A DNA stretch of 64,000 nucleotides from a virus. How positions within the stretch are numbered: the stretch's first letter is position 1; the number at the start of each line of letters is the position of its first letter. A model generated the notes under the pieces. It saw only the letters and a program-made list of their open reading frames with translations, did no database searches and was not told the DNA's origin. Below are positions 1 through 64,000 of this stretch, piece by piece. The translations under genes and the position numbers were made by a program. The stretch covers positions 1-64,000 of IMG/VR virus record IMGVR_UViG_3300042305_002088; one strand, written 5' to 3'.

Positions 1-1
1 A

Positions 2-469
2 TTAGGATCAACAGGTATTGGAGGAGCTGCACCAGGTGTATTCGGTTCACAAACCGGAATTACTATTATAAGAGGGTTATCTTGCGGTCCAAGAGGTCAA
101 TGGCCAACTGCTGGTAATGTCTTTATAGTACCTCAAAGCACTTCAACAGCATCATTTGAAACTTCAGCATTTCAAGATGTGACCCTCATTACATCTTTAT
201 CAGATGGTATAGTGCCGCCTGTAAGCTCTGTAAGACTAGGAACAAGATATAATTTAAATGACTATACAGGTACTTGCGCTGTACCTTCTATAATTTCAGC
301 ACTACAAGGAGTAGCTGTAGATAATTCTACAGGTATTGCAGCACTACAACCACAAACAGTTTGGAGTGTTCAGACAAGCGCTATAAATACAAATTCATTA
401 GGAGGGAGGTTAAAAGAATCAGCAACAGTTCAAAGTTTTGGACAATTGTTGACAGCTTTTAATGCGTAG
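2..469 (+). CDS. C-terminal part of a fibre/adhesin-like protein, 5' truncated by the window; paralog of 472-2406
   Basis: Frame is open from base 2 (LGSTGIGGAAPGVFG...). Shares CGPRGQWPT, PPVSSVRxGTxY, GVxVDNxTG and SxGGRLK with the next ORF. Confidence 0.8.
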   Translation, partial: LGSTGIGGAAPGVFGSQTGITIIRGLSCGPRGQWPTAGNVFIVPQSTSTASFETSAFQDVTLITSLSDGIVPPVSSVRLGTRYNLNDYTGTCAVPSIISALQGVAVDNSTGIAALQPQTVWSVQTSAINTNSLGGRLKESATVQSFGQLLTAFNA

Positions 470-471
470 TT

Positions 472-2406
472 ATGGCTAATGTATGGGCAACAAAAAATGG
501 CGTTTGGTCAGATGTTACAGTTTGGAATACTGGAGCATTACCTACTATAGCGGATGATGTATATGCTGACGGTAGAATAGTTTATATTGATATCAACACC
601 CAAGTTCTTTCTATTAGTAACGGAAGAAGATCAGGAGGCACCATTAACGGGTATTTCATAGGTAATGATAATATTTCATTATCTGCAAATGTTCTTTGTC
701 GAGATGGTAGTGGTGGTTCTGTTACAGCTTGTTTAGAACTTTTAAGTGCTACCCCAAGTCTTTTTACAGTATACGGAAATGTTGTGGGTGCTGCTGCTTC
801 AAATGGTAGAGCAATTCGGTGCACATCTTCTGGAACTTTAACTGTTTATGGTAATGTTTCGGGAGGGACAGGTTCCGGTACCGCGTGGGGCATAGATAAT
901 CAGTCAACAGGCATTATAAATGTTATAGGGAATATAAGAGCATTTAATGTTTTAAATGCTGGTGCTATCAATAATAATTCAACAGGTACTGTAAATGTTA
1001 CTGGAAATGTATTTGGAAGTTCAACAGCAGGGGCTTCAAACTGCAGGGGTATAACAAATATAGATGGTATAGTAAATGTTTTAGGAAATGTTACAGCAAC
1101 TACAGGTTCTAATAATCATGGTATTTTAAATAGTACAGGTAGTAGCAACCCTAGGGTAAATGTTATTGGTGTTATTTTTGGAGGTACCAACGGTGCAGTT
1201 AATAACAGCGGGACCGGTACGGTAAGTATAACTGGGAATGTTTTTGGAACTAACGGGTTAGGGGTAGCTAATACTGGTGGTAGTGCAGGAACTATAAATA
1301 TCCGAGGTAATGTAACAGGTATTCTTGGTATTGGTTGCCAAAATACCGGAAGTGGTACTGTAAATGTTGTAGGTAATATAGAGGGTGGAATAGCATCAGC
1401 AGTAGTAGGTATAAGCAACTTCTCAACAGGTACAGTTAATGTAACAGGTAATTCAACTGCTGGTATCACTACAAATACACACGGTACTGCTAATAATTCA
1501 ATAGGGGTAGTAAATTTATTTGGTGATGCTTATGGAGGATCAAGTGGAACTATCGGTGGTGTAGCAAATACTGGAGCAGGTACGTGTAATATTATAGGGA
1601 ATGCATATTCAGGTACGCCAGGGTCATCTTCTCATGGTATTATTAATACCAATTCGTCAACTGGTGTAATAAATCTCACCGGAAACGCTTACGCAAATTT
1701 TGCTACTGCTATTCAAAATGGCACAGGTCCGAGTAGCATAAATATAAACGGATCAGTGTTCGGAGGAAGTGTGACTAACGCTCATGGAGTACAGAATGCT
1801 AGTTCGACTGGTACTGTAGTAGTTGCTGGGTCTGCTGTTGGAGGTACTGTTTCTACTGCATACGGAGCATTTAATGGCAGTACAGGGATATTAAGAGTTA
1901 AAAGAGCTGTAGGTAACAACTGGGGGTTAGGGTTTACAACAGTACTAGCAGGTACGCCGGGTGTTTTTTCTAGTTTATCTGGTTCCCAAACTTTTGTAGA
2001 AGAATTAGAATGCGGTCCAAGAGGTCAGTGGCCCACAGGTGGTGTTATATTCTTTACACCAAATCCAAAAGCTACATCTCAATTTGAAACAGATACTTTT
2101 CAGAATTATACTTTAATAAAATCAAATTCTGCTGATAATCTCTTACCACCAGTAAGTTCAGTAAGACAGGGAACTGTTTATGATCTAGAAACAGATACAG
2201 GAACTTGTATAATACCTCCTGCAAGTTCAGTGGGTTTTGGTGTACCAGTAGATAATACAACAGGTACAGCAACTTTAGTATCAACAAATGTTTGGAATAT
2301 TTCATCCCAAGAAATAACCGATAATCAAAGCATTGGAGGAAGACTTAAAAATACTTTGACAGCTAATGCAGCAGAAAAATTAGTAAACTCATTTAATTTG
2401 AATTAA
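472..2406 (+). CDS. Gly/Asn/Ser/Thr-rich repetitive protein, likely beta-helical tail fibre or adhesin
   Basis: 644 aa with many NxxTGTVNVxGNVxG-type repeats; conserved C-terminal module shared with the upstream paralog. Confidence 0.65.
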   Translation: MANVWATKNGVWSDVTVWNTGALPTIADDVYADGRIVYIDINTQVLSISNGRRSGGTINGYFIGNDNISLSANVLCRDGSGGSVTACLELLSATPSLFTVYGNVVGAAASNGRAIRCTSSGTLTVYGNVSGGTGSGTAWGIDNQSTGIINVIGNIRAFNVLNAGAINNNSTGTVNVTGNVFGSSTAGASNCRGITNIDGIVNVLGNVTATTGSNNHGILNSTGSSNPRVNVIGVIFGGTNGAVNNSGTGTVSITGNVFGTNGLGVANTGGSAGTINIRGNVTGILGIGCQNTGSGTVNVVGNIEGGIASAVVGISNFSTGTVNVTGNSTAGITTNTHGTANNSIGVVNLFGDAYGGSSGTIGGVANTGAGTCNIIGNAYSGTPGSSSHGIINTNSSTGVINLTGNAYANFATAIQNGTGPSSININGSVFGGSVTNAHGVQNASSTGTVVVAGSAVGGTVSTAYGAFNGSTGILRVKRAVGNNWGLGFTTVLAGTPGVFSSLSGSQTFVEELECGPRGQWPTGGVIFFTPNPKATSQFETDTFQNYTLIKSNSADNLLPPVSSVRQGTVYDLETDTGTCIIPPASSVGFGVPVDNTTGTATLVSTNVWNISSQEITDNQSIGGRLKNTLTANAAEKLVNSFNLN

Positions 2407-2432
2407 AAAACGTTTCCTTTAATATACTCTGT

Positions 2433-2828
2433 ATGATCGAGTATTTTAAGGATTGTGCAGGTTCTCCAGAAGAAGAACGTAATGACTGTACAGTGAGAGC
2501 TTTAGCTATCTCAACAGGCATGCCCTATCATGACTGTTATATGTATCTAGCTAATTTTGGTCGCAAACCTAATAAAGGAACCAATATTCGAAAGTTCTTT
2601 AAAAATAATAAAACAGTTTTTCGTTATAGCTTCACTAAATTAAAATTCCGTAAATCAATTACTCTTAATAAATTTGTTAAAAAATATCCAGAAGGCACTT
2701 TTTATGTTAGAAAGTCTAAACATGTCTTTGTAGTTAAAGACGGGGTAGCAATTGATATGTCAAAACCTAGTACATATTGTAGAATTACTGATGCCTGGGA
2801 AGTTACCTCTTTAGATAAATGGACATAA
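2433..2828 (+). CDS. conserved phage hypothetical protein, possible papain-like Cys-His-Asp fold
   Basis: NDCTVRALAI and KHVFVVKDGVAID motifs. Confidence 0.55.
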   Translation: MIEYFKDCAGSPEEERNDCTVRALAISTGMPYHDCYMYLANFGRKPNKGTNIRKFFKNNKTVFRYSFTKLKFRKSITLNKFVKKYPEGTFYVRKSKHVFVVKDGVAIDMSKPSTYCRITDAWEVTSLDKWT

Positions 2829-2837
2829 ATATACTCG

Positions 2838-2887
2838 TTATTATCTTTATAGTGAGCACATAAAAGTGTTTGCTAAAGAGATAATAA
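2838..2887 (+). promoter_or_regulatory. long 5' UTR hairpin ending 1 nt before the ATG of a small membrane peptide
   Basis: TTATTATCT/AGATAATAA and TAGTGAGCAC/GTGTTTGCTA arms; TAAATA late-promoter motif at 2826-2831. Confidence 0.55.
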
Positions 2888-2888
2888 T

Positions 2889-2990
2889 ATGATAACATTA
2901 GGAACAATAGTGACTGCTTTCGGCTTTAAGCTTATGCTTTTAGGATATGCAGCAATGATTACAGAATTTTTTCGTAGCCCCACTCAGTAG
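2889..2990 (+). CDS. 33-aa hydrophobic peptide (below the ORF track cutoff)
   Basis: MITLGTIVTAFGFKLMLLGYAAMITEFFRSPTQ; lies between a promoter motif and a terminator. Confidence 0.55.
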   Translation: MITLGTIVTAFGFKLMLLGYAAMITEFFRSPTQ

Positions 2991-3016
2991 TAATAGGGTT
3001 AAGAAAATATTCTGGG

Positions 3017-3050
3017 ATAAGAGCAAGGAAACTTGCTCTTATTTTTTTTT
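3017..3050 (+). terminator. intrinsic terminator
   Basis: ATAAGAGCAAG-GAAA-CTTGCTCTTAT followed by a T run. Confidence 0.9.
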
Positions 3051-3101
3051 ATAAAGAAGGTTCAGACTGGAAATTTTGTAGGGTTATAATATTATTAGTG
3101 C

Positions 3102-3599
3102 ATGGGACCAACCTCAGTTGCACCGGATGAAATTTTACATTTAAAACCTTCTATGAATAAACAATACTACTCTTGGGATCACTTTCACACATTAGTTGGA
3201 GAGATTAAGAAGAAGGTTAAAACAGCACCTAATATCATTGTTTCTATAGGTAAAGGCGGGTCTATCCCTGGGGTTATCTTAGCAGAACACTTTGAGTGTA
3301 ATAACCTCAATCTCGGTCTGAAGTCCTATAAGGGCCAATCTCGAGGAGAAATTCATGAATATCAAGGTATTAAATGTTACGATGGTCTAAGAGATGTTAA
3401 TATTCTTATCGTTGATGACATTGCCGATTCAGGAGAGACGTTCAAATACGCTGTCAAGAAATTTAAAGGTAACGGGTGTGAAAGAATTGAAACAGCTTCT
3501 GTATTTTACAAGCCTTGTTCAAAATTTAAACCAGATTGCTTTGCAGAAGAGGTAGAAGAGACAACCTGGATTGTTCAGCCCTGGGAAGCCTTTGATTAA
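3102..3599 (+). CDS. type I purine phosphoribosyltransferase (Gpt/Hpt-like)
   Basis: PRPP-binding motif ILIVDDIADSGET; C-terminal WIVQPWE. Confidence 0.85.
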   Translation: MGPTSVAPDEILHLKPSMNKQYYSWDHFHTLVGEIKKKVKTAPNIIVSIGKGGSIPGVILAEHFECNNLNLGLKSYKGQSRGEIHEYQGIKCYDGLRDVNILIVDDIADSGETFKYAVKKFKGNGCERIETASVFYKPCSKFKPDCFAEEVEETTWIVQPWEAFD

Positions 3600-4006
3600 A
3601 GGTCTTTAAGAAACTTTTTATACAAGCCCCAATAAGCCTGAAAGACTTTTGTGAGTTTTTCAGGTTTTATTTTTTTGTAGTCTGCCCAAGCATAGTCTTT
3701 ATGCTCCCAAGATAATGTCGGTTTAAATTCCTTTTTAATAGCTTTGAAAAATGAATAAACAGGCCGTTTAACTTCTTCTTTAGTAATTTTTAATTTACCA
3801 ATCATTTCCCCATCAGGGTTCATTCCCAGCTCTTCAAAACATTCTCTTTGAGCTGTCTGAAAAGGTTCTTCACCAGGCTCCCGATGCCCTCCCGGGAATG
3901 TCCACTTACCGTTTTCTTTTTTAAGAAGGAGAATTTTTTTACCTGGAGCTACAAAAACTATTCCCGCACCAATGTAATCATCTTTTACATACTCACGAAA
4001 TTTCAT
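3596..4006 (-). CDS. NUDIX hydrolase
   Basis: Nudix box GGHREPGEEPFQTAQRECFEELG. Confidence 0.9.
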   Translation of the reverse strand: MKFREYVKDDYIGAGIVFVAPGKKILLLKKENGKWTFPGGHREPGEEPFQTAQRECFEELGMNPDGEMIGKLKITKEEVKRPVYSFFKAIKKEFKPTLSWEHKDYAWADYKKIKPEKLTKVFQAYWGLYKKFLKDL

Positions 4007-4033
4007 TGATTTAGTATTTATCTAGTGTATAAT
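4006..4033 (+). promoter_or_regulatory. sigma70-type promoter of bS21, overlapping a divergent late motif for the NUDIX gene
   Basis: TTGATT-16-TATAAT; TATTTA (TAAATA on the minus strand) at 4015-4020. Confidence 0.6.
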
Positions 4034-4042
4034 ACTAAGCAA

Positions 4043-4273
4043 ATGGAAAACGTAGCAGTATATCTACAAAAGGGTGAGTTTTCTGGACGCGAACATATTG
4101 ATCGCGCTCTCAAAAGACTCAAAAATAAAGTCGACAACGAAGGTATTATCGAGACTGTTCGCATTAAGCGAGCTTTCGAAACCCCGGCAGAACGCAAAAT
4201 TCGCAAACGCCGGAAGCTTCAAAAGTCTATTAAAATGCTTAAGCTTAAAAGGCAGCAACAGCCGCGCAATTAA
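4043..4273 (+). CDS. rpsU: ribosomal protein bS21
   Basis: IDRALKRLKNKVDNEGIIETVRIKRAFETPAERKIRK pattern; ATG 4043 preferred over GTG 4025, which lies inside the promoter. Confidence 0.85.
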   Translation: MENVAVYLQKGEFSGREHIDRALKRLKNKVDNEGIIETVRIKRAFETPAERKIRKRRKLQKSIKMLKLKRQQQPRN

Positions 4274-4464
4274 GCTGCTTTACCAGCTTTGCGCGAGTTC
4301 TTCTCTTCTTGGATAGCTTTACGCTCAGATTTGGTATATTTACCAATCTCTTGAAGAGCTTTACGGGCACGAGCACCAGCAGCATTATTACCACCGTAGA
4401 ACTTTTCAGCTTCAACGGCAAAGGTTTCAACGAGTTGTTTCAGTGTTTCGGATGTGTTAGGCAT
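4270..4464 (-). CDS. histone H1-like Hc1 family nucleoid protein
   Basis: EAEKFYGGNNAAGARARKAL motif typical of the Hc1 N-terminal domain. Confidence 0.75.
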   Translation of the reverse strand: MPNTSETLKQLVETFAVEAEKFYGGNNAAGARARKALQEIGKYTKSERKAIQEEKNSRKAGKAA

Positions 4465-4541
4465 AATATAGATAGTTAAACAATATACCTGAAAATATCA
4501 ACTACTTGATTTTATTAGAAATGATATTAAATTTATACTGT

Positions 4542-4655
4542 ATGAAATACATCTTACTCGCAGTTTTGGTAGTCTCTGCTGTTATGACTACTGCTTGTGC
4601 CTCGAAAAAAGAGTGCAAGCCGTCCGGTAAAACCGTTGTTACTTGTAATAAATAA
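4542..4655 (+). CDS. 37-aa putative lipoprotein (below the ORF track cutoff)
   Basis: MKYILLAVLVVSAVMTTA-C-ASKKECKPSGKTVVTCNK: signal peptide with lipobox-like TTAC. Confidence 0.6.
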   Translation: MKYILLAVLVVSAVMTTACASKKECKPSGKTVVTCNK

Positions 4656-4733
4656 TAACGATGTTTTATTACATACAAAACGAATATAGAATACTTACCC
4701 GTAAGGGCTGAGTTCTAGAACGTTTTGTTTTAA

Positions 4734-4770
4734 GACCCGGCCCTCGCAAGAAGGCCGGGTTCTTTTTTTT
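4734..4770 (+). terminator. intrinsic terminator
   Basis: ACCCGGCC/GGCCGGGT stem followed by a T run. Confidence 0.9.
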
Positions 4771-4784
4771 CGATCTTTGACAGT

Positions 4785-5006
4785 TTATAACAAGTTTAAG
4801 AAGGCCATACGGTTATTCTCCATGTTTGCTATATGGATCCTATAAGATCTTTTAAAAGATCTCCAGAACCTTCTTACGTAGTATCTCATATAACGAAATA
4901 CTAAATAGGATGTTTCTGGATCCATGTAACAGCAACCAGGATAACCTACACCACCATACATTGAATAAACCAATCCAAGATCGACTTTTGGTCGATTTTT
5001 TTTCAT
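4785..5006 (-). CDS. hypothetical protein
   Basis: 73-aa ORF with a TAAATA motif upstream (5015-5020, minus strand). Confidence 0.55.
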   Translation of the reverse strand: MKKNRPKVDLGLVYSMYGGVGYPGCCYMDPETSYLVFRYMRYYVRRFWRSFKRSYRIHIANMENNRMAFLNLL

Positions 5007-5088
5007 GGCATAGATATTTATTCTATATCAGCTTAACAATATACGAATTTTAGTTTAAGATTTCTTAAATTTTCAATAAAAATTTTAC

Positions 5089-5170
5089 GGGTAGATCGCA
5101 TAGTGGCAATTGCCGAAGACTGTAAATCTTCTCTCTTTTGAGTTCGTAGGTTCGAGTCCTACTCTACCCA
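5089..5170 (+). tRNA. tRNA-Tyr(GTA)
   Basis: GGGTAGA/TCTACCC acceptor stem, GAAGA-CTGTAAA-TCTTC anticodon arm, long variable arm, TTCGAGT T-loop. Confidence 0.95.
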
Positions 5171-5184
5171 TTTTATTTTTAGAT

Positions 5185-5255
5185 TACCTCGTGGTGTAAT
5201 GGTAGCACAAGAGTTTTTGGCACTCTTTGTCATAGTTCGAGTCTATGCGAGGTAG
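5185..5255 (+). tRNA. tRNA-Gln(TTG)
   Basis: TACCTCG/CGAGGTA acceptor stem, AGAGT-TTTTGGC-ACTCT anticodon arm. Confidence 0.9.
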
Positions 5256-5298
5256 TTTTTAGTTGCATGTTCTAGCGAGTTCCGGTATATTATGAATC

Positions 5299-5484
5299 AT
5301 GAAATTAGATACAGCTATTCTCTTACTTCTTGCTTTTGGACTTATTGCCGGAAGCATTGTCTCAGAACTTCAGCATCGTCGAATTAAAGATTTGCAAACA
5401 CAAGTTGACGAGCTTAGAATCGTAGTTAATGAGAAATTTCTATCTTCTATGATTTTTGACAAATATAATTTAACTGTTCGATAA
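5299..5484 (+). CDS. small membrane-anchored coiled-coil protein
   Basis: N-terminal hydrophobic segment; promoter TTGCAT-17-TATATT just upstream. Confidence 0.6.
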   Translation: MKLDTAILLLLAFGLIAGSIVSELQHRRIKDLQTQVDELRIVVNEKFLSSMIFDKYNLTVR

Positions 5485-5524
5485 TATGGAAGATTTTGAC
5501 GGTTTAGGACTTTAATGATTTTCA

Positions 5525-5596
5525 GCTCTTATAGTTCAAAGGTTAGAACGGTCTGTTTATAACGGACGAATCTTGGTTCAAGTCCAAGTAGGAGCA
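5525..5596 (+). tRNA. tRNA-Ile(TAT)
   Basis: GCTCTTA/TAGGAGC acceptor stem, GTCTG-TTTATAA-CGGAC anticodon arm, CTTGG-TTCAAGT-CCAAG T arm. Confidence 0.88.
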
Positions 5597-6267
5597 GTTC
5601 TTAGGTAGCGCACCAATTTCCGAAAATGAACATCTGCAGCAAACTCAGGAGTACCTAATTTATGTTCAATAATAACATAATTGATATAACCACACTCTTC
5701 AATTGCTTTATACCTTAAATTGTCCCGATGTTTAATTTTATTAAGTAAACTAACACCAGCTATAGGTTTCCAGTGCCATGCACCGTTCCAATGTATAGCT
5801 ATTTTATAATCTGGTAAAATTATATCTGCATCAAAGCCATTAAACATTTTTTTATTTGTAATAATTTTTAATCCGTGATTGATAAGTTTTTGAGATAATA
5901 TTTTTTCGCCTTTACTTCGACTATTTCTTCTTTGCCATAAACCACCAAGTCGTTTTTCAGTCTCAATATTCACTCTTCTCTTTAATTCATTTCTACACTC
6001 TATACCACACATTGATACTCTAGAATATTTTTCATGATAAAATTTTTTATTGCAAATTTTACAAGTTTTAACAAAGACGTCGTTCTCTTTTGGAAATTTT
6101 CGCCCAATAAGATCAGCTCTTTTTTTAAGTGTTTCACTCTTTTTTAATTTAGTTAGTAAGGTTTGCGGACCTCTTTTAAGATTATTAAATATAGCAGAAC
6201 AAGTTTGAGAGCAAAATTTCTTACCATATTTACTGGCAATAATTTTATTGCAATTTATACAATTCAT
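5578..6267 (-). CDS. free-standing putative homing endonuclease: zinc-ribbon repeats plus a Vsr/DUF559-like nuclease domain
   Basis: CxxC...FCSxxC repeats; SKGEKIL...DADIILPDYKIAIHWNGAWH. Start 6267 follows a minus-strand TAAATA at 6273-6278. Confidence 0.75.
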   Translation of the reverse strand: MNCINCNKIIASKYGKKFCSQTCSAIFNNLKRGPQTLLTKLKKSETLKKRADLIGRKFPKENDVFVKTCKICNKKFYHEKYSRVSMCGIECRNELKRRVNIETEKRLGGLWQRRNSRSKGEKILSQKLINHGLKIITNKKMFNGFDADIILPDYKIAIHWNGAWHWKPIAGVSLLNKIKHRDNLRYKAIEECGYINYVIIEHKLGTPEFAADVHFRKLVRYLRTAPTWT

Positions 6268-6353
6268 ATTATTATTTAATGAGGCCATATAAAGGTTCAA
6301 GTACGTTCTTTGATAAAAATTTAATGGGGTGGTAGCTCAATGGTTAGAGCAGT

Positions 6354-6405
6354 TAAAGCTGGCTGCTTTGTATCGTGAGATACATTGTTTACAATATTAA
6401 AGTTG
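6354..6405 (+). ncRNA. 52-nt coreless group I-like mini-intron at tRNA position 28/29
   Basis: IGS AGCTGGCTGCTTT (6357-6369) pairs across the ligated junction AGAGCAGT|CGGCT with U.G at the 5' splice site; P2 TGTATC-GTGA-GATACA; ends in G6405; no P3-P8. Confidence 0.8.
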
Positions 6406-6413
6406 CGGCTCAT

Positions 6414-6625
6414 AATATTGTGACTTTATAGAGGGATCTATAATGAAAACTGGATGAATTCAGTGAAAGCCTAATAGGTCAACACTGAGCCAAGCTAAAG
6501 ATACATCTTTAGAAGGTGCAGAGACTACTGGAGAGGTTTAGTCCTCTTAATAACCAGAATTAGCGTCCGGCAACTCAAGTAGTTGAAGATATAGTCCACG
6601 GAGTTTGGTAACAAACACAAACGTA
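6414..6625 (+). ncRNA. 212-nt group I intron without an ORF at tRNA position 36/37; terminal nucleotide is A
   Basis: P1 TCAT/GTGA, P2 with GGGA loop, P3 CTGGATG/CGTCCGG, P4 TCAGTG/CACTGA, P7 GACTA/TAGTC, P8 CAACT/AGTTG, P9 GTTTG-GTAA-CAAAC, P9.0 ACG/CGT. Confidence 0.92.
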
Positions 6626-6671
6626 AATCGATTGGTTGTCGGTTCGAATCCGACCCGCCCCACCACTTTTC

Positions 6672-6743
6672 GGAATGGTAGCTCAACGGTAGAGCAGTAC
6701 CCTTTTAAGGTATTGGTTCTGGGTTCGAGTCCCAGCCATTCCA
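6672..6743 (+). tRNA. tRNA-Lys(TTT)
   Basis: GGAATGG/CCATTCC acceptor stem; GTACC-CTTTTAA-GGTAT. Confidence 0.95.
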
Positions 6744-6760
6744 AATTAAATAAACTTTAT

Positions 6761-6835
6761 TGACAAGTAGCTCAACGGTAGAGCAGAGAGCTGTTAACTC
6801 TCCGGTTGTAGGTTCGAATCCTACCTTGTCAGCCA
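6761..6835 (+). tRNA. tRNA-Asn(GTT)
   Basis: TGACAAG/CTTGTCA acceptor stem; GAGAG-CTGTTAA-CTCTC; encoded CCA. Confidence 0.95.
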
Positions 6836-6841
6836 CTTTTC

Positions 6842-6916
6842 GTCTCGTTCGTTCAACGGATAGGACAAGGCTCTTCTAAAGCCTCAATGTAGGTTCGATT
6901 CCTACACGAGACACCA
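6842..6916 (+). tRNA. tRNA-Arg(TCT)
   Basis: GTCTCGT/ACGAGAC acceptor stem; AGGCT-CTTCTAA-AGCCT; encoded CCA. Confidence 0.95.
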
Positions 6917-6960
6917 TTTCTATTTGCCAGTTCCTGCAATTTCCTCTAAATTAAAAATCT

Positions 6961-7098
6961 ATGCTTACTACACTACCGTTCGTTCTTTATATCGCCACTA
7001 CAATGCTTCTTTTTGGCTTTGTTTGTTATGCCATGGGGTATCTCAAAGGTCGTGATTACGAAACTATTGAGATCACTCGGGATAAAAAGACTAAATAA
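6961..7098 (+). CDS. 45-aa membrane peptide (below the ORF track cutoff)
   Basis: MLTTLPFVLYIATTMLLFGFVCYAMGYLKGRDYETIEITRDKKTK. Confidence 0.55.
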   Translation: MLTTLPFVLYIATTMLLFGFVCYAMGYLKGRDYETIEITRDKKTK

Positions 7099-7105
7099 AT
7101 TTAAC

Positions 7106-7177
7106 GTCGCCATCGTCTAACGGTTAGGACACATGGTTTTCATCCATGCAATCGGGGTTCGATTCCCCGTGGCGATG
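7106..7177 (+). tRNA. tRNA-Glu(TTC)
   Basis: GTCGCCA/TGGCGAT acceptor stem; CATGG-TTTTCAT-CCATG. Confidence 0.93.
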
Positions 7178-7179
7178 CT

Positions 7180-7419
7180 TTACCAAAACCAAATTTCATG
7201 AGAAGTCTCGTAATAAGGTGGCTTATCTCTATTAACAGGATCAAAATTAATCTTGTTATAAACTTTATAATCGTAATCTTTTATTTTTGTAGTATATGTA
7301 AAGACCGTTTCATTACGATGGGTTTCTGAAATTCCTTCTTTTTGATAACGATAATTGCCAGAAATTTGACAACTGCATAAAAACAGAGTTGCCAGCACGA
7401 TAAAACACTTTATACTCAC
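7180..7419 (-). CDS. putative lipoprotein
   Basis: Hydrophobic N-terminus ending LFLCSC; TAAATA motif at 7425-7430 on the minus strand. Confidence 0.6.
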   Translation of the reverse strand: MSIKCFIVLATLFLCSCQISGNYRYQKEGISETHRNETVFTYTTKIKDYDYKVYNKINFDPVNRDKPPYYETSHEIWFW

Positions 7420-7442
7420 AGCATTATTTATTATACAGTCGT

Positions 7443-8612
7443 ATGTCTAAAATTCAATTACCAAAAAATATCGGTCAAGGAACGCCTGCTAAAATTCGTC
7501 AAGACGTTCAATACTTTGATACTTCCCATCACGGTTCGTTTTTTCCCTTTGGAATATATTTTACATCGACATACGGGGTAATGCCTTCTACAGTACATAT
7601 TAATAAAACCTATACAGAAGACTTAGTTTTCTTTTTGAGAGAGAAGGGTGAAATCTTTCAAGACTTAGTTTCTATATCTGCAGGGTCTCCTCGTTCTATG
7701 ACACTCAGTATGTACCAAGACGATTTTGAACTTGATGAACCGGAGTATAAAGGCACTTTTCTTTATAAAGACTGTGTTATAAATTTTACAAGAACAACGT
7801 CTCGGAAGCATAAAAAAGCTACTGATACTCCACCGCTTTTTAATATTTCCATTTACTACAAGCCAGGTACAAAACCACCTGTGAAAGACTTTGATAAGTT
7901 CTTGTACGAAGAAAAACTTAATAGTGTTATTCATACTATTTTTAGAGACGAGCATGGAGGAATTGTTTTTGAGCCTTTCGAAACTGTTGTCCCTGAAGGA
8001 TATACAGTAGAGAAATATTATACAAAAGACTTTCAACCTATGCACAAGCATATTGTTGAAACACTTAAAAAGAACGAATCTGGGTTGTATCTCTTTCATG
8101 GTGAACCAGGTACAGGTAAGACTACGTATATTAAACATTTGGCTAGTCTCATTAACCGGGACATGATTTACGTTCCTGTAGCATTTATTGACTCTCTAGT
8201 TGATCCATCTTTCTTGCCAGCATTACTTAAAAAGCGTCATTCAATTCTTGTTATTGAAGATGCCGAAAAAGCTCTATTAGCTCGAGAGCCAGGTGATTCA
8301 TCCTCCCTAGTTTCTGCTATTCTTAATATCACAGACGGTATTATGGGAAATGTGTTCTCGATTTCAGTCATTGCTACTTACAATTCACCGAGAGCTGGAA
8401 TTGATAAAGCTCTTCTTCGTAAGGGCAGATTAAAAGGTGAGCACAAATTTGATAAACTTCCTATCGAACAAGTTCAGCAAATTATTGATGATAATAAGAT
8501 TAATTTTACTGCTAAAGAACCAATGTCTCTAGCAGAAATATTCAACACTCAAGAACCTGATACTCTTACTACTAAGGAGCTGGTCGAGGAAAAAAGAATG
8601 GGATTCTTTTAA
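7443..8612 (+). CDS. AAA+ ATPase
   Basis: Walker A GEPGTGKT, Walker B LVIEDAE, SRH-like DKALLRKGRL. Confidence 0.9.
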   Translation: MSKIQLPKNIGQGTPAKIRQDVQYFDTSHHGSFFPFGIYFTSTYGVMPSTVHINKTYTEDLVFFLREKGEIFQDLVSISAGSPRSMTLSMYQDDFELDEPEYKGTFLYKDCVINFTRTTSRKHKKATDTPPLFNISIYYKPGTKPPVKDFDKFLYEEKLNSVIHTIFRDEHGGIVFEPFETVVPEGYTVEKYYTKDFQPMHKHIVETLKKNESGLYLFHGEPGTGKTTYIKHLASLINRDMIYVPVAFIDSLVDPSFLPALLKKRHSILVIEDAEKALLAREPGDSSSLVSAILNITDGIMGNVFSISVIATYNSPRAGIDKALLRKGRLKGEHKFDKLPIEQVQQIIDDNKINFTAKEPMSLAEIFNTQEPDTLTTKELVEEKRMGFF

Positions 8613-8657
8613 AAAATAGTTGAAATGTCAAAAACCGCATTTAATATTAAACACGTT

Positions 8658-8903
8658 ATGAAAAACACAAACACAAGCATCACGACGATGGGTCTTGACG
8701 AAATTGCTAACTTCTACATTCCGGCTAATGCGCCTAAGAATGTTAAGTCCTGCATTGTTGAGAACTATCTCGATACTACCCGCTATGAGTTCCTCGGGTT
8801 TGTTGATCGCTCGAATACGGCTATTCTTCGCCAACGCTTCCATAGCGTTCGTGATAACAACGGTCGTTTCGCTAAGATCCGCAACACTCGCCGTGCTCGC
8901 TAA
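8658..8903 (+). CDS. hypothetical protein with a basic C-terminal RDxxGRF motif
   Basis: Start 8658 preferred over 8625 because TTGAAA-16-TAATAT lies at 8620-8647. Confidence 0.6.
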   Translation: MKNTNTSITTMGLDEIANFYIPANAPKNVKSCIVENYLDTTRYEFLGFVDRSNTAILRQRFHSVRDNNGRFAKIRNTRRAR

Positions 8904-8925
8904 TCGGTAAGTAGTAGAACATCAT

Positions 8926-8960
8926 GAACCCGGTTTTGGGCTTGACTCAGAACCGGGTTC
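8926..8960 (+). terminator. 15-bp hairpin, terminator-like, overlapping the -35 box of the next promoter
   Basis: GAACCCGGTTTTGGG-CTTGA-CTCAGAACCGGGTTC; weak U tail. Confidence 0.55.
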
Positions 8961-8970
8961 CTGTTATACT
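8942..8970 (+). promoter_or_regulatory. sigma70-type promoter, probably giving a leaderless mRNA
   Basis: TTGACT-17-TATACT with TG extension; ATG 6 nt downstream. Confidence 0.75.
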
Positions 8971-8976
8971 GACATC

Positions 8977-9264
8977 ATGAAAAAATTAGAAACTAAATTT
9001 AGTAAAAAAGGCTTTAACTACTCTCAAGTTACTCGTAAAGGTAATTTTGCAATTTACGAGCAGCAAAACGATAAAATTAAAAATGGGTCAAAAAATTATG
9101 AGGTAGTTGAGATTAAATCTCACAATGGTTATGAGATTGGTGGATCGAAGATTGCGGCTGCGGAAGTTTACCCAGGTTCTTCTCAGTGGGGCCTGTTGGG
9201 ATGGACCTACTCAGATTTAAAATCAGCTGAGAATCGTTTCAACAAGCTCGTCAAAGGAAAGTGA
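8977..9264 (+). CDS. hypothetical protein
   Basis: 95-aa ORF with its own promoter. Confidence 0.7.
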   Translation: MKKLETKFSKKGFNYSQVTRKGNFAIYEQQNDKIKNGSKNYEVVEIKSHNGYEIGGSKIAAAEVYPGSSQWGLLGWTYSDLKSAENRFNKLVKGK

Positions 9265-9408
9265 TTCTTTCTTAAGAAACTTTTTAATCTCTTTTTTAGG
9301 CATTTCTTTAGCAACTTTTTTAGCTGCACCGGAAACACCCTTTTGACCTTTCTTAGCTCCCATCACAGCACCAAAGAACTTTTTTTGTTTTTCTGATTTT
9401 GCTGGCAT
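9223..9408 (-). CDS. small basic DUF3008-like protein
   Basis: MPAKSEKQKKFFGAVMGAKKG...AKKVAKEM; start revised to ATG 9408. Confidence 0.6.
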   Translation of the reverse strand: MPAKSEKQKKFFGAVMGAKKGQKGVSGAAKKVAKEMPKKEIKKFLKKESLSFDELVETILS

Positions 9409-9438
9409 ATTATGATTAATTAAGCAATATATTACAAA

Positions 9439-9993
9439 ATGGCTGCAGTAAAACAAAAACGTCAAAAGCGAGTAGATCTTGTTTGCATACTAACAGGGGA
9501 AGTAATTCCTAAGCAACCAAGAGCACGAATTGATAAACAGGCTAAAAAGCTTAAGTTCGATGACTCTGAGGATTACATTAATTACTTTATTTCCCGGGAT
9601 GCTCGTAAATTACTATCTAAAGGTAGTTCAGAGTTAGAAATTCGTAAACAGTACAAATGTAAGGAAACAAAACCAATTCCTTTTCACATACTGAAGTGTT
9701 ACGTTAAGAAATTTAAATCAAAGGACGCTGTAGATCGCAAGAGACAAAAGAAGATAGCTGAAGAGTATAAAAATAAACCTATTATAATGCAGTGGAAAGG
9801 CTCTGAACCTGTTAGCCTATTGAAAAATAAAGAAATGTGTGAAAAGGTTACACAGTTTGCCTGCTGGCGTCCAGATATCTATCTGGATTTAGGTTGTGAG
9901 GCCTGTATACTAAAAGACAATTGCGCTTGTCCAATTAAAAATCTCAAACGAAAGCCTCATGCTAGAAGATCTCAAAAAGCTAAAAGTATTTGA
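9439..9993 (+). CDS. basic hypothetical protein with a Cys cluster
   Basis: CWRPDIYLDLGCEACILKDNCAC. Confidence 0.65.
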   Translation: MAAVKQKRQKRVDLVCILTGEVIPKQPRARIDKQAKKLKFDDSEDYINYFISRDARKLLSKGSSELEIRKQYKCKETKPIPFHILKCYVKKFKSKDAVDRKRQKKIAEEYKNKPIIMQWKGSEPVSLLKNKEMCEKVTQFACWRPDIYLDLGCEACILKDNCACPIKNLKRKPHARRSQKAKSI

Positions 9994-10741
9994 CCGAATC
10001 ACCTTTTACGACGATAAACACTCGTATAAAATTGACGGTCAACCTTCTGCTAAGGTATCCGTTACTGGTTTAGTTAGCTCTGTTAAAGAGCCATTTGACG
10101 AAGAAAAGTGGTCTAAAATTAAAGCTAAAGAATTCGGTTTTTCTCCTGAAGAGATGAAACTCGTTTGGAAGAAAAATAACCAAATGGCTACGTATCAAGG
10201 CTCAACTCTTCACAACTATATTGATAACTTTTATCAGAACAAAGTTAAACCTTACGATAAAAATTTAGCTAAAGCTATTCTTGGAGATGTTTTGCATGAT
10301 AAGATGTATGGAAATCTTAAAGTTCTTGTTAAGCAGTTTGATAGTTTTTATCAGGCTACAAAAGATGAAATTCTACCTATTAAAAACGAATTTGTAGTAG
10401 GAGATTTAACAGATACTCGCGTTTGTGGTATGCTTGATATGTTGTCGTATAACACAAAAACTAATAAGTTTGAAATTTACGATTTTAAAACTAATAAGAG
10501 ATTTAGTATGGCTTCTGAATTTGAAAAGAACTTCTTGCCACCTCTTGAGCATCTCGACGAGTGTGAGTTTAATACTTACTCACTTCAATTATCTTTATAT
10601 AAAATCTTTATTCAGAAATATACAGATATAGAGATTGATAAGCTTAAAGTAGTTTGGTTTTCAGTTAATAATGAAGACTACAAAATTGTAGAGTTAAATT
10701 ATCTTCCAGAAGAATGTAAAACTCTATTGAAGTATTTTTAA
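9959..10741 (+). CDS. PD-(D/E)XK exonuclease (RecB/Cas4-like)
   Basis: GSTLH, E...CGMLD...IYDFKT and YSLQLSLY motifs. Confidence 0.85.
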   Translation: MLEDLKKLKVFDRITFYDDKHSYKIDGQPSAKVSVTGLVSSVKEPFDEEKWSKIKAKEFGFSPEEMKLVWKKNNQMATYQGSTLHNYIDNFYQNKVKPYDKNLAKAILGDVLHDKMYGNLKVLVKQFDSFYQATKDEILPIKNEFVVGDLTDTRVCGMLDMLSYNTKTNKFEIYDFKTNKRFSMASEFEKNFLPPLEHLDECEFNTYSLQLSLYKIFIQKYTDIEIDKLKVVWFSVNNEDYKIVELNYLPEECKTLLKYF

Positions 10742-11097
10742 CCAATAACACGCTCTATTAAGAAGTAGGTGATTAATACTGTGAGGTACAATACCGGTAT
10801 TAATGTCCAGTGTGTAAATACACAAGATGCAATAATACATAGCCAAAAAGCTATGCATAAAGGGCAGCTTATTAAAGCAACTATGAATTTACAGATAGAG
10901 CATTTTAAAACTAGTTTGCTTTTTATATAGAGGTGTTGAGGAAAAGTTAATCCTTCTGATCCATCGTTATAATTTAAAAGTAAGTTTCGTAAACCAAAAA
11001 GTTTTGCGTACTCTACAAATGCACTTGATTTAAACCAAACTACCATAATAGTTACAATAAGACAAACTACTTTAATAAAAACCAGCAAATCCTCCAT
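10738..11097 (-). CDS. membrane protein, DUF1360-like
   Basis: LISCPLCIAFW motif and several hydrophobic segments; start revised to MEDLL. Confidence 0.55.
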   Translation of the reverse strand: MEDLLVFIKVVCLIVTIMVVWFKSSAFVEYAKLFGLRNLLLNYNDGSEGLTFPQHLYIKSKLVLKCSICKFIVALISCPLCIAFWLCIIASCVFTHWTLIPVLYLTVLITYFLIERVIG

Positions 11098-11118
11098 AAA
11101 TATATATAATATAATTAT

Positions 11119-11547
11119 ATGAAATTTGATAGTCTTTTTAAAACCGTATTTCTTACCGAACAAGACGAAGTAGCTTTACCGGAAGATGATTTAGCACCTG
11201 TAGCAGACGAAACACCGGCTCCAGAATCTGATGGAGTTCCAATGCCTGACAATTATGATGTTGAACCAGCTCCTGTTGCTCAACCTGCTGGTGATGCCGG
11301 TTCAATTAAAAACTATATTATGAAATTAGATGAATTTGCTGATTCTTTAAACGGAGTTGATTCCGGTTCACTTCAGCAAATGGTAACCGACATGGACAGA
11401 GCTGGTTCATTGTTCCAAGGTATTTCTAGAGAAACTTCCTCCGATATTATTAAGCTTGCCGAACAGGCCAGACAATTAGCAGAAATCCTTAAGGGGTTTG
11501 TTATTAACTCTGCTAAACGTCAGAGAGATATTGCCGCCGGCGCCTAA
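11119..11547 (+). CDS. acidic hypothetical protein, putative virion protein
   Basis: TAAATA at 11097; N-terminus MKFDSLFKTVFLTE. Confidence 0.65.
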   Translation: MKFDSLFKTVFLTEQDEVALPEDDLAPVADETPAPESDGVPMPDNYDVEPAPVAQPAGDAGSIKNYIMKLDEFADSLNGVDSGSLQQMVTDMDRAGSLFQGISRETSSDIIKLAEQARQLAEILKGFVINSAKRQRDIAAGA

Positions 11548-11564
11548 GCCTGTATAATATAGAG

Positions 11565-12569
11565 GTGGAAGGACTACCTCAAGATTATGTCATACAGGCT
11601 CTCTACTCCTACTGCAAAAGGCCTGTATACAAGAAGTATCAAAGAGTTTACAACGCAGAGTGCTGTGTATGCGGGGAAGGTAGTTCTGCTGGTCGTAAGC
11701 GTCGGCTTTTTTATTTTTCAGATGATCGGTATTTCTATTGCTTTAATTGCAGTCGGTCTTGGTCTGAGCTTAGTTGGATTCATGAGATTACTAAAAAGTC
11801 TATTCCGGAAATCTTAAGAGAGACTAAAAACTTTGTTCCTACTTCTCAAGTTCAAAATAAGATTCAAAAGCAGAACGAGGCTGTTAAGCAGGTTGAGATA
11901 CCTTCTATCCCTGATGATTCAATTAATATTTGTGATTCTTCTCAAGTAGACTATTATAAGGATAATAAATTCATTAAAAGAGTAATTGAATATTGTCAGT
12001 CCCGGAGATTGTTTAGTGCTGTTAATAAACCGAAGTCTTTGTATGTTTCGTTTAAGGATAAAGTACATAAAAACAGACTTATAATTCCTTTTTATGGGGA
12101 GTCTGGTAAAATAGAATCTTATCAATCGAGAACTCTAGACGGAGACACATATCCAAAATATCTAACAAAGTACGGAGAAAAGAGCCTTTACGGCGAAAAC
12201 AATATAGATAACGATATACCTTATATCTTTATCTTTGAAGGGCCAATTGATGCTATGTTTGTTAAAAATGCTGTAGCTGTTGGTGGTGCTTCAATGACTG
12301 ATAAACAAGAGGCTTTTGTTAAGAAGTGTGTTGATAAAGAGGTTATATACGTTTACGACAACGATAAGAACAATAAAGAGATGTCTAAGAAAATTAAGAA
12401 CCTTATTAAACAAAATAAAAAGCTTTTTGTATGGCCTAAAGAGCTTAAGAAATATAAAGATGTTAACGAGATTTGCTGTAATCTTTGCCTCGACGAATTA
12501 CCTTACAAGTTTATTGTACAGAACTCCTACTCTGGAGTTGAAGCTTTAATGAAGCAAAAAATTACTTAA
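11565..12569 (+). CDS. gp61: DNA primase (T4 gp61-like)
   Basis: Zn finger CCVCGE...YCFNC; TOPRIM FEGPIDAMF and YDND. Confidence 0.92.
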   Translation: MEGLPQDYVIQALYSYCKRPVYKKYQRVYNAECCVCGEGSSAGRKRRLFYFSDDRYFYCFNCSRSWSELSWIHEITKKSIPEILRETKNFVPTSQVQNKIQKQNEAVKQVEIPSIPDDSINICDSSQVDYYKDNKFIKRVIEYCQSRRLFSAVNKPKSLYVSFKDKVHKNRLIIPFYGESGKIESYQSRTLDGDTYPKYLTKYGEKSLYGENNIDNDIPYIFIFEGPIDAMFVKNAVAVGGASMTDKQEAFVKKCVDKEVIYVYDNDKNNKEMSKKIKNLIKQNKKLFVWPKELKKYKDVNEICCNLCLDELPYKFIVQNSYSGVEALMKQKIT

Positions 12570-12801
12570 GATTACTTACACAGAAGTTAATAGCCTTAAG
12601 AAACTTATCTTTGTAATTACGAATCGGCTTTACTTCTGTTTCAGCCTCTGCTTCTTCGATCATTTGAAGTCTTGAAAATTCTTCTTTAAGAGATTTTAAA
12701 AACTTTTCAGAAAACTGAATTTGTTTTGGATAACGAACTCTTGTAACAACTTTCATAGTTGTCGGAAAAAAACTTTCACAGATTTGATCGAACTTTAACA
12801 T
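12562..12801 (-). CDS. hypothetical protein
   Basis: 79-aa ORF in a tightly packed minus-strand run. Confidence 0.6.
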   Translation of the reverse strand: MLKFDQICESFFPTTMKVVTRVRYPKQIQFSEKFLKSLKEEFSRLQMIEEAEAETEVKPIRNYKDKFLKAINFCVSNLK

Positions 12802-12803
12802 TA

Positions 12804-13352
12804 TTATCCTCCGTATAGTTTGGCTCCGCCAAAATCTGCTAAAGCTCCTAAAGCTTGTGCTGCATAACCAAGGCGGCTTTTACCTGGCTCTTTCTCGAGA
12901 GCATTAGCTACCAAGCCGTTTGTTACTTCCCACTGATTTTTATTTGTATACTTTACAATAACATCTCTTTCTTGAGCACCATTTTTGTTGACGCTTTTGT
13001 TGTTAAGAAAATCACGTAAATTTTTAGCCGGCTTCGGTGAAGCGCTTTCCCATAAATTTTTTAAAACATCTAAAATTAAAATATTTTTTCCAACTGTACG
13101 TGCATCTTGACCTGCGATATAACCTTTAGTAACAATAGGAAATATTTTATTAATATCCGATTCTGTAACTTCCCCTAAACCGAGTTCTTTATGTTTTGCT
13201 AAAATATCTTTAAACCAATCTGGAAAAACTATACCTTGTTGCGGTATTGGTGGTGTTGTCTGCGGTGGTAGCGGGGCACCAGCAGGCATGACAGTCGGTG
13301 TTGGTTTAGGCTGTTCTAGAACCAAATGTACTATTTTTGTAAAATTAAACAT
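12804..13352 (-). CDS. hypothetical protein, putative virion protein
   Basis: TAAATA motif at 13367-13372 (minus strand); Pro-rich linker. Confidence 0.65.
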   Translation of the reverse strand: MFNFTKIVHLVLEQPKPTPTVMPAGAPLPPQTTPPIPQQGIVFPDWFKDILAKHKELGLGEVTESDINKIFPIVTKGYIAGQDARTVGKNILILDVLKNLWESASPKPAKNLRDFLNNKSVNKNGAQERDVIVKYTNKNQWEVTNGLVANALEKEPGKSRLGYAAQALGALADFGGAKLYGG

Positions 13353-13379
13353 AGTGATAGTATTATTATTTAATACAAA

Positions 13380-14012
13380 TCACATACCAGCTAGCAAAGA
13401 ACCGTCTTCTTCATCAAAGAATTTACCAGACGGTTTAATATACAAAGGAATCTGTTCAATACGTAGATCTGGAGGACCTTCTAGAGTTATAACAGCCGGA
13501 CAATCTTCTTTAGGGAAGAAAATACCTTGCTGCTTTTCATATGTTCCAACAACAGCTCTAAAGAGATTATCGATTTCTTGACGATAAACAGGGTCAATGG
13601 CGCGCCCTTTTTTAGGCACGATAGCAATTTCTTCTCTTAAAGGAACATAAAAGATAATATCAAACACACGGATTGCTTCAAAGGCGATACGCTTTGCATC
13701 CATAATAAATTCATCTGACACTTTACCTTTTTCGTTAAGCCAGAGTGAATAAACAATATTATCAATAACACACCGATCAAATACTAAAAAATCATTACCT
13801 TCTGCGGAAGCTTTTTGTGTATCATCAATAATTGCATCGAGAATAGCACGTTGAGATTCCGCAGTACCATCTTCATTATTGGTAATTTTGCCGGTTTTAA
13901 TGAGTTTACGGTATGTAGACTTGACCTCTTTATACATTGGCCAACGCTTACAGAACTCTTTAATTAGTGTACTTTTTCCATTACACTGTGTACCCATGAA
14001 TGCAATTTTCAT
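13380..14012 (-). CDS. P-loop nucleotide kinase-like protein (AAA_28/NadR-like)
   Basis: GTQCNGKST and VFDRCVID motifs. Confidence 0.75.
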   Translation of the reverse strand: MKIAFMGTQCNGKSTLIKEFCKRWPMYKEVKSTYRKLIKTGKITNNEDGTAESQRAILDAIIDDTQKASAEGNDFLVFDRCVIDNIVYSLWLNEKGKVSDEFIMDAKRIAFEAIRVFDIIFYVPLREEIAIVPKKGRAIDPVYRQEIDNLFRAVVGTYEKQQGIFFPKEDCPAVITLEGPPDLRIEQIPLYIKPSGKFFDEEDGSLLAGM

Positions 14013-14014
14013 GA

Positions 14015-14773
14015 TTATACTTTAAGGGCTTTATTCCAGATTAGCAATTGCAGTCTTGGTGAAAAGTTAACATGCATAGCTTTTGCATATTCTGCTACCG
14101 CAGGTGCATTCTGTACATGCTCTTCTCTGGAACCACAACAAGGCATAAACCAGATTCGATGAAGCGGTACATTAATGCCTTTATCATCATTAACGTATTT
14201 TCGCCAAATCTCTTCAATATCTTTGTCAGAGTTGATAACAAATTTAAACCCTGAACCGTTTGTTACATGCCATTGAAGTGCTTCTGGCTTATAGGTCTTC
14301 TCTTCTGGATCTCCATTTGAGATAAGTTTAGGGGATGTAGTAAAGGTGGCTCTGAATTCATTACGCCATCTCTCAGAGGGAATCAAAGTAGCATTAGTTT
14401 CAAAATCAATACGTGATACAAAGTTATACCTCTCTTTAAAGGCTTCAATAAATTTAAGAAGCTGCTTTTCTTGAATGATGGGCTCACCACCTGTTAGTTT
14501 TAAAATTGCACCATGGCGAAGATGTTCGATATAGTTATTATCTTCCATCATCTGAAATACTTCAGCAAATGTTTTTTTGTTCTTAACAGACCAAGATACA
14601 AACGAATCACAACCATTAGGTGAATCTGGTGACGCAAATCCAATACAAGTTAAGTTACACATTGACATGCGCATAAACACAGAAGGCTGACCGACAAATT
14701 CACCTTCACCCTCAACTGTGTAAAATACTAAGTCGTCTGACAAGAACAATGTTTCTTTATTAATATCAATCAT
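14015..14773 (-). CDS. queE: 7-carboxy-7-deazaguanine synthase (radical SAM)
   Basis: FYTVEGEG, CNLTC...CDS, LTGGEP, ETNAT, SPKL, PRLQ. Confidence 0.9.
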   Translation of the reverse strand: MIDINKETLFLSDDLVFYTVEGEGEFVGQPSVFMRMSMCNLTCIGFASPDSPNGCDSFVSWSVKNKKTFAEVFQMMEDNNYIEHLRHGAILKLTGGEPIIQEKQLLKFIEAFKERYNFVSRIDFETNATLIPSERWRNEFRATFTTSPKLISNGDPEEKTYKPEALQWHVTNGSGFKFVINSDKDIEEIWRKYVNDDKGINVPLHRIWFMPCCGSREEHVQNAPAVAEYAKAMHVNFSPRLQLLIWNKALKV

Positions 14774-14776
14774 AAA

Positions 14777-14983
14777 TTATCCTCCAATTATAAATTTATA
14801 AAGTAGGGTACAGATTACAAGAGCAACCCAACCCAGTGGATTTAAAAATAATAAAACAAATCCTGCAAAAATCAAGGACACTAATACAGTTAAAAATTCC
14901 CAAAAGCCGATTTTCTTATCTTTTGGTACAACTTTTTCAAAGCTAGCATTGATTATTTCAAGACCGTTTTTCATATATAGCAC
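14777..14983 (-). CDS. small membrane protein
   Basis: Two hydrophobic segments. Confidence 0.6.
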   Translation of the reverse strand: MLYMKNGLEIINASFEKVVPKDKKIGFWEFLTVLVSLIFAGFVLLFLNPLGWVALVICTLLYKFIIGG

Positions 14984-15404
14984 TGTTAAGTTCGTGTTCC
15001 CAAACTTCTACTTTCTCAACCCAGCAACGACCAACTGACATCTCCCGAATCATAGGATCAACAGCCTTAAAGCACCACTCAGCAGTCTTTTCAATTCCTA
15101 CACCATCCATAACTTTGAGAATACATCCCCCTTTAGCATCGAGTTGTTTAAATTCCTCAAGTAACGGATCATCTTTAGCAATACAAAGAGTGTGATCGAA
15201 CTGCTCTTGTAATACTCTTTTAACGTCTTTTAATCCGCCGAAATTAATAACCCAATTTTTATTATCTAAGCCAGTGCAGCCAAACCAAAACTTTGCTTTA
15301 AGCTGATAGCCATGAATGTACTTGCAGTGTGTGCCCTCAGCGCTCCACTGACGGAAGGCACAAGAGCCAAGTTCAATTATTTTAGTTGATTCGAATTTAA
15401 TCAT
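14958..15404 (-). CDS. queD: 6-carboxy-tetrahydropterin synthase
   Basis: CKYIHGY, FDHTL and EVWEH motifs. Confidence 0.88.
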   Translation of the reverse strand: MIKFESTKIIELGSCAFRQWSAEGTHCKYIHGYQLKAKFWFGCTGLDNKNWVINFGGLKDVKRVLQEQFDHTLCIAKDDPLLEEFKQLDAKGGCILKVMDGVGIEKTAEWCFKAVDPMIREMSVGRCWVEKVEVWEHELNSAIYEKRS

Positions 15405-15691
15405 TAGGCTTGTTGTAATGGAACGACGTTAAGATTATCTTTAAAGAAGTTAAAGACAGACTGTGTCCAAGAATCTTCGTAATTCTCTTCTTGATAAAAT
15501 ACGATGTTTTTAAGATTAGTTGATCCGTTTAGTTGGGTTTTAAGCTTTTTGGAGAGAGATACCATCTTATTAATATCCTTCTCAGACCAGTCAGCCCCGA
15601 CGTTAACAGAAGAAGCAAACAGTAAGGCTTCTAAAAGCATGTTTGCCTCGTCTTGTTTGAGTTCAAGTGTTACCGTACTACTAGTTTTCAT
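15404..15691 (-). CDS. hypothetical protein
   Basis: Stop overlaps the queD start. Confidence 0.6.
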   Translation of the reverse strand: MKTSSTVTLELKQDEANMLLEALLFASSVNVGADWSEKDINKMVSLSKKLKTQLNGSTNLKNIVFYQEENYEDSWTQSVFNFFKDNLNVVPLQQA

Positions 15692-15718
15692 ATAGCAGTA
15701 TTATACAAGCTCTAGAAC

Positions 15719-16330
15719 TTATTTCAACTTTTTATTAAACAGGTTATAGATACTTTGATCAAATTTACCGTAAAGATCAATAATAATTTGTTTTCTCTCT
15801 TGGTCTGAAACATGCTTATACATGTCTCTTATTTGAGTAGCACCGGTGACAGTTTTACCTAACACTTTAAAAGGGTTAACAGTAGCTACTTTAACATAGC
15901 CTTTATCCTTCATAGGTAGAAGCTGATTAGCATCTTCTAACCTTTGAAAGTAGCCAGGTGAGCCGTCTTTTTTGGTGTATGAAATTCTAGAAGCGTCTTT
16001 TTCAGATAAAGCGTATACAAGACTATCTTTATCTTGATTATATTTTTCTGAAATTTCTTTAGCCACGTAAGGTGACTTTACCTTTACAATTCTATCTCCA
16101 GGTATACCTAGTTTTTGTAAAATAAATTTACGCTCTTCAAACGTAAAAGGGGATAATGCATCTACTTTCTCAGAAGTAGCAATATAAACGTCTGAATTAG
16201 GAAACTCTTGTTTTAAAGAATTATAAAGCCCGGCATGTCCCTTATGTGCGGGTTGAAACCGGCCTGGGAAAATTACTACTACTTTACCGTCTCTTGTCTG
16301 CTCTGTAAAGAAACTATTAAAAGCTATCAT
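15719..16330 (-). CDS. HIGH-motif cytidylyltransferase-like protein
   Basis: FPGRFQPAHKGH, PFTFEER and GATQIR motifs. Confidence 0.8.
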   Translation of the reverse strand: MIAFNSFFTEQTRDGKVVVIFPGRFQPAHKGHAGLYNSLKQEFPNSDVYIATSEKVDALSPFTFEERKFILQKLGIPGDRIVKVKSPYVAKEISEKYNQDKDSLVYALSEKDASRISYTKKDGSPGYFQRLEDANQLLPMKDKGYVKVATVNPFKVLGKTVTGATQIRDMYKHVSDQERKQIIIDLYGKFDQSIYNLFNKKLK

Positions 16331-17580
16331 TTAAATTTATCCTCCTTAGAAATAGCAAAGTTAGCTCTAGAAAATTCTAATCTATCAACAAGTTTCACCA
16401 TATTACCAATTTTATCAACAGCAACAAACCCTTCACCAGGGGTAACCTTAAGTGTACCGTCAGGTTGTGTTAAAAATTGTTTCGTTTTAACCGCAGAAGA
16501 ATACTTGTTAAAGAATATCTTTTTAAGGTCAGCTAATTTTTTTGTTATGTTAAAAATGTTAATTACGGACATTTTGTTAGTATTAAAGAACTGAACCGTT
16601 TTATTTTTAGCATCTATTTTCTTCTGTCTACCAGCTTCAGTCTTCATCTTATCAACCTCTTTATCCATTCTAGTACTGTACCAGCTTATAAACTCATTAA
16701 AAGCTTCTTCTGGATCTTCGATAAATTTTCCTTGACGAATGAGTGTGTTAATAAAAGTGTTAGCTAAAATATAAAAGTTATTAGGTAAGGCTGTCCAATC
16801 TGTTACTCCCGAAGCTTTTTGTATCGAATTAACTGTTTCAATGACAGTTCTTTTTTCATCATCCGTTAATGTCACGGTACCAGAAACATCTTTAAATTTA
16901 GCATCATCAAACCATACTTCCGGTGTTTGATTAAACTCTGAAACATTGACATCAGCCGACTTCGAAAGCTGAGTTAAAGAAGGCCCTGTGTAACGAGTAT
17001 GAAACACAACACCGATTTGAGCGTTTTGAATTCTTTTACCGAGCTCAGAGTCAGCTTCAACGGCGTATGTAATAGTGTTGGGTTTAAAGGTGATTAGTTT
17101 TTCACCTTGAAAGTCTATTTGATTGAGAGTAGACTTATCAAACATAAAGTCACATTGATATACATTAGACTTTATGACTTTTGAAAGATACAAGAGAGCC
17201 ATTTTCATTTTTTCAGCTAAGCCTGGTGCTTGGCCGTAGTTAGTCTGAATATCATTAACCGTGTAGTTAATTTTTGGTGTCTTAGCCGCTATACTTTTTG
17301 TAGATACGAAAAACCTGTTATTTTCAGGGTTATAACCACAGATTATGGCAGGCGCGCCGTCGTATTTTACGGTTGTAAAAACACCAGAATCAGCGTTGCC
17401 GTTAAAAGCATCTGTAAGAGCATTAATAAAAGAGAGTGCTGTATCAAGTCCTTCCTTTTGACGAGTTAATATAAGCTCCTCTAAATGAGTGAGGTGTTTA
17501 ATAATACCTTCTTGTTGTTCAATGACAAGGTATTTACTAGTACTATCTTTATAAAAGCTATTAAAAGCTTGTTCGATCAT
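16327..17580 (-). CDS. DUF6267-like protein with ligase-like nucleotidyltransferase motifs
   Basis: HLTHLEE, TVKYDGAPA, GEGFVAVD and KLVDRLEFSRANF. Confidence 0.7.
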   Translation of the reverse strand: MIEQAFNSFYKDSTSKYLVIEQQEGIIKHLTHLEELILTRQKEGLDTALSFINALTDAFNGNADSGVFTTVKYDGAPAIICGYNPENNRFFVSTKSIAAKTPKINYTVNDIQTNYGQAPGLAEKMKMALLYLSKVIKSNVYQCDFMFDKSTLNQIDFQGEKLITFKPNTITYAVEADSELGKRIQNAQIGVVFHTRYTGPSLTQLSKSADVNVSEFNQTPEVWFDDAKFKDVSGTVTLTDDEKRTVIETVNSIQKASGVTDWTALPNNFYILANTFINTLIRQGKFIEDPEEAFNEFISWYSTRMDKEVDKMKTEAGRQKKIDAKNKTVQFFNTNKMSVINIFNITKKLADLKKIFFNKYSSAVKTKQFLTQPDGTLKVTPGEGFVAVDKIGNMVKLVDRLEFSRANFAISKEDKFK

Positions 17581-17589
17581 AACGCTGTA

Positions 17590-17958
17590 TTATTTAAGCG
17601 TTAAAAGATAGCGTAGTTTATTAATAACAGCTAGAATTTCGTCTCTAATATTGAGACAATCAGTGTCCTTTACCGGGTCATGCATTTCAGCGAACGGACC
17701 AGATAGATAATCATTTAATTGAATAAGAATATCTTCAAGATCAATTTCGTCTTGATTTACTAAACCTAAATCGATTGGAGTCTCGAAAGTAATTCTACCG
17801 TATTTACCTTGATGTACTTCAACGAGGCTATCAATTAAATCGTCTAAATCATTATAAGCATTACCTAGAGCTTTATGAGCAGCATAGGAAAGTGTTTGCC
17901 AATGAAGAATTCTTAATTGGTTTTGTATTTTAAGAAGATTAACAATTGCTTTGTCCAT
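17590..17958 (-). CDS. ferritin/Dps-like protein (DUF5856-like)
   Basis: LHWQTLSYAAHKALG...D.LVE and NIRDEIL..INKLRYLLTL. Confidence 0.75.
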   Translation of the reverse strand: MDKAIVNLLKIQNQLRILHWQTLSYAAHKALGNAYNDLDDLIDSLVEVHQGKYGRITFETPIDLGLVNQDEIDLEDILIQLNDYLSGPFAEMHDPVKDTDCLNIRDEILAVINKLRYLLTLK

Positions 17959-18197
17959 TAAACAGCAGGTTTAGGCTGAGTTGCAACACCGTTTTGTGGA
18001 TGTGTAACGCCTTGCATAATTGTTGCAAGAATATCTTTAATCTGTTTCGGATCGTTAATTTTAGATAACTGATCAGCTAATTTTTCAACTTCTTGCTGTT
18101 GAGTTGGATTGAGAACGGGTTTTGGTTGATTAGGTTGCTGCGGCGCCGCAGGAAGCTGTTCTTCTATTCTTTTTAAAACGGCATCGAATTTACTCAT
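17958..18197 (-). CDS. hypothetical protein, putative virion protein
   Basis: TAAATA at 18204-18209 (minus strand). Confidence 0.6.
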   Translation of the reverse strand: MSKFDAVLKRIEEQLPAAPQQPNQPKPVLNPTQQQEVEKLADQLSKINDPKQIKDILATIMQGVTHPQNGVATQPKPAV

Positions 18198-18265
18198 ATA
18201 TATTATTTAATCTAGAACAATAATGTTCTCAGCGTATTTGGCGAAGGCTTTAAAATTCTTTTAAT

Positions 18266-18757
18266 TTATTTATTCAGTGTCTCAGAAAGATCAACTGTAC
18301 CAAGGGAAAAAGTTTTAGATTTTTTATTTTTCTTTTGAAAATTAATAAGAGAATTCTTATTCAAAAACTTTTCCAGCTTCGAGCTCACGAGTTTACCGTT
18401 AGATAAAGCTCTTTGTACTGCGTATTCAGTATCCGGTGAATCAAATTGTTGAACTTTAACCCAAGGTACAGGTAGTACTTTGAGTACGCTCTGTAAATGC
18501 TTATCAGTAAACCCTACCTCTTTTGGTAGAGGATATACAACAAGCGCTTTTGGGTACTTAGAATTACATTTCTGATACCCATAACAGAACTTCTCGAGAC
18601 AGTAATGATAAAAGAACTTTTGAATATCTTTAGATTTAAATGAGTAAGGGATCTTATATTTCTTACAGAACCCGTAAGACTCTTTGAGAGCCTCTACAAA
18701 GTAAGGATAAAAATCTATGCCGCAAACACGGGACTTTGGAAACTCTTTAAAATGCAT
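18266..18757 (-). CDS. hypothetical protein
   Basis: 163-aa ORF coupled to the upstream gene. Confidence 0.6.
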   Translation of the reverse strand: MHFKEFPKSRVCGIDFYPYFVEALKESYGFCKKYKIPYSFKSKDIQKFFYHYCLEKFCYGYQKCNSKYPKALVVYPLPKEVGFTDKHLQSVLKVLPVPWVKVQQFDSPDTEYAVQRALSNGKLVSSKLEKFLNKNSLINFQKKNKKSKTFSLGTVDLSETLNK

Positions 18758-19371
18758 TATTGTAATAATGCCTGAACTTGCTCTAGGGTCAAGCCATCTT
18801 TAATAGCATTATCAGTTGTTTCGTGAAGTTGGGCAAAAATATTATTAATCTTTTGCTCGTATTCTAAAAATGTTTTATGTGTTTCTTTATTGTACTCGGT
18901 CTTAGATGCATTTTCTAAGATTGCTGTCTGATTTATGAGATCTAACTTTGAACCGAGATACTTTTTAATCTTAAGAATTGTTTTTGTTTCAGGGGAGTAG
19001 GCTGCAATTTCTTGTTCTGTTACAGGTTCTTTAATTTTATTGCCTACTTCATTTATAATGCCTAGTTTATAAGCTTCAAAATCAGTAAAGTTTTTATTGA
19101 GCTGTTGAGTTAAAAATTTATTCTTAAAAGATTCATTAAACATCTTGTTGTAATCTATACCATGAAGATGGATATCGGAAAACGGATTTAAACGACAACC
19201 TTTACCATAGGATGTCGAACCACAATATGAACACTTTTTAGGATCTGAAGGATGAAAGTGTACACCGTTAGGTGCAAATCGGCAGCCTTTACCGTAAGAT
19301 GTAGCATTACAATATAAGCATCTTGATACCGGCTTTAAAAGAGAAACTTTCTTTTCATCTATCAATTCCAT
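18757..19371 (-). CDS. protein with a tandem Cys/His repeat and a conserved T4-like AYxLGII domain
   Basis: CxYCxxTSYGKGCRxxPxxx(x)HxH twice; FEAYKLGIINEVG. Confidence 0.65.
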   Translation of the reverse strand: MELIDEKKVSLLKPVSRCLYCNATSYGKGCRFAPNGVHFHPSDPKKCSYCGSTSYGKGCRLNPFSDIHLHGIDYNKMFNESFKNKFLTQQLNKNFTDFEAYKLGIINEVGNKIKEPVTEQEIAAYSPETKTILKIKKYLGSKLDLINQTAILENASKTEYNKETHKTFLEYEQKINNIFAQLHETTDNAIKDGLTLEQVQALLQ

Positions 19372-19377
19372 TATGTA

Positions 19378-19791
19378 TTATTTAAGGAGGCTCTTAGGAG
19401 GAGTCCCGATACGAACATTAATAATTCCGTTGTAGTAATCATTTCTTCGAAGAACATCCCGAGCTATTTGTTCTTTAATTTCTTCGTAACCTAGCTCCCA
19501 CTTAGAACCACATACTTTTAAAATACGAAACTCGAAGTTGTCTTTGCCGTACTTTTGAATATCTTCATTTAGCTCGTTAGAAGATGAAGTATATGTCTTC
19601 CAATCTGACTCTTTGTGATCAATTCTATTACGGGTTTTACCCTTGAGCGGTTTGCGTTTAATTTTGCGGATACACTGCTTTTTACCAATATATTTTTTGC
19701 CATTAACTTTATTGGTTATCTCATAGATAAAACCAAACATGTTTTCATGCATGTAAGCATCTTCGTTAATGAGCCAATGACCTGTATCCAT
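19378..19791 (-). CDS. GIY-YIG endonuclease (DenA/Seg-like, single domain)
   Basis: GFIYEITNKVNGKKYIGKK; YYNGII. Confidence 0.85.
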   Translation of the reverse strand: MDTGHWLINEDAYMHENMFGFIYEITNKVNGKKYIGKKQCIRKIKRKPLKGKTRNRIDHKESDWKTYTSSSNELNEDIQKYGKDNFEFRILKVCGSKWELGYEEIKEQIARDVLRRNDYYNGIINVRIGTPPKSLLK

Positions 19792-19800
19792 AAAGCAGAA

Positions 19801-20022
19801 TTAGCGCTTCTTTTTACGCTTTTTTCTGCCTTTAATTAAGCCTCTACGAGTAACTATACCACCAAATATACTTTTAGGAATGCGTGCATCCCCGGGTGCA
19901 TAGTTATCCCCCGAAAACGGTGTAGCAGTAGACTGAACACCAGGACCAAAAGCTGATGCAGCACCTCCTGCTACATTCTCCTCTTTCAATACGTCTAATA
20001 CTAATTGTTCTAAGTTTATCAT
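19801..20022 (-). CDS. small protein with a basic tail, putative virion protein
   Basis: N-terminus LVLDVLKEE; C-terminal RKKRKKKR. Confidence 0.6.
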   Translation of the reverse strand: MINLEQLVLDVLKEENVAGGAASAFGPGVQSTATPFSGDNYAPGDARIPKSIFGGIVTRRGLIKGRKKRKKKR

Positions 20023-20165
20023 TTAACTTGTCCCTTTCTGCATCTAACTATATAACCTGAGGCATAGGCTGAAGGAAATACTTTGTACTTTCTTTTAGCC
20101 TTGTAATAGCACCTATCCTTCTTTTCAAGAAGCTGCTGTTTATAAAATTCTTTAAATGAGGTCAT
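20019..20165 (-). CDS. 48-aa basic protein, DUF5872-like (below the ORF track cutoff)
   Basis: MTSFKEFYKQQLLEKKDRCYYKAKRKYKVFPSAYASGYIVRCRKGQVK; ATGA overlap with the next gene. Confidence 0.7.
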   Translation of the reverse strand: MTSFKEFYKQQLLEKKDRCYYKAKRKYKVFPSAYASGYIVRCRKGQVK

Positions 20166-20174
20166 TTCTAGTAC

Positions 20175-20429
20175 TTATTTCTTTTTAGACCATTTAATTC
20201 TCTTCGGTCCTTTTTTCTTAGCCTTTGAACCAGTGCACTGCGACAGGGTAGGACGACAAGCAGGGTAACCCTTTGAAGGGCCCTTTGTACCTTTTTCTCT
20301 GCCGCAAGGAACAATCTTACCAGGCTTTGATTTCTTGCAATTAACCCAACCCTTACCTTTATTTCTTTTAAACCACTTATGAAGAGATTCTTCATTTAAT
20401 AGTTCTAGAACTGTATTAGTAAAGTTCAT
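20175..20429 (-). CDS. small basic protein, DUF5872-like
   Basis: ESLHKWF...WVN...PCGR...YPACRP. Confidence 0.65.
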   Translation of the reverse strand: MNFTNTVLELLNEESLHKWFKRNKGKGWVNCKKSKPGKIVPCGREKGTKGPSKGYPACRPTLSQCTGSKAKKKGPKRIKWSKKK

Positions 20430-20485
20430 TTCTATTATTTAAGTTGTTTCCTCTATAAAAGAGTCTAATATATAAGGTACCAATT

Positions 20486-20905
20486 ATGGAAGACCAAAGA
20501 CAATCTCCGATTTTGTTAATTGAAAAATACAACGAAGAGATCAAAAAATACGTTACTGTTGATGAGTTTAATATGAAGCAGGTTCAAATGGATCTGCCAG
20601 CCTCTCGTCACTATTGGGTAGGTCGACTTATGTTCCATAAACAAGAAATTTTAAAACTCAAAAAGCTCAGAAAAGAAGCCCAGAAAAAAATAGCCGATAA
20701 ACTCGAGCATGAGTCTCCTGTCGGGCTTAATCCTAAGACTTTAGAACAGGCTCAACAAAACCACCCTCTTATTGCTAAGATTGATGGCGAGATTGCCGAG
20801 CACGAACTTGTAGTTGAGTATCTTGGTAAGATTGAAGCTAATTTTAGATCTATTTCGTTTGACATCAAAAATCTTATAGAGATTGTTAAACTCGAAACAA
20901 CGTAA
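20486..20905 (+). CDS. uvsY: recombination mediator UvsY
   Basis: Helical 139 aa ending FDIKNLIE, directly upstream of uvsW. Confidence 0.75.
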   Translation: MEDQRQSPILLIEKYNEEIKKYVTVDEFNMKQVQMDLPASRHYWVGRLMFHKQEILKLKKLRKEAQKKIADKLEHESPVGLNPKTLEQAQQNHPLIAKIDGEIAEHELVVEYLGKIEANFRSISFDIKNLIEIVKLETT

Positions 20906-22350
20906 TGGTAAATGTAACGTTCGATTATGATACATCTCGCAAAAAAGGTATAATAGTTTCAGACTATCTTCCTAATATTCGAGAACATTTTTCGGTTGAA
21001 GATAAACAACAAGTCTTCAAGCGTCGTTACGCTATTGGTTATAGACCTCAGACAAGACAATACGCTATAACACCTCAAGGCAGATTTGAACCAAGATTAT
21101 TATTTTCGATTTTAGAGTTTCTAAAAACCCAAGACATACAGTTTAATATTGAACTGACTGATAAGCTTAGAGATGTAATAGCTATACCTTCTTTAAAGGA
21201 AGAGCTTGTAAAGTTAAAACTTAACCCAAGAGACTATCAAGAGGAGTCAGTTCTAGCAGCTATTAAAAATAAGTCTGGGGTTATTGTGCTACCAACTTCA
21301 GCAGGTAAGACTCTTGTAATTGCTTTACTGGTTAAATCCATTCAAGCCCAGCATGATTGTAAGACATTAATTCTTGTGCCTGATATTCAACTTGTAGCGC
21401 AGACTTACTCTGACTTTCTTGAGTACGGGATTTCTGAAGATGAAATTACTAAGTGGACCGGATCAATTGAGCCGAATAAGAATGCCAAGATAGTAATTTC
21501 AAATGCTCAAATATTACTTTCTGAAAAACAAGACTTATCCTTACTAAAGGATATAAAATTGCTTGTTATAGATGAAGTACACAAAATTCGTTATGGAAAC
21601 AAAATTAATAAAGTGGTGGAGCAAATTCCTGCGTTATTTCGTTATGGACTTACAGGAACTTTGCCAGACGATAAAATCGACCAATGGAACATATTTGGGA
21701 AGATAGGTAGAGTAATTTACTTTAAACAGTCAGCTGATCTTAGAGAACAAAAATATATTTCTCAGGTTCATGTGGCCGCCTTAAAGTTAAGCTATAGCAA
21801 TACCCCTCAGTTTACTGTTCCCTCGATGCATAACCCAACAGCAGGGTATGAAGAAGAGATAACCTGGCTGCAGACAAATAAGTTTAGAAATGATATTATA
21901 ACTAAGCTTGTTAACAAAGCTGATAAAAACACACTCATAATGGTTGATCGTATTGCTCATGGAGAAGAATTATTAAGAGTACTTCAAGAAAATACAGATA
22001 AAGCTGTTCATTTTGTTCATGGCGCTATTGAGATTGAAGAACGAGAAATGATTCGTAAACTTATGGAAGAACAGGATAATGTAGCCTGTATCGCTATTTC
22101 AAAGATTTTTTCAACAGGTATTAATATTAAGAATCTCCACAATATTATTTTTGCTGCTATTGGAAAAGCCCGAATAAAAATTATTCAATCCATTGGCAGA
22201 AGTTTAAGAAAACATGCTAGTAAAAAACGAGCGACTATATTTGATATTTGGGATAACCTTCGTTACGGTAACAAGCATGTAACTGAACGTTTAGCTCTCT
22301 ACGATCGAGAACAAATACCTTATTCTGTTACTGAGCTAACAGAGCCTTGA
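20905..22350 (+). CDS. uvsW: SF2 helicase UvsW
   Basis: PRDYQ, PTSAGKT, DEVH, FSTGINIKNLH, QSIGRSLR. Confidence 0.93.
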   Translation: MVNVTFDYDTSRKKGIIVSDYLPNIREHFSVEDKQQVFKRRYAIGYRPQTRQYAITPQGRFEPRLLFSILEFLKTQDIQFNIELTDKLRDVIAIPSLKEELVKLKLNPRDYQEESVLAAIKNKSGVIVLPTSAGKTLVIALLVKSIQAQHDCKTLILVPDIQLVAQTYSDFLEYGISEDEITKWTGSIEPNKNAKIVISNAQILLSEKQDLSLLKDIKLLVIDEVHKIRYGNKINKVVEQIPALFRYGLTGTLPDDKIDQWNIFGKIGRVIYFKQSADLREQKYISQVHVAALKLSYSNTPQFTVPSMHNPTAGYEEEITWLQTNKFRNDIITKLVNKADKNTLIMVDRIAHGEELLRVLQENTDKAVHFVHGAIEIEEREMIRKLMEEQDNVACIAISKIFSTGINIKNLHNIIFAAIGKARIKIIQSIGRSLRKHASKKRATIFDIWDNLRYGNKHVTERLALYDREQIPYSVTELTEP

Positions 22351-22381
22351 TTTTTATTTACTTTACTATATTATACACCTC

Positions 22382-22945
22382 ATGATTCGTAGAAGAAAAA
22401 TTAAAGACGAAGACTTTAAAAACGACCCTAATGAAGAAGATTTTAGCTCTTTATGGGACTCAGAACCAAAAGTTAAAAAGAAGAGAGTTCGCCGTACAAA
22501 AGAAGAGCTTAAACCTAACTACGTTGACCCAATTGAAATGGAGAATCTTATTATTCGTTATTACGATGAAGGTGGTATAGATATTCCTTCTGACTTAGCA
22601 GATATGATTCAAAAGATTGCCACACGACTCGGTTACGCTCAAAACTTTATCAATTATTCTTATAAGGAAGAAATGATCGGAGATGCTATTATTAAAATGA
22701 TTACAGCACTCACTCGCAAGCGTTTTAAATGTAAATCAGGATATAACCCGTTCTCTTATTTTACTAAAGTTGCTTATAGGGCATTTCAAAACCGTATTAA
22801 GAAAGAAAAGAAAGAACATGACACAATTCACCGTTATCAGACAGAAGTGTATTCTCTTCTTACTGAATCTGGTCAAATACCTTTTCAAAAGAATTCGAAA
22901 TTTGATACCGAGTATGATGATTCATATCGGATCGAGAATGAGTAA
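22382..22945 (+). CDS. gp55: late-transcription sigma factor
   Basis: NFINYSYKEEMIGDA and NPFSYFTKVAYRAFQNRIKKEKK. Confidence 0.9.
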   Translation: MIRRRKIKDEDFKNDPNEEDFSSLWDSEPKVKKKRVRRTKEELKPNYVDPIEMENLIIRYYDEGGIDIPSDLADMIQKIATRLGYAQNFINYSYKEEMIGDAIIKMITALTRKRFKCKSGYNPFSYFTKVAYRAFQNRIKKEKKEHDTIHRYQTEVYSLLTESGQIPFQKNSKFDTEYDDSYRIENE

Positions 22946-24006
22946 TGCATTTTAGTTCTAACAAAGTAGCTTGTATATCTGATATACATTTAGGAGTACA
23001 CCAGAATGCGCAAACCTGGCATAATATCGCTATAGATTTTGCAAGGTGGTTTGATAAAGAGCTCAAACTTCGAGGTATTAAAGATGTTATTATAGCTGGA
23101 GATATATTTCATAATAGACATGAAATTGGTGTTAACACTATTCACTGTGCATATCAGTTCTTCGATATTTTAAAGAATTATAATATTCTTGCTATTACCG
23201 GTAATCACGACTGTTATTATAAAGATAAGTCAGATATTAACTCTATTTCTATTCTTGATGGGTATAAAAATGTAACAGTTTTTAAAGAGCTTAAAACAGT
23301 AAATTTAAACAGTAAAGTATTTAGCTTTTGCCCATGGGGCGTACCTGTAGAAGATATACCACCTTGTGATGTTGTTATTGGGCATTTTGAGATTCTTAAT
23401 TTTAAGATGAACGCCCATAAGGTTTGTGATCATGGAGTAGAGAGTGAATCATTATTAGATAAAACTAAGCTTGTTGTTACCGGGCATTTTCATTGCCGGG
23501 ATCATAGAAAATATAAAAATAACAAATCGATTATTTATCTTGGATCCCCACATGAACTAGACTTCGGTGATAGAGATCAAGTTAAGGGATTTACTATTCT
23601 TAATACTGATGATCTTTCATTAGAGCTTGTCGAAAATAACGTTACACCGAAACATAAAAAAATAAAAATATCTGAGCTTTTAGATGGTAAGATTGCATTA
23701 GAAAATATCTCAGAAGAACTACAAAATAATTTTGTCAGTCTTTGTGTTGATAGAAACGTTAACGAGCAGATATTAAACTTAATGCTTTCTAAGTTTAATC
23801 AATATAAACCTAAGCATGTAAGAACAGATTTTAATATTTTTGAATCCGTACAGTTATCTGCAACAGAATTAAATGAAGTTAGTATTGATATTGATACAGC
23901 ATTGCACGAATTTGTCAACCTTTTAGATACACCCGTGCCTAAAAAAGATATTCTTGATAAATGTATTGATCTTTACAGAATTTCACAGACAGTAAATGAG
24001 CACTAA
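22945..24006 (+). CDS. gp47: recombination nuclease subunit (Mre11/SbcD-like)
   Basis: SDIHLG, GDIFH, GNHD, GHFH. Confidence 0.92.
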   Translation: MHFSSNKVACISDIHLGVHQNAQTWHNIAIDFARWFDKELKLRGIKDVIIAGDIFHNRHEIGVNTIHCAYQFFDILKNYNILAITGNHDCYYKDKSDINSISILDGYKNVTVFKELKTVNLNSKVFSFCPWGVPVEDIPPCDVVIGHFEILNFKMNAHKVCDHGVESESLLDKTKLVVTGHFHCRDHRKYKNNKSIIYLGSPHELDFGDRDQVKGFTILNTDDLSLELVENNVTPKHKKIKISELLDGKIALENISEELQNNFVSLCVDRNVNEQILNLMLSKFNQYKPKHVRTDFNIFESVQLSATELNEVSIDIDTALHEFVNLLDTPVPKKDILDKCIDLYRISQTVNEH

Positions 24007-24790
24007 AATTGGAGTTGGAATTATCACATGTGATAGACCTGATTACCTTAAAAAACTAATCAAGTCTTTAGAGGGTATTTCTGTTTCTGATTTTTATATT
24101 ATAAACGACGGTGAAAAACAAATTAAAGGTGGTAAATTAAAAACACATAACAATACACCCCCTAAACAAGGAGTAGGTAAAGCTAAAAACCAAGCATTAA
24201 AATATCTTAAAGACAGCGACTATATTTTTCTTATAGAGGACGATATAGTTATTAAAGATAAAACTGTTTTCGAAAAGTATATAGAAGCTTCTAAGCTATC
24301 AGGCATACAACATTTTAACTTTGCTTTTCACGGCACAGATAATTACACACCTGATGGTTCACCTGCAGTACGTCTTAAACTGGATTATTCTCCAACAGTT
24401 TCAGTGTGTTTGTATCCTAATCTTTACGGTGCGTTTTCTATGTACACAAGAGAATGCATAAAAACAGTTGGTTTAATGGATGAATTTTATTACAATGCTA
24501 TGGAGCATGTAGATCATACTGCTGAAATTATTAAAGCAGAAATGCATCCGCCATTTCGTTGGTTTGCAGACATTACAGATAGCAACAAATACATTGAAGA
24601 AATTGATAGAGCTCACTCTGGGTCTGAAATTCGTAGAGATCAAAAATGGATAGAAAACTTCCATAAAGCAGCAGACCACTTTGTAGAAAAATTTGGTTTT
24701 GATGTTCGTAACCCGCATGCGGCAACAGCTTCTAAAGAAGATACTATAAACACCATAAAACAGATAAGGAAACAATATGGACAAGGGTAA
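23996..24790 (+). CDS. GT-A (GT2-like) glycosyltransferase
   Basis: GIITCDRP, INDG, LIEDD. Confidence 0.8.
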   Translation: MSTKIGVGIITCDRPDYLKKLIKSLEGISVSDFYIINDGEKQIKGGKLKTHNNTPPKQGVGKAKNQALKYLKDSDYIFLIEDDIVIKDKTVFEKYIEASKLSGIQHFNFAFHGTDNYTPDGSPAVRLKLDYSPTVSVCLYPNLYGAFSMYTRECIKTVGLMDEFYYNAMEHVDHTAEIIKAEMHPPFRWFADITDSNKYIEEIDRAHSGSEIRRDQKWIENFHKAADHFVEKFGFDVRNPHAATASKEDTINTIKQIRKQYGQG

Positions 24791-25553
24791 GATAGGGGTA
24801 GGTGTAACAACTTATAATTCTGAAGAGTATTATAAAGCTCTTTATAATTCATTACCTTTAGATAAGATTGATGTTTTAGTTACCGTTAATGGAGGGGATA
24901 GATATAAAGACAAATATAAAGGTAATTGGATACAACACTCTGAGAACGTTTATCCGTCAGTATGTAGAAACGATTGTATAAACTTCTTACTTCAACGAAA
25001 CTGTGAACATATCTTTATTATTGAAGATGATATGATTTTAAAATCTGAAGATATATTTCAAAAATATATACAAGCTTCTAAAGAATCGGGATTAAAATAC
25101 TTTTCATTTGTTTCAACGTCTTGGGAATCCGGCAACCCTGGTAAACGAACACCCCGTCTTACAGTTGAGTACAAAAATAATGTTAGCGTATCGTTCTTCC
25201 AGAATATGTGTAATGAGTTCACCTATCATCACAACTCTTGTTATGAAAAGACAGGACTATATGATACTAACTACCGAGACCCCTGGGATATTGACATGAC
25301 TTACAGAGAGTCCCAGCAGGACTATGCAGCTCCCTTTTGGTGGTTTGCTGATATTACCGGATCTGATAAATTAATAATGAATAACCCTGAAGCTGTTTCC
25401 CGACTTCAAGGAGAACGCACTGATGGTTCTAGAGAACAGCGAATTCAAAAAGAGTGGGAATATTTTTTTAAAAAACATGGTTGTCATGTAACCCAAATAC
25501 CTAACGTTTCAAAGGAAGAAATTATAGCTAAACTAAAGAGGTTAAAGTCATGA
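24777..25553 (+). CDS. GT-A glycosyltransferase, paralog of the previous gene
   Basis: GVTTYN, IIEDD; shares KYIxASKxSG and PFxWFADI with 23996. Confidence 0.78.
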   Translation: MDKGKIGVGVTTYNSEEYYKALYNSLPLDKIDVLVTVNGGDRYKDKYKGNWIQHSENVYPSVCRNDCINFLLQRNCEHIFIIEDDMILKSEDIFQKYIQASKESGLKYFSFVSTSWESGNPGKRTPRLTVEYKNNVSVSFFQNMCNEFTYHHNSCYEKTGLYDTNYRDPWDIDMTYRESQQDYAAPFWWFADITGSDKLIMNNPEAVSRLQGERTDGSREQRIQKEWEYFFKKHGCHVTQIPNVSKEEIIAKLKRLKS

Positions 25554-27202
25554 AAATTTCCATAGGTATTAACGGATTTAAAAATTATGAAACTCTTGAA
25601 AAGAGAGAAAAATTCTGTATTGACGCATTATTAAAAATAAAACAAGATAATGTAACCTTGTACAATATATGCTTCGATAATGAAAATATAGAGTATAAAA
25701 ACTTCACTACACTTAACAAACTTACAAAAAAATCTAATAAACTTATTCATGAATATTTTCAACATGAGGGTTTAACTAACGAATATAATCTTCGCAAACA
25801 AGAAATAGATAATAACAACAAAGAATTACCTACTGTTAAAGAAATTTTTGATGTACTAGCTAGTACAGACTGCGACTACTTTCTTTTCTTAAACAATGAT
25901 ATTATTTTATCGAATAGAATTTTTAAAGAAATTGAAGATGGTATAGAGTGTTACCCGATATCAAGAATGCATATCTTTGATATTGAAAACCTAAACGATA
26001 CACCGAAGCTTGAATCTTATTCAGTACACGGGTTTGATGCTTTTTTAGTTAAAAAAGAAACCTGGCTTAAAATTCGTAATAATTTTGAAGATTTAATTTT
26101 AGGGAGATTTTATTGGGATACATACTTTGCAACAATGTTTAACTTGCTCTGTAAATGTAAAAATATTAATAAATTACCTCCTGCTTGCTTTCATATAGAA
26201 CATAATAGTAACTCTAGTGATAATACAATTGAAAACTACTATAATGAAGATGTATTTAAACGCAATATGATAATAGGTCATTTATGGTTTAGTTATGTAC
26301 AAAATATTCTTCTAAAAAGACCGACTGTAAATAACTGTAAATGGTATCAACCGTTCCCTAACGAGTTAGAATTAGAAAAACAACACTTCGATCAATTAAA
26401 TCAAATACAGCTTGTTAACCCTAATTTTCAAAAACAGCAGGTAACCGAAAAGCAAGATTTTGATCTTTTTATACCAGTAGCTCCTAAAGATGAAATAAAA
26501 TTGCCATATGTTATTGAATATGCAAATAAACATCTCAAACATAAGAAAATTTTTGTCTGTTCTCCTCATTATATAACTAACAAAATTACTGATAGTAATA
26601 TTACATATATTAATGATAAAGATGTTCTTGATGTTCCAGACAGATCATTTATATCTTTTAGACCAAACTGGATATATCAACAATTTTTAAAACTCTTCTT
26701 TAATCAAAGTGAATCGGAATATTATTTTGCTCTCGATGCCGATACAATCATTACAAAATCACTCCCTTTATTTGAAAAAGAACACCCTATATGGTATTAT
26801 GGCTGGAAACAAAATCATTTTCCTTATTTCTTGTTTAACAAGAAGTTCTTTAATTTAAATAAATCCCTCGATCATACCGGTATAGGAGATCTAGGGCTTT
26901 TTAATAAAAAAATAATACAAACATTTTTAAACTATACCGGAACTGAAACACCTTTAAAGTTACTTAAAATGATAGGACCTAAAACTAATGTAGTATTTCA
27001 TTTTTCTGAGTATGAAACTTATGCCAATTTTTGTAATACATATTACCCCGATCTCTATGTTTTTAAACACCTAGAACAGCAAAACAGCGGTAGAGATTTA
27101 AATCAAGGTCAAGATTGGACACAAAAAGATATTATTACAACAATTGAAAATTATAAAAATTCAAATAAATCTATACTATCTCTCCATTCATGGAAACTAT
27201 AA
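25550..27202 (+). CDS. two-domain glycosyltransferase-like protein
   Basis: FLNNDII...GFDAF domain plus WIYQQFLKL...LDAD...FSEYETY domain. Confidence 0.65.
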   Translation: MKISIGINGFKNYETLEKREKFCIDALLKIKQDNVTLYNICFDNENIEYKNFTTLNKLTKKSNKLIHEYFQHEGLTNEYNLRKQEIDNNNKELPTVKEIFDVLASTDCDYFLFLNNDIILSNRIFKEIEDGIECYPISRMHIFDIENLNDTPKLESYSVHGFDAFLVKKETWLKIRNNFEDLILGRFYWDTYFATMFNLLCKCKNINKLPPACFHIEHNSNSSDNTIENYYNEDVFKRNMIIGHLWFSYVQNILLKRPTVNNCKWYQPFPNELELEKQHFDQLNQIQLVNPNFQKQQVTEKQDFDLFIPVAPKDEIKLPYVIEYANKHLKHKKIFVCSPHYITNKITDSNITYINDKDVLDVPDRSFISFRPNWIYQQFLKLFFNQSESEYYFALDADTIITKSLPLFEKEHPIWYYGWKQNHFPYFLFNKKFFNLNKSLDHTGIGDLGLFNKKIIQTFLNYTGTETPLKLLKMIGPKTNVVFHFSEYETYANFCNTYYPDLYVFKHLEQQNSGRDLNQGQDWTQKDIITTIENYKNSNKSILSLHSWKL

Positions 27203-28047
27203 AAACAATATACGTTCATTTAACATTTAAAAGTCTTCCTTTTTCGAAAGAATTGACAAATTCTGATTTTGTTTATAGCGAGGTACCAGCTTATACCTAT
27301 GTAAGCATAGAACAAACAAAAAAAGTTACAGATAGTGATTGTATTTTGCTAACTAACAATAATATTGATGAATATTACGATGATGTGCAAGAGTTTTTTG
27401 AACTTTGTAAAAATGGTTTTCCCTCCTTTTATAAGGACCCTTTTTGGTTACTAACACTTTTACGTCTGTACATAGTTTATCTTTATTGTGCTAAACATAA
27501 TATTAACAGTTTTGTGCATTTAGAAAATGATAACTTAGTTTATAAAAACTATGACTGTTTAAAAAAATTACCTGACGGTTGTTATTTTACAAAAGTAGGC
27601 CCTGAATGTGGTTCAGCAGGGTTTATGTTTTGCAATAATCTTGAAAGTTTTGAAATAGCAATTAACTGTTTAAAACATTTACTTAAAAAAGGGGAATATA
27701 ATATACGACCTTATACAGGTTACGACTTTTTATCTGAAATGATTTTAATAGATATATTAGTGAGAGGTAATAAAGCAAAATACCTACCGCTCACACCTAA
27801 TGATCAATACTACGATATAACTAATTGTGTTTTTGACGGCGCTTCTTACGGTCAATATATCGGTGGTACCAATAATAACCACGGCCCGGGCTGGTTTGGA
27901 TTAAACCACTACCTTGGCCAGCTATTCAATCAAAGTAGAGTTCAAATTATATTTGATAAAAACATCCCTTATACTATTATAGATAATACAAAAGCAGATA
28001 TTTTTAACCTGCATATTCATAGTAAACAATTACAAAAATATGTATAA
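27190..28047 (+). CDS. glycosyltransferase-like protein
   Basis: HLENDNL, FDGASYGQYIGG, NLHIHSK. Confidence 0.6.
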   Translation: METIKTIYVHLTFKSLPFSKELTNSDFVYSEVPAYTYVSIEQTKKVTDSDCILLTNNNIDEYYDDVQEFFELCKNGFPSFYKDPFWLLTLLRLYIVYLYCAKHNINSFVHLENDNLVYKNYDCLKKLPDGCYFTKVGPECGSAGFMFCNNLESFEIAINCLKHLLKKGEYNIRPYTGYDFLSEMILIDILVRGNKAKYLPLTPNDQYYDITNCVFDGASYGQYIGGTNNNHGPGWFGLNHYLGQLFNQSRVQIIFDKNIPYTIIDNTKADIFNLHIHSKQLQKYV

Positions 28048-28645
28048 TGTTGATCAGACAATTCGCAAAAGACCTTACCTCCTTATAAAGGAAGCACTAA
28101 GTAATTTATCTATTACGAGTTCTACTATAGTAGAAATTGGGTCAATGAGAAAACCATGTAACCATGATTTAGATACTTTCAATCATGAATGTTGCAACGA
28201 TGGTCATAGTTCTTTACTTTTAGCTCGAGCTGCAAAAGAGTTTCATACTGTAGATATTGACATGGAGTGTGCAAAACTAACCCGCTCCGAATTGAAAAAA
28301 CATAATCTATGGTCAAAGTCAAATGTGTATTGTGGAGACGGTATAATGTTTTTAAAAGATTTTGATAAACCGATAGACTTTCTATATCTAGATGCTTGGG
28401 ATGTTGAATATCCTAATCATGCAGAAATGCATCTTGAAGCATTTAAAATTGCTGAAAATAAACTTAATGAAAAATCGGTTATACTAATAGACGATACAGA
28501 TATTGGTTACAGCCTTGAAAAAGGGTTTCACAATGATGAAGAATGTTTAGGCGGAAAGGGTAGATTATTAATCCCGTTCTTGCAGCAGAAAGATAATTTT
28601 AAATTACTTTTTAAAGGTAGACAAACCTGCTTTATAAAAAAATAA
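28040..28645 (+). CDS. class I SAM-dependent methyltransferase
   Basis: IVEIGS, IDFLYLDA, ILIDD. Confidence 0.8.
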   Translation: MYNVDQTIRKRPYLLIKEALSNLSITSSTIVEIGSMRKPCNHDLDTFNHECCNDGHSSLLLARAAKEFHTVDIDMECAKLTRSELKKHNLWSKSNVYCGDGIMFLKDFDKPIDFLYLDAWDVEYPNHAEMHLEAFKIAENKLNEKSVILIDDTDIGYSLEKGFHNDEECLGGKGRLLIPFLQQKDNFKLLFKGRQTCFIKK

Positions 28646-28646
28646 T

Positions 28647-29345
28647 ATGAATAACCCTTTTAACTTTTTTGATAAAATATTTTGTATTAATTTAAAAACT
28701 CGCCCAGACCGGTGGCAAGAGTGTTTAGGTATATTTGAACAACTAAAGATTCAAAATAAAGTTGAAAGGTTTGAAGCTGTAGATTTATCTAATGATACTT
28801 CGATTATAGAGATGCATCGAGGTCGTTGTGGCTGTGCACAATCACATTTGGATATTATAAAAGACGCTAAAAAAAATAACTATCAAAATATTTTAATTTT
28901 TGAAGATGATATAAAACTACATTCTGATACCGAAACATTGTTTAGCGTTATGTCAGAGAGTATAAAAGAATTACCACCTGATTGGGAAATTTTTTACCCT
29001 TCAGCAAATCCTCCAAACCATTGGGAAAGTCTTACTAACTATAGCAAAAATTTATGTCAGGTAAAAGCTGCTTTTACGACCCATAGTATTGCAATAAACG
29101 GTAATATTTTTGATCTTTTATTAGAACGATTTAATAGCTATGGCGATGTTAATAACTTCATCCATAGAGCTGTAGCTGTTGATAATTTTTATACAGAATC
29201 AGCATGTAGTAGGGGTAAAGTATTTTTATCTAAAAAACTTCTATTTACCCAAAGAAACAATTACTCAAATATCGATTTGTGCGATAGAGATATTAATAAT
29301 ATTATTATCACTACTTACACACAAAACCCGTTATTAGAACCATAA
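28647..29345 (+). CDS. GT25 family glycosyltransferase
   Basis: CINLKTRPDR, GCAQSH, LIFEDD. Confidence 0.88.
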   Translation: MNNPFNFFDKIFCINLKTRPDRWQECLGIFEQLKIQNKVERFEAVDLSNDTSIIEMHRGRCGCAQSHLDIIKDAKKNNYQNILIFEDDIKLHSDTETLFSVMSESIKELPPDWEIFYPSANPPNHWESLTNYSKNLCQVKAAFTTHSIAINGNIFDLLLERFNSYGDVNNFIHRAVAVDNFYTESACSRGKVFLSKKLLFTQRNNYSNIDLCDRDINNIIITTYTQNPLLEP

Positions 29346-29346
29346 T

Positions 29347-30015
29347 ATGGAAAATATTACTGCAGTTTTTACGTCTTGTGGTCGTTGGGATTTGTTAGAA
29401 CGAACGCTTACATCATTTATAAATACTGTTTCGTCGCCAGATATAAAATATATTGTTATTGATAATTCAACTCTTGCTACTGCTAATGATGAGATCAATA
29501 AAATACTTGATAAAAATAAAACTAAAGGACAGGTCATTATTAATGAAACCAATATCGGTCAAGTATCATCTATAGACAAAGCATACTCATTTGTTAAGAC
29601 AGACTACATTTTTCATAGTGAGGATGATTGGTTTTATACAGGGAGTAATTACCTTGAGCAATCCTTAGACGTTTTGTGTAGTGTGCCACAGATCGTAAAT
29701 GTAAATATACGGGCAAGGTTCGATGGAGAAAAAGGCGGTGATGCCCCTATAGGGCCACTTTTACAAACCTCTAAAGGAACAAAATATCACTTATATGAAC
29801 TAAACTACCTTAATATGTGGCACGGTTTTAGCTGGAACCCTGGATTACGTAAAACATTAGACTATAATATTATAGGTAGAAGTTATAAAAAAATAGGACA
29901 AGAGCAGCACGTGGGCCAAGTTTATAAAGATCTAGGTTATCGAGCTGCATGCCTAGAAGGCCAATATGCTAAACATATCGGTACAAATAGTTCTACACCA
30001 CTTTCTAATCAGTAA
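29347..30015 (+). CDS. GT2-like glycosyltransferase
   Basis: TSCGRWDLL, FHSEDDW, FSWNPGL. Confidence 0.8.
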   Translation: MENITAVFTSCGRWDLLERTLTSFINTVSSPDIKYIVIDNSTLATANDEINKILDKNKTKGQVIINETNIGQVSSIDKAYSFVKTDYIFHSEDDWFYTGSNYLEQSLDVLCSVPQIVNVNIRARFDGEKGGDAPIGPLLQTSKGTKYHLYELNYLNMWHGFSWNPGLRKTLDYNIIGRSYKKIGQEQHVGQVYKDLGYRAACLEGQYAKHIGTNSSTPLSNQ

Positions 30016-30018
30016 AAT

Positions 30019-30657
30019 ATGAGTAGTTTTAATATTAACAAAGCTAAAGAAATAATAAATGATGCTGAAAATATAATCATTTTTGATATTGGAGCACACA
30101 ATTTTGAAGATTCAAAAATATTAAAATCTGCTTTTCCAAATTCAGTTGTTTATGCATTTGAGCCTGACATTAAAAATATACAATATTATTCCTCTTCAGC
30201 AGAACAATACGGGGTAAAAGTAATTAATCTCGCCTTATCAGACAGTACAGGTGAAACAACCTTTTACAATAGTGAAACACTTAACGGCTGTGAATGGCTT
30301 TGCTCTGGCTCTATCTTAAAACCAATAACTATAAAAAATACTAATGAAGGTTTAAACCATAAAGGGTTATTATATAATTTAACGGGTTATAAAATACAAA
30401 CAACAACTTTTAAAGATTTTTGCGATGCTCAAAACATATCACCAACTATAGTACATATGGACGTACAAGGAGCTGAAACAAAAATTATGAAAGGAATAGG
30501 TAATTATAGACCTAAAATAATTTTTGCCGAAACTTGCGAATTTGATACATATGAAACAGGAACAAATATACAGCAATTTGATTCAATTATGGAAGATTTA
30601 GGTTATAAAATTTGGGAAAGGTTACAGTATGATACGTTTTATGTTTATAGTAGATAA
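30019..30657 (+). CDS. FkbM family methyltransferase
   Basis: FDIGAH, AFEPD, MDVQGAE. Confidence 0.88.
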   Translation: MSSFNINKAKEIINDAENIIIFDIGAHNFEDSKILKSAFPNSVVYAFEPDIKNIQYYSSSAEQYGVKVINLALSDSTGETTFYNSETLNGCEWLCSGSILKPITIKNTNEGLNHKGLLYNLTGYKIQTTTFKDFCDAQNISPTIVHMDVQGAETKIMKGIGNYRPKIIFAETCEFDTYETGTNIQQFDSIMEDLGYKIWERLQYDTFYVYSR

Positions 30658-30689
30658 ATGATTTTTATTCTATATAATATGTTTTATTA

Positions 30690-31637
30690 ATGAAAACAGT
30701 ACTAATAACAGGGGGAAGTGGGTTTTTAGGTCGTAATCTTGCATTACATTTAAAAGACTCATATAAAGTTTTTTTAGCGTCTCGTAACAACAAACAAAAT
30801 ATTTTAGCTTCTAAGGTTACAGGGTGTGAGTCTTTACCTCTAGATGTAGCAAATATTGAATCGGTAAGAGATGCTATTAAACTTACTAAACCGAATATTA
30901 TTATTCATGCTGCAGCTACAAAATTTGTAGATCTATCAGAAAAATATCCTAACGAAACTATCGATATTAACGTAACCGGCTCACAAAATGTTGCTCGAGT
31001 TGCAATGGAAAATGATGTTGAGTATGTTTTAGGAATATCTACTGATAAAGCATGCCCGCCCATTAGAAATATTTACGGTCTATCGAAGGCAACAATGGAG
31101 CGTCTTTTTTGTCTACTTAACAAAAAAGCAAACACCCAATTTGCATGCGTGAGATATGGTAATGTGGCATGGTCAACTGGCTCGGTACTTCCAATTTGGA
31201 AAAAAATGCATGAAGAAACAGGCCTACTACAAACCACTGGACCTGAGATGAGAAGATTTTTCTTTTCTATACAAGACGCTGTAAATCTTGTTATAACTGC
31301 AATTGATAATAAAGATATTATTCATGGACAGGTATTATCACGTGTAATGAAGTCTGCTCAAATACAAGATATTTTAGACGTCTGGACAAAGCATTTAGGG
31401 GGTAAGTGGGAAAGAATTGCAGGTCGACCTGGTGAAAGAGATGACGAGTTTTTAGTTGGAGAGACTGAACTGAATTATTGTCAGGTTATTAACTTTAATA
31501 ACATTAAGCATTTTCTTCTTAGTCCAAACACTAAAGTAGAAACCCCATACCCAAACATCTTTACATCTAAAGAGGCAGAAAGATTGTCAGAAGCAGAAAT
31601 ATTAGAGTTATTAAACTCTGTACCTGATATTTTATAA
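30690..31637 (+). CDS. NDP-sugar 4,6-dehydratase (PseB/CapD-like)
   Basis: GGSGFLG, HAAATK, STDKA, YGLSK, VRYGNV. Confidence 0.88.
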   Translation: MKTVLITGGSGFLGRNLALHLKDSYKVFLASRNNKQNILASKVTGCESLPLDVANIESVRDAIKLTKPNIIIHAAATKFVDLSEKYPNETIDINVTGSQNVARVAMENDVEYVLGISTDKACPPIRNIYGLSKATMERLFCLLNKKANTQFACVRYGNVAWSTGSVLPIWKKMHEETGLLQTTGPEMRRFFFSIQDAVNLVITAIDNKDIIHGQVLSRVMKSAQIQDILDVWTKHLGGKWERIAGRPGERDDEFLVGETELNYCQVINFNNIKHFLLSPNTKVETPYPNIFTSKEAERLSEAEILELLNSVPDIL

Positions 31638-32284
31638 TGTTCAAGTACGCGGTAATATATGCCGGTGGAGAAGGTACAAGAATGCTACCTCTCACACAGT
31701 ATATACCTAAAGGGCTTATACAAATTAAAGGAAAATCTTTGATAGATTATGTTATAGATTTTTTAAGACAAAACGGTATTGAACAAATATATGTCACTTA
31801 CTCTTATAAAAGTGAACAAATTTTAACATATCTAAAAGATAAAGTTAACGGCTTTATAAACACCACTAATAAAGATAATTCATATTTTTTATATAATAGT
31901 TTTGCAAAATATATAAATGAACCGATAGTGTGCATGCCTTGTGATATTATAGTTAATTTAGATCTTAAAAGAGTCTATAATACCTATACTCAATCACAGA
32001 ACCCCGTACACGCTATTATACCCGTAAACGTTAAACAAGGAATTAGCGGAGATTACATAACTTCATCCGGTAACCATATAACTAAGCTAGATAGGGATAA
32101 AAATACAGGCATATATTCAAGTGGTATACAAATTATAAACCCCGCTCTTTTAAACGAGATAACTAAACCGGTGAATAATTTTTGCGAAGTGTGGGACCAA
32201 CTTATTAAACTTAATAAATTACATTTAATAGATATTAAGCCAGAAGTTTGGAGCGCATACGATAATATTAATGACATAGTATGA
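31637..32284 (+). CDS. sugar-phosphate nucleotidyltransferase
   Basis: AGGEGTRMLPLTQYIPK. Confidence 0.85.
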   Translation: MFKYAVIYAGGEGTRMLPLTQYIPKGLIQIKGKSLIDYVIDFLRQNGIEQIYVTYSYKSEQILTYLKDKVNGFINTTNKDNSYFLYNSFAKYINEPIVCMPCDIIVNLDLKRVYNTYTQSQNPVHAIIPVNVKQGISGDYITSSGNHITKLDRDKNTGIYSSGIQIINPALLNEITKPVNNFCEVWDQLIKLNKLHLIDIKPEVWSAYDNINDIV

Positions 32285-33105
32285 AAGAGTGGTCGATTAG
32301 AGATAGTATGTTCTCTCATGCATTTTCAACAAGTAATTGGTTTAAGCCTACTCACTTTAAATGGAATTTTAAAGACGTACAAGGAAGTTTTGTTTTTTTA
32401 ACCGACCGTAATTTACACGAAGTTGAACATATTAAGGGTGTTAAAAAGTATGCTTGGTTAATAGAATCCCCGCACATAACACCGGATTCATATAATTTTG
32501 TAAATAATAATCCTAATCTATTTGACAAAATATTCACTCATTCTAAAAAAATATTACAACATAGCAACGCGCACTTAGTACCCGTAGGTGGCTGTCATTT
32601 AGATGAAAATGAAATTGCACTTTACAGTAACAAAACAAAACTTATTTCTATGATGTACTCTGATAAAAAGTATACACCGGGGCATATCTTAAGACATAAA
32701 ATTGCTGCAAGTGAGTGTGCTAACTACGTAGATATAATGGGCAGCGGGAAATCCGGCCATCATGTTAAAAAAATTGAATCATGCAAAGATTATAAGTTTT
32801 CAGTAGTTGTAGAGAACTGTAAAGAAGATTTTTATTTCACTGAAAAAATTATAGACTGCTTTTTAAGCGGCACTATCCCTATATATTGGGGATGTCCTTC
32901 AATAGGTAACTTTTTTAATACCAAAGGATTTTATCAATTTGATAGTTTAGATGAGCTATTTAACATCGTAAACGCATCGCAAACCTTGCATCACTTTTAC
33001 AAAAATAATAAACATATAATAGAAGAAAACTATAACAAAGCCCTTTTATATAAAATAGGGGAAGACTATCTTTATAACAATTATCAAAAACTTATTGAAG
33101 AATGA
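32281..33105 (+). CDS. GT10 (fucosyltransferase-like) glycosyltransferase
   Basis: YKFSVVVEN...YFTEKIIDCF..GTIPIYWG. Confidence 0.85.
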   Translation: MKEWSIRDSMFSHAFSTSNWFKPTHFKWNFKDVQGSFVFLTDRNLHEVEHIKGVKKYAWLIESPHITPDSYNFVNNNPNLFDKIFTHSKKILQHSNAHLVPVGGCHLDENEIALYSNKTKLISMMYSDKKYTPGHILRHKIAASECANYVDIMGSGKSGHHVKKIESCKDYKFSVVVENCKEDFYFTEKIIDCFLSGTIPIYWGCPSIGNFFNTKGFYQFDSLDELFNIVNASQTLHHFYKNNKHIIEENYNKALLYKIGEDYLYNNYQKLIEE

Positions 33106-33797
33106 AAATAGCTATCTGTATATCAGGACAACCGAGATGTTTTAAACAAGGATTCGAGTCCCTTTCTAAAAATATACTTAATAACTACAACAATTGTGAT
33201 ATTTTTATACATACATGGTTTACGAACGAGTTAGTAGGAACAACCTTTGATACCACTCATCAAGGCTCTCGGGCTAAAGTGGGAAAGTATGAGTCAAACA
33301 CAATTGAACAAATTTTAGAACTTTTTAAACCTAAAAGCTTTTTAGTTGATAAACCAAAGACTTTTAGTTGGGATATACCATTCACCCCTAATAACTTAAG
33401 AGATGGAGTACAACCTAATAATGTGTACTCTATGTTTTACTCTATTTATAAATCTATACAGTTAAAAACTGAATACGAAAGAGTAGATAATATTAAATAC
33501 GACGTTGTTGTTAGAACACGCTTCGATCTTTCTTTATCTGAGCCGCTATTGTTTGAAACCTATAATTTAAACACAATTGTAGCACCTCAATCTAATAATA
33601 CAAATGTTGTTTATGATATACTCGGATTTAGTAATTCAAGTAATATGAATCATTACGGCAACACTTTTATCAATATTAAAGACGTTTGGTCTCCCGATAA
33701 ACACTTTATTGGAGAACAATTACTTACCGATAATATCAAAAAATATAATATACCCGTAACACCGATAAGCTATAGAGCTGACTTATATAGAGTATGA
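33102..33797 (+). CDS. glycosyltransferase-like protein
   Basis: KIAICISGQPR, FIHTW, SMFYS, YDVVVRTRFD. Confidence 0.65.
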   Translation: MKIAICISGQPRCFKQGFESLSKNILNNYNNCDIFIHTWFTNELVGTTFDTTHQGSRAKVGKYESNTIEQILELFKPKSFLVDKPKTFSWDIPFTPNNLRDGVQPNNVYSMFYSIYKSIQLKTEYERVDNIKYDVVVRTRFDLSLSEPLLFETYNLNTIVAPQSNNTNVVYDILGFSNSSNMNHYGNTFINIKDVWSPDKHFIGEQLLTDNIKKYNIPVTPISYRADLYRV

Positions 33798-35170
33798 AAA
33801 TTAAATTAGTAATTTTTGATCTCGATGGAGTACTCGTAGATGCAAAACAAATACACTATCAAGCACTTAATACTGCAATTAAAAACATAGCTGGCCCACA
33901 ATATACTATTTCTCTTGAAGAGCATCTACACATTTATGACGGGCTTAAAACGTATCAAAAACTGGACCTACTCACACAAAATAAAAATTTAGATAAAGAG
34001 TTACATAAAAAAATTTGGGATAATAAACAAGAGATTACCCTTCACTGTTTTCGTAAAATTGAACCTAACCCAAATATAATTACCATTTTTGAATTTTTAA
34101 AGGAAAGAAATATTTTAATTGCGTGTTGCTCCAATTCTATTAAGCGCACGGTTTTGCTGGCCCTTTCAAAACTCAATATTATTGAATATTTTAATTTTAT
34201 TGTATCTAATGAAGACGTTAAACACGCAAAACCGCACCCTGAAATTTATTGGAAAGCCATGGCTTCAGCAGGGGTACTACCGGAAGAAACTTTAATAGTA
34301 GAGGACTCTCCACCAGGTCTTCTAGGGGCCTCCCGTACGAGAGCAAATATTCTTCGTGTAAAAGATACAAATGATTTGACATATGAAAAGTTTATTATAA
34401 AATGTCATACTAGCAAAAATATGCAAATGGTACCAAAATGGCAGGATGACAAATTAAACGTGCTTATACCGATGGCGGGTGCAGGATCTCGTTTTGAGCA
34501 GTCCGGTTACACCTTTCCAAAGCCTCTCATAGATGTTAATGGTAGACCTATGATTCAAGTAATAGTTGAGAACCTTAATATTGATGCGAATTTTATTTTT
34601 GTTGTTCGCAGAGAACATAGACAGAAGTATAATTTAGACTCTGTTCTTAACCTTATAGCCCCAAATTGTAAAATTGTTGAAACTGACGGTCTAACAGAAG
34701 GTGCTGCTTGCACAGTGCTTCTCGCAAAACAATATATCAACAACGATTCACCTCTAATTCTTGCTAATTCGGATCAATTCGTTGAATGGAATTCAAACGA
34801 GTTCATGTATAAAATGCATGAACAAAATCTCGATGGCGGTATTTTATCCTTTGAGTCCACTCACCCCAAATGGTCGTACGCTAAAACAGACAATAACGGT
34901 TTTGTCACTGAGGTGGCTGAAAAGAATCCTATATCTAACCTCGCTACTGTTGGAATATACTATTGGAAACACGGTAAGGATTTTGTAAAATACGCTGAAA
35001 CAATGATTAATAAAAATATTCGAGTTAATAATGAGTTTTATGTCTGCCCGGTGTTTAACGAGGCGATTATTGATAATAAAAAAATTAAAACTTACAATGT
35101 TGAAAAAATGTGGGGAATTGGCACCCCTGAAGATCTAAAAACATTTTTAAACAGCAAAAAGGATGTCTAA
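33794..35170 (+). CDS. fused HAD phosphatase and nucleotidyltransferase
   Basis: FDLDGVL, KPHPE and VEDS, then IPMAGAGSRF, PKPLI and GTPEDL. Confidence 0.85.
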   Translation: MKIKLVIFDLDGVLVDAKQIHYQALNTAIKNIAGPQYTISLEEHLHIYDGLKTYQKLDLLTQNKNLDKELHKKIWDNKQEITLHCFRKIEPNPNIITIFEFLKERNILIACCSNSIKRTVLLALSKLNIIEYFNFIVSNEDVKHAKPHPEIYWKAMASAGVLPEETLIVEDSPPGLLGASRTRANILRVKDTNDLTYEKFIIKCHTSKNMQMVPKWQDDKLNVLIPMAGAGSRFEQSGYTFPKPLIDVNGRPMIQVIVENLNIDANFIFVVRREHRQKYNLDSVLNLIAPNCKIVETDGLTEGAACTVLLAKQYINNDSPLILANSDQFVEWNSNEFMYKMHEQNLDGGILSFESTHPKWSYAKTDNNGFVTEVAEKNPISNLATVGIYYWKHGKDFVKYAETMINKNIRVNNEFYVCPVFNEAIIDNKKIKTYNVEKMWGIGTPEDLKTFLNSKKDV

Positions 35171-35618
35171 ACTAATTTCCCATCGCGGTAATTTAACAGG
35201 GCCAGATACTTCTGTAGAAAATGTTCCCGAGCAGATTGATATTGCATTGAAAGCAGGCTATGATGTTGAAGTTGATATTTTTTTGCAAAAACAAAAATAC
35301 TATTTAGGTCACGATGAACCCCAATACCCTATTGATATACAGTGGCTAGTAAAACGAAAAAATAAACTTTGGTTACATTGTAAAAATATATATGCACTTG
35401 AAAGTTTTTTAGAGTTTGATTTTAACTACTTTTGGCATCAACAAGATGACTTTACATTAACATCTAAAAATTTTATTTGGACTTATCCAAATAAACTACT
35501 AACCGGAAAAAGCATATGTGTGCTACCTGAACAAGGTTTTAACGGCGATATTAATAATTGTGCTGGTGTATGTACAGATTTTATTTTAAATAAAACATGG
35601 AATCGCAATCTCAAATAG
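35163..35618 (+). CDS. GDPD/PI-PLC-like phosphodiesterase
   Basis: ISHRGN, VEVDI, LGHD, WLHCKN. Confidence 0.75.
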   Translation: MSKLISHRGNLTGPDTSVENVPEQIDIALKAGYDVEVDIFLQKQKYYLGHDEPQYPIDIQWLVKRKNKLWLHCKNIYALESFLEFDFNYFWHQQDDFTLTSKNFIWTYPNKLLTGKSICVLPEQGFNGDINNCAGVCTDFILNKTWNRNLK

Positions 35619-36118
35619 GACAAGACCAGTTTGTTCTAACAACATTAAATTATATCCGTAATGGCGTTTTTGTAGATATTGGTTGTGAGAGACCTAAAAC
35701 TATAAGCAATACATATCTACTCGAGAATGATTATGACTGGACTGGGTTAGCAATTGATCTTATTGACTTTAAAGAGGCAAACGGTGAAACGTGGGAACAG
35801 TTAAGACCTAAATCAAAACATATTATAGAGAACGCTCTATCGATTGATTATACATCTCTTTTTGAAGAGAATAAATTACCAAACGTCATCGATTATTTGA
35901 GCATTGATCTTGAGCCACCACAAATTACTTTAGAGTGTTTATTTAAAATACCCTTCGACAAATACAAGTTTAAATGTGTTACCTTCGAAACAGACGAGTA
36001 TCGAGAAGGCGGTCAACAGCGTAAAGAAATATCAAGGTCCTTTATGAAAGAAAAAGGGTATACATTTATTAAAAATATGAATTCTCAGGATGACTTTTAT
36101 ATCTTGGAAAATCTATAA
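35597..36118 (+). CDS. FkbM-like methyltransferase
   Basis: SQIGQD, FVDIG, SNTYLLE, IDYLSID. Confidence 0.8.
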   Translation: MESQSQIGQDQFVLTTLNYIRNGVFVDIGCERPKTISNTYLLENDYDWTGLAIDLIDFKEANGETWEQLRPKSKHIIENALSIDYTSLFEENKLPNVIDYLSIDLEPPQITLECLFKIPFDKYKFKCVTFETDEYREGGQQRKEISRSFMKEKGYTFIKNMNSQDDFYILENL

Positions 36119-37032
36119 TGTTTTGTCTCAATAAAAAACAATTAACTATTAACGATATAGAAAAAGCTGCTAATTTTGGTGGTCAGGATATTTTTTTGTT
36201 GGTGCCTTTCTTATCAGAAGAATTATACTACAAAGCATTAGTTCCAAAAATTTGTAACCATAATGAATCTCTATACACAAAATGGTTTTTTACAGGTAAG
36301 AATCTTTTACAAGAAAAGGAGTTAGCAACCTGTCAATATTCTATTGTACCTTTTAAGTTTGATATTGAAGATCAAAGAATAAACACTTTATGTGAGAATG
36401 CTAAAACACACAATAAAACAGTATTAGCTTTTTACACCGACGATACCACAGAAACATTTAACTTACCTGATAATTTAATACTCTTCCGAACCTCTGTTAA
36501 TAAAAAAACGTTACAGACAAACGAAAGAGTGATGCCTGCTCTTCACCCTGATCATTTTTCAGGTTTTACGGAATATAAAAACAGTATTGGGTTTTGTGGT
36601 CAGTTGACTCATTTAAGACATAATATTATTACAAAGTTAAACGAGTTAAATTTACCCACTGATTTTATTTACCGTCAAGGGTTTTGGGCACCAGAAGTTG
36701 GATCTAAAATAAAAGCCCGTAAAGAATACTACAAAAACCTTCTATCTAATAAATATGCACTCTGTATTCGAGGTTCAGGAAACTTTTCGTTTCGTTTTTA
36801 TGAAGCATTGTGTTTTGGTAGAATACCAATTCTTATAGATACCGATACTACATTACCATTTTCGTCTTCTATAGATTGGAATAAACATATAATTTGTATT
36901 AAACAAGAAAACTTACACACACTCCCAGATATCCTAGAACAAGATAATCGCTCTATGGCTGACAATAGAAAATTATGGGAAGAATATTTTTCGATAGAAG
37001 GTTATGCTCAAAAATTCATTAAAGATATTTGA
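36118..37032 (+). CDS. exostosin-like (GT47) glycosyltransferase
   Basis: YALCIRGSGNFSFRFYEALCFGRIPI. Confidence 0.8.
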   Translation: MFCLNKKQLTINDIEKAANFGGQDIFLLVPFLSEELYYKALVPKICNHNESLYTKWFFTGKNLLQEKELATCQYSIVPFKFDIEDQRINTLCENAKTHNKTVLAFYTDDTTETFNLPDNLILFRTSVNKKTLQTNERVMPALHPDHFSGFTEYKNSIGFCGQLTHLRHNIITKLNELNLPTDFIYRQGFWAPEVGSKIKARKEYYKNLLSNKYALCIRGSGNFSFRFYEALCFGRIPILIDTDTTLPFSSSIDWNKHIICIKQENLHTLPDILEQDNRSMADNRKLWEEYFSIEGYAQKFIKDI

Positions 37033-37063
37033 ATTTTTAAAAACTCCCTCTATACTGTATTAA

Positions 37064-38860
37064 GTGCGTTTAGTAAATTTTAAATCTCTTACGATCAAGA
37101 ACTTCCTCTCTGTTGGAGAGACACCAGTAACTATTAATTTTCAGCCTGGTGTAAATGTAATCACTGGAACTAATTACGACAAAGAAGATTCCAAGAACGG
37201 TGTCGGTAAATCTACAATTGCTGATGCTTTGTACTTTGCCTTGTTCGGAACAACTATTAGAGAGCTTTCCAAAGACTTAATAGTCAATTCTTTCACAAAG
37301 AAGAAATGCGAAGTAGTTCTAGATATTGATATTGAAAACGGAAACGGTTTGTCTCAGTACCGTATCACAAGAACTATTAATCCTACTAAGTGTCATATGA
37401 CTAAGAACGGTGAAGATATTACCCGTTCTACAATGGCTAAGACAAATGAGTATATTCAAAAGCTGGTCCTGTCTAATGGTAAGATCTTTCAGAATTCTGT
37501 TATTATGACTATCAACAACACTGTGCCGTTTATGGCTCAGTCAAAAGTTGATAAGCGTAAATTTATTGAGAGTATTCTTAGCCTTGAAATCTTTTCGGAA
37601 ATGCTTTCAAAAGCTCGTGAAGAACATAACACACTTAAAAAAGATTACGAAGTTTTATTTACTAAAGTTGAAGGTATTGAAAAAGGTTACAAGTTCAATA
37701 AAGAACAACTTGACACTTTTGAAGAAAATAAAAAACAAAAAGTTACTGAGTTAGAAAAACGTATTGACGAAAACAAAGCTAAAGTTGCTGAGTTAATAAA
37801 AATGATTAAACAGCTTCCTGATGACGTCATGCAAAAGCTCGACGAAAAAGAGCAAACTTGTAAAGACGAGTTAGTCAATATTCAGAAAGAATACAAACAG
37901 GCTTATCAGGTTTTAGCTGACGTTAAAAGTAAGATTAGTCATATAGAAGGGCAATTAAAAGAGATTGAAAAAGTAGGTGCTATTTGTACCACTTGTAAGA
38001 GAGCTTATTCCGACGACGACCTCAAGCATAAAGAAGCTAATAAAAAAGAGCTTAATAGCAAACTTAAAGATTTTAACAAAGAACTAACTACAGCTCAAAA
38101 AGCTCTTGATAAAGTTAACTCTGATCAAGGGAAGAAGGAAAAAGAACACAAAGATATTCAAGATAAAAAGAACGTTATAAGAGATGTTATAAACAATAAT
38201 AAAAATACTGAGACTAAGATCAGCCTTATTAATGAAAATATTCAAGCTATCCTAAAAGATATCGATGAAGTTAAAAAACAAACTAATGATGTATTAGAAA
38301 ATGTTGTTAAAGAGCTTGAAGAAAAGCTTAAAACCGGAAAACAAGAACTTGAAAAACTAGATAAAGATTGTGCTGTACTTGAATGTGTTAAGTTTGTGGT
38401 GTCTGAAGAAGGAGTAAAATCGTATATTGTTAAAAAGATCTTAGCTGTTCTTAACGGACGTATGGCCTACTATCTCGATAAACTCCATGCTAATTGCTTG
38501 TGTCAGTTCGATGAGTTCTTCGATGAGCAAATTACAGATGAAAAAGGTGAATTAAAATCTTACTTTAACTTCTCAGGCGGTGAGCGAAAAAGAATTGATT
38601 TAGCCTGCTTATTTTCTTTCTTAGATATTCGTAGAATGCAAGGTGATGTTCACTTCTCTACTATCTTCTACGATGAACTACTTGATTCTTCTCTCGATGA
38701 TAAAGGTGTTGAATTAGTGCTTGATGTTCTTCGTGAAAGAGCACAAAAGCATAACGAAAATTGTTATATCATTACTCATCGTGGTACTACAATTACAGAG
38801 AAAATCGATAATACAGTATTTCTGGAAAAACGTAACAACTTTACCTATTTATTAGCATAA
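37064..38860 (+). CDS. gp46: recombination ATPase subunit (Rad50/SbcC-like)
   Basis: KNFLSVG, NGVGKST, zinc hook CTTC, FSGGE, YDELLD. Confidence 0.93.
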   Translation: MRLVNFKSLTIKNFLSVGETPVTINFQPGVNVITGTNYDKEDSKNGVGKSTIADALYFALFGTTIRELSKDLIVNSFTKKKCEVVLDIDIENGNGLSQYRITRTINPTKCHMTKNGEDITRSTMAKTNEYIQKLVLSNGKIFQNSVIMTINNTVPFMAQSKVDKRKFIESILSLEIFSEMLSKAREEHNTLKKDYEVLFTKVEGIEKGYKFNKEQLDTFEENKKQKVTELEKRIDENKAKVAELIKMIKQLPDDVMQKLDEKEQTCKDELVNIQKEYKQAYQVLADVKSKISHIEGQLKEIEKVGAICTTCKRAYSDDDLKHKEANKKELNSKLKDFNKELTTAQKALDKVNSDQGKKEKEHKDIQDKKNVIRDVINNNKNTETKISLINENIQAILKDIDEVKKQTNDVLENVVKELEEKLKTGKQELEKLDKDCAVLECVKFVVSEEGVKSYIVKKILAVLNGRMAYYLDKLHANCLCQFDEFFDEQITDEKGELKSYFNFSGGERKRIDLACLFSFLDIRRMQGDVHFSTIFYDELLDSSLDDKGVELVLDVLRERAQKHNENCYIITHRGTTITEKIDNTVFLEKRNNFTYLLA

Positions 38861-38865
38861 CCTTT

Positions 38866-40125
38866 ATGTCTCAGTTCATCGTACAACAATCCGGTATTTC
38901 TAATCTCGTGGGTGCTCCAATCGGTTTGCCGCCCTTTATTCCTTCAACAACACAGGTATTGCAAACACAACAAGGACCTGGTTTACCCCCCCCTGAAATT
39001 CCCGGACAAGGATTACCTAGAGCTATTAACTACTTAGCTGACTACGGTGGTTGTTCTTGGTATCGTTGTATGGCACCAAATCTGATGCTCAATCTTTATC
39101 AGAAAGCGGTAATGCTAGAACTTACCACAATGGTCTTAGATCCCAGGTTCTATGCAGGTGTTAAAGCTGTAAAGATTCAGCGTCAAGCTACCCCGATTCA
39201 AAGAGATTTTGTCAAGATGCTTAAAGAGATTTCACGACAAATGCCTGATGGAGGATTTAAACTCATTTACGAAATTGACGATATTGTTTTTAGAGAAGAT
39301 ATTCCTGACTTTAATCGTAACAAAGATGCGTTTGTAGCAGATGAAATTCGTAACTCTATTTTAGAAATTCTTGATATGTGTGACGAGGTTACAGTTACCT
39401 GTGACTTTATGAAAGATTACTTTAACGAAAAAATGGGAGTAAAAAAGACTACTGTTATTCCAAACTATCTTACAAGATGGTGGTTTGACAGATATTACAA
39501 CCTCGATAAGCTTGTTAAGAACTTTGAGAAGAATAAAAAGAAGCCTGTTGTATCTATTTTTGCCTCTGGTACCCACGTCGACGTCACTAATCGTACAGGG
39601 CAAAAAGATGACTTTGAAATGGTTGTACCCGCTATTATTAAAGCTAGAAAAGATTTTAGGTGGAAGTTCTACGGGTGTTATCCTCTACCTCTAAAGCCGT
39701 TTATTGACAGAGGTGAAATAGAATTCTGTGAATGGACACCACTTCCAGAGTTTCCAGGCGCTATGGCAGAGTCTGGTACTCAAGTAACCTTTGCTGCTCT
39801 TCAAGATAATAACTTCAATAGAGCTAAATCTAATATTAAACTCTTAGAAGCTGCTGCTTTGGGCATTCCTTGTATTTGCCCAGATATGGTTACATATAAG
39901 GACGCTAAGCTCAAATATTCAAATCCTGCAGAATTTATTGACTGTATTAAAACTGCTACTAAGAACCAACATACCTATGCTGACTATTGTAAGAAAGCAC
40001 GTGAGTATGCTGATGGCTTTTGGTTAGAAGATGAAAAGAACCTTATGAAACATCATGAGGCTTATTTCACACCTTACGGTTCACCTGACCGCAAATATTT
40101 GCTTGAGACTAATCCTAAGTCATAA
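38866..40125 (+). CDS. GT-B glycosyltransferase-like protein
   Basis: GGCSWYR, IYEIDD, NNFNRAKSNIKLLEAAALGIP. Confidence 0.78.
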   Translation: MSQFIVQQSGISNLVGAPIGLPPFIPSTTQVLQTQQGPGLPPPEIPGQGLPRAINYLADYGGCSWYRCMAPNLMLNLYQKAVMLELTTMVLDPRFYAGVKAVKIQRQATPIQRDFVKMLKEISRQMPDGGFKLIYEIDDIVFREDIPDFNRNKDAFVADEIRNSILEILDMCDEVTVTCDFMKDYFNEKMGVKKTTVIPNYLTRWWFDRYYNLDKLVKNFEKNKKKPVVSIFASGTHVDVTNRTGQKDDFEMVVPAIIKARKDFRWKFYGCYPLPLKPFIDRGEIEFCEWTPLPEFPGAMAESGTQVTFAALQDNNFNRAKSNIKLLEAAALGIPCICPDMVTYKDAKLKYSNPAEFIDCIKTATKNQHTYADYCKKAREYADGFWLEDEKNLMKHHEAYFTPYGSPDRKYLLETNPKS

Positions 40126-40139
40126 TACAATAGGTAGTA

Positions 40140-42686
40140 GTGTATAGGAACGCATCATATAACCCACGAGAAGGAACTGTTTATCTTAGAACTTGGACTG
40201 AAGACGGTGTAAGAATTGATACTGAAGTTCCGTTTACTCCTTATCTCTTTACAGAAAGTAAAGATGCTAAGGATGCTACTTCTATTTTCAAAACACCCCT
40301 AAAGAAGCATTATTTCAAGAATACCTTTGAGCGTACTAAATTTGTTCAAGAAACTAAGAATCCAAGATTATTCGGTAATCTATCAGTGGATCAGCAGTTC
40401 TTAGTAGATAGATTCAAAGAGGAAGTTCATAAACCTGAGTTCAGTCAGTTCCCTCTCAAGGTTTACTTTATAGATATCGAAACATACTCACCAGGTGCGT
40501 TTCCTATTCCTAAGTATGCAAAAGACCCAGTCAATCTTATTACAGTATTAGATACACTTAGCGGTAAAATACACACTTGGGGTCTCAGAGAAGACTACAA
40601 ACCAAAGCTTGATAACGTCACATACTATTGCTGTAAGACCGAAGGTGAGTTGTTTGAAAGATTTGTTAATTTTTGGAAGAAAGATCCTCCAGATATCTTA
40701 ACTGGTTGGAACACCGAGCAGTTCGATATTCCCTATATCATTAATCGCGCTAAGAACTTACTCGGTGAAGACTTTATTCGTCAACTCTCACCCGTCGGTC
40801 AAGTTCATTACAGAGAAAATTTTGCCAAGTTTGGTAAAGAAATGGGTAGATGGTATATCTCCGGGGTTAGCTGTTTGGACTACATGGAGATTTATAAAAC
40901 TTATTCAAAGGGTGATAGAGAGTCGTTCTCTCTGAATTATATCTGTGAATATGAACTTGGTGAAGGTAAACTTGCTATTAATGCTACTAACCTTTCATCT
41001 CTATCTGAAACTGACTGGGAAAACTTTGTAGATTATAACATTCAAGATGTTGATCTGCTTCGTAAACTTGAAGAGAAGCTTAACTATCTTAAGATTATTC
41101 GTCTCTTATCCTATAAAGGTTGTACCAACTTCGAAAGAGCTTTAGGTAAGGTATCGATTGTAACTGGTGCTATGACACTTCAGGCACAGAAACAAGGCTA
41201 CATTATTCCTACCTTTAAGAATGAGACAGAAAGAGAGTCCCTTGAAGGTGGCTATGTCCGTGATCCGGAAAGAGGCCTCAAAGAGGCTATCGTATCCTTT
41301 GACGTTAACTCTCTATACCCGAATACCATTATCACTCTTAATATTGGTTCTGAGACTAAACTTGGTAAAATTGTAACTGGGGATCCAGAATACGATAAAG
41401 AGGTTGAGATCAAGCTTGAGTCCGGAGGAATGTTTAAAGTAACTGTAGCTAAACTTAAGAAGTTTCTAAAAGACGAAAACGTAGCTCTATCAAAGGCTGG
41501 TGTACTTTACTCTCAGAAATTTAAAGGTGTTTGCCCTAACTTGATTAATAGTATCTACGAAGAGCGAGTGTACGCTCGAAATGAGATGATTAAACTCAAG
41601 AAGACAAAACAAAAGGATAAAGAGACTGTTGGTAAGATTCAGTATTTTGATACTCTTCAATATACGTTAAAGATTCTTCTTAACTCCATCTACGGAACGT
41701 TTGCTAACAAGCATTCAGCGTTCATGGATATTGATAACGCCTCGTCTATTACTCTAACCGGTCAAGCAGTTGCTAAAGCTGGTGGAGCTATTGTAGATGC
41801 CTGGGCTAAAGAAAAGTTCGGTATTGATGAGTCACTTATTATTGCTGGTGACACCGACTCTCTTTATACCACAATTCAGCCTATTCTTAATAAGCTTAAT
41901 TTACCCCTTGTAAAAGACGGTACTATTACCCAAGAGGCTCATAAGATTATTAATGCCATGGAAAAGCATCTCAATACTGAGATCATTAACTGGGCTAAAA
42001 CCGATCTTAACTCTGCTGATCCTCGATTCGTCTTTAAACGAGAAGCTATTGCTGATGTAGGCTCCTTCTTAATGAAGAAACGCTATATTATTCATATCCT
42101 GGATGAAGAAGGTGTTCCTACTAATAAGTTCAAGTACGTAGGTGTTGAACTAGCTCGGTCAACAACCCCTAAGGAAGTTAAGGCTTTGATTAAGAAAACC
42201 ATTGATACGGCCTTTCTATCAAAGGATGTTAAAAAGACTAACGAAGTGTTCCGAGAAGCTTATGACCACTTTAAAAATTTAGATATAACCGAGGCTGCCT
42301 TTCGCAAAGCTGTTAAAGAGCTTGAGAAGTATTCAGGTGGCGCCTCACTTCATAAGTTTAACCTCGGTACACCCTGCCACGTTAAAGCGGCATTAGCTTA
42401 CAACTTCCTTCTCGAAAAAATGGGCATACAGACCAAATACGAACAGATTAATTCAGGGCAGAAGATCAAATATTTTTATGCGATGAAAAACCCCTATGGC
42501 TTAGATGCCGTAGCGTTTGCAAGTGAGTATCCAAAAGAGTTTCATGAGATTAAAATCGATTACGATAAAATGTTTGGTAAGATTGTTGTACCACCAATTG
42601 AGGCTGTTTACGAGGCTATTGGATGGAGAATACCTGTGATCGGTAAAGAAGTACAAACTGATTTATTTGATTTATTTGGAGATTGA
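40140..42686 (+). CDS. gp43: family B DNA polymerase
   Basis: DIET, FDIPY, DVNSLYP, KILLNSIYG, GDTDS, KKRY. Confidence 0.96.
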   Translation: MYRNASYNPREGTVYLRTWTEDGVRIDTEVPFTPYLFTESKDAKDATSIFKTPLKKHYFKNTFERTKFVQETKNPRLFGNLSVDQQFLVDRFKEEVHKPEFSQFPLKVYFIDIETYSPGAFPIPKYAKDPVNLITVLDTLSGKIHTWGLREDYKPKLDNVTYYCCKTEGELFERFVNFWKKDPPDILTGWNTEQFDIPYIINRAKNLLGEDFIRQLSPVGQVHYRENFAKFGKEMGRWYISGVSCLDYMEIYKTYSKGDRESFSLNYICEYELGEGKLAINATNLSSLSETDWENFVDYNIQDVDLLRKLEEKLNYLKIIRLLSYKGCTNFERALGKVSIVTGAMTLQAQKQGYIIPTFKNETERESLEGGYVRDPERGLKEAIVSFDVNSLYPNTIITLNIGSETKLGKIVTGDPEYDKEVEIKLESGGMFKVTVAKLKKFLKDENVALSKAGVLYSQKFKGVCPNLINSIYEERVYARNEMIKLKKTKQKDKETVGKIQYFDTLQYTLKILLNSIYGTFANKHSAFMDIDNASSITLTGQAVAKAGGAIVDAWAKEKFGIDESLIIAGDTDSLYTTIQPILNKLNLPLVKDGTITQEAHKIINAMEKHLNTEIINWAKTDLNSADPRFVFKREAIADVGSFLMKKRYIIHILDEEGVPTNKFKYVGVELARSTTPKEVKALIKKTIDTAFLSKDVKKTNEVFREAYDHFKNLDITEAAFRKAVKELEKYSGGASLHKFNLGTPCHVKAALAYNFLLEKMGIQTKYEQINSGQKIKYFYAMKNPYGLDAVAFASEYPKEFHEIKIDYDKMFGKIVVPPIEAVYEAIGWRIPVIGKEVQTDLFDLFGD

Positions 42687-42701
42687 TTTATTATTACAAC
42701 T

Positions 42702-43532
42702 ATGCTTATATCACACGAAACACCTGTATCGTTGCTTCCATACTCTTGGGGCTATAATGATTACTGCTATTGTTTAGTACATCTATTGCCTGAGAATCAA
42801 AAATACAAAGACTTCTATTTTAAGTCTGTAGAATACGGACGCAGAGTACTTTTAGACAATTCTATTTTTGAGCTCGGTACTGCTTTTGATCCTGAGCAGT
42901 TTGCTTATTGGGTTAAAGAGCTTAAGCCTTTTGAATATGTTATCCCTGATGTCTTAGAAGATACTACAGGTACTTGTATGTCCATGGATAACTTCTTGTC
43001 CAAGTATTCCGATCTCCCTGGTCGTAAGATCGGTGTTGTTCAGGGCAAGACATATCAAGATATTGTTGACTGTTATCGTTTTGTAGCACCAAAGGTTGAT
43101 AAAGTCGCCATTTCTTTTGATTACTCGTATTATCTAGAAAATTGCGATTGGTCTCAGATTAATGTTCCCGGTTTTGTTAAGAAGCAGGAAGATAACAAAT
43201 GGCTAAAGTACGCTATTGGTAGAGTTAAACTACTGGATGACCTCTATGACGATGACGTTCTTGATGTAAATAAGCCACACCACCTACTTGGGGCATCATT
43301 ACCTTGGGAGTTTGCTCTGTATGCAGATAATTACCTTAGTGAATATATTGAAACTATTGATACTTCAAATCCAATTGTCGCTGGTATTTTGGGGAAAAAG
43401 TACGAACCTGAATACGGTCTGTCAGAAAAATGGTCAGTGAAGCTTGTTGACTTTATTGATGCTGAATTGACCACCCAGCAAATTTACGATTCGTTCTGGA
43501 ATATTACACAGTTTAGAAATCTATGCCGGTAG
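42702..43532 (+). CDS. dpdA: TGT-fold 7-deazaguanine transglycosylase (DpdA-type, probably DpdA3)
   Basis: LLDNSIFELG, IPDV, GVVQG, HLLG and IDTSNP motifs; clustered with queF. Confidence 0.7.
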   Translation: MLISHETPVSLLPYSWGYNDYCYCLVHLLPENQKYKDFYFKSVEYGRRVLLDNSIFELGTAFDPEQFAYWVKELKPFEYVIPDVLEDTTGTCMSMDNFLSKYSDLPGRKIGVVQGKTYQDIVDCYRFVAPKVDKVAISFDYSYYLENCDWSQINVPGFVKKQEDNKWLKYAIGRVKLLDDLYDDDVLDVNKPHHLLGASLPWEFALYADNYLSEYIETIDTSNPIVAGILGKKYEPEYGLSEKWSVKLVDFIDAELTTQQIYDSFWNITQFRNLCR

Positions 43533-44071
43533 CACAGCCCTGGGTTACGTTCTTTAGTCAGACCGGTTCTGAGATTTATAAAATATCTAAAAGAATTAAT
43601 CGTGTTCCAGATGTTATTGTAACAAATAAAACTAAAGATAAAGTTTTAGAAATTAACGAAGATTTATTCTTTGAATATGTAGATAAAATTGTTTGGTTAC
43701 CTAAAAAACCTACTATAGAAGAATACAGACAAGTTATTCCTAAAGGCGCTTTTGTAACTCTTCATGGCTGGTTAAGAATTATTCCTCCTGAGATTTGTCA
43801 AGAGTTTGAAATTTATAATTTACATCCTGCTCCAATCCATTTAGAAGGTTATGACAAATATAAAGGTAAAGACCCTCAAGTTAGAATCTTTGAAGATAAA
43901 GCTACATATTCCGGAAATGTTATTCATGAATGTATTGCCGAGCTTGATGCAGGAAAGATTCTAGCTCAAAATCAATTTGATGTTCGAGGTTTTGATCTTG
44001 ATATGGTTTTTAAACTAACACATTCTAAAGCTACGGAACTTTGGTGTAGCTTTTTAGAAAATAGAATATAA
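43523..44071 (+). CDS. dpdN: PurN-like formyltransferase (DpdN-like)
   Basis: FFSQTGS, GWLRII, YNLHPA, H...ELDAGKI. Confidence 0.72.
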   Translation: MPVAQPWVTFFSQTGSEIYKISKRINRVPDVIVTNKTKDKVLEINEDLFFEYVDKIVWLPKKPTIEEYRQVIPKGAFVTLHGWLRIIPPEICQEFEIYNLHPAPIHLEGYDKYKGKDPQVRIFEDKATYSGNVIHECIAELDAGKILAQNQFDVRGFDLDMVFKLTHSKATELWCSFLENRI

Positions 44072-44082
44072 TATAGAGAGTT

Positions 44083-44631
44083 ATGAGAGTTTCGTTTACA
44101 GGTGCGCAGAGTACTGGTAAGACTACATTACTGAATAAGTGTAAAGAAATCTACAAAGATTATAAATTTGTAGACGAGGTTACTCGTTATGTTCGTCGGA
44201 CTTATGACGTTAAGATTAACGAAATTGGTGGTACTGAAACTCAGCTTTACATTTTAGCTGAACATATTAAGAACCATCTTAAACTAGATGAAAACTTGAT
44301 GCTTGATCGTTGTATCTTAGATGGTTATGTTTATACAAAATATCAAGTGGAACAGGGTAAAGTAAAAGAAGATGTTTTACGAGCTTTTAATGGAGTGTTT
44401 AATGCACTCTTTGATAGACTTGACTACGTCTTTTATACTGATCCGTCGGATGTAAAATTAGTAGATGACGGAGAACGTTCTGTCGATTTTAAATTTAGAG
44501 ATGATATTATTGTACTTTTTGAAGATTTGATTACACATAAAATATCTCCTAAGAATAGAGAAAAGATTATCCGGCTTAAAGGCTCTGTCGAACAGAGAAT
44601 GAAAACAATTGAAAAATATTTAAAACAATGA
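44083..44631 (+). CDS. P-loop nucleotide kinase-like protein (AAA_28)
   Basis: GAQSTGKTT, LDRCILD, DDGER. Confidence 0.75.
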   Translation: MRVSFTGAQSTGKTTLLNKCKEIYKDYKFVDEVTRYVRRTYDVKINEIGGTETQLYILAEHIKNHLKLDENLMLDRCILDGYVYTKYQVEQGKVKEDVLRAFNGVFNALFDRLDYVFYTDPSDVKLVDDGERSVDFKFRDDIIVLFEDLITHKISPKNREKIIRLKGSVEQRMKTIEKYLKQ

Positions 44632-45572
44632 ACACTAACTTAAACGACATCGCATCCAAGTCACTCGGTTCTTCAGCATCTTACGCTGTTTATACTGACA
44701 GTCATGACGCTTCACTTCTCAACCCAATGCCTAGAAAGCTCGCCCGAGACGGCTGGAATATTAAAGGTACTGAGTTTGTAGGGTACGACACTTGGCATTG
44801 TCATGAATCTACTTTTCTTTTAAACAACGGAGCCCCTATCGCGGGTACTTTAAAATACACATATTCTTCTGACTCAGAGTTTATGGTAGAATCAAAGTCA
44901 GCTAAACTTTATCTTAATACATTTGATATGTGTAAGATGGGTCAGTCCGTTGATACAGCTATTCAAAATTACGAATTACAGGTTAAGGCTGATCTTGAAA
45001 AAGCTTTAGAAACTTCAGTTGATGTTAAGTTTTTTAAATCTGGTGACGACGAGATGGGGTTATTTCCTATGACAGGTTATCTCGATCTTCAAACCTTTTT
45101 AGGTAAAGATCTTGAAGAGTTAGAAATTAACGATTACAACGCTGAGAGTAATCACTTAGAGTTTGAAAAAGCTAATTTCTCAGGTTATGGTTATAGTGTT
45201 AACGAAAATAAAGCACTATTTGCAAACAAATACTTTACTAATGCACTAAGATCTCGTTGCCGTCATACGAAGCAAAAAGATACAGGAGCTGCTTACATCT
45301 CTATCAATTCCTTAGATTCAGTCATTAAACCAGCCTCCCTCTTTAAACAGATTATCTCTCTGAGAGAGGTTAATGAGTTTCATGAATTCTGTGCAGAAAA
45401 ACTTTATACAGAAATTATGAAGTGCCCGGAGGTTGAATCCTGTTGTGTCACTTTACTTTATTCTAGGAGAGGCTCTTTAGATATTAATCCTACCCGAGCT
45501 ACATCCTTCGATATGCTACCACCTGCACTGTACAATACAAAATACTACACTAAAAAGGCAATGGGGCAGTAG
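44628..45572 (+). CDS. queF: preQ0 reductase, bimodular type
   Basis: VESKSAKLYLN, LRSRC..TKQKD, EFHEFCAE, YSRRGSLDINP. Confidence 0.88.
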   Translation: MNTNLNDIASKSLGSSASYAVYTDSHDASLLNPMPRKLARDGWNIKGTEFVGYDTWHCHESTFLLNNGAPIAGTLKYTYSSDSEFMVESKSAKLYLNTFDMCKMGQSVDTAIQNYELQVKADLEKALETSVDVKFFKSGDDEMGLFPMTGYLDLQTFLGKDLEELEINDYNAESNHLEFEKANFSGYGYSVNENKALFANKYFTNALRSRCRHTKQKDTGAAYISINSLDSVIKPASLFKQIISLREVNEFHEFCAEKLYTEIMKCPEVESCCVTLLYSRRGSLDINPTRATSFDMLPPALYNTKYYTKKAMGQ

Positions 45573-45607
45573 AACTTTAAAACTAACAAATATAAATTAT
45601 ATACATT

Positions 45608-45982
45608 ATGGCTAACACAGAAAATAAAATTGCAGTATTCTTCGACTCAGTCGGTAGAACAATCCTCGGAGAAAAATTAGAAGATAAAACAACTGATAAA
45701 GTTCTTTCAATTAAGAACCCAGCTGTTGTTCACATTATGCCTAATCAGCAAACAGGCCAACTTCAGCTTCAAATTCTTCCTTTGTTCTTTAAGGAGTTCT
45801 TAGCTGATAAAGATTCTGGTACTATTTGGAGCTACAATCGAGAAAACATCACTGAAGCTGTTGACGTAACCTTTGACTTTAAACTTGAAGCTCAATACCG
45901 TCAAATCTTTGCTTCAGGCCCAGCCCCTGCACCTCAGCAGCCACAAGGTTCACCAGAAGTTATTAAACTTTTTGACGAATAG
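45608..45982 (+). CDS. hypothetical protein
   Basis: 124-aa ORF filling the gap between queF and uvsX. Confidence 0.7.
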   Translation: MANTENKIAVFFDSVGRTILGEKLEDKTTDKVLSIKNPAVVHIMPNQQTGQLQLQILPLFFKEFLADKDSGTIWSYNRENITEAVDVTFDFKLEAQYRQIFASGPAPAPQQPQGSPEVIKLFDE

Positions 45983-46020
45983 TAAGTTGCAATCCTCTAG
46001 GTTTCCTTCATCATTGAGGT

Positions 46021-47130
46021 ATGGCAAAAAAGACTAATAACCCTTTAGATAACCTCAAAGACATCTTTAAGTCTGTTGATGATTTAAACCCTGATGCAGC
46101 AGTACTAGACGCTTCTACACTATCAACCGCTGAAGATTGGATTGATACAGGCTCATATGCCCTCAATGCAATTATTAGCGGTTCGATGTATAAAGGTATC
46201 CCGGTAGGTCGTATCACTGGGTTCTCCGGTCCTTCAATGGCTGGTAAGACTCTCATCATGAATAAGATTATGGCTAATGCTCAGAAGAAAGGGTATATTG
46301 CTGTAATTTGGGATTCTGAGGTAGCTGTTGATAAGAAGGGTGCTGAAGCAGTTGGCATGGACCCAACCATGACAAAGTACTACCCGGTTGAGACTATTGA
46401 GGATTGCCGTAATCAGATTTGTACGTTCCTAGATAACGTTATTAAGTCTGAAAATCCTGATCTGAAGTTTATTGTTTCAATTGACTCGTTGGGTAACTTA
46501 GCTTCTGCTAAAGAGATTAGAGATACAACCGCTGGTAAAGATGCCTCTGACGTCGGTCAAAGAGCTAAAGCTATCAAGTCGATGATGCGAGTCTTAACTT
46601 ATAAGGCTGCAAAAGCACGCGTACCGATTCTCTTTTCCAATCACGTCTACGACTCAATGGAGATGTTCCCGACCTTGGTTAAAACCCAATCAGGTGGCAA
46701 GGGACCGATTTATCTTGCTTCTGTCCTTGTACAGCTTTCTACACGAAATGAAAAAGTATCTGACAACCCTAACGAACAGTCTATTGCTATCGCTCACAAT
46801 ATCAGTGGTGTCACTTTGGGCGCTCTTACTATTAAAAATCGATTCGTACCTAATTACCTTAAGACTGAATTGTACCTTAACTTCAAAACAGGTCTGGATA
46901 AGCATGCGGGTTTATTTGAAATTGCTGAGGCGTTTAGCGTCATTGAAAAGCCAGGCCGCACAGTAATGTTTAATGGGGAGTCTCTAGGTTATCGTAAAGA
47001 CCTTGAAAAGAATTCAGAGTTCTGGGGCAAGATTATGCCTAAACTCGAAGAGGTTCTTCAAGACAAGCTTTGTTACGGTGGCGGTGAAACGTCAGTTGAT
47101 ATCGAAGAAGAAATTGATAATATTGATTGA
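46021..47130 (+). CDS. uvsX: RecA-like recombinase
   Basis: DTGSYALN, GPSMAGKT, DSE, IDSLG, SGGKG. Confidence 0.92.
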   Translation: MAKKTNNPLDNLKDIFKSVDDLNPDAAVLDASTLSTAEDWIDTGSYALNAIISGSMYKGIPVGRITGFSGPSMAGKTLIMNKIMANAQKKGYIAVIWDSEVAVDKKGAEAVGMDPTMTKYYPVETIEDCRNQICTFLDNVIKSENPDLKFIVSIDSLGNLASAKEIRDTTAGKDASDVGQRAKAIKSMMRVLTYKAAKARVPILFSNHVYDSMEMFPTLVKTQSGGKGPIYLASVLVQLSTRNEKVSDNPNEQSIAIAHNISGVTLGALTIKNRFVPNYLKTELYLNFKTGLDKHAGLFEIAEAFSVIEKPGRTVMFNGESLGYRKDLEKNSEFWGKIMPKLEEVLQDKLCYGGGETSVDIEEEIDNID

Positions 47131-48485
47131 TGTCTTCTAAACTCGATCTTGATTATTACGAGAATATAATCCTCTTTAACTCTCTCCTAAGTCAGGAGTA
47201 TCTCTCGTCGATTATAGAGTATGCAGATCCTGCTTACTTTAATGACAGTAATATTAAAACTGTCTTTAAGGCTATAACTTCATTCTTTAATGAAAGAGGT
47301 TTATGTCCTTCAGTTACAGAATTAAAAGCTCGTCTTACTACTGATGAAGAGAGAAAAGCTTTTAATGAAGTAGCAGTTAAGTTTAAAGAACTTGATACAA
47401 AGTTTAATAAAGAGGAGTTGCTCAATAATACAGAGCGCTTTCTTAAAGAGCGGTGCTTATATAAAACTATTGTTGATACTGCTGAGAAGTACGCTCAAGG
47501 TAAAGCAGATCCTGCCGATACTTTAAGAGACTTTGAAAAAGCTTATAATATTACTTTAGCTGAAGACTTTGGTTCTTGGTATTTCGAAGACATTGATGAG
47601 CACATTAATGAATTAACTAAAATTTATAACCCACTACCTACTGGTTGGAACTTCTTAGATGAAAGATTAGAAGGTGGGTTATTCCCTAAAACTTTAACAT
47701 GCCTTGTCGGGCAGGTCAATGTCGGTAAGAGTATCTTTTTAGGCAATTTAGCCACTAATATGGTTATGAAGGGTAAGAATGTCTTACTCATTTCTCTTGA
47801 GATGTCTGAGTTCATGTATGCAAAGAGAATTAGTACTCAGCTAACTCAAATTCCTCATAACGACTTAAAGGTTTATACAGATGAACTTAAGCAGCAGATT
47901 AGTCATCTTAAAAAGCAATTAGACTCTAGACTGATTATTAAAGAGTATGCACCTAAAACAATTACCGTACGTCACGTTGACGGGTATATTGGTAAATTAA
48001 AGCATAAAGGGTTTACTCCAGAGGTTGTAGTTATCGACTATATCAATCTTTTAAAACCAACTTCAAAGAATCTAAATTCTTATGCTGAAGTTAAAGAGAT
48101 TGCTGAACAACTCCGTGCACTCTCCTTTAAATATAATATACCGTTTGTTACGGCATCTCAATTAAACCGTGGAGCATTTAACACAGCATCGCCCGGGATG
48201 GAGGGCATTTCTGAAAGTATTGGCCTTGCTGCCACTTGTGACGTTATTTGCTCTCTTTGGCAGGAAGAAGAAGACAAAGAACTCGGACTCATTCATTTGG
48301 GTATGCAAAAAAACCGATTCGGGGTTAACTACGGTCACTGTACCTTTAAAGTTAAGTACGAAACACTCACACTCACTGAAGTTAACCCAGACCATTTTGC
48401 CCAAGAAAATACTCAACAAGCTGTACAAGAAGCTGAAAACACTTTAGCAAAATTAACAGAAGATAAAAAAGATCCGGAAACTTGA
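47127..48485 (+). CDS. gp41: replicative DnaB-like helicase
   Basis: GQVNVGKS, SLEMSE, IDYINLL, ASQLNR, KNRFG. Confidence 0.92.
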   Translation: MMSSKLDLDYYENIILFNSLLSQEYLSSIIEYADPAYFNDSNIKTVFKAITSFFNERGLCPSVTELKARLTTDEERKAFNEVAVKFKELDTKFNKEELLNNTERFLKERCLYKTIVDTAEKYAQGKADPADTLRDFEKAYNITLAEDFGSWYFEDIDEHINELTKIYNPLPTGWNFLDERLEGGLFPKTLTCLVGQVNVGKSIFLGNLATNMVMKGKNVLLISLEMSEFMYAKRISTQLTQIPHNDLKVYTDELKQQISHLKKQLDSRLIIKEYAPKTITVRHVDGYIGKLKHKGFTPEVVVIDYINLLKPTSKNLNSYAEVKEIAEQLRALSFKYNIPFVTASQLNRGAFNTASPGMEGISESIGLAATCDVICSLWQEEEDKELGLIHLGMQKNRFGVNYGHCTFKVKYETLTLTEVNPDHFAQENTQQAVQEAENTLAKLTEDKKDPET

Positions 48486-48522
48486 TTATTGGAGTAGTAT
48501 GTAGTAAATACTCTACATACAA

Positions 48523-48831
48523 ATGTTTAACGAAAAAGTCCTCAATGATTTTAATTCTCGAACAAATCCATTAAATCAGATTTGTACAAAAGAGTATATT
48601 CTTGGGGTATTTAAATTTGGATCTTTTCTTTCTATCATTCATAATAAAAGACTAAACCCTGCTGCTATATTTGTATGTATTTTAGAGAACAAAGAAATAA
48701 GAGACTTATTTGTAGAAGTTACTCATTCAGACAGTGTGCACGAAGCCTTACTTGGCCTGTTGCAATTATACCCCCCGCTATTAAAATCGAAAAATACCAA
48801 ACGGTTGTTTAAGAAGTCGATAGCAAAGTGA
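48523..48831 (+). CDS. hypothetical protein
   Basis: TAAATA at 48505-48510. Confidence 0.6.
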   Translation: MFNEKVLNDFNSRTNPLNQICTKEYILGVFKFGSFLSIIHNKRLNPAAIFVCILENKEIRDLFVEVTHSDSVHEALLGLLQLYPPLLKSKNTKRLFKKSIAK

Positions 48832-49499
48832 TTACTGATTTAGAGCGCAGAATTTATAACAAACATTTAGCTGTATCTCGTTCTCTACGAGGTAAGGCTT
48901 TTAAGTTAAAACAAGACTTTACAGACTTTCAAAACGATCCCAAATATCTTCATATTAAGCGTCTTGCTACCTTCTTTTCCAAGTACCCAGACGTTAATAT
49001 GGATACCTATTTTATAGCACCTTATAAACTCTATACAGACGTTCAATATTTTGATCTATCTTATTTTGCATCGCCGAGAGCCATCAAAACTTATACAATT
49101 TATAAACAACAACTCTTACAAGAATCACCAGACTCTCAAAAAACAGATGTTAAGGAATCATTAACATTTTTAGTCCGTTATTGTTTACAGAACAGTATTC
49201 AACTTCATGATTACGTCTTTCATAAAGAAAAAGGAATAGAGCCAATTTGGACATACCATATTAAACATAACAAAATTAACCCTTACGTTTTAATGGAATT
49301 TCCAAATCTTTTTCATACAATACAAGAAATGCCGAGAGATGAGAGGGAAATACTTCTAGGTCGTTTTGGAACTAATTTCCTCGAATACCGGACACGATAT
49401 ATGAATTCTAAAGAACTAAGACCGTTTTTGGAAAAAGCTTTTGTTCGCCTAAAACTTTTTGTAGATAAAAACTTGAACTCTGCAAAATATCAACCATAA
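48828..49499 (+). CDS. hypothetical protein, possible gp59-like helicase loader
   Basis: Size and position immediately before gp32; sequence support is weak. Confidence 0.4.
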   Translation: MITDLERRIYNKHLAVSRSLRGKAFKLKQDFTDFQNDPKYLHIKRLATFFSKYPDVNMDTYFIAPYKLYTDVQYFDLSYFASPRAIKTYTIYKQQLLQESPDSQKTDVKESLTFLVRYCLQNSIQLHDYVFHKEKGIEPIWTYHIKHNKINPYVLMEFPNLFHTIQEMPRDEREILLGRFGTNFLEYRTRYMNSKELRPFLEKAFVRLKLFVDKNLNSAKYQP

Positions 49500-49509
49500 T
49501 AATAACACT

Positions 49510-50436
49510 ATGACATTCACTAAAAATATGTTTAACGAAATTAAGGCCTCTTTGTCTGATAAGAAAGATTCTTCTTATAAAGAGATCATGAAATTTGAGC
49601 CCGGCAAGACTTACGTTGTTCGTCTTGTACCTAATGTTACCGATCCTAAATCGACCATGTATCATTACTATCACCATTCCTGGAACAGCCTTTGTACAGG
49701 TCAGTTTGTTACTACCCTTTGCCCTTCGACTTATGGAGAGCAATGCCCTATTGATCAACTCGTTCTTAAGACCTACAATACAGGTTCTGCAGAAGAGAAG
49801 GAGAAGATTAAGCCTATTACTCGTAAAGAGAACTGGTATGTTAATGCTTATGTTATCTCTGATCCTACCAACCCTGAGAACGAAGGTAAGGTTAAGGTTA
49901 TTCGCTACGGTAAAGAGCTTGCTAAGATTATTAACTCTGCCATTGATGGCGATGATGCCGATGAGTTTGGTGTTAAGATCTTTGACGTTGCTGAAGGCTG
50001 TTCTCTGAAGGTTAAGTGTGAATCCCGCACTGGTATGGGCGGTAGCCGAGCTTTTGTTACTTACTCGGCCTCTAAGTTCACCTCACCTTCTAAGCTTGAG
50101 GGTATTGATGCCAAGAAGCTCGACGCTATCTATGAATCCGCTCACGATCTTAGTAAGCTTGTTAAACCTAAGACTTATGCTGAGCTTCAACGTATGCTCG
50201 ATCAGCACTTCTTCTGCATTCAAGATGTAACTAATCTTGAAGAAGAAGACGAAACACCAACACCTGCTAAAGTAGCTGAGGTTAAAAAGAACGATGCTCT
50301 TGATTCAATCTTTGCAGGTATTAAAGAGTCTACCTCTACTACTGAGCCTGCTGTATCTAAAGTAGCAGTCTCTGAAGAGAAGCCTGCCGTGGATGACACT
50401 GATGCTAAACTCAAAGAACTTCTCGCAAGTCTCTAA
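49510..50436 (+). CDS. gp32: single-stranded DNA-binding protein
   Basis: VRLVP, CPSTYGEQCPI, NAYVISDPTNPENEGKV, acidic tail. Confidence 0.9.
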   Translation: MTFTKNMFNEIKASLSDKKDSSYKEIMKFEPGKTYVVRLVPNVTDPKSTMYHYYHHSWNSLCTGQFVTTLCPSTYGEQCPIDQLVLKTYNTGSAEEKEKIKPITRKENWYVNAYVISDPTNPENEGKVKVIRYGKELAKIINSAIDGDDADEFGVKIFDVAEGCSLKVKCESRTGMGGSRAFVTYSASKFTSPSKLEGIDAKKLDAIYESAHDLSKLVKPKTYAELQRMLDQHFFCIQDVTNLEEEDETPTPAKVAEVKKNDALDSIFAGIKESTSTTEPAVSKVAVSEEKPAVDDTDAKLKELLASL

Positions 50437-50439
50437 TTT

Positions 50440-51105
50440 ATGTTAAGAAGTAAAAAGAAACTCCAATACGCTAACCACAACGTAATTCATTCTCAAGAAG
50501 AGATTAATGAGCTTATTGAGAATGGAGCTAAAGCTTACGAAGCATATCTTGATGCCTTAGGTTTTGACTGGCGCAATGACCCTAATAGTTCAGATACACC
50601 TCGTCGTGTTGCCAAGGCATTTGTTACAGACCTAGCTATGGGCTGTTATACAGAACCACCTAAAGTGACTGCCTTTGATAACGTAGATAGTTACGATGGT
50701 ATGGTCTGTCAGAATAACATTAAGGTTGTTTCGATGTGCTCTCATCACCATGCACCTTTTATGGGTGTTGCGCACGTTGCCTATATACCTGCTGCAAATG
50801 GTAAAGTAATTGGTCTCTCGAAGCTCAATCGTATTGTTGATTGGTTTTCACGCCGCCCTCAAGTTCAGGAGAACCTTACTATGCAGATTCACCAGTATAT
50901 TGATGCAGTCTGCGAGAAGAATAAAGGAGTAGCTGTCTTAATTGAAGCTAATCATACTTGCTGTTCTAATCGCGGTATTAAACATGATAGTACTATGAGG
51001 ACTGCTAGAATGTCTGGATCTTTCTTAGATGAAAAAGATAATTCAAGGGCTGAGTTTTACAAATTTGTTGAATTTGCCCAAAACAATAAAGGCCACATTT
51101 CGTAA
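50440..51105 (+). CDS. folE: GTP cyclohydrolase I
   Basis: TPRRVAK, SMCSHH, GLSKLNR, RPQVQE, HTC..RG. Confidence 0.95.
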
Positions 51106-51106
51106 A

Positions 51107-51556
51107 ATGATCACGGATGAACAACTTGCAACAGCGCTAGTCGCTAAAATGGCTGGTATGGAGCTTAAAAAGGTTGACGATAACACCCTTACTCAATCTT
51201 CTACTGGTCCTGCTACTAAAATTGACCCGAAGAATTTTCTTCCCGGGGTTCAACAACATCAGCAAAACCAGCAGCAAAGAATGATCGAAGAGCTCAATAG
51301 GCAGGCTATGATGGCCCATCCACTACCTCAGCAGCAAATGCCTATTCAACAAGCGCCTGTTGTTCAAACAGTAAGTACACCACAACCGCAAACCTTCACG
51401 GGACAGGATCCTAATCAATTAACCTTTGATTTTATTGATGAAGCTACACAGAAAAAGTCACTTAAGCAGCTTGATTTAATTGTTGATTACCTGTATTCTA
51501 TTAACAACAAATTAGATAAGATTTTAAGTCGTGACAAACATTCTGTCTCTCAATAA
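51107..51556 (+). CDS. Gln/Pro-rich hypothetical protein
   Basis: Start revised to the ATG just after the folE stop; DPNQLTFDF. Confidence 0.6.
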   Translation: MITDEQLATALVAKMAGMELKKVDDNTLTQSSTGPATKIDPKNFLPGVQQHQQNQQQRMIEELNRQAMMAHPLPQQQMPIQQAPVVQTVSTPQPQTFTGQDPNQLTFDFIDEATQKKSLKQLDLIVDYLYSINNKLDKILSRDKHSVSQ

Positions 51557-52268
51557 AGAATCCTTCGTACAGAAGTTCTTAACACCTATCAGCAAATTAG
51601 CTGATAACGTTTCAATATCGTTTAATGATGATGAGGTGTTTACTACTTGTGCTTCTCAAGACGGGTCAATTGTATTACTGGCCAGTTATAAAACTGATAC
51701 AGCTGTAAAAGGTATTCCTCGGATTAATCTTCCTGATGTTAAGAAGTTTGTAAGGCTTCTTGATTGTGTAGACCAGGATAATATTGCCTTAACCATTGAG
51801 AACAATCATCTCAAGTATACTACTCCTTCCTTTAAGTTTAATTACTTCTTACTTGAAGACAGCTACATGCAGAGGTGCCCGGTTAACCCAGATAAGATTA
51901 AACAGCTAAAATATGATACAGCTTTCCTTTTACCTAATACAAAGTTTAATGAAGTATTAAAGGGTAGCTCCATTGCTACAGATTCTGATAAGTTATATTT
52001 TTATACAAAAGACGGTAAGGTGTATTGTGAATTAAATGATCTGGAAAGACAGAACATTAATAATATTACATATCTTGTAGCAGAGAAGTTTGTTGGTGAA
52101 AGCATTAAGAATACTTTACCTCTTAACTTAGAGAATATCCGTTTACTTGCTGGAACTAAATGCAACGAATTCACTGTAAAGGTTAACAACGAACTAAAAG
52201 TAACCCTTTTTCAGATTGAAGAAAAAGATATTGATATAAAATTTATTATATCAGCGCTGGTAAAATAA
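51531..52268 (+). CDS. gp45: DNA sliding clamp (gp45/PCNA-like)
   Basis: 245 aa, two-domain clamp-like alpha/beta pattern, C-terminal KFIISALVK; replication context. Confidence 0.65.
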   Translation: MTNILSLNKESFVQKFLTPISKLADNVSISFNDDEVFTTCASQDGSIVLLASYKTDTAVKGIPRINLPDVKKFVRLLDCVDQDNIALTIENNHLKYTTPSFKFNYFLLEDSYMQRCPVNPDKIKQLKYDTAFLLPNTKFNEVLKGSSIATDSDKLYFYTKDGKVYCELNDLERQNINNITYLVAEKFVGESIKNTLPLNLENIRLLAGTKCNEFTVKVNNELKVTLFQIEEKDIDIKFIISALVK

Positions 52269-52291
52269 CACCTTGTAGTATAAGTTTTAAT

Positions 52292-52621
52292 ATGTCAAAT
52301 AAATTGTCCACATTAGGTTACACACTGAAACGTTTACGGGATTCAGGTTATTATGCTCATAAACTTTTTACTGAGTACAATGAAGCTGATCCTCGAGCTT
52401 GGACAATTGTTATCGACCCAAGTGTATCATCAGTGTTTTGCACCTGCTTTGTCAACGAACCTTTTTATGGAGATTCTTATTTTGAGTTAACAGATGGTGA
52501 TCAAAGAATTCCTGGTCGTTTAAAAATTTCTACCTCTTCGTTTGAGGTACTTGTTGAGCATTTAGTCAAATATAACATTAATAATAAAGCACCAGGGTAT
52601 AATAAGAAATTTAATAAATAA
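52292..52621 (+). CDS. hypothetical protein
   Basis: 109-aa ORF. Confidence 0.65.
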   Translation: MSNKLSTLGYTLKRLRDSGYYAHKLFTEYNEADPRAWTIVIDPSVSSVFCTCFVNEPFYGDSYFELTDGDQRIPGRLKISTSSFEVLVEHLVKYNINNKAPGYNKKFNK

Positions 52622-52625
52622 TTGT

Positions 52626-53000
52626 ATGCCCGGGGAGGACAAAAATAAAAAGAAACCCAAACGGGCTTATCGTAAAAAGAAGACTGATGCTATGGGTCTG
52701 AGTGCCCTAAACCCTGAAGATCAATTACTACCAGCTAAACAGTTAGCACAAGTTGAAGATGTTATTAAACAGGCTTTTCTTCGCTTCTACGATAACGCAA
52801 CCCTAAAACAATATAAGGTTAAAGATCTAGAACACCTTGATACTGTTGTATCAGAGTTTTTAGGTTCATTTATGATTTTAGGTTACGATATAAATGGTGA
52901 AAAGGTTCTTATTATGCATGCCACAAACCCTCATGATAGGGATGCACTTATAGAGCATATGAGAACAACATTGCTTGGAATTATCAATCCACAAGGTTAA
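52626..53000 (+). CDS. hypothetical late protein
   Basis: TAAATA at 52615-52620. Confidence 0.6.
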   Translation: MPGEDKNKKKPKRAYRKKKTDAMGLSALNPEDQLLPAKQLAQVEDVIKQAFLRFYDNATLKQYKVKDLEHLDTVVSEFLGSFMILGYDINGEKVLIMHATNPHDRDALIEHMRTTLLGIINPQG

Positions 53001-53008
53001 ATAACTTC

Positions 53009-54790
53009 GTGCCAAAAAACGAAGAGGTATTTAAAGATCCCTACGAAGATGTTATAATAGAGAACCCTATAGACGATTCTCAGTTCTATAGAGGTGATAA
53101 AAATGTACCAAAAGAGGATGCCCAGTTTGAATGGACTCCTAAGATGGTTAAGGAGCTCAAGAAGTGTAAAGAGAATATCATACACTTTGCTGAGAACCAT
53201 TTCTGGATTGTAAACCTCGATCGAGGTAAGATGAAGATTGAGCTCTATAAAGCTCAAAAACGTGCCCTTAAGTCTCTTGCCGACAATAGGTTTGTCTGTG
53301 TCTTAGCCTCCCGTCAATGTGGTAAGACGACGATTACTACGATATACGCGCTCTGGAATACCTGCTTCTTTGACGACCAAAGAGTTATTATTGTTGCCAA
53401 TAAAGAAAATACTGCAATTAACATTTTTAAGAGAATAAGAATGGCTTATGAATTATTACCGAACTATCTCAAACCCGGTGTTAAAGAGTATGGTAAGACG
53501 GGTGTTACTTTTGCTAACGGTTCTAGTATAGGTATTAGTACCACGACGTCGACAGCAGCTCGTGGTGATACGGCTTCTATTCTTTGTATTGACGAGGCAG
53601 CTTTCATTGACCCTCACTTTATGGATGAGTTCTGGAAATCAGTTATCCCGATTGTTTCATCTGGTAAAAAGACAAAAATTTTCATGGTCAGTACCCCAAA
53701 CGGTTCAGGTAACAAGTTTTACGAAATATATTCTGGTGCTGAAAAGGAAACTAATGGTTGGACAGCTGAAAGAATTGATTGGTGGGATGTTCCCGGAAGA
53801 GGTGAAAAGTGGCGAAAGCAGATGGTAGCAGCTCTTGGTTCTGATGAAGCTTTTCAACAAGAGTTTGGTAATACGTTTCTTGATGCTGGTAATTCTGCAG
53901 TCGGAGCTTCGGTTATTGAGAGATTTAAAGAAAATAAAAAACCTGCCATCCATACAAGCGATGAAGGTGCGTACAAAGTCTTTGAGGTCCCAGATATTAA
54001 CAAACTTTACGCAATCGGTGTTGACGTCGGAGAGGGTATTGGGAGAGCCTCCTCTGTGGCCCAAGTACTTGATGTTACAGACTTAACTGACATTAAACAG
54101 GTAGCTGTGTACGGAACTAATACTGTTGAACCTTATCACTATGCTAACAAATTAGTTAATCTTTGTTCCCAATGGGGTAACCCACCTCTGTTAGTTGAGA
54201 GAAATAACTGTGGTGCACAAATTATTGATGCCCTTTTCCACAAACACATGTACGAAAAAATTGTATCATGTTCCAAGTTAGCCAACACCGGGTCATTTTC
54301 TAATACCAGACATCTAGGAATTCTTTCACATAATAATCTCCGCTTTGCAGGTGTTGCTAATATGCGTTACTGGGTCAACTTCCTACAGGTTGTCCATATT
54401 AATGATCTCGACACAATTAAAGAGTTTGAAACTTTCATCCGTTACCCAAACGGAACTTACAGAAAGAAGAATGACCAATTTTACGATGACCGAATTATGT
54501 CTCTTGTTTGGGCTTTGTTTATTTTAGAACCAGAAATCTGCCAACAATATTTTGAAGTTAAAGAGTTTGATGACCAAAATAAACCTCTACGCATTGGAAA
54601 CCTCGATTACTATGAACCTGATAAAAGTCTTTATAAGGTAAAAGACTTAAATAATAGTAACAATATAACAACTTTGGGTAACACTGAAGAGTCAATGTTT
54701 CAGCCATTAGTTTCAGAAAAAGAATTTGAAAAAATGTATGATACATCGGATTTAGACGATTTAATGTCTCAAGGTTGGAAACCAATGTAA
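53009..54790 (+). CDS. gp17: terminase large subunit
   Basis: SRQCGKTT, IDEAAF, STPNG, FQQEF, GVDVGEG, DDRIMS. Confidence 0.95.
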   Translation: MPKNEEVFKDPYEDVIIENPIDDSQFYRGDKNVPKEDAQFEWTPKMVKELKKCKENIIHFAENHFWIVNLDRGKMKIELYKAQKRALKSLADNRFVCVLASRQCGKTTITTIYALWNTCFFDDQRVIIVANKENTAINIFKRIRMAYELLPNYLKPGVKEYGKTGVTFANGSSIGISTTTSTAARGDTASILCIDEAAFIDPHFMDEFWKSVIPIVSSGKKTKIFMVSTPNGSGNKFYEIYSGAEKETNGWTAERIDWWDVPGRGEKWRKQMVAALGSDEAFQQEFGNTFLDAGNSAVGASVIERFKENKKPAIHTSDEGAYKVFEVPDINKLYAIGVDVGEGIGRASSVAQVLDVTDLTDIKQVAVYGTNTVEPYHYANKLVNLCSQWGNPPLLVERNNCGAQIIDALFHKHMYEKIVSCSKLANTGSFSNTRHLGILSHNNLRFAGVANMRYWVNFLQVVHINDLDTIKEFETFIRYPNGTYRKKNDQFYDDRIMSLVWALFILEPEICQQYFEVKEFDDQNKPLRIGNLDYYEPDKSLYKVKDLNNSNNITTLGNTEESMFQPLVSEKEFEKMYDTSDLDDLMSQGWKPM

Positions 54791-54791
54791 T

Positions 54792-55400
54792 ATGCCAGAT
54801 AACGACCTTTGCGAGACACCTCAAGCTACCCAGCAATCAGTTCTTAATAGATCAAGTAAAGATAAATTTTTGCTTGTTTTAAATTTACCTACCATTCTTA
54901 AAGAAAGATCTAAAACCGATTCTAAAATTAAACTTGACCCTTTACAGATGAGTGTGCACGGAACTATAGTTCCTGCTATTCAGGTACCAGCTAATGAAGT
55001 TCGTTTTGCAGGACAATCTTACAATGTATCCTCTCACTCTCGCCCAAACTATCAACCACTAACTGTTAATTTTATTGTTGACAACAAATTTTATAATTAT
55101 TGGCTACTTTGGAAATGGTTAGATGTACTCAATACATCCCGTGGTAGCTTGTATGACGGTACAAAAGAAAAAAACAAAACAAGACAATATAACACAGAAC
55201 AAGGAGATCTATTAGAATATCAATCTAATTTAACTGTTTTTAGTTTAAACGAATACAATCAAAGAAGTGTGGAATTTTTATATTTTAACGCTTTTATAAC
55301 CAATCTCGGAGCTATTAATTATAGTTATAGAGATTCAGAAATTATAGAAGCCACTGCAGAATTTCAGTTTAGTCAGCTTAAAATTAATTTATTAAGCTAA
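54792..55400 (+). CDS. gp3: tail completion / tube terminator (gp3-like)
   Basis: YQPLTVNFIVD..FYNYWLLWKWL tube-fold signature. Confidence 0.7.
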   Translation: MPDNDLCETPQATQQSVLNRSSKDKFLLVLNLPTILKERSKTDSKIKLDPLQMSVHGTIVPAIQVPANEVRFAGQSYNVSSHSRPNYQPLTVNFIVDNKFYNYWLLWKWLDVLNTSRGSLYDGTKEKNKTRQYNTEQGDLLEYQSNLTVFSLNEYNQRSVEFLYFNAFITNLGAINYSYRDSEIIEATAEFQFSQLKINLLS

Positions 55401-55430
55401 ATTTCGATAAAAAAATATACCCAGAAACAA

Positions 55431-55436
55431 TAAATA
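55431..55436 (+). promoter_or_regulatory. late promoter motif TAAATA
   Basis: T4 TATAAATA-like; recurs shortly before most structural genes (52998, 57655, 58222, 60733, 63018). Confidence 0.7.
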
Positions 55437-55449
55437 ATAATATAACAAT

Positions 55450-57654
55450 ATGGCTATTCAAAGACCGCAAAGAAGAATTAATTCACCGGGTGTACAGATC
55501 GACGAAACTGATTTGTCCCAATATTTAAACCCAACACCAGGTACAACAGTATTTGTTGCTGGTTATGCCCCACAAGGCCCGGTAGATGAAGTATTAAGTA
55601 TTACTTCAAATTCTGAGTTAGATCAAGTTTTCGGTCTTCCGCAGACACCTGCTGAGCGTTATTTTTATCACTCATGTAAGGAAATTTTAAATTCACCAGG
55701 TAACTTACTTGTTACTCGTCTACCATATGGTTCTGGTGGAGGTGAAGTTTTTGGCGGTTCATACGGAGCATTATTTTACCCTGTTTTAAGCTCAGGTACA
55801 ACAATAGGTACAGGAATCTCGGGTGTCGGTGCACTTTCAGCAACAGAGCTTTCAGCAACTACAATAACCGGTTATCAGATTGGTCAACCAACACATCTTA
55901 CATTAAATGACGATCAATACGACAATATTATTCAAGGTAACGTTACCTGGTCGTCTTTATCATCTACTCAACTAACACCAAGTCTTTCTACAACTGGATC
56001 AGTATATAATATTAACAACACAGGTATTATTGTTCTCAACTCTTCTAAAACAACAATTAATGAAGCATTTGAAGGTTATTACATAACATTTGCTGATAAT
56101 ACAAATTTTGGTCCTGATTCTGATTACAACGCAGTAACAAGTCTGTATAGTCTTACTGCAGCAAATGATTTTACACAACTACCATCAACTCGTCTCGGTT
56201 TTGCATTATCAGCTGCTTCCGGTACTACAAGAGATTCAATCTCTGAAGTTATTGAGAAGACACCAACATACAATTTTGGTGATTCGTACTATAAAGATTC
56301 TCTGATCGTTAATATCTTTAAAATTCGTAATTCGATTTATGAGCCAGAAAATTTAACATACTCGTTAGCAGAAACCCACATCGGTTCTTTTGATCCTAAT
56401 AAACAAATCGTAGCCGATGGTGGCGGTACACCGAAAACGTTTTACTTAGAAAATATCGTTAACCGTGGTTCAAATAATATAAAGCTACTAATTAACCCAG
56501 CACTAACAGATAGAACTAATTGGGTATCCCTAAGTGCTAATACACCAGCAAGAGCTGTTACGATTAATTCAGCAGCACGAGCCATATTCCCGGTAGGTTC
56601 ATATTTACCAACATACGCTTATCAAAGAGGTAAAGATATCGGTAATGTAGTAACAAAACTACAGCGTGCTTTAACCCTAGTTGAATTACCTGAAACTATT
56701 AATATCGATGTACTCGTTGATGCAGGCCTTTCAACAATTCATGCAAATAGTATTACAACCAGTAACGGTGACAAGTATTATGATGATAAAACCTTCCAAG
56801 TTACTACAAATCTTACCTCAAGTATTGAGTTATGGCAGTCAATTACAAATACATTTAATACATTTGTAACACTGACTCGTAAAGATTGTGTATTTATTTC
56901 TGATCCACTACGTCAAATATTTGTAAACGGTGAAGATACTAAAACACTCTCACTTAAAACTAAAAACTTTACAACAAACGTTTACACACCTCTCAAAAAC
57001 AGCTATGGGAGTATAAATTCAAATTACTTAGCAGCATATGCTAACTGGGTTAAGATATACGACTCAACAATTGATAAGCGCGTATGGGTACCTATTTCAG
57101 GTTTTGTAGGAGCTGTTTATGCTCGTTCTGATGCACAAACTCAACAGTGGTTTGCACCAGCTGGCCTAAATCGCGGTATTATTGCTAACGCTCTTGATTT
57201 AGCTATCAACCCCAACCAAAAGCAAAGAGATAACCTTTACACAATTGCTCTTAACCCTGTTGTATTCTTCCCAGGAGACGGTTATGTAGTATTCGGTCAA
57301 AAGACCTTACAAACAAAACCAACAGCATTTGACAGAGTAAATGTAAGACGTCTGTTCTTAGCTCTGGAAAAAGCAACTCTTAAAGCTCTTAAGTACTTCG
57401 TATTTGAACCTAACACTGAGTTTACACGCTCACGTCTCAAAGCAACCCTTACACCAATTTTTGAATTGGCTAAGAATACAGAGGGTGTTTATGACTACCT
57501 CATTGTTTGCGACGAGCGTAACAATACATCAGATTCAATCGATCGTAATGAGTTACTAGTAGATATCTATATCAAGCCAGTTAAGGCTGCAGAGTTTATC
57601 TTAGTCAACTTCATTGCAACACGCACTGGTCAAAACTTTGAAGAATTGATCTAA
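55450..57654 (+). CDS. gp18: contractile tail sheath protein
   Basis: SPGVQIDETDLS, WFAPAGLNRG, FDRVNVRRLF, FEPN, IYIKPVKAAEFI. Confidence 0.96.
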   Translation: MAIQRPQRRINSPGVQIDETDLSQYLNPTPGTTVFVAGYAPQGPVDEVLSITSNSELDQVFGLPQTPAERYFYHSCKEILNSPGNLLVTRLPYGSGGGEVFGGSYGALFYPVLSSGTTIGTGISGVGALSATELSATTITGYQIGQPTHLTLNDDQYDNIIQGNVTWSSLSSTQLTPSLSTTGSVYNINNTGIIVLNSSKTTINEAFEGYYITFADNTNFGPDSDYNAVTSLYSLTAANDFTQLPSTRLGFALSAASGTTRDSISEVIEKTPTYNFGDSYYKDSLIVNIFKIRNSIYEPENLTYSLAETHIGSFDPNKQIVADGGGTPKTFYLENIVNRGSNNIKLLINPALTDRTNWVSLSANTPARAVTINSAARAIFPVGSYLPTYAYQRGKDIGNVVTKLQRALTLVELPETINIDVLVDAGLSTIHANSITTSNGDKYYDDKTFQVTTNLTSSIELWQSITNTFNTFVTLTRKDCVFISDPLRQIFVNGEDTKTLSLKTKNFTTNVYTPLKNSYGSINSNYLAAYANWVKIYDSTIDKRVWVPISGFVGAVYARSDAQTQQWFAPAGLNRGIIANALDLAINPNQKQRDNLYTIALNPVVFFPGDGYVVFGQKTLQTKPTAFDRVNVRRLFLALEKATLKALKYFVFEPNTEFTRSRLKATLTPIFELAKNTEGVYDYLIVCDERNNTSDSIDRNELLVDIYIKPVKAAEFILVNFIATRTGQNFEELI

Positions 57655-57669
57655 TAAATATTTAAAATT

Positions 57670-58197
57670 ATGGCACAAAATATAGCAGACTTCTATAGAA
57701 CAGTACAAGAAAGAGATTTTGCACGTCAATTTCAATTTCGTGTAATTCAGCTTGCAAATACTAACTTTAACGAAGATGAATTCGTTTATTTAGAAACTGC
57801 AAATCTACCAGGCAGAACAATTAATAATATTCAGGTACCTTTCATGGGCTTGAATTTCAATGTACCTGGTACAGCTTCATACCCTGGTTCTGAGAGTTAT
57901 GCCGTATCATTTAGGTGTGATCAGAATTATGACATTCGTTCTACTCTAGAAAACGCTACATTTAACACTTTTGATGATCAAACATCAACCGGGGACTACA
58001 ATATTGCAAGAAATTCTTCTGTTATCATCTTAAATCTTCTTGGCAAAGACTCAAGTGTTATTAGACAATATACCCTATATGGAGCTTATGTAGTATCAGT
58101 AGGAGATATTGCTTACAATCTAGGAGATAACGGAGCTATCGTAACCGTTCCTTCTACTCTAGCCTATCAGTACTGGAGAGTTACTGCTGCCTCCTAA
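57670..58197 (+). CDS. gp19: tail tube protein
   Basis: ARQFQFRV, ANLPG, PG...Y, YQYW; follows the sheath gene. Confidence 0.85.
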   Translation: MAQNIADFYRTVQERDFARQFQFRVIQLANTNFNEDEFVYLETANLPGRTINNIQVPFMGLNFNVPGTASYPGSESYAVSFRCDQNYDIRSTLENATFNTFDDQTSTGDYNIARNSSVIILNLLGKDSSVIRQYTLYGAYVVSVGDIAYNLGDNGAIVTVPSTLAYQYWRVTAAS

Positions 58198-58237
58198 TTT
58201 ATATTAATAGGTAAAACCTATTAAATAATATAAATGT

Positions 58238-58912
58238 ATGGGTGTCGAGCTCACTAATCAAATACCATTCTTTTTAGAGTCGTTTCTTAGCAAACCTGCA
58301 TCTGCTTTACCGAAAGGTGCGCAGTGGGTACTAATATTTGATCCTATTCCAACTACTTTAATTAAGAGAATTGCTTCAGGTTGGGAACCACGAAAATGGA
58401 ATATAGATAAAGCTATAGAACAAACAAACGATAACAGCAACTACATGAATAAAAAGGGCTGTTTGTTTGTTCAAGCTGCAGAGATTCCTAGCGAAGGAAC
58501 TGTTATAAACGCAGAAGGTTTACAATATAATGGGTTTTTAAGAACAAATATCGGAGCTGGCCGGGAAGCATACTCTACTGTACAAATTATATTTCTAGAT
58601 ACAAATATTAGTTTTGCTGATAATGTTATTAGACCTTGGGTTATAACTACATCCCATTTAGGTATGATGGCACGTGGCGTAGAAAATGGAGTCGACTACA
58701 ATTACAGATGTAATTTTACCCTTTATAAATTAGGTGTTAAAAATAGAAAAGACCCTCCAAAAATTACTCAAAAAGTAACATTTATTGGGGGATGCCCGGT
58801 ATCAGTTGGCAGTGAGGAATTAAATTACTCCCCGGTTACTTCTCCAAGTCTACGAAGCACAACATTCACTTTTCATTATTATACGGTAGAAGGTCCTCAA
58901 AGTACCTTTTAA
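58238..58912 (+). CDS. tube-fold baseplate protein (gp54-like)
   Basis: AEIPSE, FLDTN, CPVSV..EELNY, TFTFHYY. Confidence 0.6.
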   Translation: MGVELTNQIPFFLESFLSKPASALPKGAQWVLIFDPIPTTLIKRIASGWEPRKWNIDKAIEQTNDNSNYMNKKGCLFVQAAEIPSEGTVINAEGLQYNGFLRTNIGAGREAYSTVQIIFLDTNISFADNVIRPWVITTSHLGMMARGVENGVDYNYRCNFTLYKLGVKNRKDPPKITQKVTFIGGCPVSVGSEELNYSPVTSPSLRSTTFTFHYYTVEGPQSTF

Positions 58913-58924
58913 GTAAAGGTAAGA

Positions 58925-59827
58925 ATGAGCTTTTTATATAAGGCAAAATTATTAGATCAAGAGATATTCTATAGTGAGTTAAGGGTTTATCAGCATAAAA
59001 AACTTTTAAAATGCTTTATAGGAGATCAAATACAGCCAGATGTTTTAATAAAGAACCTTAATGATATAATTTTTCAAAATACACAACTATCTGAAAAAGA
59101 TATTGAAAAAATGTCTTTCTTTGATTACTTTTTATTAGTATTGTATTTACGTTATACAAGTATCGGTGATTTAATTTTTGCTGAAATTGTTACTGATAAA
59201 AAGACAAAATTAGAAATCAGTATTAATAAAATGTTAAAAGAGTTTTATTCTTTTAATATTCAAGATATTTTAAAATCAACTATATTAGAGAATTTCGAAA
59301 TCGGTTATAAAATACCAGATATATATTCTATTTTAAAGCTTCAAGACAAAGTAATCCAAAATACTTTTTACTTATATTTTTTAAAATATATAAAAGTAGG
59401 AGACCAAATTTTAAATTTAGAAAAATTTAACGATACCGAGAAACAGATTATATTTGATAGTCTGCCTGCTAAGGTTACTGCCCAAATTATCAAACATACC
59501 TCAATGATTATTAAAACAATTAATAACTTTAACATTTTAACATTTTTGCCCGGACTTGAAGCAAAAATTTATTTTAATCTGAACATAGAAAACTTTTGCA
59601 GTTTAATAAGATTATTAGTTGGAGGGGATTTACTAAGCCTTTATGAAAACATTTTTGCTCTTAGTAAGTATGGAAATCTACCCCCTGAGTACATAGAGCA
59701 ATGCACACCTGGTGAATACTTGTTCTTTGTTAAGAAGTTAGAAGAAATTGCTAAAAAACGAGCAGCTGAAAATATGCCACCCTCTGATATGAGTGAAACA
59801 CCATTTGATGATGGTATAAGTGGATAA
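58925..59827 (+). CDS. baseplate hub assembly protein (gp26-like with a gp51-like C-terminus)
   Basis: LYENIFALSKYGNL..EYIEQCTPGE resembles gp51. Confidence 0.55.
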   Translation: MSFLYKAKLLDQEIFYSELRVYQHKKLLKCFIGDQIQPDVLIKNLNDIIFQNTQLSEKDIEKMSFFDYFLLVLYLRYTSIGDLIFAEIVTDKKTKLEISINKMLKEFYSFNIQDILKSTILENFEIGYKIPDIYSILKLQDKVIQNTFYLYFLKYIKVGDQILNLEKFNDTEKQIIFDSLPAKVTAQIIKHTSMIIKTINNFNILTFLPGLEAKIYFNLNIENFCSLIRLLVGGDLLSLYENIFALSKYGNLPPEYIEQCTPGEYLFFVKKLEEIAKKRAAENMPPSDMSETPFDDGISG

Positions 59828-59841
59828 TTATTTTACACAAA

Positions 59842-59849
59842 TATAAATA
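59842..59849 (+). promoter_or_regulatory. T4-consensus late promoter TATAAATA
   Basis: Exact consensus, 5 nt before ATG 59855. Confidence 0.75.
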
Positions 59850-59854
59850 CCGCT

Positions 59855-60721
59855 ATGAGTGAAATTATAGAACAAGCCCAGCCCACCCCTAAAGAAAGTC
59901 TTAGTAGCATCTTATCTCTTCTTAGTAACGAAGATTCTAAACTAACATTTAGTATTTTAGTACCCTCTCTTCAACAAGAGATAACTTTCAAACAGCTTAC
60001 TACAGAACAGCTTAAAAGACTTTTAAAGACTATCATTGATTCTCCTGTTTATAATACCGAGTTTACCCTTACTATTAATAGTGTCATTAAAGAGAATTGC
60101 ACAGATAAAACTATTGATACCGGTAAATTTACCATTTTTGATAAGTTATTTATTGTCTTTAAAACAAGAATAGAAAGTATATCTGATACCTATATAGTTA
60201 AATTTACAGATGAGGAAATTAAAGACAATAACTTAACTGAAAAATCTTTATCTATTAATCTCGTTGAACGTTTAGATAACTTTGCAAAACAGAACAACAC
60301 ATTTGATAACAAAGACTATTCTTTAAATGAATTTACTATCACATGCTCATTACCTACTTTGGAAATTGAAAATAAATTTGAAAAAGAACTTCATAAAAAC
60401 ATTAAGACAGATATTAACACACCTGAAGAACTACGAGAAATTATCGGTAGCACCTTTGTAAATGAGATTAGCAAATACATTACTAAGCTTCAGATAGGTG
60501 AAAAAGTTATTGATCTATCTAATTACAACTTTAAAGAACGAGTTAAAGTAATAGAAAAACTTCCAACAAATTTAATCAATAATGCCATCAAATTTATTGA
60601 AAAATATAAAGACCTTACCGGTTTGTTATTTAAGATTAATACAGACATTAAAGACACTACTGGCAATAGTGTAGTACTCGAAAAAGAACTTCCATACGAC
60701 GCAACTTTCTTCAATATCTAG
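59855..60721 (+). CDS. baseplate hub subunit (gp26-like)
   Basis: VPSLQQEITFKQLT, TIFDKLFI...RIESI, C-terminal FF. Confidence 0.65.
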   Translation: MSEIIEQAQPTPKESLSSILSLLSNEDSKLTFSILVPSLQQEITFKQLTTEQLKRLLKTIIDSPVYNTEFTLTINSVIKENCTDKTIDTGKFTIFDKLFIVFKTRIESISDTYIVKFTDEEIKDNNLTEKSLSINLVERLDNFAKQNNTFDNKDYSLNEFTITCSLPTLEIENKFEKELHKNIKTDINTPEELREIIGSTFVNEISKYITKLQIGEKVIDLSNYNFKERVKVIEKLPTNLINNAIKFIEKYKDLTGLLFKINTDIKDTTGNSVVLEKELPYDATFFNI

Positions 60722-60746
60722 GCTTCTCTTCTTAAATATTTAAGAA

Positions 60747-63020
60747 GTGACAGCATCAACGTTCTTACAGTCAAATCCTGAATTAATTGATATTCTAGCG
60801 GATTTATTGTCTTCAAAGTTTGACATTCCCCCGGATATGTTGAAGACAATAACCCAGAAAGCTATAGCTACTTCTACACGCAAAACAAACATTTTAATAG
60901 ATAAAACTCTCAAAGAGAGATTAAAAGATATTAATGATAGATTTAAAGAGAGCGGGTTAATTGGTTTAACAAAAGATTTTCTTAAAAGCAAAGCACAAGC
61001 TAAAATAACCCCTGCAAAAGAAAAAACAGTTACTGAATTAACTGTACCAAAGTCTAAAGAGTTACCTACCTTACCTTCTATTATACCATCTAATATACAA
61101 ACTTTAGGGTCTGAAAAAAGCGGTTCAGAAGCAGATAGAAAATTAACTGAAGAAAAAAAAGAACCGATACCTGTATTATTAGCCGGTATTACTAACGACG
61201 GTGAAAAAAGCTTAAGAGAAAAATTACCCGGTATTTTTGAAGATATCTTTAAAAAGATGCCTAAACAAGAACAAAAAGAGGATATGAAGTCTCAATTCTC
61301 TGAAAAAGGTCTTTTAGGTCTATTACCAAAAGGTTTATTAGGTTTAGGGGCTGGTGTTGCGCTGCTGCTGGGCGGTTTAGGAGCTTTAGTGGCAGGTCTT
61401 CAGACAGAAGGACCTTTTAAAGGTCTTCTTAAAATTTTTAGTAGAGTTGGTCTTGAAGGTGGTTTAAAACTTTTACAAAAAAGCGCTCTAACATTTTATA
61501 AATCCATATCTTCTTTTGTAGAGGCTCCAATTCGTTTGCTACAAACAGCAGCAAAATCTATAACCGAAATTTTTACAACAGGAGCTTTAAAGGGAGTAGG
61601 CGGGTTATTAAAAGGCGCTAAAGGTATCTTCACTAAGATGTTTGGTGGTGTAATAAAATTTTTAACCCCTTTTGTTAAGAGAATACCTTTTGTTGGCTCG
61701 TTAATTAGTTGGGGATTTGCATATTCTCGTTTTAAGTCAGGGGATATAGTAGGCGGAGCCATAGATCTTTTATCCGGTATCGCGACGCTTTTCCCCGGTA
61801 TAGGTACCGCCATAGGTATTGGATTAGATATACTCAACGCTTTCTTAGATTATAAATCTGGAGGTGCTGATAAAAAAGCATCACAGAAAAAAGGTAATAT
61901 ATTATGGGATTGGGTTAAAGGTCTCGGTAGTATGATCTGGAAAGGCATAAAATATGTCCCTGTGATTGGCCCGTTACTTGACATGGTTGAATCAATTACA
62001 AAAGGTAATTGGTTTGATGCTCTATGGAATTTTGCTCGTATTAACCCGTTATTTGACCCTCTAGTAGGTATTATAGAATACTTCACTGGTGGCAACATAA
62101 AAGAGGAGGCGCAAAAAGGAGTAATAAACTTTGCAAGTAAAATGCTCGACTGGGGTAAAGGTCTCAGTAAATGGGTTTATGAAGGTGCTAAAAAGCTTCC
62201 AGTAATTGGTCAGCTTATTAAGACAGGGGAGTTTTTATTACAAGGAGAATGGAGTAAGGCTCTTGTAGCGTTTTCTCGTGTAATACCTGGCGTCGGTTGG
62301 GTAATGGATATGCTTGGCTTTACTGAAGAAAAACAATTACAAGCAACAGAGAAAGGTTTAGATGCAATTAAAGGTCTTTGGAAATGGATTAAAGATTCAC
62401 TTTGGGAAAAAGTTACCGGCTTTGTTGGTAGTTTAATTGACAGTGTTAAAGACTGGTGGAACAATTTATCTTTGGACCCTCGTTCTTGGGTAGGTATGGG
62501 CCCTCAGGCCCCTGAACCAACTACCTCTCAAACCACCCAATCTACATCTACTCAATCAACTCAGCAGACTACCCCCCAGACTACATCAACACCTAACTCT
62601 GCACCTCTTTCTACAACGCCCGAACCAATAATACCTATAAGTACGCCCGAACCAATAATACCTATAAGTAGCGAAAAAATTATAACTCAAACAACAAACC
62701 CCTTAATAGGGGAAGCGGCACCCGAAATTACAACACCTTCAGAAACTCTATTAAGTGGTGCGTTTGGAGATGAAAATAATATTTTAAATAATAAAGCTCT
62801 TGAAGATATTGCTAGTAATACCGGAGACACAAATAATGCTATAGGTAATTTAACAAATGCTATTTTTAAATTAGCTCAAACTTTTGCAAAACAACAGCCA
62901 CAAGCTGGTAATAATATTATAATTAACGGTCAGCAGCAAAGTAACATACCTTCAGCCTCGCAAATTGCTGCTACTAATGTTGACCCAATAAGAAATATTA
63001 GAGCCCAATTTGCGATTTAA
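60747..63020 (+). CDS. tape-measure / gp29-like tail protein
   Basis: 757 aa with amphipathic KRIPFVGSLI and KKLPVIG repeats and GDIVGG; baseplate context. Confidence 0.6.
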   Translation: MTASTFLQSNPELIDILADLLSSKFDIPPDMLKTITQKAIATSTRKTNILIDKTLKERLKDINDRFKESGLIGLTKDFLKSKAQAKITPAKEKTVTELTVPKSKELPTLPSIIPSNIQTLGSEKSGSEADRKLTEEKKEPIPVLLAGITNDGEKSLREKLPGIFEDIFKKMPKQEQKEDMKSQFSEKGLLGLLPKGLLGLGAGVALLLGGLGALVAGLQTEGPFKGLLKIFSRVGLEGGLKLLQKSALTFYKSISSFVEAPIRLLQTAAKSITEIFTTGALKGVGGLLKGAKGIFTKMFGGVIKFLTPFVKRIPFVGSLISWGFAYSRFKSGDIVGGAIDLLSGIATLFPGIGTAIGIGLDILNAFLDYKSGGADKKASQKKGNILWDWVKGLGSMIWKGIKYVPVIGPLLDMVESITKGNWFDALWNFARINPLFDPLVGIIEYFTGGNIKEEAQKGVINFASKMLDWGKGLSKWVYEGAKKLPVIGQLIKTGEFLLQGEWSKALVAFSRVIPGVGWVMDMLGFTEEKQLQATEKGLDAIKGLWKWIKDSLWEKVTGFVGSLIDSVKDWWNNLSLDPRSWVGMGPQAPEPTTSQTTQSTSTQSTQQTTPQTTSTPNSAPLSTTPEPIIPISTPEPIIPISSEKIITQTTNPLIGEAAPEITTPSETLLSGAFGDENNILNNKALEDIASNTGDTNNAIGNLTNAIFKLAQTFAKQQPQAGNNIIINGQQQSNIPSASQIAATNVDPIRNIRAQFAI
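62616..62669 (+). repeat. 27-bp perfect tandem duplication, in frame
   Basis: ACGCCCGAACCAATAATACCTATAAGT twice (TPEPIIPIS twice). Confidence 0.95.
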
Positions 63021-63030
63021 ATAATATAAT

Positions 63031-64000
63031 ATGGCCGCTCAACCAACAGATACATATAAAAAAATATATGAACCTAAACCCCAAACAGGTGGTGGAGGAT
63101 TAGCTAGTCTATATAAACCTTCTGGAGGCACATACGGTTATGTAAACGTTGTAAAGGATTATGAATGGACTTTATCCCCTTCCTATATTCGAGATACAGC
63201 TCCCGTAGTGGTTCTTAAAGAATATGAAGTTAATGAAACAGCTATAAAAAGACAATTATATTTTTACGGAGCAGGGGCTACCGGACAGACAAGTGATACT
63301 ACTAAAGGTATACTCGCACCTTATGCAGAATTATTTCCAAAAGATAAACCTACAGGATTTGTTTATCAGCTTCCTTATTTAACTGATATAAATTTTCAAT
63401 TAAACACCCCTCAGTGGGCCTCACTAGATACCCTTGAACAAGGTCAAAAATTTGCTAGTAGCGTGGCAGGTGTTATAGGTGGGCAAGGTGCAGCTGCTAC
63501 TACTGAAGCAATTCTTGGCGCTGCTGGTGGAGCTTATATGGGTGCACAAGCTTTAAGTTACCCAAAAGTAGGTATCATGGATAGACCAAAATTATGGCAA
63601 AGCCATGATTTTCGAACAACAGAAATTAGATTCCCTCTCTTCAATACTCATACAGTAAATGTATGGCAGCGTAATAGGGATTTATGTTGGCTTTTAATAA
63701 ATCAAAATTTGTATAATAAAAGAGACTTCATTACAAGTGTGCCTCCTGTATTTTACGAACTATACGTCCCTGGTCAGCATTATAGTATTGCTGCCTGTGT
63801 GACTAATATTACAGTTACCAATCGAGGAAATATGAGAAGAATGGTAGGTTCTGATGGAATGGAGAGCAATGTACCGGACGTTTATGATGTACAGCTCACT
63901 TTAACAGACATGGTTATGCCAAGTAAAAATTTACTACAAACACTAGAAAATAGAACTGTAAGAGTACAAGTATTTCAATCTCAAACAGGGATCGGTGCTC
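63031..64000 (+). CDS. baseplate tube-cap-like protein (gp48-like), 3' truncated by the window
   Basis: ATG 63031 after TAAATA; frame is open to the window end; DRPKLW...FPLFNT...PPVFYELYVPG. Confidence 0.6.
   Translation, partial: MAAQPTDTYKKIYEPKPQTGGGGLASLYKPSGGTYGYVNVVKDYEWTLSPSYIRDTAPVVVLKEYEVNETAIKRQLYFYGAGATGQTSDTTKGILAPYAELFPKDKPTGFVYQLPYLTDINFQLNTPQWASLDTLEQGQKFASSVAGVIGGQGAAATTEAILGAAGGAYMGAQALSYPKVGIMDRPKLWQSHDFRTTEIRFPLFNTHTVNVWQRNRDLCWLLINQNLYNKRDFITSVPPVFYELYVPGQHYSIAACVTNITVTNRGNMRRMVGSDGMESNVPDVYDVQLTLTDMVMPSKNLLQTLENRTVRVQVFQSQTGIGA

What the first reader, a model, noticed from the sequence alone, without database searches (positions are those of the whole stretch)
6326..6665. 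tRNA with two introns but only one ribozyme core: a 52-nt coreless mini-intron next to a group I intron
Seen in sequence: a complete 76-nt tRNA(CAU) is recovered only by removing two inserts, 6354-6405 and 6414-6625, which leaves an 8-nt middle exon CGGCTCAT carrying the anticodon. The 52-nt insert has the substrate-side hallmarks of a group I intron. A 13-nt guide (AGCTGGCTGCTTT, 6357-6369) pairs without a gap across the ligated junction (P1 with AGAGCAGT, U6353.G6362 at the cut site; P10 with CGGCT). It also has a GNRA-capped P2 and a terminal G6405, but no P3-P8 core. The only core in the transcript lies in the second insert. Established: group I splicing needs P1 with U.G, P10, the terminal G and the P3-P7 core. 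Inference: one ribozyme core excises the dependent mini-intron in cis and then itself. I do not know of a described example.
Basis: partly seen in the sequence, partly recalled or inferred. Interest (0 to 1): 0.95.

Follow-up and report, generated by a model that had tools for sequence, protein, structure and literature searches.

The report
Coreless mini-intron beside a tRNA ribozyme
A phage methionine-tRNA gene is split by a normal self-splicing (group I) intron and also by a 52-base insert that carries only the guide half of such an intron; two phage lineages keep both, so one ribozyme may remove two introns, which I found no report of and which is untested.

Summary
Removing 6354-6405 and 6414-6625 gives a 76-nt tRNA-Met(CAU). 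Six intronless alleles at the same array slot in sister phages read exactly the predicted junctions.

The second insert is a real group I intron (Rfam 89.9 bits) and the only core on the record. The 52-nt insert has a 13-14-nt guide that pairs across the ligated exon1/exon2 junction (5 of 20,000 shuffles do as well). It also has U.G at the cut, a GNRA-capped P2 and a terminal G, but no core.

The same two-insert layout occurs in four assemblies from two diverged lineages. All substitutions in the mini-intron keep its helices, three by compensatory change, and the exons still fold as a tRNA.

- An 11-bp conserved helix (6389-6399/6413-6423) buries the big intron's own guide and 5' splice site. 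This would force the mini-intron to be excised first.
- The big intron ends in A6625, not G. Earlier notes of this scan reported such A-ending tRNA-Met introns on other DNA. They did not report the mini-intron.

Best reading (about 0.5): a dependent, coreless group I mini-intron that uses its neighbour's core.

The parts
6326..6353 (+). tRNA-Met exon 1: acceptor 5' strand, D arm, nt 26-28. It ends in U6353, the -1 U of splice site 1.
6354..6405 (+). 52-nt coreless mini-intron, inserted in the anticodon stem between tRNA nt 28 and 29; ends in G6405
6357..6369 (+). Guide 1. The P10 strand AGCUG (6357-6361) pairs with exon 2 6406-6410. The P1 strand GCUGCUUU (6362-6369) pairs with exon 1 6346-6353, with G6362.U6353 at the cut.
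6369..6384 (+). P2 of the mini-intron: 5-6 bp capped by GNRA loop GUGA (6375-6378; GCGA in L008). The closing pair U6369-A6384 becomes C-G in L043.
6384..6395 (+). Alternative small hairpin AUUG/CAAU. It has a compensatory change in L008 and is mutually exclusive with the lock helix.
6389..6399 (+). 5' strand of the 11-bp lock helix 'Px'; pairs with 6413-6423
6406..6413 (+). 8-nt middle exon CGGCUCAU (tRNA nt 29-36, anticodon CAU). It lies in or at the loop of Px.
6413..6423 (+). 3' strand of Px: U6413 (the -1 U of splice site 2), the P10(2) strand 6417-6419 and guide 2 GUGA 6420-6423
6414..6625 (+). 212-nt ORF-less group I intron at tRNA site 36/37. Helices:
- P2: 6426-6443
- P3: 6450-6456/6564-6570
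- P4-P6: 6460-6516
- P7: 6521-6527/6592-6597, with the G-binding pair G6523-C6596
- extra hairpin domain between P7 and P3': 6528-6557
- P8: 6572-6584
- P9.0: 6598-6600/6622-6624
- P9: 6603-6616, with GUAA loop
The last nucleotide is A6625.
6626..6665 (+). tRNA exon 3: nt 37-76 including the encoded CCA
5578..6300 (-). Free-standing Vsr/HNH-like nuclease gene directly upstream of the split tRNA. It is a possible homing partner of the ORF-less cassette. It is absent in L008, and a distant relative lies beside the cassette in L043.

Best explanation
The 52-nt insert is a dependent group I mini-intron. It keeps the substrate half of a group I intron: a P1 guide with U.G at the cut, a P10 guide, a GNRA-capped P2 and a terminal G. 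It has no catalytic core, and it is excised by the core of the full group I intron 8 nt downstream in the same transcript.

Proposed order of events:
1. In the precursor, the 11-bp helix Px (6389-6399/6413-6423) hides the big intron's own guide and 5' splice site. The core is therefore free to dock the P1-P2 stack of the mini-intron.
2. Guanosine attacks after U6353.
3. G6405 enters the G-site and P10 aligns exon 2, so exon 1 is ligated to exon 2.
4. Loss of the mini-intron dissolves Px. The weak P1 of the big intron (CUCAU/GUGA) can then form, and the big intron splices itself out after A6625.
5. The product is tRNA-Met(CAU).

Shown here: the anatomy, the exact junctions, conservation and covariation of the helices, and a single core per contig. 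Inferred: every chemical step, the cis use of the core, and the order.
For: (1) Junctions. Six intronless alleles at the same slot have no break at either site, and four of them read exactly the predicted ligated sequence around both junctions. The boundaries of insert 1 are unique: U before and G at the end.

(2) Guide. It gives 13-14 contiguous pairs across the ligated junction, matched by only 5 of 20,000 shuffles. Duplex energies are -21.8 kcal/mol for the guide on the ligated exons and -10.6 for P1 alone.

(3) Distribution. The same architecture occurs in four assemblies from two lineages: window and L008, and L043 and L021. Their flanking genes are unrelated.

(4) Substitutions. The mini-intron differs at 8 positions plus indels between lineages, and no helix is broken.
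- U6369-A6384 becomes C-G.
- U6397-A6415 becomes C-G; this pair spans the mini-intron and the big intron.
- U6385-A6394 becomes C-G in L008.
- The remaining changes are G-C/G.U/A-U switches or lie in loops.
- The L2 loop stays GNRA.

(5) Independent prediction. RNAalifold predicts P1(1), P2(1), Px and P2(2) as four consecutive helices.

(6) Energetics. Px is -8.1 kcal/mol against -1.9 for the big intron's own P1.

(7) Exons. They stay tRNA-like in both lineages, with compensated acceptor, D and anticodon stems. The gene is therefore under selection as a tRNA, and both inserts must come out.

(8) Core count. There is exactly one RF00028 core per contig, always 8 nt from the mini-intron.

(9) Geometry. 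The distance from the U.G pair to the GNGA tetraloop is about 13 stacked layers in both P1-P2 stacks, in both lineages (counted by hand).

(10) Chemistry. Engineered trans-excision-splicing shows that group I cores can cut an internal segment out of another RNA and ligate its flanks (PMC2532722).
Against:
- Only four copies exist, which amount to three distinct sequences. The counts of covariation in the mini-intron are small: three double changes.
- P1(1) and P10(1) show no double change, because their exon strands are fixed by the tRNA.
- I found no P9.0-like pairing for the nucleotides before G6405.
- How the mini P1-P2 stack reaches the active site while Px and P2(2) stay attached is unknown. 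Px could occupy the P1 cleft itself.
- The big intron lacks the terminal G, so even its own second step is unorthodox.
- The records are 11-49% complete, so another core elsewhere in the genomes cannot be excluded.
Confidence: 0.5

Rival explanations
1. Dead remnant. The 52 nt are what is left of an older full group I intron, or an inverted copy of the anticodon-stem region. They are not removed, the tRNA gene is a pseudogene, and the cassette persists only as a selfish, co-converted unit.
For: - Phage tRNA-Met is probably dispensable, because sister phages differ in tRNA content and L043 carries a second, intact tRNA-Met(CAT).
- Only two lineages carry the insert.
- The guide differs from a perfect inverted copy of the exon sequence by three transitions.
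Against: - All substitutions in the mini-intron preserve pairing, three of them by compensation.
- The exons differ at 12 of 74 positions between lineages, yet every tRNA stem is kept.
- No full-length ancestor was found in IMG/VR by three pattern scans.
Confidence: 0.15
2. Same chemistry, different path. After the exon1-exon2 ligation, the freed 3'-OH of G6405 attacks splice site 2 in place of free guanosine. Px then serves as the substrate helix, because its 6389-6399 strand spans U6413|A6414. The two introns would leave as one joined RNA.
For: - Px pairs continuously across splice site 2.
- In L043 the partner of U6413 is G, which is a wobble pair as in a P1 helix.
- G6405 would already sit in the G-site after the ligation step (inference from standard group I chemistry).
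Against: - In the window and L008, U6413 pairs with A6399 and not with G.
- The big intron keeps its own guide GUGA with U.G and a P2, as in relatives without the mini-intron.
Confidence: 0.1
3. The insert is removed, but not by the neighbouring core. It would be removed either by a second group I ribozyme encoded in the unsequenced half of the phage genome or in the host, or by protein nucleases plus an RNA ligase.
For: The records are 11-49% complete. T4-like phages often carry RNA repair enzymes (own knowledge, not tested here).
Against: - The mini-intron and the core are linked at 8 nt in both lineages, and the Px covariation ties them physically.
- U.G, P10 and a terminal G are group I signals and not protein-nuclease signals.
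- No small self-cleaving ribozyme family matches the region.
Confidence: 0.1
4. Assembly or sequencing artefact, such as a collapsed or chimeric first intron.
For: None found.
Against: Four assemblies, three of them from metagenome samples with different identifiers (the window's own sample is not known to me), show the same layout with lineage-specific substitutions.
Confidence: 0.01

Closest known systems
Group I introns after the CAU anticodon of bacterial tRNA genes (Azoarcus tRNA-Ile 'Ile2.5Ug' and related classes; Williams 2020, bioRxiv 10.1101/2020.01.27.920355)
   Same: The big intron sits at the same site (36/37). It uses CAU with U.G in P1 and has a full P3-P9 core.
   Different: - It is in a phage. 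A 2014 review says all phage group I introns then known were in protein genes (PMC3984707).
- It has an extra hairpin domain between P7 and P3'.
- It ends in A. In Williams's survey 98.5% of raw calls had a U-1/G-omega pair.
- It is accompanied by a second, coreless insert in the anticodon stem. All catalogued tRNA group I introns are in the anticodon loop.
Trans-excision-splicing ribozymes (engineered Pneumocystis, Tetrahymena and Candida group I ribozymes; PMC2532722)
   Same: A group I core excises an internal segment that has no core of its own and ligates the flanks.
   Different: These are engineered and act in trans. Their guide sequences sit on the ribozyme, whereas here the guide sits on the excised segment and the core is tethered in cis.
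Degenerate group I introns of lichen-fungus rDNA (bioRxiv 10.1101/2021.05.01.442275)
   Same: They are group I-derived introns that lack the sequences needed for catalysis, yet they are removed in vivo.
   Different: - They are about 300 nt long and lie in nuclear rDNA.
- The machinery that removes them is unknown and assumed to be host-encoded.
- There is no adjacent helper ribozyme.
Group III / mini group II introns of Euglena plastids, and twintrons (own knowledge, not checked here)
   Same: They are shrunken introns thought to depend on catalytic parts supplied by other introns. Twintrons also show ordered removal of neighbouring or nested introns.
   Different: The chemistry is group II. 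These introns are not found in tRNA genes, and no shared-core pair 8 nt apart is known.
Alternative 5'-exon pairing P(-1) versus P1 in Tetrahymena pre-rRNA (own knowledge, not checked here)
   Same: A helix that competes with P1 controls when the 5' splice site becomes available, as proposed here for Px.
   Different: Here the competitor strand belongs to another intron and leaves with it.

Membership tests
Group I intron (RF00028): big intron 6414-6625 | Conserved P3-P9 catalytic core | tested here: met
   cmscan gives 89.9 bits against a gathering score of 50, over the full model. P3-P9 pairs are kept, several (P4, P6, P9, P9.0 and the extra hairpin domain) with double changes, in 4 copies.
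Group I intron (RF00028): big intron 6414-6625 | U.G wobble at the 5' splice site in P1 | tested here: met
   U6413.G6420 followed by A-U, C-G and U-A. It is conserved in all copies.
Group I intron (RF00028): big intron 6414-6625 | Terminal guanosine (omega G) | tested here: not met
   - Intronless alleles place the 3' boundary at A6625, or at A/A/U if slid.
- L043 and L021 have no G within 12 nt upstream of the 3' splice site.
- P9.0 (ACG/CGU, becoming AUG/CAU) ends right before position 6625.
- The relative L039 has G in that column.
Group I intron: mini-intron 6354-6405 | P1 with U.G, a P10 guide and a terminal G | tested here: met
   G6405 is conserved in all four copies
Group I intron: mini-intron 6354-6405 | Own catalytic core (P3-P9 with a G-binding site) | tested here: not met
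   After the guide, the 52 nt hold only P2 and one further short hairpin or strand. Rfam finds no family match, even at E-values up to 10. It therefore works like the substrate half of a group I intron but is not a self-splicing member.
Catalogued tRNA group I intron classes (anticodon-loop sites 0-7 of Williams 2020) | Insertion within the 7-nt anticodon loop | tested here: not met
   The mini-intron lies between nt 28 and 29 of the anticodon stem. The big intron does meet this feature, at site 5.
Archaeal/eukaryal protein-spliced (BHB) tRNA introns | Bulge-helix-bulge at both junctions, plus a splicing endonuclease in the host | not tested
   This was checked by inspection only. Junction 1 lies at the end of the P1 helix and junction 2 in a loop. 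The virus is T4-like, so its host is presumably bacterial. No formal BHB scan was run.
Small self-cleaving ribozymes (hammerhead, twister, pistol and others) | Match to a family model | tested here: not met
   No match at E-values up to 10 in 6300-6440

The most novel reading that the evidence does not exclude
A natural two-substrate group I ribozyme. One catalytic core removes first a 52-nt coreless 'client' intron from the anticodon stem and then itself. A lock helix contributed by the client sets the order. It would be the group I counterpart of the helper-dependent mini group II introns.
Probability: 0.45. Interest if true: 0.92.

Novelty: new variant of a known kind. Interest (0 to 1): 0.85.

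Why it matters
If splicing occurs as proposed, this would be the first natural group I-type intron I know of that has lost its ribozyme and lives off a neighbour's core.

- At 52 nt it is far smaller than any self-splicing group I intron.
- It would be the first such intron in a tRNA stem rather than the anticodon loop.
- It would show that a natural group I core can serve more than one pair of splice sites, with a built-in RNA switch to order the events.
- It would give a living example of the step 'intron loses its core and depends on outside catalysis'. That step is invoked for the proposed descent of protein-spliced tRNA introns from group I introns (PMC6125680 abstract) and of spliceosomal introns from group II.
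- It is directly testable with a 340-nt transcript.
- The A-ending big intron also challenges the terminal-G rule.

Tried and rejected
- **More copies:**
  - Viral-contig pattern scans returned only the three known contigs (L021, L043 and the L008 contig, in various combinations; the window's own record is not returned). One search also returned seven chance hits inside a coding region of an unrelated phage family (L054-L060).
  - The genome-contig scan gave four chance hits in coding DNA.
  - The metagenome scan with the neighbouring AAA protein added intronless alleles and a duplicate of L008 (L017), but no new copies.
  - GenBank phages match only parts of the core.
- **Covariance model:** a model of exon1-mini-exon2-P2(2) (R1) found no further modules in 42 loci that hold related introns.
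- **Terminal G of the big intron:** I considered G6623 as its terminal G. I rejected this because it would leave two extra nucleotides in the anticodon loop, it is A in L043, and it pairs in P9.0.
- **Amber suppressor:** a CUA-anticodon product from shifted splice sites was rejected because it lacks both U.G and P10 support.
- **P9.0-like pairing before G6405:** none was found.
- **Origin by duplication:** the mini-intron's P2 region loosely resembles the big intron's P2 region in the window, but not in L043, so I did not pursue origin by duplication.
- **P2.1 hairpin against Px:** both have one compensatory change each. The consensus fold prefers Px, and they may be alternative states.

Full report
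**What is there.** The window belongs to a 103-kb IMG/VR virus record, about 49% complete. It carries T4-type replication genes. A tRNA array lies at 5089-7178.

Between tRNA-Ile(UAU) and tRNA-Lys lies a stretch that ARAGORN does not call. Its ends, 6326-6353 and 6626-6665, are the two outer parts of a tRNA. Joining 6326-6353, 6406-6413 and 6626-6665 gives a 76-nt tRNA-Met(CAU) with an encoded CCA and four regular stems. Rfam's group I model matches 6402-6618 at 89.9 bits, and this is the only such core in the record.

**Are the exon boundaries real?** I fetched 17 related loci through the AAA-ATPase gene just downstream. Six of them carry an uninterrupted tRNA-Met(CAU) at the same slot. Four of them (L002, L003, L004, L006) read ...GCAGTCGGCTCATAATCGAT..., which is the sequence predicted by removing both inserts; L009 and L010 differ in the anticodon stem.

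This fixes insert 1 uniquely as 6354-6405. It is preceded by U6353 and ends in G6405.

For insert 2 the repeat AAT allows four placements. All of them end in A or U, so the big intron has no terminal G. Three further observations place the last intron nucleotide at A6625:
- A 3-bp P9.0 (A6598-C6599-G6600 with C6622-G6623-U6624) covaries to AUG/CAU in the second lineage.
- That lineage has no G within 12 nt upstream of the splice site.
- A relative without the mini-intron (L039) has G in exactly that column.

Earlier notes of this scan had reported A-ending tRNA-Met introns in other phage genomes. I reached the same conclusion independently for this lineage.

**Is the mini-intron more than chance?**
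- The guide 6357-6369 pairs with AGAGCAGT|CGGCT without a gap, with U6353.G6362 at the cut. It reaches 14 nt if G6370.U6345 is counted.
- Among 20,000 shuffles of the insert, 5 give a junction-spanning guide of 14 nt or more.
- The duplex with the ligated exons is -21.8 kcal/mol.
- The guide is followed directly by a 5-6-bp P2 with a GNRA loop.
- No Rfam family, including the small self-cleaving ribozymes, matches the region even at E = 10.

**Relatives.** The same two-insert layout occurs in three other assemblies:
- L008, a sister phage whose neighbouring protein is 84% identical.
- L043 and L021, a second lineage found through a scan for the core pattern.

In the second lineage the flanking genes are unrelated to those of the window, and the tRNA body differs at 12 of 74 positions. 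Its doubly spliced product is again a regular tRNA-Met(CAU). The acceptor, D and anticodon stems carry compensated differences.

Each contig has exactly one group I core. Two related introns at the same tRNA site, L039 and L041, carry an ORF, end in G and have no mini-intron. No further copies and no full-length version of the first intron turned up in five viral-contig scans, one genome scan, one metagenome scan, GenBank phages or a covariance-model search.

**Structure and covariation.** On the four-copy alignment, my helix set is paired in 98.9% of cells. Sixteen pairs change on both sides, and none of 500 shuffles reaches these values. With four related rows this is indicative, not a probability.

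Within the mini-intron the two lineages differ at 8 positions plus two indels, and L008 differs at 3. None of these differences breaks a helix:
- G6349-C6366 becomes G.U.
- G6347.U6368 becomes A-U, following a compensated D-stem change.
- U6369-A6384 becomes C-G.
- The L2 loop stays GNRA (GUGA or GCGA).
- U6385-A6394 becomes C-G in L008.

RNAalifold, run without my model, predicts four consecutive helices: P1(1), P2(1), an 11-bp helix I call Px (6389-6399 with 6413-6423), and P2(2). In Px there is one double change, U6397-A6415 to C-G, and three one-sided changes that keep pairing.

**What Px implies.** Px pairs the 3' part of the mini-intron with three elements of the big intron: U6413, the P10(2) strand and the guide GUGA (6420-6423). 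While the mini-intron is present, the big intron's own P1 (-1.9 kcal/mol) is therefore outcompeted by Px (-8.1 kcal/mol).

Topologically the whole 6354-6625 then looks like one group I intron with a long 5' domain of P1, P2, P2.1 and P2.2. The 8-nt exon and G6405 sit in the loop of 'P2.1'.

This gives a simple ordered pathway, all of it inferred:
1. The core first accepts P1(1).
2. Exon 1 is joined to exon 2.
3. The mini-intron leaves and takes its Px strand with it.
4. P1(2) forms and the big intron splices.

The order makes sense for a client that needs the core in cis. If the big intron left first, the mini-intron would be stranded.

Two details fit a shared docking site:
- From the U.G pair to the tetraloop, both P1-P2 stacks count about 13 layers in both lineages. 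The split is 8+5 or 7+6 for the mini-intron and 6+7 for the big intron (hand count).
- Both L2 loops are of the GNGA type. P8 offers a CU:AG step and P5 a CC:GG step opposite the GUAA loop of L9. These match the tetraloop-receptor preferences I recall from Costa and Michel. This is a lead from memory, not a test.

The terminal A of the big intron might also reduce exon skipping, that is, exon 1 attacking the distal 3' splice site. That is speculation.

**Rivals.**
- *Decayed remnant in a dead gene.* This fits the rarity of the arrangement and the dispensability of phage tRNAs. L043 has a second tRNA-Met(CAT). But it does not explain the substitution pattern or the intact exons.
- *A variant pathway in which the 3'-OH of G6405 attacks splice site 2 through Px.* This cannot be excluded. 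It predicts a joined intron RNA.
- *Removal by another ribozyme or by proteins.* This is possible because the genomes are incomplete. It does not explain the 8-nt linkage or the Px covariation.
- *Assembly artefact.* This is excluded by four assemblies.

**Comparison with the literature.**
- Williams's survey of 5,292 tRNA group I introns tested only anticodon-loop sites, and 98.5% of its raw calls had U before and G at the end.
- A 2014 review states that all phage group I introns then known lay in protein genes.
- Engineered trans-excision-splicing ribozymes show that the chemistry is feasible.
- Lichen rDNA holds degenerate group I introns that are removed by unknown machinery.
- Six full-text searches found no report of a coreless group I mini-intron paired with a full intron, or of two group I-type inserts in one tRNA gene.

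**Verdict.** No splicing data exist. I rate the dependent mini-intron at about 0.5 and its interest as high.

Noticed in passing
window 6598-6625; L043 and L021 equivalents: The full group I intron ends in A rather than the near-universal G, in all four copies. The ORF-bearing relative L039 has G in the same column. The G-binding pair G6523-C6596 is unchanged.
   Followed up: yes
window 5578-6300 (-); L043 9202-10395 (+): A free-standing Vsr/HNH-like nuclease gene lies next to the ORF-less double-intron tRNA in both lineages. The two share a nuclease core (38% identity over 55 aa, E 8e-6). The gene is absent in L008, where tRNA-Ile abuts the split tRNA. This may be collaborative homing of the cassette.
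   Followed up: partly
L032, minus strand, around 8158-8247: A related group I intron appears to interrupt a tRNA-Leu(UAA) gene between the D arm and an intact anticodon arm (P1 GACAU/GUGUC). That site is also outside the anticodon loop.
   Followed up: no
L002, L003, L004, L006, L008, L009, L010 (e.g. L008 8940-9030 and 8803-8888): Sister phages carry 91-95-nt tRNAs with a long variable arm and anticodon UAU ('Ile'), and L002 and L008 also one with anticodon UUG ('Gln'). The window has ordinary 72-73-nt versions at the same slots. tRNA genes in this array are being swapped between types.
   Followed up: no
L043 8217-8291: The second lineage has an additional, uninterrupted tRNA-Met(CAT) about 430 nt upstream of the split one. 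The two CAU tRNAs may have different roles (elongator, initiator or Ile2).
   Followed up: no
L010 20471-20926 (-): A more distant relative of the window phage encodes a tmRNA (Rfam 121 bits).
   Followed up: no
L039 and L041 (5' exons near reverse-complement offset 4473 of L039 and offset 2682 of L041): ORF-containing relatives of the big intron sit at the same 36/37 site of CAU tRNAs in other phages. They have a terminal G and no mini-intron.
   Followed up: partly

Follow-up and report, generated by a model that had tools for sequence, protein, structure and literature searches.

A complementarity between a coreless mini-intron and the guide of its group I neighbour may order splicing in a phage tRNA-Met gene

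A tRNA-Met(CAU) gene in a virus raises the question of how two introns lying on either side of a very short exon, with only one catalytic core between them, could be removed in an order that keeps the exon. The window analysed here, 64,000 nt in length, is part of a 103-kb IMG/VR virus record and carries a tRNA cluster at 5089-7178. The split tRNA-Met region sits between tRNA-Ile(UAU) and tRNA-Lys, and ARAGORN calls no tRNA in this region when it is left unspliced. The gene is divided by a 52-nt coreless group I-like mini-intron and by a complete IA-like group I intron, referred to below as intron 2, with an 8-nt exon between them. A first-pass annotation of this DNA had proposed that the mini-intron pairs with the start of intron 2, and that the resulting helix holds intron 2 back until the mini-intron has been excised.

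The exon and intron model on which this proposal depends proved correct when compared with intron-less alleles, which were gathered by scanning IMG/VR with a 21-nt D-arm segment and then reading the hits. An uninterrupted tRNA-Met gene is present in phage contigs L012, L013, L022, L024, L062, L042 and L049, where ...GAGCAGT is followed directly by CGGCTCAT and then by AATCGATTGGTT..., leaving exons 1, 2 and 3 contiguous. Exon 1 of the window is identical to the 5' part of the alleles in L012, L013, L022, L024, L062 and L042, and exon 2 shows no variation across the six two-intron copies described below. Two of these loci (L042/L188 and L049/L186) share the tRNA array of the window, Tyr-Gln-Ile-Met-Lys-Asn-Arg-Glu, and their Met gene is not split. 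Removal of both inserts in silico produces a canonical, perfect 76-nt tRNA-Met(CAT) according to ARAGORN, and no tRNA is found by this program when only one insert, either one, is removed. The model is thus confirmed by intron-less alleles in syntenic phage tRNA arrays, and the boundaries of the mini-intron are unambiguous because these alleles fix them. The two inserts lie side by side, parted by an exon that is kept in the intron-less alleles, and neither is placed inside the other as would be the case in a twintron. The coordinates of all features are collected in Table 1.

Table 1. Exons, introns, predicted helices and the inter-intron complementarity of the split tRNA-Met(CAU) gene, in window coordinates.
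Feature	Position	Strand	Description
Exon 1 of tRNA-Met(CAU)	6326..6353	+	Acceptor 5' strand, D arm, positions 26-28; ends ..GAGCAGT
Mini-intron	6354..6405	+	52 nt, coreless; starts after U6353, ends G6405; boundaries from intron-less alleles
Mini-intron P1	6348-6353 with 6362-6367		AGCAGU/GCUGCU; U6353.G6362 wobble
Mini-intron P10 guide	6357-6361 with exon 2 positions 6406-6410		CGGCU/AGCUG
Mini-intron P2	6370-6374/6379-6383		5 bp, GNRA loop
Mini-intron P2.1	6384-6387/6392-6395		4-bp hairpin
Mini-intron tail	6396-6405		
Inter-intron helix, 5' strand	6389..6399	+	Within mini-intron; overlaps P2.1 loop and 3' strand
Exon 2	6406..6413	+	Anticodon-stem positions 29-31, loop positions 32-36 including anticodon CAT; basis: intron-less alleles
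Inter-intron helix, 3' strand	6413..6423	+	5' splice-site U6413 and intron 2 internal guide; invariant in six copies
Intron 2	6414..6625	+	212 nt, complete group I ribozyme, IA-like, P7.1 insert; RF00028
Intron 2 P1	GUGA 6420-6423		UCAU/GUGA; U6413.G6420 wobble at 5' splice site; invariant in six copies
Intron 2 P10 guide part	6417-6419		AUU; pairs with exon 3
Intron 2 P2	6427-6432/6437-6442		GNRA loop
Intron 2 P3	6450-6456/6564-6570		
Intron 2 P4	6460-6465/6483-6488		
Intron 2 P5	6469-6472/6476-6479		
Intron 2 P6	6490-6491/6515-6516 and 6495-6501/6506-6512		
Intron 2 P7	6521 and 6523-6527 with 6592-6597		
Intron 2 P7.1	6528-6536/6543-6557		
Intron 2 P8	6571-6575/6581-6585		
Intron 2 P9.0	6598-6600/6622-6624		ACG/CGU
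Intron 2 P9	6603-6607/6612-6616		
Exon 3	6626..6665	+	AA of anticodon loop, 3' anticodon stem, variable loop, T arm, acceptor 3' strand, encoded CCA; basis: intron-less alleles and ARAGORN on spliced sequence

The surroundings of the gene vary among related phages. The tRNA-Ile(UAU) at the same array position occurs in two unrelated forms, a 72-nt class I tRNA in the window (5525-5596) and in L093, and a 91-93-nt tRNA with a long variable arm in several close relatives (L054 530-620, L184 607-697, L186 3231-3323, L188 3409-3499). A 240-aa ORF on the negative strand (5578-6300), the end of which overlaps the tRNA-Ile 3' end, matches the phage homing-endonuclease families phrog_1271 and phrog_3339 and, weakly, Vsr. 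This ORF is missing in the other intron-bearing copies checked (L054 and L093), where tRNA-Ile directly precedes the split tRNA-Met, and its presence alongside the introns is therefore not obligatory. In a further contig (L048, 24-60), a tRNA-Met 5' half identical to that of the window through ..GAGCAGT is followed by unrelated sequence, with no tRNA-Met 3' half within 700 nt; gene truncation is one possible explanation, and what is left of a recombination event or attachment site at the exact mini-intron insertion position is another. Group I introns of another kind interrupt further phage tRNA-Met(CAU) genes between U33 and C34, one position family away, and these introns end in the canonical G (L011 4310-4560, L058 1189-1440, and L061 on the negative strand, from 10791 of the reverse complement).

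The catalytic core of the locus belongs to intron 2, which matches RF00028 at 6402-6618 over model positions 1-253 with a score of 89.9 bits against a cut-off of 50, and in which a P7.1-type insert points to subgroup IA. All 84 pairs of its helix model (P1-P9) are paired in the six copies, with double changes at five of them, a count reached by 0 of 500 shuffles. The P2 loop reads GGGA, GAGA, GCAA or GUAA depending on the copy and is always of the GNRA type, and P7 contains the canonical G-binding pair G6523-C6596 with a bulged A6522. A canonical homologue of this intron was found in Escherichia phage Turkey5 (PQ471516; L103 528-835, about 289,050-289,360), where an unannotated tRNA(CAU) gene is split by a single group I intron. 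Both introns are inserted after CAU, share a P1 of UCAU/GUGA that is followed by CUUU, have a P2 with a GNRA loop and near-identical P3, P4 and P7, and place a 3-bp P9.0 directly before the last nucleotide. Turkey5 differs from the window in having one intron, without a mini-intron, and in ending it with a terminal G. In Turkey5, an HNH homing endonuclease gene follows the intron-split tRNA(CAU), and the Rfam alignment puts P1-P2 ahead of the 5' exon of the tRNA, which looks like a mis-alignment.

The 3' end of intron 2 is unusual in that its last nucleotide is A6625 rather than the terminal guanosine (omega-G), because a canonical tRNA needs the junction A6625|A6626. P9.0 (ACG/CGU) lies immediately 5' of A6625, just as GUA/UAC in Turkey5 lies immediately 5' of the terminal G, and this shared register therefore places A6625 in the omega position and makes G6623 a part of P9.0 instead of the terminal nucleotide. 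Use of G6623 as the true 3' splice site was rejected, since it gives a 9-nt anticodon loop and is contradicted by the P9.0 register common with Turkey5. Alternative 5' splice sites were also rejected; a site after C6411, resulting in a CUA suppressor anticodon, gives no U.G wobble and no canonical loop, and sites after U6410 or A6412 give neither of these. The hexacoral mitochondrial ND5-717 intron offers a natural precedent, being a group I intron that is spliced although its last nucleotide is A; it is, however, organellar, with giant insertions and back-splicing, and is relevant to the 3' end of intron 2 only (PMC6545197). Because intron 2 ends in A and the mini-intron in G, the G site of the core would be expected to prefer G6405 over A6625, disfavouring skipping of the 8-nt exon.

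The mini-intron has the features expected on the substrate side of a group I intron, with a U in a U.G wobble before its start, a P10 to the 3' exon and a terminal G. Positions 6357-6367 form an uninterrupted 11-nt guide that matches, by complementarity, exons 1 and 2 as they would be joined after splicing, and such a guide was found in 181 of 200,000 mini-intron shuffles (p about 1e-3). No catalytic core (P3-P9) of its own is present; the 52 nt consist of three small hairpins only, including a P2 with a GUGA loop, or GCGA in L054, and the RF00028 match starts at 6402. RF00028 and tRNA are the only Rfam families with a match at the mini-intron. Its P10 and the P1 of intron 2 make use of a common nucleotide, U6410, which pairs with A6357 in the former and with A6423 in the latter, so that the two pairings are usable only one after the other. 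An origin of the mini-intron by tandem duplication of the 5' part of intron 2 was considered and rejected, as 77% of shuffles align locally at least as well. The guide region AAAGCTGGCTG (6355-6365) does resemble J2/3 and the P3 5' strand of intron 2, AAAACTGGATG (6446-6456), at 9 of 11 positions, a similarity that is not significant as an alignment (p = 0.77), and it could mis-pair with the P3 3' strand of intron 2.

The complementarity between the two introns was present as described in the first-pass annotation and proved longer. The strands TTACAATATT at 6389-6398 and AATATTGTGA at 6414-6423 are antiparallel and form nine Watson-Crick pairs and one wobble, U6390.G6422, to which RNAduplex adds A6399-U6413 as an eleventh pair. 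The helix encloses a 13-15-nt loop (6399/6400-6412/6413) that holds both G6405 and exon 2, in agreement with the claim that the terminal G and exon 2 are looped out. The segment that it was said to mask is indeed the guide of intron 2, as judged from the Rfam alignment and from the P1 conserved in Turkey5, and the helix covers this guide in its entirety (AAUAUU-GUGA) together with the splice-site U6413. Its 5' strand, UUAC-AAU-AUU, resembles the ligated junction UCAU-AAU, with UUAC in place of UCAU and AAU in place of the AAU of exon 3, and a decoy of intron 2 P1 and P10 is the most fitting description of the helix. In Turkey5 the P1 loop is CGACAAUG, compared with AAUAUU in intron 2, and therefore offers no decoy partner.

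The degree to which this match exceeds chance depends on how the target is defined. With the 10-nt guide as a fixed target, at least 10 contiguous pairs were obtained in 1.6% of dinucleotide shuffles of the 52-nt mini-intron and the duplex energy was equalled in 0.8%, with corresponding values of 1.2% and 0.7% for genomic 52-mers of the same window. When pairing was allowed anywhere within the first 60 nt of intron 2, 14% of shuffles gave a 10-bp helix, and the palindrome AATATT, which occurs in both strands of the helix, supplies part of the match. With the guide as a target specified in advance, the helix is thus moderately above chance; without that premise it is unremarkable. The next-best duplex of the mini-intron tail, at -8.1 kcal/mol, is with the P8 region. 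An alternative helix between 6398-6408 and 6418-6428, also said to mask the guide, can form in the window (seven Watson-Crick and four G.U pairs), however its pair 6401:6425 is lost in five of the six copies, all five having A in place of T6425, and it was rejected as a conserved structure.

Folding predictions favour the helix over the local hairpins with which it competes. It excludes intron 2 P1, as both use 6413-6423, and it excludes P2.1, with which it shares 6392-6395. For the segment 6326-6445, a fold with mini-intron P1, P2 and P2.1 and intron 2 P1 and P2 has an energy of -18.5 kcal/mol, and replacing P2.1 and intron 2 P1 with the helix lowers this by 3.6 kcal/mol to -22.1 kcal/mol; the unconstrained minimum-energy fold includes the helix. 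In the full precursor, the predicted pair probability of the helix is 0.93-0.98 across the six copies, with values of 0.01 or less for both intron 2 P1 and P2.1. When the mini-intron is deleted in silico, intron 2 P1 rises to 0.46 and is part of the minimum-energy fold, and the helix and P2.1 are absent. The proposal that P1 of intron 2 is blocked for as long as the mini-intron is present thus holds in silico. In simulated growing transcripts, the helix takes over once 6421-6423 are present. These nearest-neighbour calculations leave out tertiary docking and usually under-predict P1 of group I introns.

Further copies of the locus were sought by IMG/VR DNA-pattern scans, a P3-P4 motif scan, a metagenome scan, a genome scan and synteny with a neighbouring 389-aa protein, resulting in six distinct two-intron copies: the window, L054 (= L094, L190), L093, L095, L097 and L098. 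Further candidates (L087-L092, L096 and L099-L101) were rejected as chance hits. The copies are 95-98% identical, each being about 95% identical to the window, with a mean column identity of 98%. Variable sites number 2 of 76 in the exons versus 26 of 264 in the introns, and all 16 variable sites at paired positions keep pairing; selection appears to act on the tRNA and on its splicing, since the exons vary less and the intron changes break no helix. The six intron-bearing copies all have the two inserts, and eight syntenic loci with an uninterrupted tRNA-Met have neither; these loci include phages whose neighbouring protein is 92-96% identical to that of the window, and the IMG/VR DNA-pattern scans returned no single-intron allele. 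This joint presence and absence fits a functional tRNA with the inserts behaving as one unit, and would also be expected if the mini-intron depends on the downstream core.

Comparison of the copies gives a divided answer for the helix itself, for which covariation had been named as a check. All 60 helix cells are paired across the six copies, with two one-sided changes, one at 6390, where U to C turns U.G6422 into C-G, and one at 6394, where A to G turns A-U6418 into G.U. This retention of pairing carries little weight, because a transition that faces U or G leaves the pair intact in any case. Among the six copies, whose high identity gives the comparison little power, the helix has no compensatory double change. 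The sole double change in this stretch, U6385C with A6394G in L054, converts U-A to C-G and is compensatory in P2.1. It is very likely, on this substitution pattern, that P2.1 is a selected structure at some stage of the life of the precursor, and if so, a stable and permanent helix in the precursor would be hard to maintain. A switch from P2.1 at an early stage to the helix once the guide has been transcribed is possible.

Taken with the folding predictions, these observations make a role for the helix in splicing order, as a timer or internal decoy for intron 2, plausible in a tentative sense. The first structures to form on the growing transcript would be mini-intron P1 and P2 and its weak P2.1 hairpin. 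As 6421-6423 emerge, the longer helix would displace P2.1 and pre-empt intron 2 P1, leaving P1 and P10 of the mini-intron as the only substrate helix available to the single catalytic core. Exon 1 would then be joined to exon 2, at G6405, and the excised mini-intron would carry the decoy strand away, allowing intron 2 P1 to form and a second splicing reaction to yield tRNA-Met. We infer helix formation in vivo, excision of the mini-intron by the downstream core and the order of these events; ordered use of one core is logical because the mini-intron has none. The compensatory change in P2.1, the lack of a double change in the helix and the AT-rich palindrome count against this timer, and an 11-bp helix might also stay bound after excision, delaying intron 2 rather than timing it. 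The broader picture, in which one core serves two substrate modules in sequence, is possible but on the doubtful side. The mini-intron, with its own P1/P10 guide, its terminal G and a junction decoy, would silence the intron 2 guide until excised; the terminal A of intron 2 would keep the G site free for the G of the mini-intron and prevent skipping of the 8-nt anticodon exon; and the mini-intron would be the first natural group I intron to depend on the core of a neighbour, with a programmed order.

A real possibility is that the complementarity is incidental, with P2.1 and intron 2 P1 as the functional structures. The helix would then owe its existence to AT-rich sequence and the recurring palindrome AATATT, would have no part in splicing order and would be at most a folding trap that is resolved by tertiary structure or chaperones. 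In favour of this, the one compensatory U-A to C-G change lies in P2.1 and not in the helix, and the helix has zero double changes. That helices of at least 10 bp within the first 60 nt of intron 2 arise in 14% of shuffles agrees with this explanation, and the unconserved alternative helix at 6398-6408/6418-6428 indicates that chance matches do occur here. However, the specific 10-nt guide is matched in only about 1% of shuffles, the match continues beyond the palindrome and takes in exactly GUGA and U6413, pairing is kept at both variable sites, and the helix is predicted to be dominant in every copy.

The helix could instead act as a scaffold, taking the place of intron 2 P1 beside P2/P3 and tying the mini-intron P1-P2 and G6405 to the core, thereby enabling the first excision. 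Such an arrangement would suit a mini-intron without its own core; the helix adjoins the same CUUU linker and P2 as intron 2 P1, and it closes a 13-15-nt loop in which G6405 lies together with the part of exon 2 to which the mini-intron guide pairs. The scaffold is nonetheless considered unlikely, as covariation support is absent among the six copies, P10 of the mini-intron may be sterically strained inside a loop closed by 11 bp with only about 2 nt on its 3' side, and P2.1, apparently selected, would be sacrificed during catalysis. The 3' terminal A of intron 2, in place of G, could also be read as a sign that the gene is a decaying pseudogene or that the 52-nt insert is not removed by group I chemistry, in which case the helix would be irrelevant to splicing. 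This is very improbable given the canonical U...G boundaries and 11-nt P1/P10 guide of the insert, exons far less variable than the introns, the 16 of 16 paired-site substitutions that keep pairing, the perfect 76-nt tRNA-Met obtained when both inserts are removed, and the precedent of a spliced terminal A in hexacoral ND5-717 (PMC6545197).

If the ordering role of the helix is true, a self-splicing RNA schedules two reactions with one active site by means of a pairing that the first reaction removes. This would be a natural irreversible RNA switch with a bearing on ribozyme evolution, in which an intron may lose its core and survive beside a neighbour, and it would shed light on how exon skipping is prevented between tandem introns; the design of RNA processing in several ordered steps could also draw on it. 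Should the helix be incidental, the finding shrinks to AT-rich complementarity within a gene that is remarkable in other respects; the one-core, two-intron system around the helix is unusual.

Tandem group I introns around a short exon have been described in Twort orf142, where introns 2 and 3 flank a 23-nt exon, and in the 23S rRNA of Coxiella burnetii, with a 34-nt exon, and exon skipping is a known risk in both (PMC10136302). As in these systems, two adjacent group I-type introns here surround a very short exon and their interplay would decide whether it is retained. In Twort and Coxiella, however, both introns have complete cores and exon skipping was observed, whereas the present exon is 8 nt in length and its upstream intron is a 52-nt element without a core. 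No description of an inter-intron helix for Twort orf142 or Coxiella 23S was found in the literature searched, and none was found there of a competitor strand that belongs to an adjacent intron without a core and is lost when that intron is excised.

Twintrons are nested introns in which the order of removal follows from reconstitution of the outer intron. The order proposed here is likewise an obligatory one for two introns in one transcript, however these introns are adjacent with an exon between them, and their order would come from a decoy helix. Alternative helices that compete with P1 are known to modulate group I splicing, as in the P(-1) hairpin of Tetrahymena pre-rRNA, and a c-di-GMP-II riboswitch remodels the 5' splice-site pairing of a Clostridioides difficile group I ribozyme. 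The inter-intron helix resembles both in being exclusive with P1 and sequestering a splice site or guide, thereby controlling whether or when the ribozyme acts. It differs from both in that the competing strand is located in a neighbouring intron and would leave by that intron's own excision, so that the switch, involving neither a ligand nor an exon hairpin, would be irreversible and would order two splicing events.

Follow-up and report, generated by a model that had tools for sequence, protein, structure and literature searches.

A tRNA(CAU) group I intron ending in adenine: a natural variant of the Azoarcus-type introns that is predicted to splice

The window, by which we mean the whole 64,000-nucleotide stretch analysed here (positions 1 to 64,000 of IMG/VR virus record IMGVR_UViG_3300042305_002088), contains an interrupted tRNA(CAU) gene that sits within a tRNA cluster of this 103-kb record. 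A group I intron was identified there with Rfam (RF00028, 6402-6618, 89.9 bits where the gathering score is 50, E 1e-21, model positions 1-253). ARAGORN called no tRNA around the intron at the unspliced locus. The gene was delimited using intronless homologues from viral contigs (L003, L004, L006, L007, L013 and L009), which were retrieved with the 5' half of the flanking tRNA as query. One of these, L009, is syntenic, and its downstream tRNA order matches that of the window. Relative to the homologues, the window gene carries two inserts, one of 52 nt that ends in G (6354-6405) and one of 212 nt that holds the ribozyme core. The latter is placed at 6414-6625 because the homologues read ...AGCAGT/CGGCTCAT/AATCGATTGG. 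Joining 6326-6353, 6406-6413 and 6626-6665 gives a canonical 76-nt tRNA(CAU) (ARAGORN), and no tRNA was predicted from joins that retain the mini-insert or omit exon 2. Both the homologues and the cloverleaf place the insertion site of the large intron in the anticodon loop, after position 36. The features of the gene, all on the + strand, are as follows.

6326-6353, + strand: exon 1, tRNA(CAU) positions 1-28; equals the 5' part of the intronless homologues, and its acceptor and D arms appear in the cloverleaf that ARAGORN draws for the joined sequence
6354-6405, + strand: coreless mini-intron of 52 nt, last nucleotide G6405; missing from the intronless homologues
6406-6413, + strand: exon 2, CGGCTCAT, tRNA positions 29-36 with anticodon CAU; from the intronless homologues and the cloverleaf, with the U6413.G6420 wobble
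6410-6423, + strand: P1, TCAT(A) 6410-6414 with (T)GTGA 6419-6423, 5' splice site after U6413; from the Rfam alignment, U.G in 22/22
6414-6625, + strand: Azoarcus-type (IC3) group I intron of 212 nt at tRNA position 36/37; from RF00028 and covariation
6521-6527, + strand: P7 5' strand, in which G6523 is the G of the G-binding pair; six P7 pairs invariant in 22/22
6528-6557, + strand: P7.1/P7.2-like two-helix insert between P7 and P3'; both helices covary
6592-6597, + strand: P7 3' strand, in which C6596 is the C of the G-binding pair; from the alignment and homology to the 205-nt intron
6598-6600, + strand: P9.0 5' strand, ACG, in J7/9; its second nucleotide covaries with the first tail nucleotide in 100/100 relatives
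6603-6616, + strand: P9 hairpin, GTTTG with CAAAC, loop GTAA; four of five pairs changed on both sides, and present in the minimum-free-energy fold
6622-6624, + strand: P9.0 3' strand, CGT; from covariation and the minimum-free-energy fold
6625, + strand: omega, the last intron nucleotide, A; from the intronless homologues and the fixed spacing from the covarying P9.0 pair
6626-6665, + strand: exon 3, tRNA positions 37-76 with CCA encoded; from the intronless homologues and the joined-exon cloverleaf

Directly upstream of the interrupted tRNA, at 5578-6300 of the window on the - strand, is a 240-aa ORF with a weak match to Vsr-type endonucleases (PF03852, E 0.002, below the curated cut-off). 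This ORF may encode a free-standing homing nuclease. In the intron-bearing relative L012 a different tRNA occupies its place.

The large insert can be drawn in four registers because AAT occurs at both of its ends. Its last nucleotide is then A, A, A or T, and never G. Only one of the registers places U6413 opposite G6420, as fits P1, and this wobble is found in 22/22 aligned relatives. The initial annotation had placed the last intron nucleotide at A6625 and the start of exon 3 at A6626. Both positions stand: the intronless homologues and the P9.0 spacing set the boundary, none of the tRNA-restoring registers has a final G, and the three-exon join from A6626 is the canonical 76-nt tRNA(CAU). 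We considered G6623 as the intron end. It would yield either a 9-nt anticodon loop or a CUA anticodon, and we reject it given the conservation of P1 and P9.0. Thus the terminal guanosine of Azoarcus-type IC3 introns is missing, with A6625 in every tRNA-restoring register, and for that reason we file this intron as a variant rather than as an ordinary member of the type.

The 3' boundary is tied to P9.0, which the initial annotation had drawn as ACG 6598-6600 with CGT 6622-6624. The helix is real, since 100/100 full-length relatives have a Watson-Crick pair at its middle position, C6599-G6623 (54 C-G, 45 G-C and 1 A-U). These relatives are distinct full-length tRNA introns with the J7/9-P9-ACAAAC architecture, obtained from a scan of prokaryote genomes, one per species, and a single metagenome scan. 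In every one of them, the nucleotide two positions past P7 is paired with the one immediately following ACAAAC, omega lies two nucleotides later, and the exon that follows starts with AA. Given that the covarying pair in the window is C6599-G6623 and that the intron ends two nucleotides later, omega is A6625. The pair G6600-C6622 is invariant among the 100 relatives, but both of its letters are fixed by the search patterns and it is not independent evidence. The pair A6598-T6624 occurs in 19/19 omega-A rows and 0/3 omega-G rows of alignment A1, the 22-sequence alignment made up of these rows. P9.0 is part of the minimum-free-energy fold, although the z-score of that fold (-0.41) is no better than for shuffled sequence; taken alone, the three base pairs of P9.0 could be chance.

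The remainder of the ribozyme is well conserved in structure. Across the 63 pairs of the 22-sequence alignment, 95.5% of cells are paired, compared to 32-39% when the partners are slid, and none of 500 shuffles reached as high a value. Changes on both sides were identified in 26/63 pairs among the 22 relatives. The phage rows with omega-A, taken alone, are 100% paired and include eight compensatory pairs, and the Fibrobacteraceae rows with omega-A include ten. These compensatory changes arose after the A was fixed and point to continued selection on the ribozyme fold. Both helices of the insert between P7 and P3' also covary (CTGG/CCAG versus GCGG/CCGC, and AGAGG/CCTCT versus AGCAG/CTGCT).

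P7 consists of GACTA 6523-6527 paired with TAGTC 6592-6596, plus G6521-C6597. The G-site pair, G6523-C6596, had been described as canonical in the initial annotation; we find it invariant in the 22 sequences and homologous to a pair of known function. Its counterparts in the 205-nt homologue are intron nucleotides 129 and 176, and in Azoarcus G129-C176 is the G pocket, the guanosine-binding pair in cryo-EM structures (PMC13168695). A compensating change in the core was sought within the clade to which the window intron belongs. There P7 is invariant, and omega is the sole intron column that divides A-ending from G-ending introns.

Omega-A is encoded in six distinct phage sequences of two tRNA types. 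The initial annotation had proposed checking the terminal A in homologues, and it is present in close ones: L012, L282, L285, L292 and L295 (the closest, at 97%) have the window's own tRNA with both inserts and the GTA tail. A further locus, L284, is apparently the same contig as L012, judged by length and sample. Both inserts and the GTA tail are also present in a different tRNA(CAU) in L256 and L259. Close relatives that end in G include L271, with a GAG tail and a mini-intron, and L279 (GAG) and L289 (GCG), which are without a mini-intron. In L285 the acceptor stem reads GGAGTGG (tRNA position 3), with an A facing C70 as a result of either polymorphism or misassembly. Partial core matches only, and no homologous tRNA intron, were found among the INPHARED phages.

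The same ending occurs in bacterial chromosomes. The Fibrobacter loci L142, L154 and L202 have the ...ACGGAG...ACGUA/AA ending of the window. Of 151 Fibrobacteraceae species genomes searched, 24 contain the intron, and the GTA end is present in 24/24, down to 79% identity. This search of the 151 genomes used a DNA query; the Fibrobacteraceae loci are L142, L154, L202 and L296-L319. The RF00028 family search gave no match in three Fibrobacteraceae genomes (G001-G003) that do hold introns, and thus RF00028 family tallies by that genome search can miss the clade. Intronless Fibrobacteraceae alleles read GGACTCAT/AACCCGC, which fixes the boundary there too. In three intron-bearing genomes the CAU tRNA matches, besides the interrupted gene, are the initiator type and one other (loop-plus-T-arm pattern), and a pattern search of these three found no intronless copy of the interrupted gene. 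For this reason the interrupted gene is probably needed; the sole-copy argument is a soft one, as genome completeness is not stated and three of the Fibrobacteraceae genomes are metagenome bins. One genome, G082, has an intronless copy beside the intron-bearing one. In the Fibrobacteraceae host tRNA(CAU) an A31.C39 mismatch lies at the base of the anticodon stem, both in intronless (L320-L323) and in intron-bearing (L296-L319) alleles.

Other tails that lack a terminal G were identified, namely CGT in L252 and others and CTA in L210. These are 3' fragments without the 5' half of the core, and we dropped them as evidence. Lake metagenome contigs L252, L258, L266, L269, L270 and L276, as well as L210, contain the intron 3' end and the 3' half of a Polynucleobacter-like tRNA, with no 5' core. 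The L252-type and L210 loci resemble remnants or duplicates of tRNA 3' segments and are perhaps integration-site repeats. A search for omega-A introns in initiator tRNAs with the pattern AACGTAAAYCCGNAGGT returned 25 chance matches and no intron.

In a tree of the introns built with the tail removed, all omega-A introns fall in one clade (support 99) that also has eight G-ending members. The G-ending L271, L279 and L289 are nested within the phage group (support 95). Three changes of omega state are needed on this tree, and at least two are forced by well-supported branches. The insert of ~30 nt is present in 25/25 omega-A introns and in every member of the clade, and in 0/28 Azoarcus-type omega-G introns; conversely, an A end occurs in 0/28 Azoarcus-type introns without the insert. 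We infer that the insert-bearing core is a permissive background for omega-A.

Comparison with described systems shows how much of the Azoarcus-type organisation is retained. The window intron and the Azoarcus-type introns share a tRNA(CAU) host with insertion after U36 of CAU, a P1 with a U.G wobble, the J6/7-P7 and J8/7-P7 sequences GAGACUA / AUAGUCC with the G-C pocket pair, and the J7/9-P9-ACAAAC tail architecture in which omega is two nucleotides after the P9.0 pair. Unlike them, the window intron ends in A (tail GUA instead of C-N-G), has the P9.0 middle pair flipped to C-G, and carries the two-helix insert of ~30 nt between P7 and P3'. The window phage gene differs further in having a second, coreless mini-intron at tRNA position 28/29. 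The Fibrobacteraceae tRNA(CAU) introns have the same ACGGAG...ACGUA/AA ending, P7.1/P7.2-like insert and insertion site as the window intron and group with it in the well-supported clade, but they are located in a bacterial chromosome, lack the mini-intron and have longer P5 and P8 regions. To our knowledge, they have not been described as omega-A introns.

A group I intron with a terminal A has been made in Tetrahymena. In experiments attributed to Michel et al. in 1989 and to Been and Perrotta in 1991, changing the terminal G to A (G414A) reportedly impaired the second step strongly, and the A is said to have been accepted only after the G-C pocket (G264-C311) was changed to A-U. The window intron differs from that engineered one in being natural and conserved and in having a canonical G-C pocket. 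The Tetrahymena result is the chief obstacle to reading omega-A here as functional.

Reviews and recent work treat the terminal G as conserved and required. Among 5,292 bacterial tRNA group I introns with exon-anchored calls, U(-1)/G(omega) accounts for 98.5% of calls, and the remainder comprises 72 introns with C at -1 and four errors, with no A-ending class (Williams, 2020, bioRxiv 10.1101/2020.01.27.920355). The 72 introns, Leu.3Cg of tRNA-Leu, resemble the window intron as a natural and recurrent breach of a 'universal' splice-site rule that was inferred from exon regularity. In Leu.3Cg the breach is at the 5' site and omega-G is kept, whereas the window intron keeps U at -1 and departs at omega. 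Our literature search, in which many subscription papers were out of scope, found no report of a natural non-G omega; absence of such a report is therefore unproven.

The homologues of the mini-intron in L256 and L271 also end in G, so that a terminal G is conserved in three mini-intron lineages (window type, L256 and L271). A hairpin at 6384-6387/6392-6395 shows a compensatory change in L012. The putative guide, GCTGCTTT (6362-6369), forms a helix with nucleotides 6346-6353 of exon 1 that puts U6353.G6362 at the cut; this guide is invariant in the three lineages and hence has no covariation support. The first four nucleotides of exon 2, CGGC (6406-6409), are a possible partner for GCTG 6358-6361. 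A second hairpin, 6370-6383, has the GNRA loop GUGA, which is GCGA in L012. A search for further mini-introns with the pattern TAGAGCAGT..GCTGCT mainly matched ordinary tRNA anticodon arms and was set aside.

A helix of ten pairs, 6389-6398 / 6414-6423, links the mini-intron's 3' portion with the beginning of the main intron and masks the main guide sequence. Compensatory changes in it were identified in L256 (A-U to G-C) and L271 (U-A to C-G), and in L292 and L295 a wobble is replaced by a Watson-Crick pair (U.G to C-G). Since this helix competes with both the mini-intron hairpin 6384-6395 and P1, it is likely a switch that forces the mini-intron out first.

The initial annotation had suggested a different role for omega-A: a weak terminal nucleotide would let G6405 of the mini-intron use the G site first and would block the joining of exon 1 directly to exon 3. 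As the reason for omega-A that suggestion lacks support, given that the two traits are uncoupled: the Fibrobacteraceae have the A without a mini-intron, and L271 has a mini-intron with omega-G. L279 and L289 have neither. As omega-A is uncoupled from the mini-intron and a separate ordering helix exists, omega-A is better read as inherited. At most, it was co-opted for the two-intron gene. Reduced demand for the G site could bring a secondary benefit, or could have served as a pre-adaptation permitting the coreless mini-intron to arise.

We consider it probable, if well short of certain, that this is a genuine and selectively maintained IC3 intron ending in A, with omega-A inherited in the insert-bearing sub-clade and not a device for the two-intron layout. 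That omega-A evolved, or was kept, in the window gene as an ordering device, leaving the pocket for G6405 and preventing exon 1-exon 3 joining, is unlikely. The logic is coherent, in that a coreless mini-intron must be excised before the core departs and all three mini-intron lineages keep the terminal G; most of the mini-intron genes found are omega-A (window type and L256), and the phage clade on the tree is compatible with an omega-A ancestor. Yet 24 Fibrobacteraceae species have omega-A with no mini-intron to order, L271 pairs a mini-intron with omega-G, and helix 6389-6398/6414-6423 already offers an independent ordering device. A decaying pseudogene, in which a G-to-A change killed the second step and left no functional product, seems to us decidedly unlikely. 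Omega-G is regarded in the literature as essential, and fragments with non-G tails do exist (CGT in L252 and others, CTA in L210), all of them without the 5' half of the core. The omega-A genes, however, are all full length with every helix intact, compensatory changes have occurred inside omega-A lineages, the A is fixed in 24 species though a single transition would revert it, and a search of three genomes turned up no other copy of the interrupted tRNA.

Alternatively, the ribozyme might carry out only the first step, with the 3' site opened by hydrolysis or a protein and the anticodon loop sealed by an RNA ligase. In its favour, T4-type RNA ligase, of T4-like phages, joins 3'-OH and 5'-phosphate ends in nicked anticodon loops. 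However, 3'-site hydrolysis of group I introns also depends on omega binding, and Fibrobacteraceae, in which a phage ligase of this kind is not expected, conserve the same ending; we regard this route as highly improbable. Scarcely credible, finally, is a shifted register with cuts after C6411 (C at -1) and G6623 (omega-G), which would produce an amber suppressor with anticodon CUA. This join is accepted as a cloverleaf (anticodon cta), C at -1 has a natural precedent in the 72 Leu.3Cg introns, and the scoring scheme of Williams (2020, bioRxiv 10.1101/2020.01.27.920355), enumerated here from its description, prefers this register. Against it, U6413.G6420 is present in 22/22 sequences, and the omega-G relatives L271, L279 and L289 share the wobble in a P1 that is otherwise near-identical. 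G6623 corresponds in 100/100 relatives to the covarying P9.0 partner and not to the nucleotide two further on. In addition, phages and Fibrobacteraceae alike have CAU as the anticodon of their intronless alleles, retention of a suppressor in 24 bacterial species is implausible, and the long ORFs of the window are intact under the standard bacterial code.

If the preferred reading of an inherited, functional omega-A is correct, splicing may proceed as follows. The first step would be canonical. The three-pair P9.0 (ACG/CGU) might then act as a ruler while the anticodon stem holds the two exon strands together and a short P10 forms (AAU with AUU). Together, P9.0, exon pairing and P10 could set the distance such that A6625 is pushed into the unchanged pocket. 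Read from the sequences, P10 comprises only 2-3 pairs in phages and ~1 pair in Fibrobacteraceae, which counts against this reading. Binding of A6625 would presumably be weaker than that of G, perhaps as protonated A+ on the Hoogsteen face of G6523, and ligation probably slower, yet adequate for a stable tRNA. Because A6625, A6626 and A6627 are all adenines, base identity cannot define the splice site, and fidelity would depend on P9.0 and exon pairing alone, a second difficulty for this reading. A weak omega may also limit hydrolysis at the 3' site, circularisation and reverse splicing, and leave the G site less contested. This last effect might incidentally benefit the mini-intron upstream, whose terminal G6405 would have to use the same pocket.

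By this reasoning from conserved sequence and structure, the A-ending intron is best described as a natural variant of the Azoarcus-type IC3 introns for which splicing is predicted, and exon ligation is likewise predicted for the omega-A introns as a group. A more speculative proposal, possible though doubtful, is that omega-A is adaptive. The insert-bearing core would have a relaxed or altered pocket that, with its G-C pair unchanged, admits A in the second step (perhaps in the form A+ or assisted by the insert), making splicing effectively irreversible and leaving the pocket free. One core might thus serve both the G-ending 52-nt mini-intron and the A-ending intron.

The terminal G is regarded as a defining feature of group I introns and as mechanistically required; in the second step it shares the pocket with the free G cofactor. 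A natural, conserved clade of A-ending introns whose G-C pocket is unaltered provides a test system for separating base recognition from helical positioning in the choice of 3' splice site and in catalysis. It is also suited to asking whether a weak omega keeps reverse splicing, hydrolysis and circularisation in check, and how one core can serve two introns. For annotation, mapping rules that demand a terminal G would misplace omega-A splice sites. The scheme of Williams (2020), as enumerated here, would annotate the omega-A genes of Fibrobacteraceae and these phages as CUA suppressor tRNAs or as errors.

Related cores are also present in other phages. The crAss-like gut phages L375 (~1400-2300) and L376 (1391-1650) encode a group I core that contains a P7.1/P7.2-type insert, and the strand opposite the core carries an endonuclease ORF. 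They were rejected as homologues: the core and insert are related, but the context differs from that of the window tRNA. The L376 intron adjoins RAGATH-7-assoc and RAGATH-9 RNAs.
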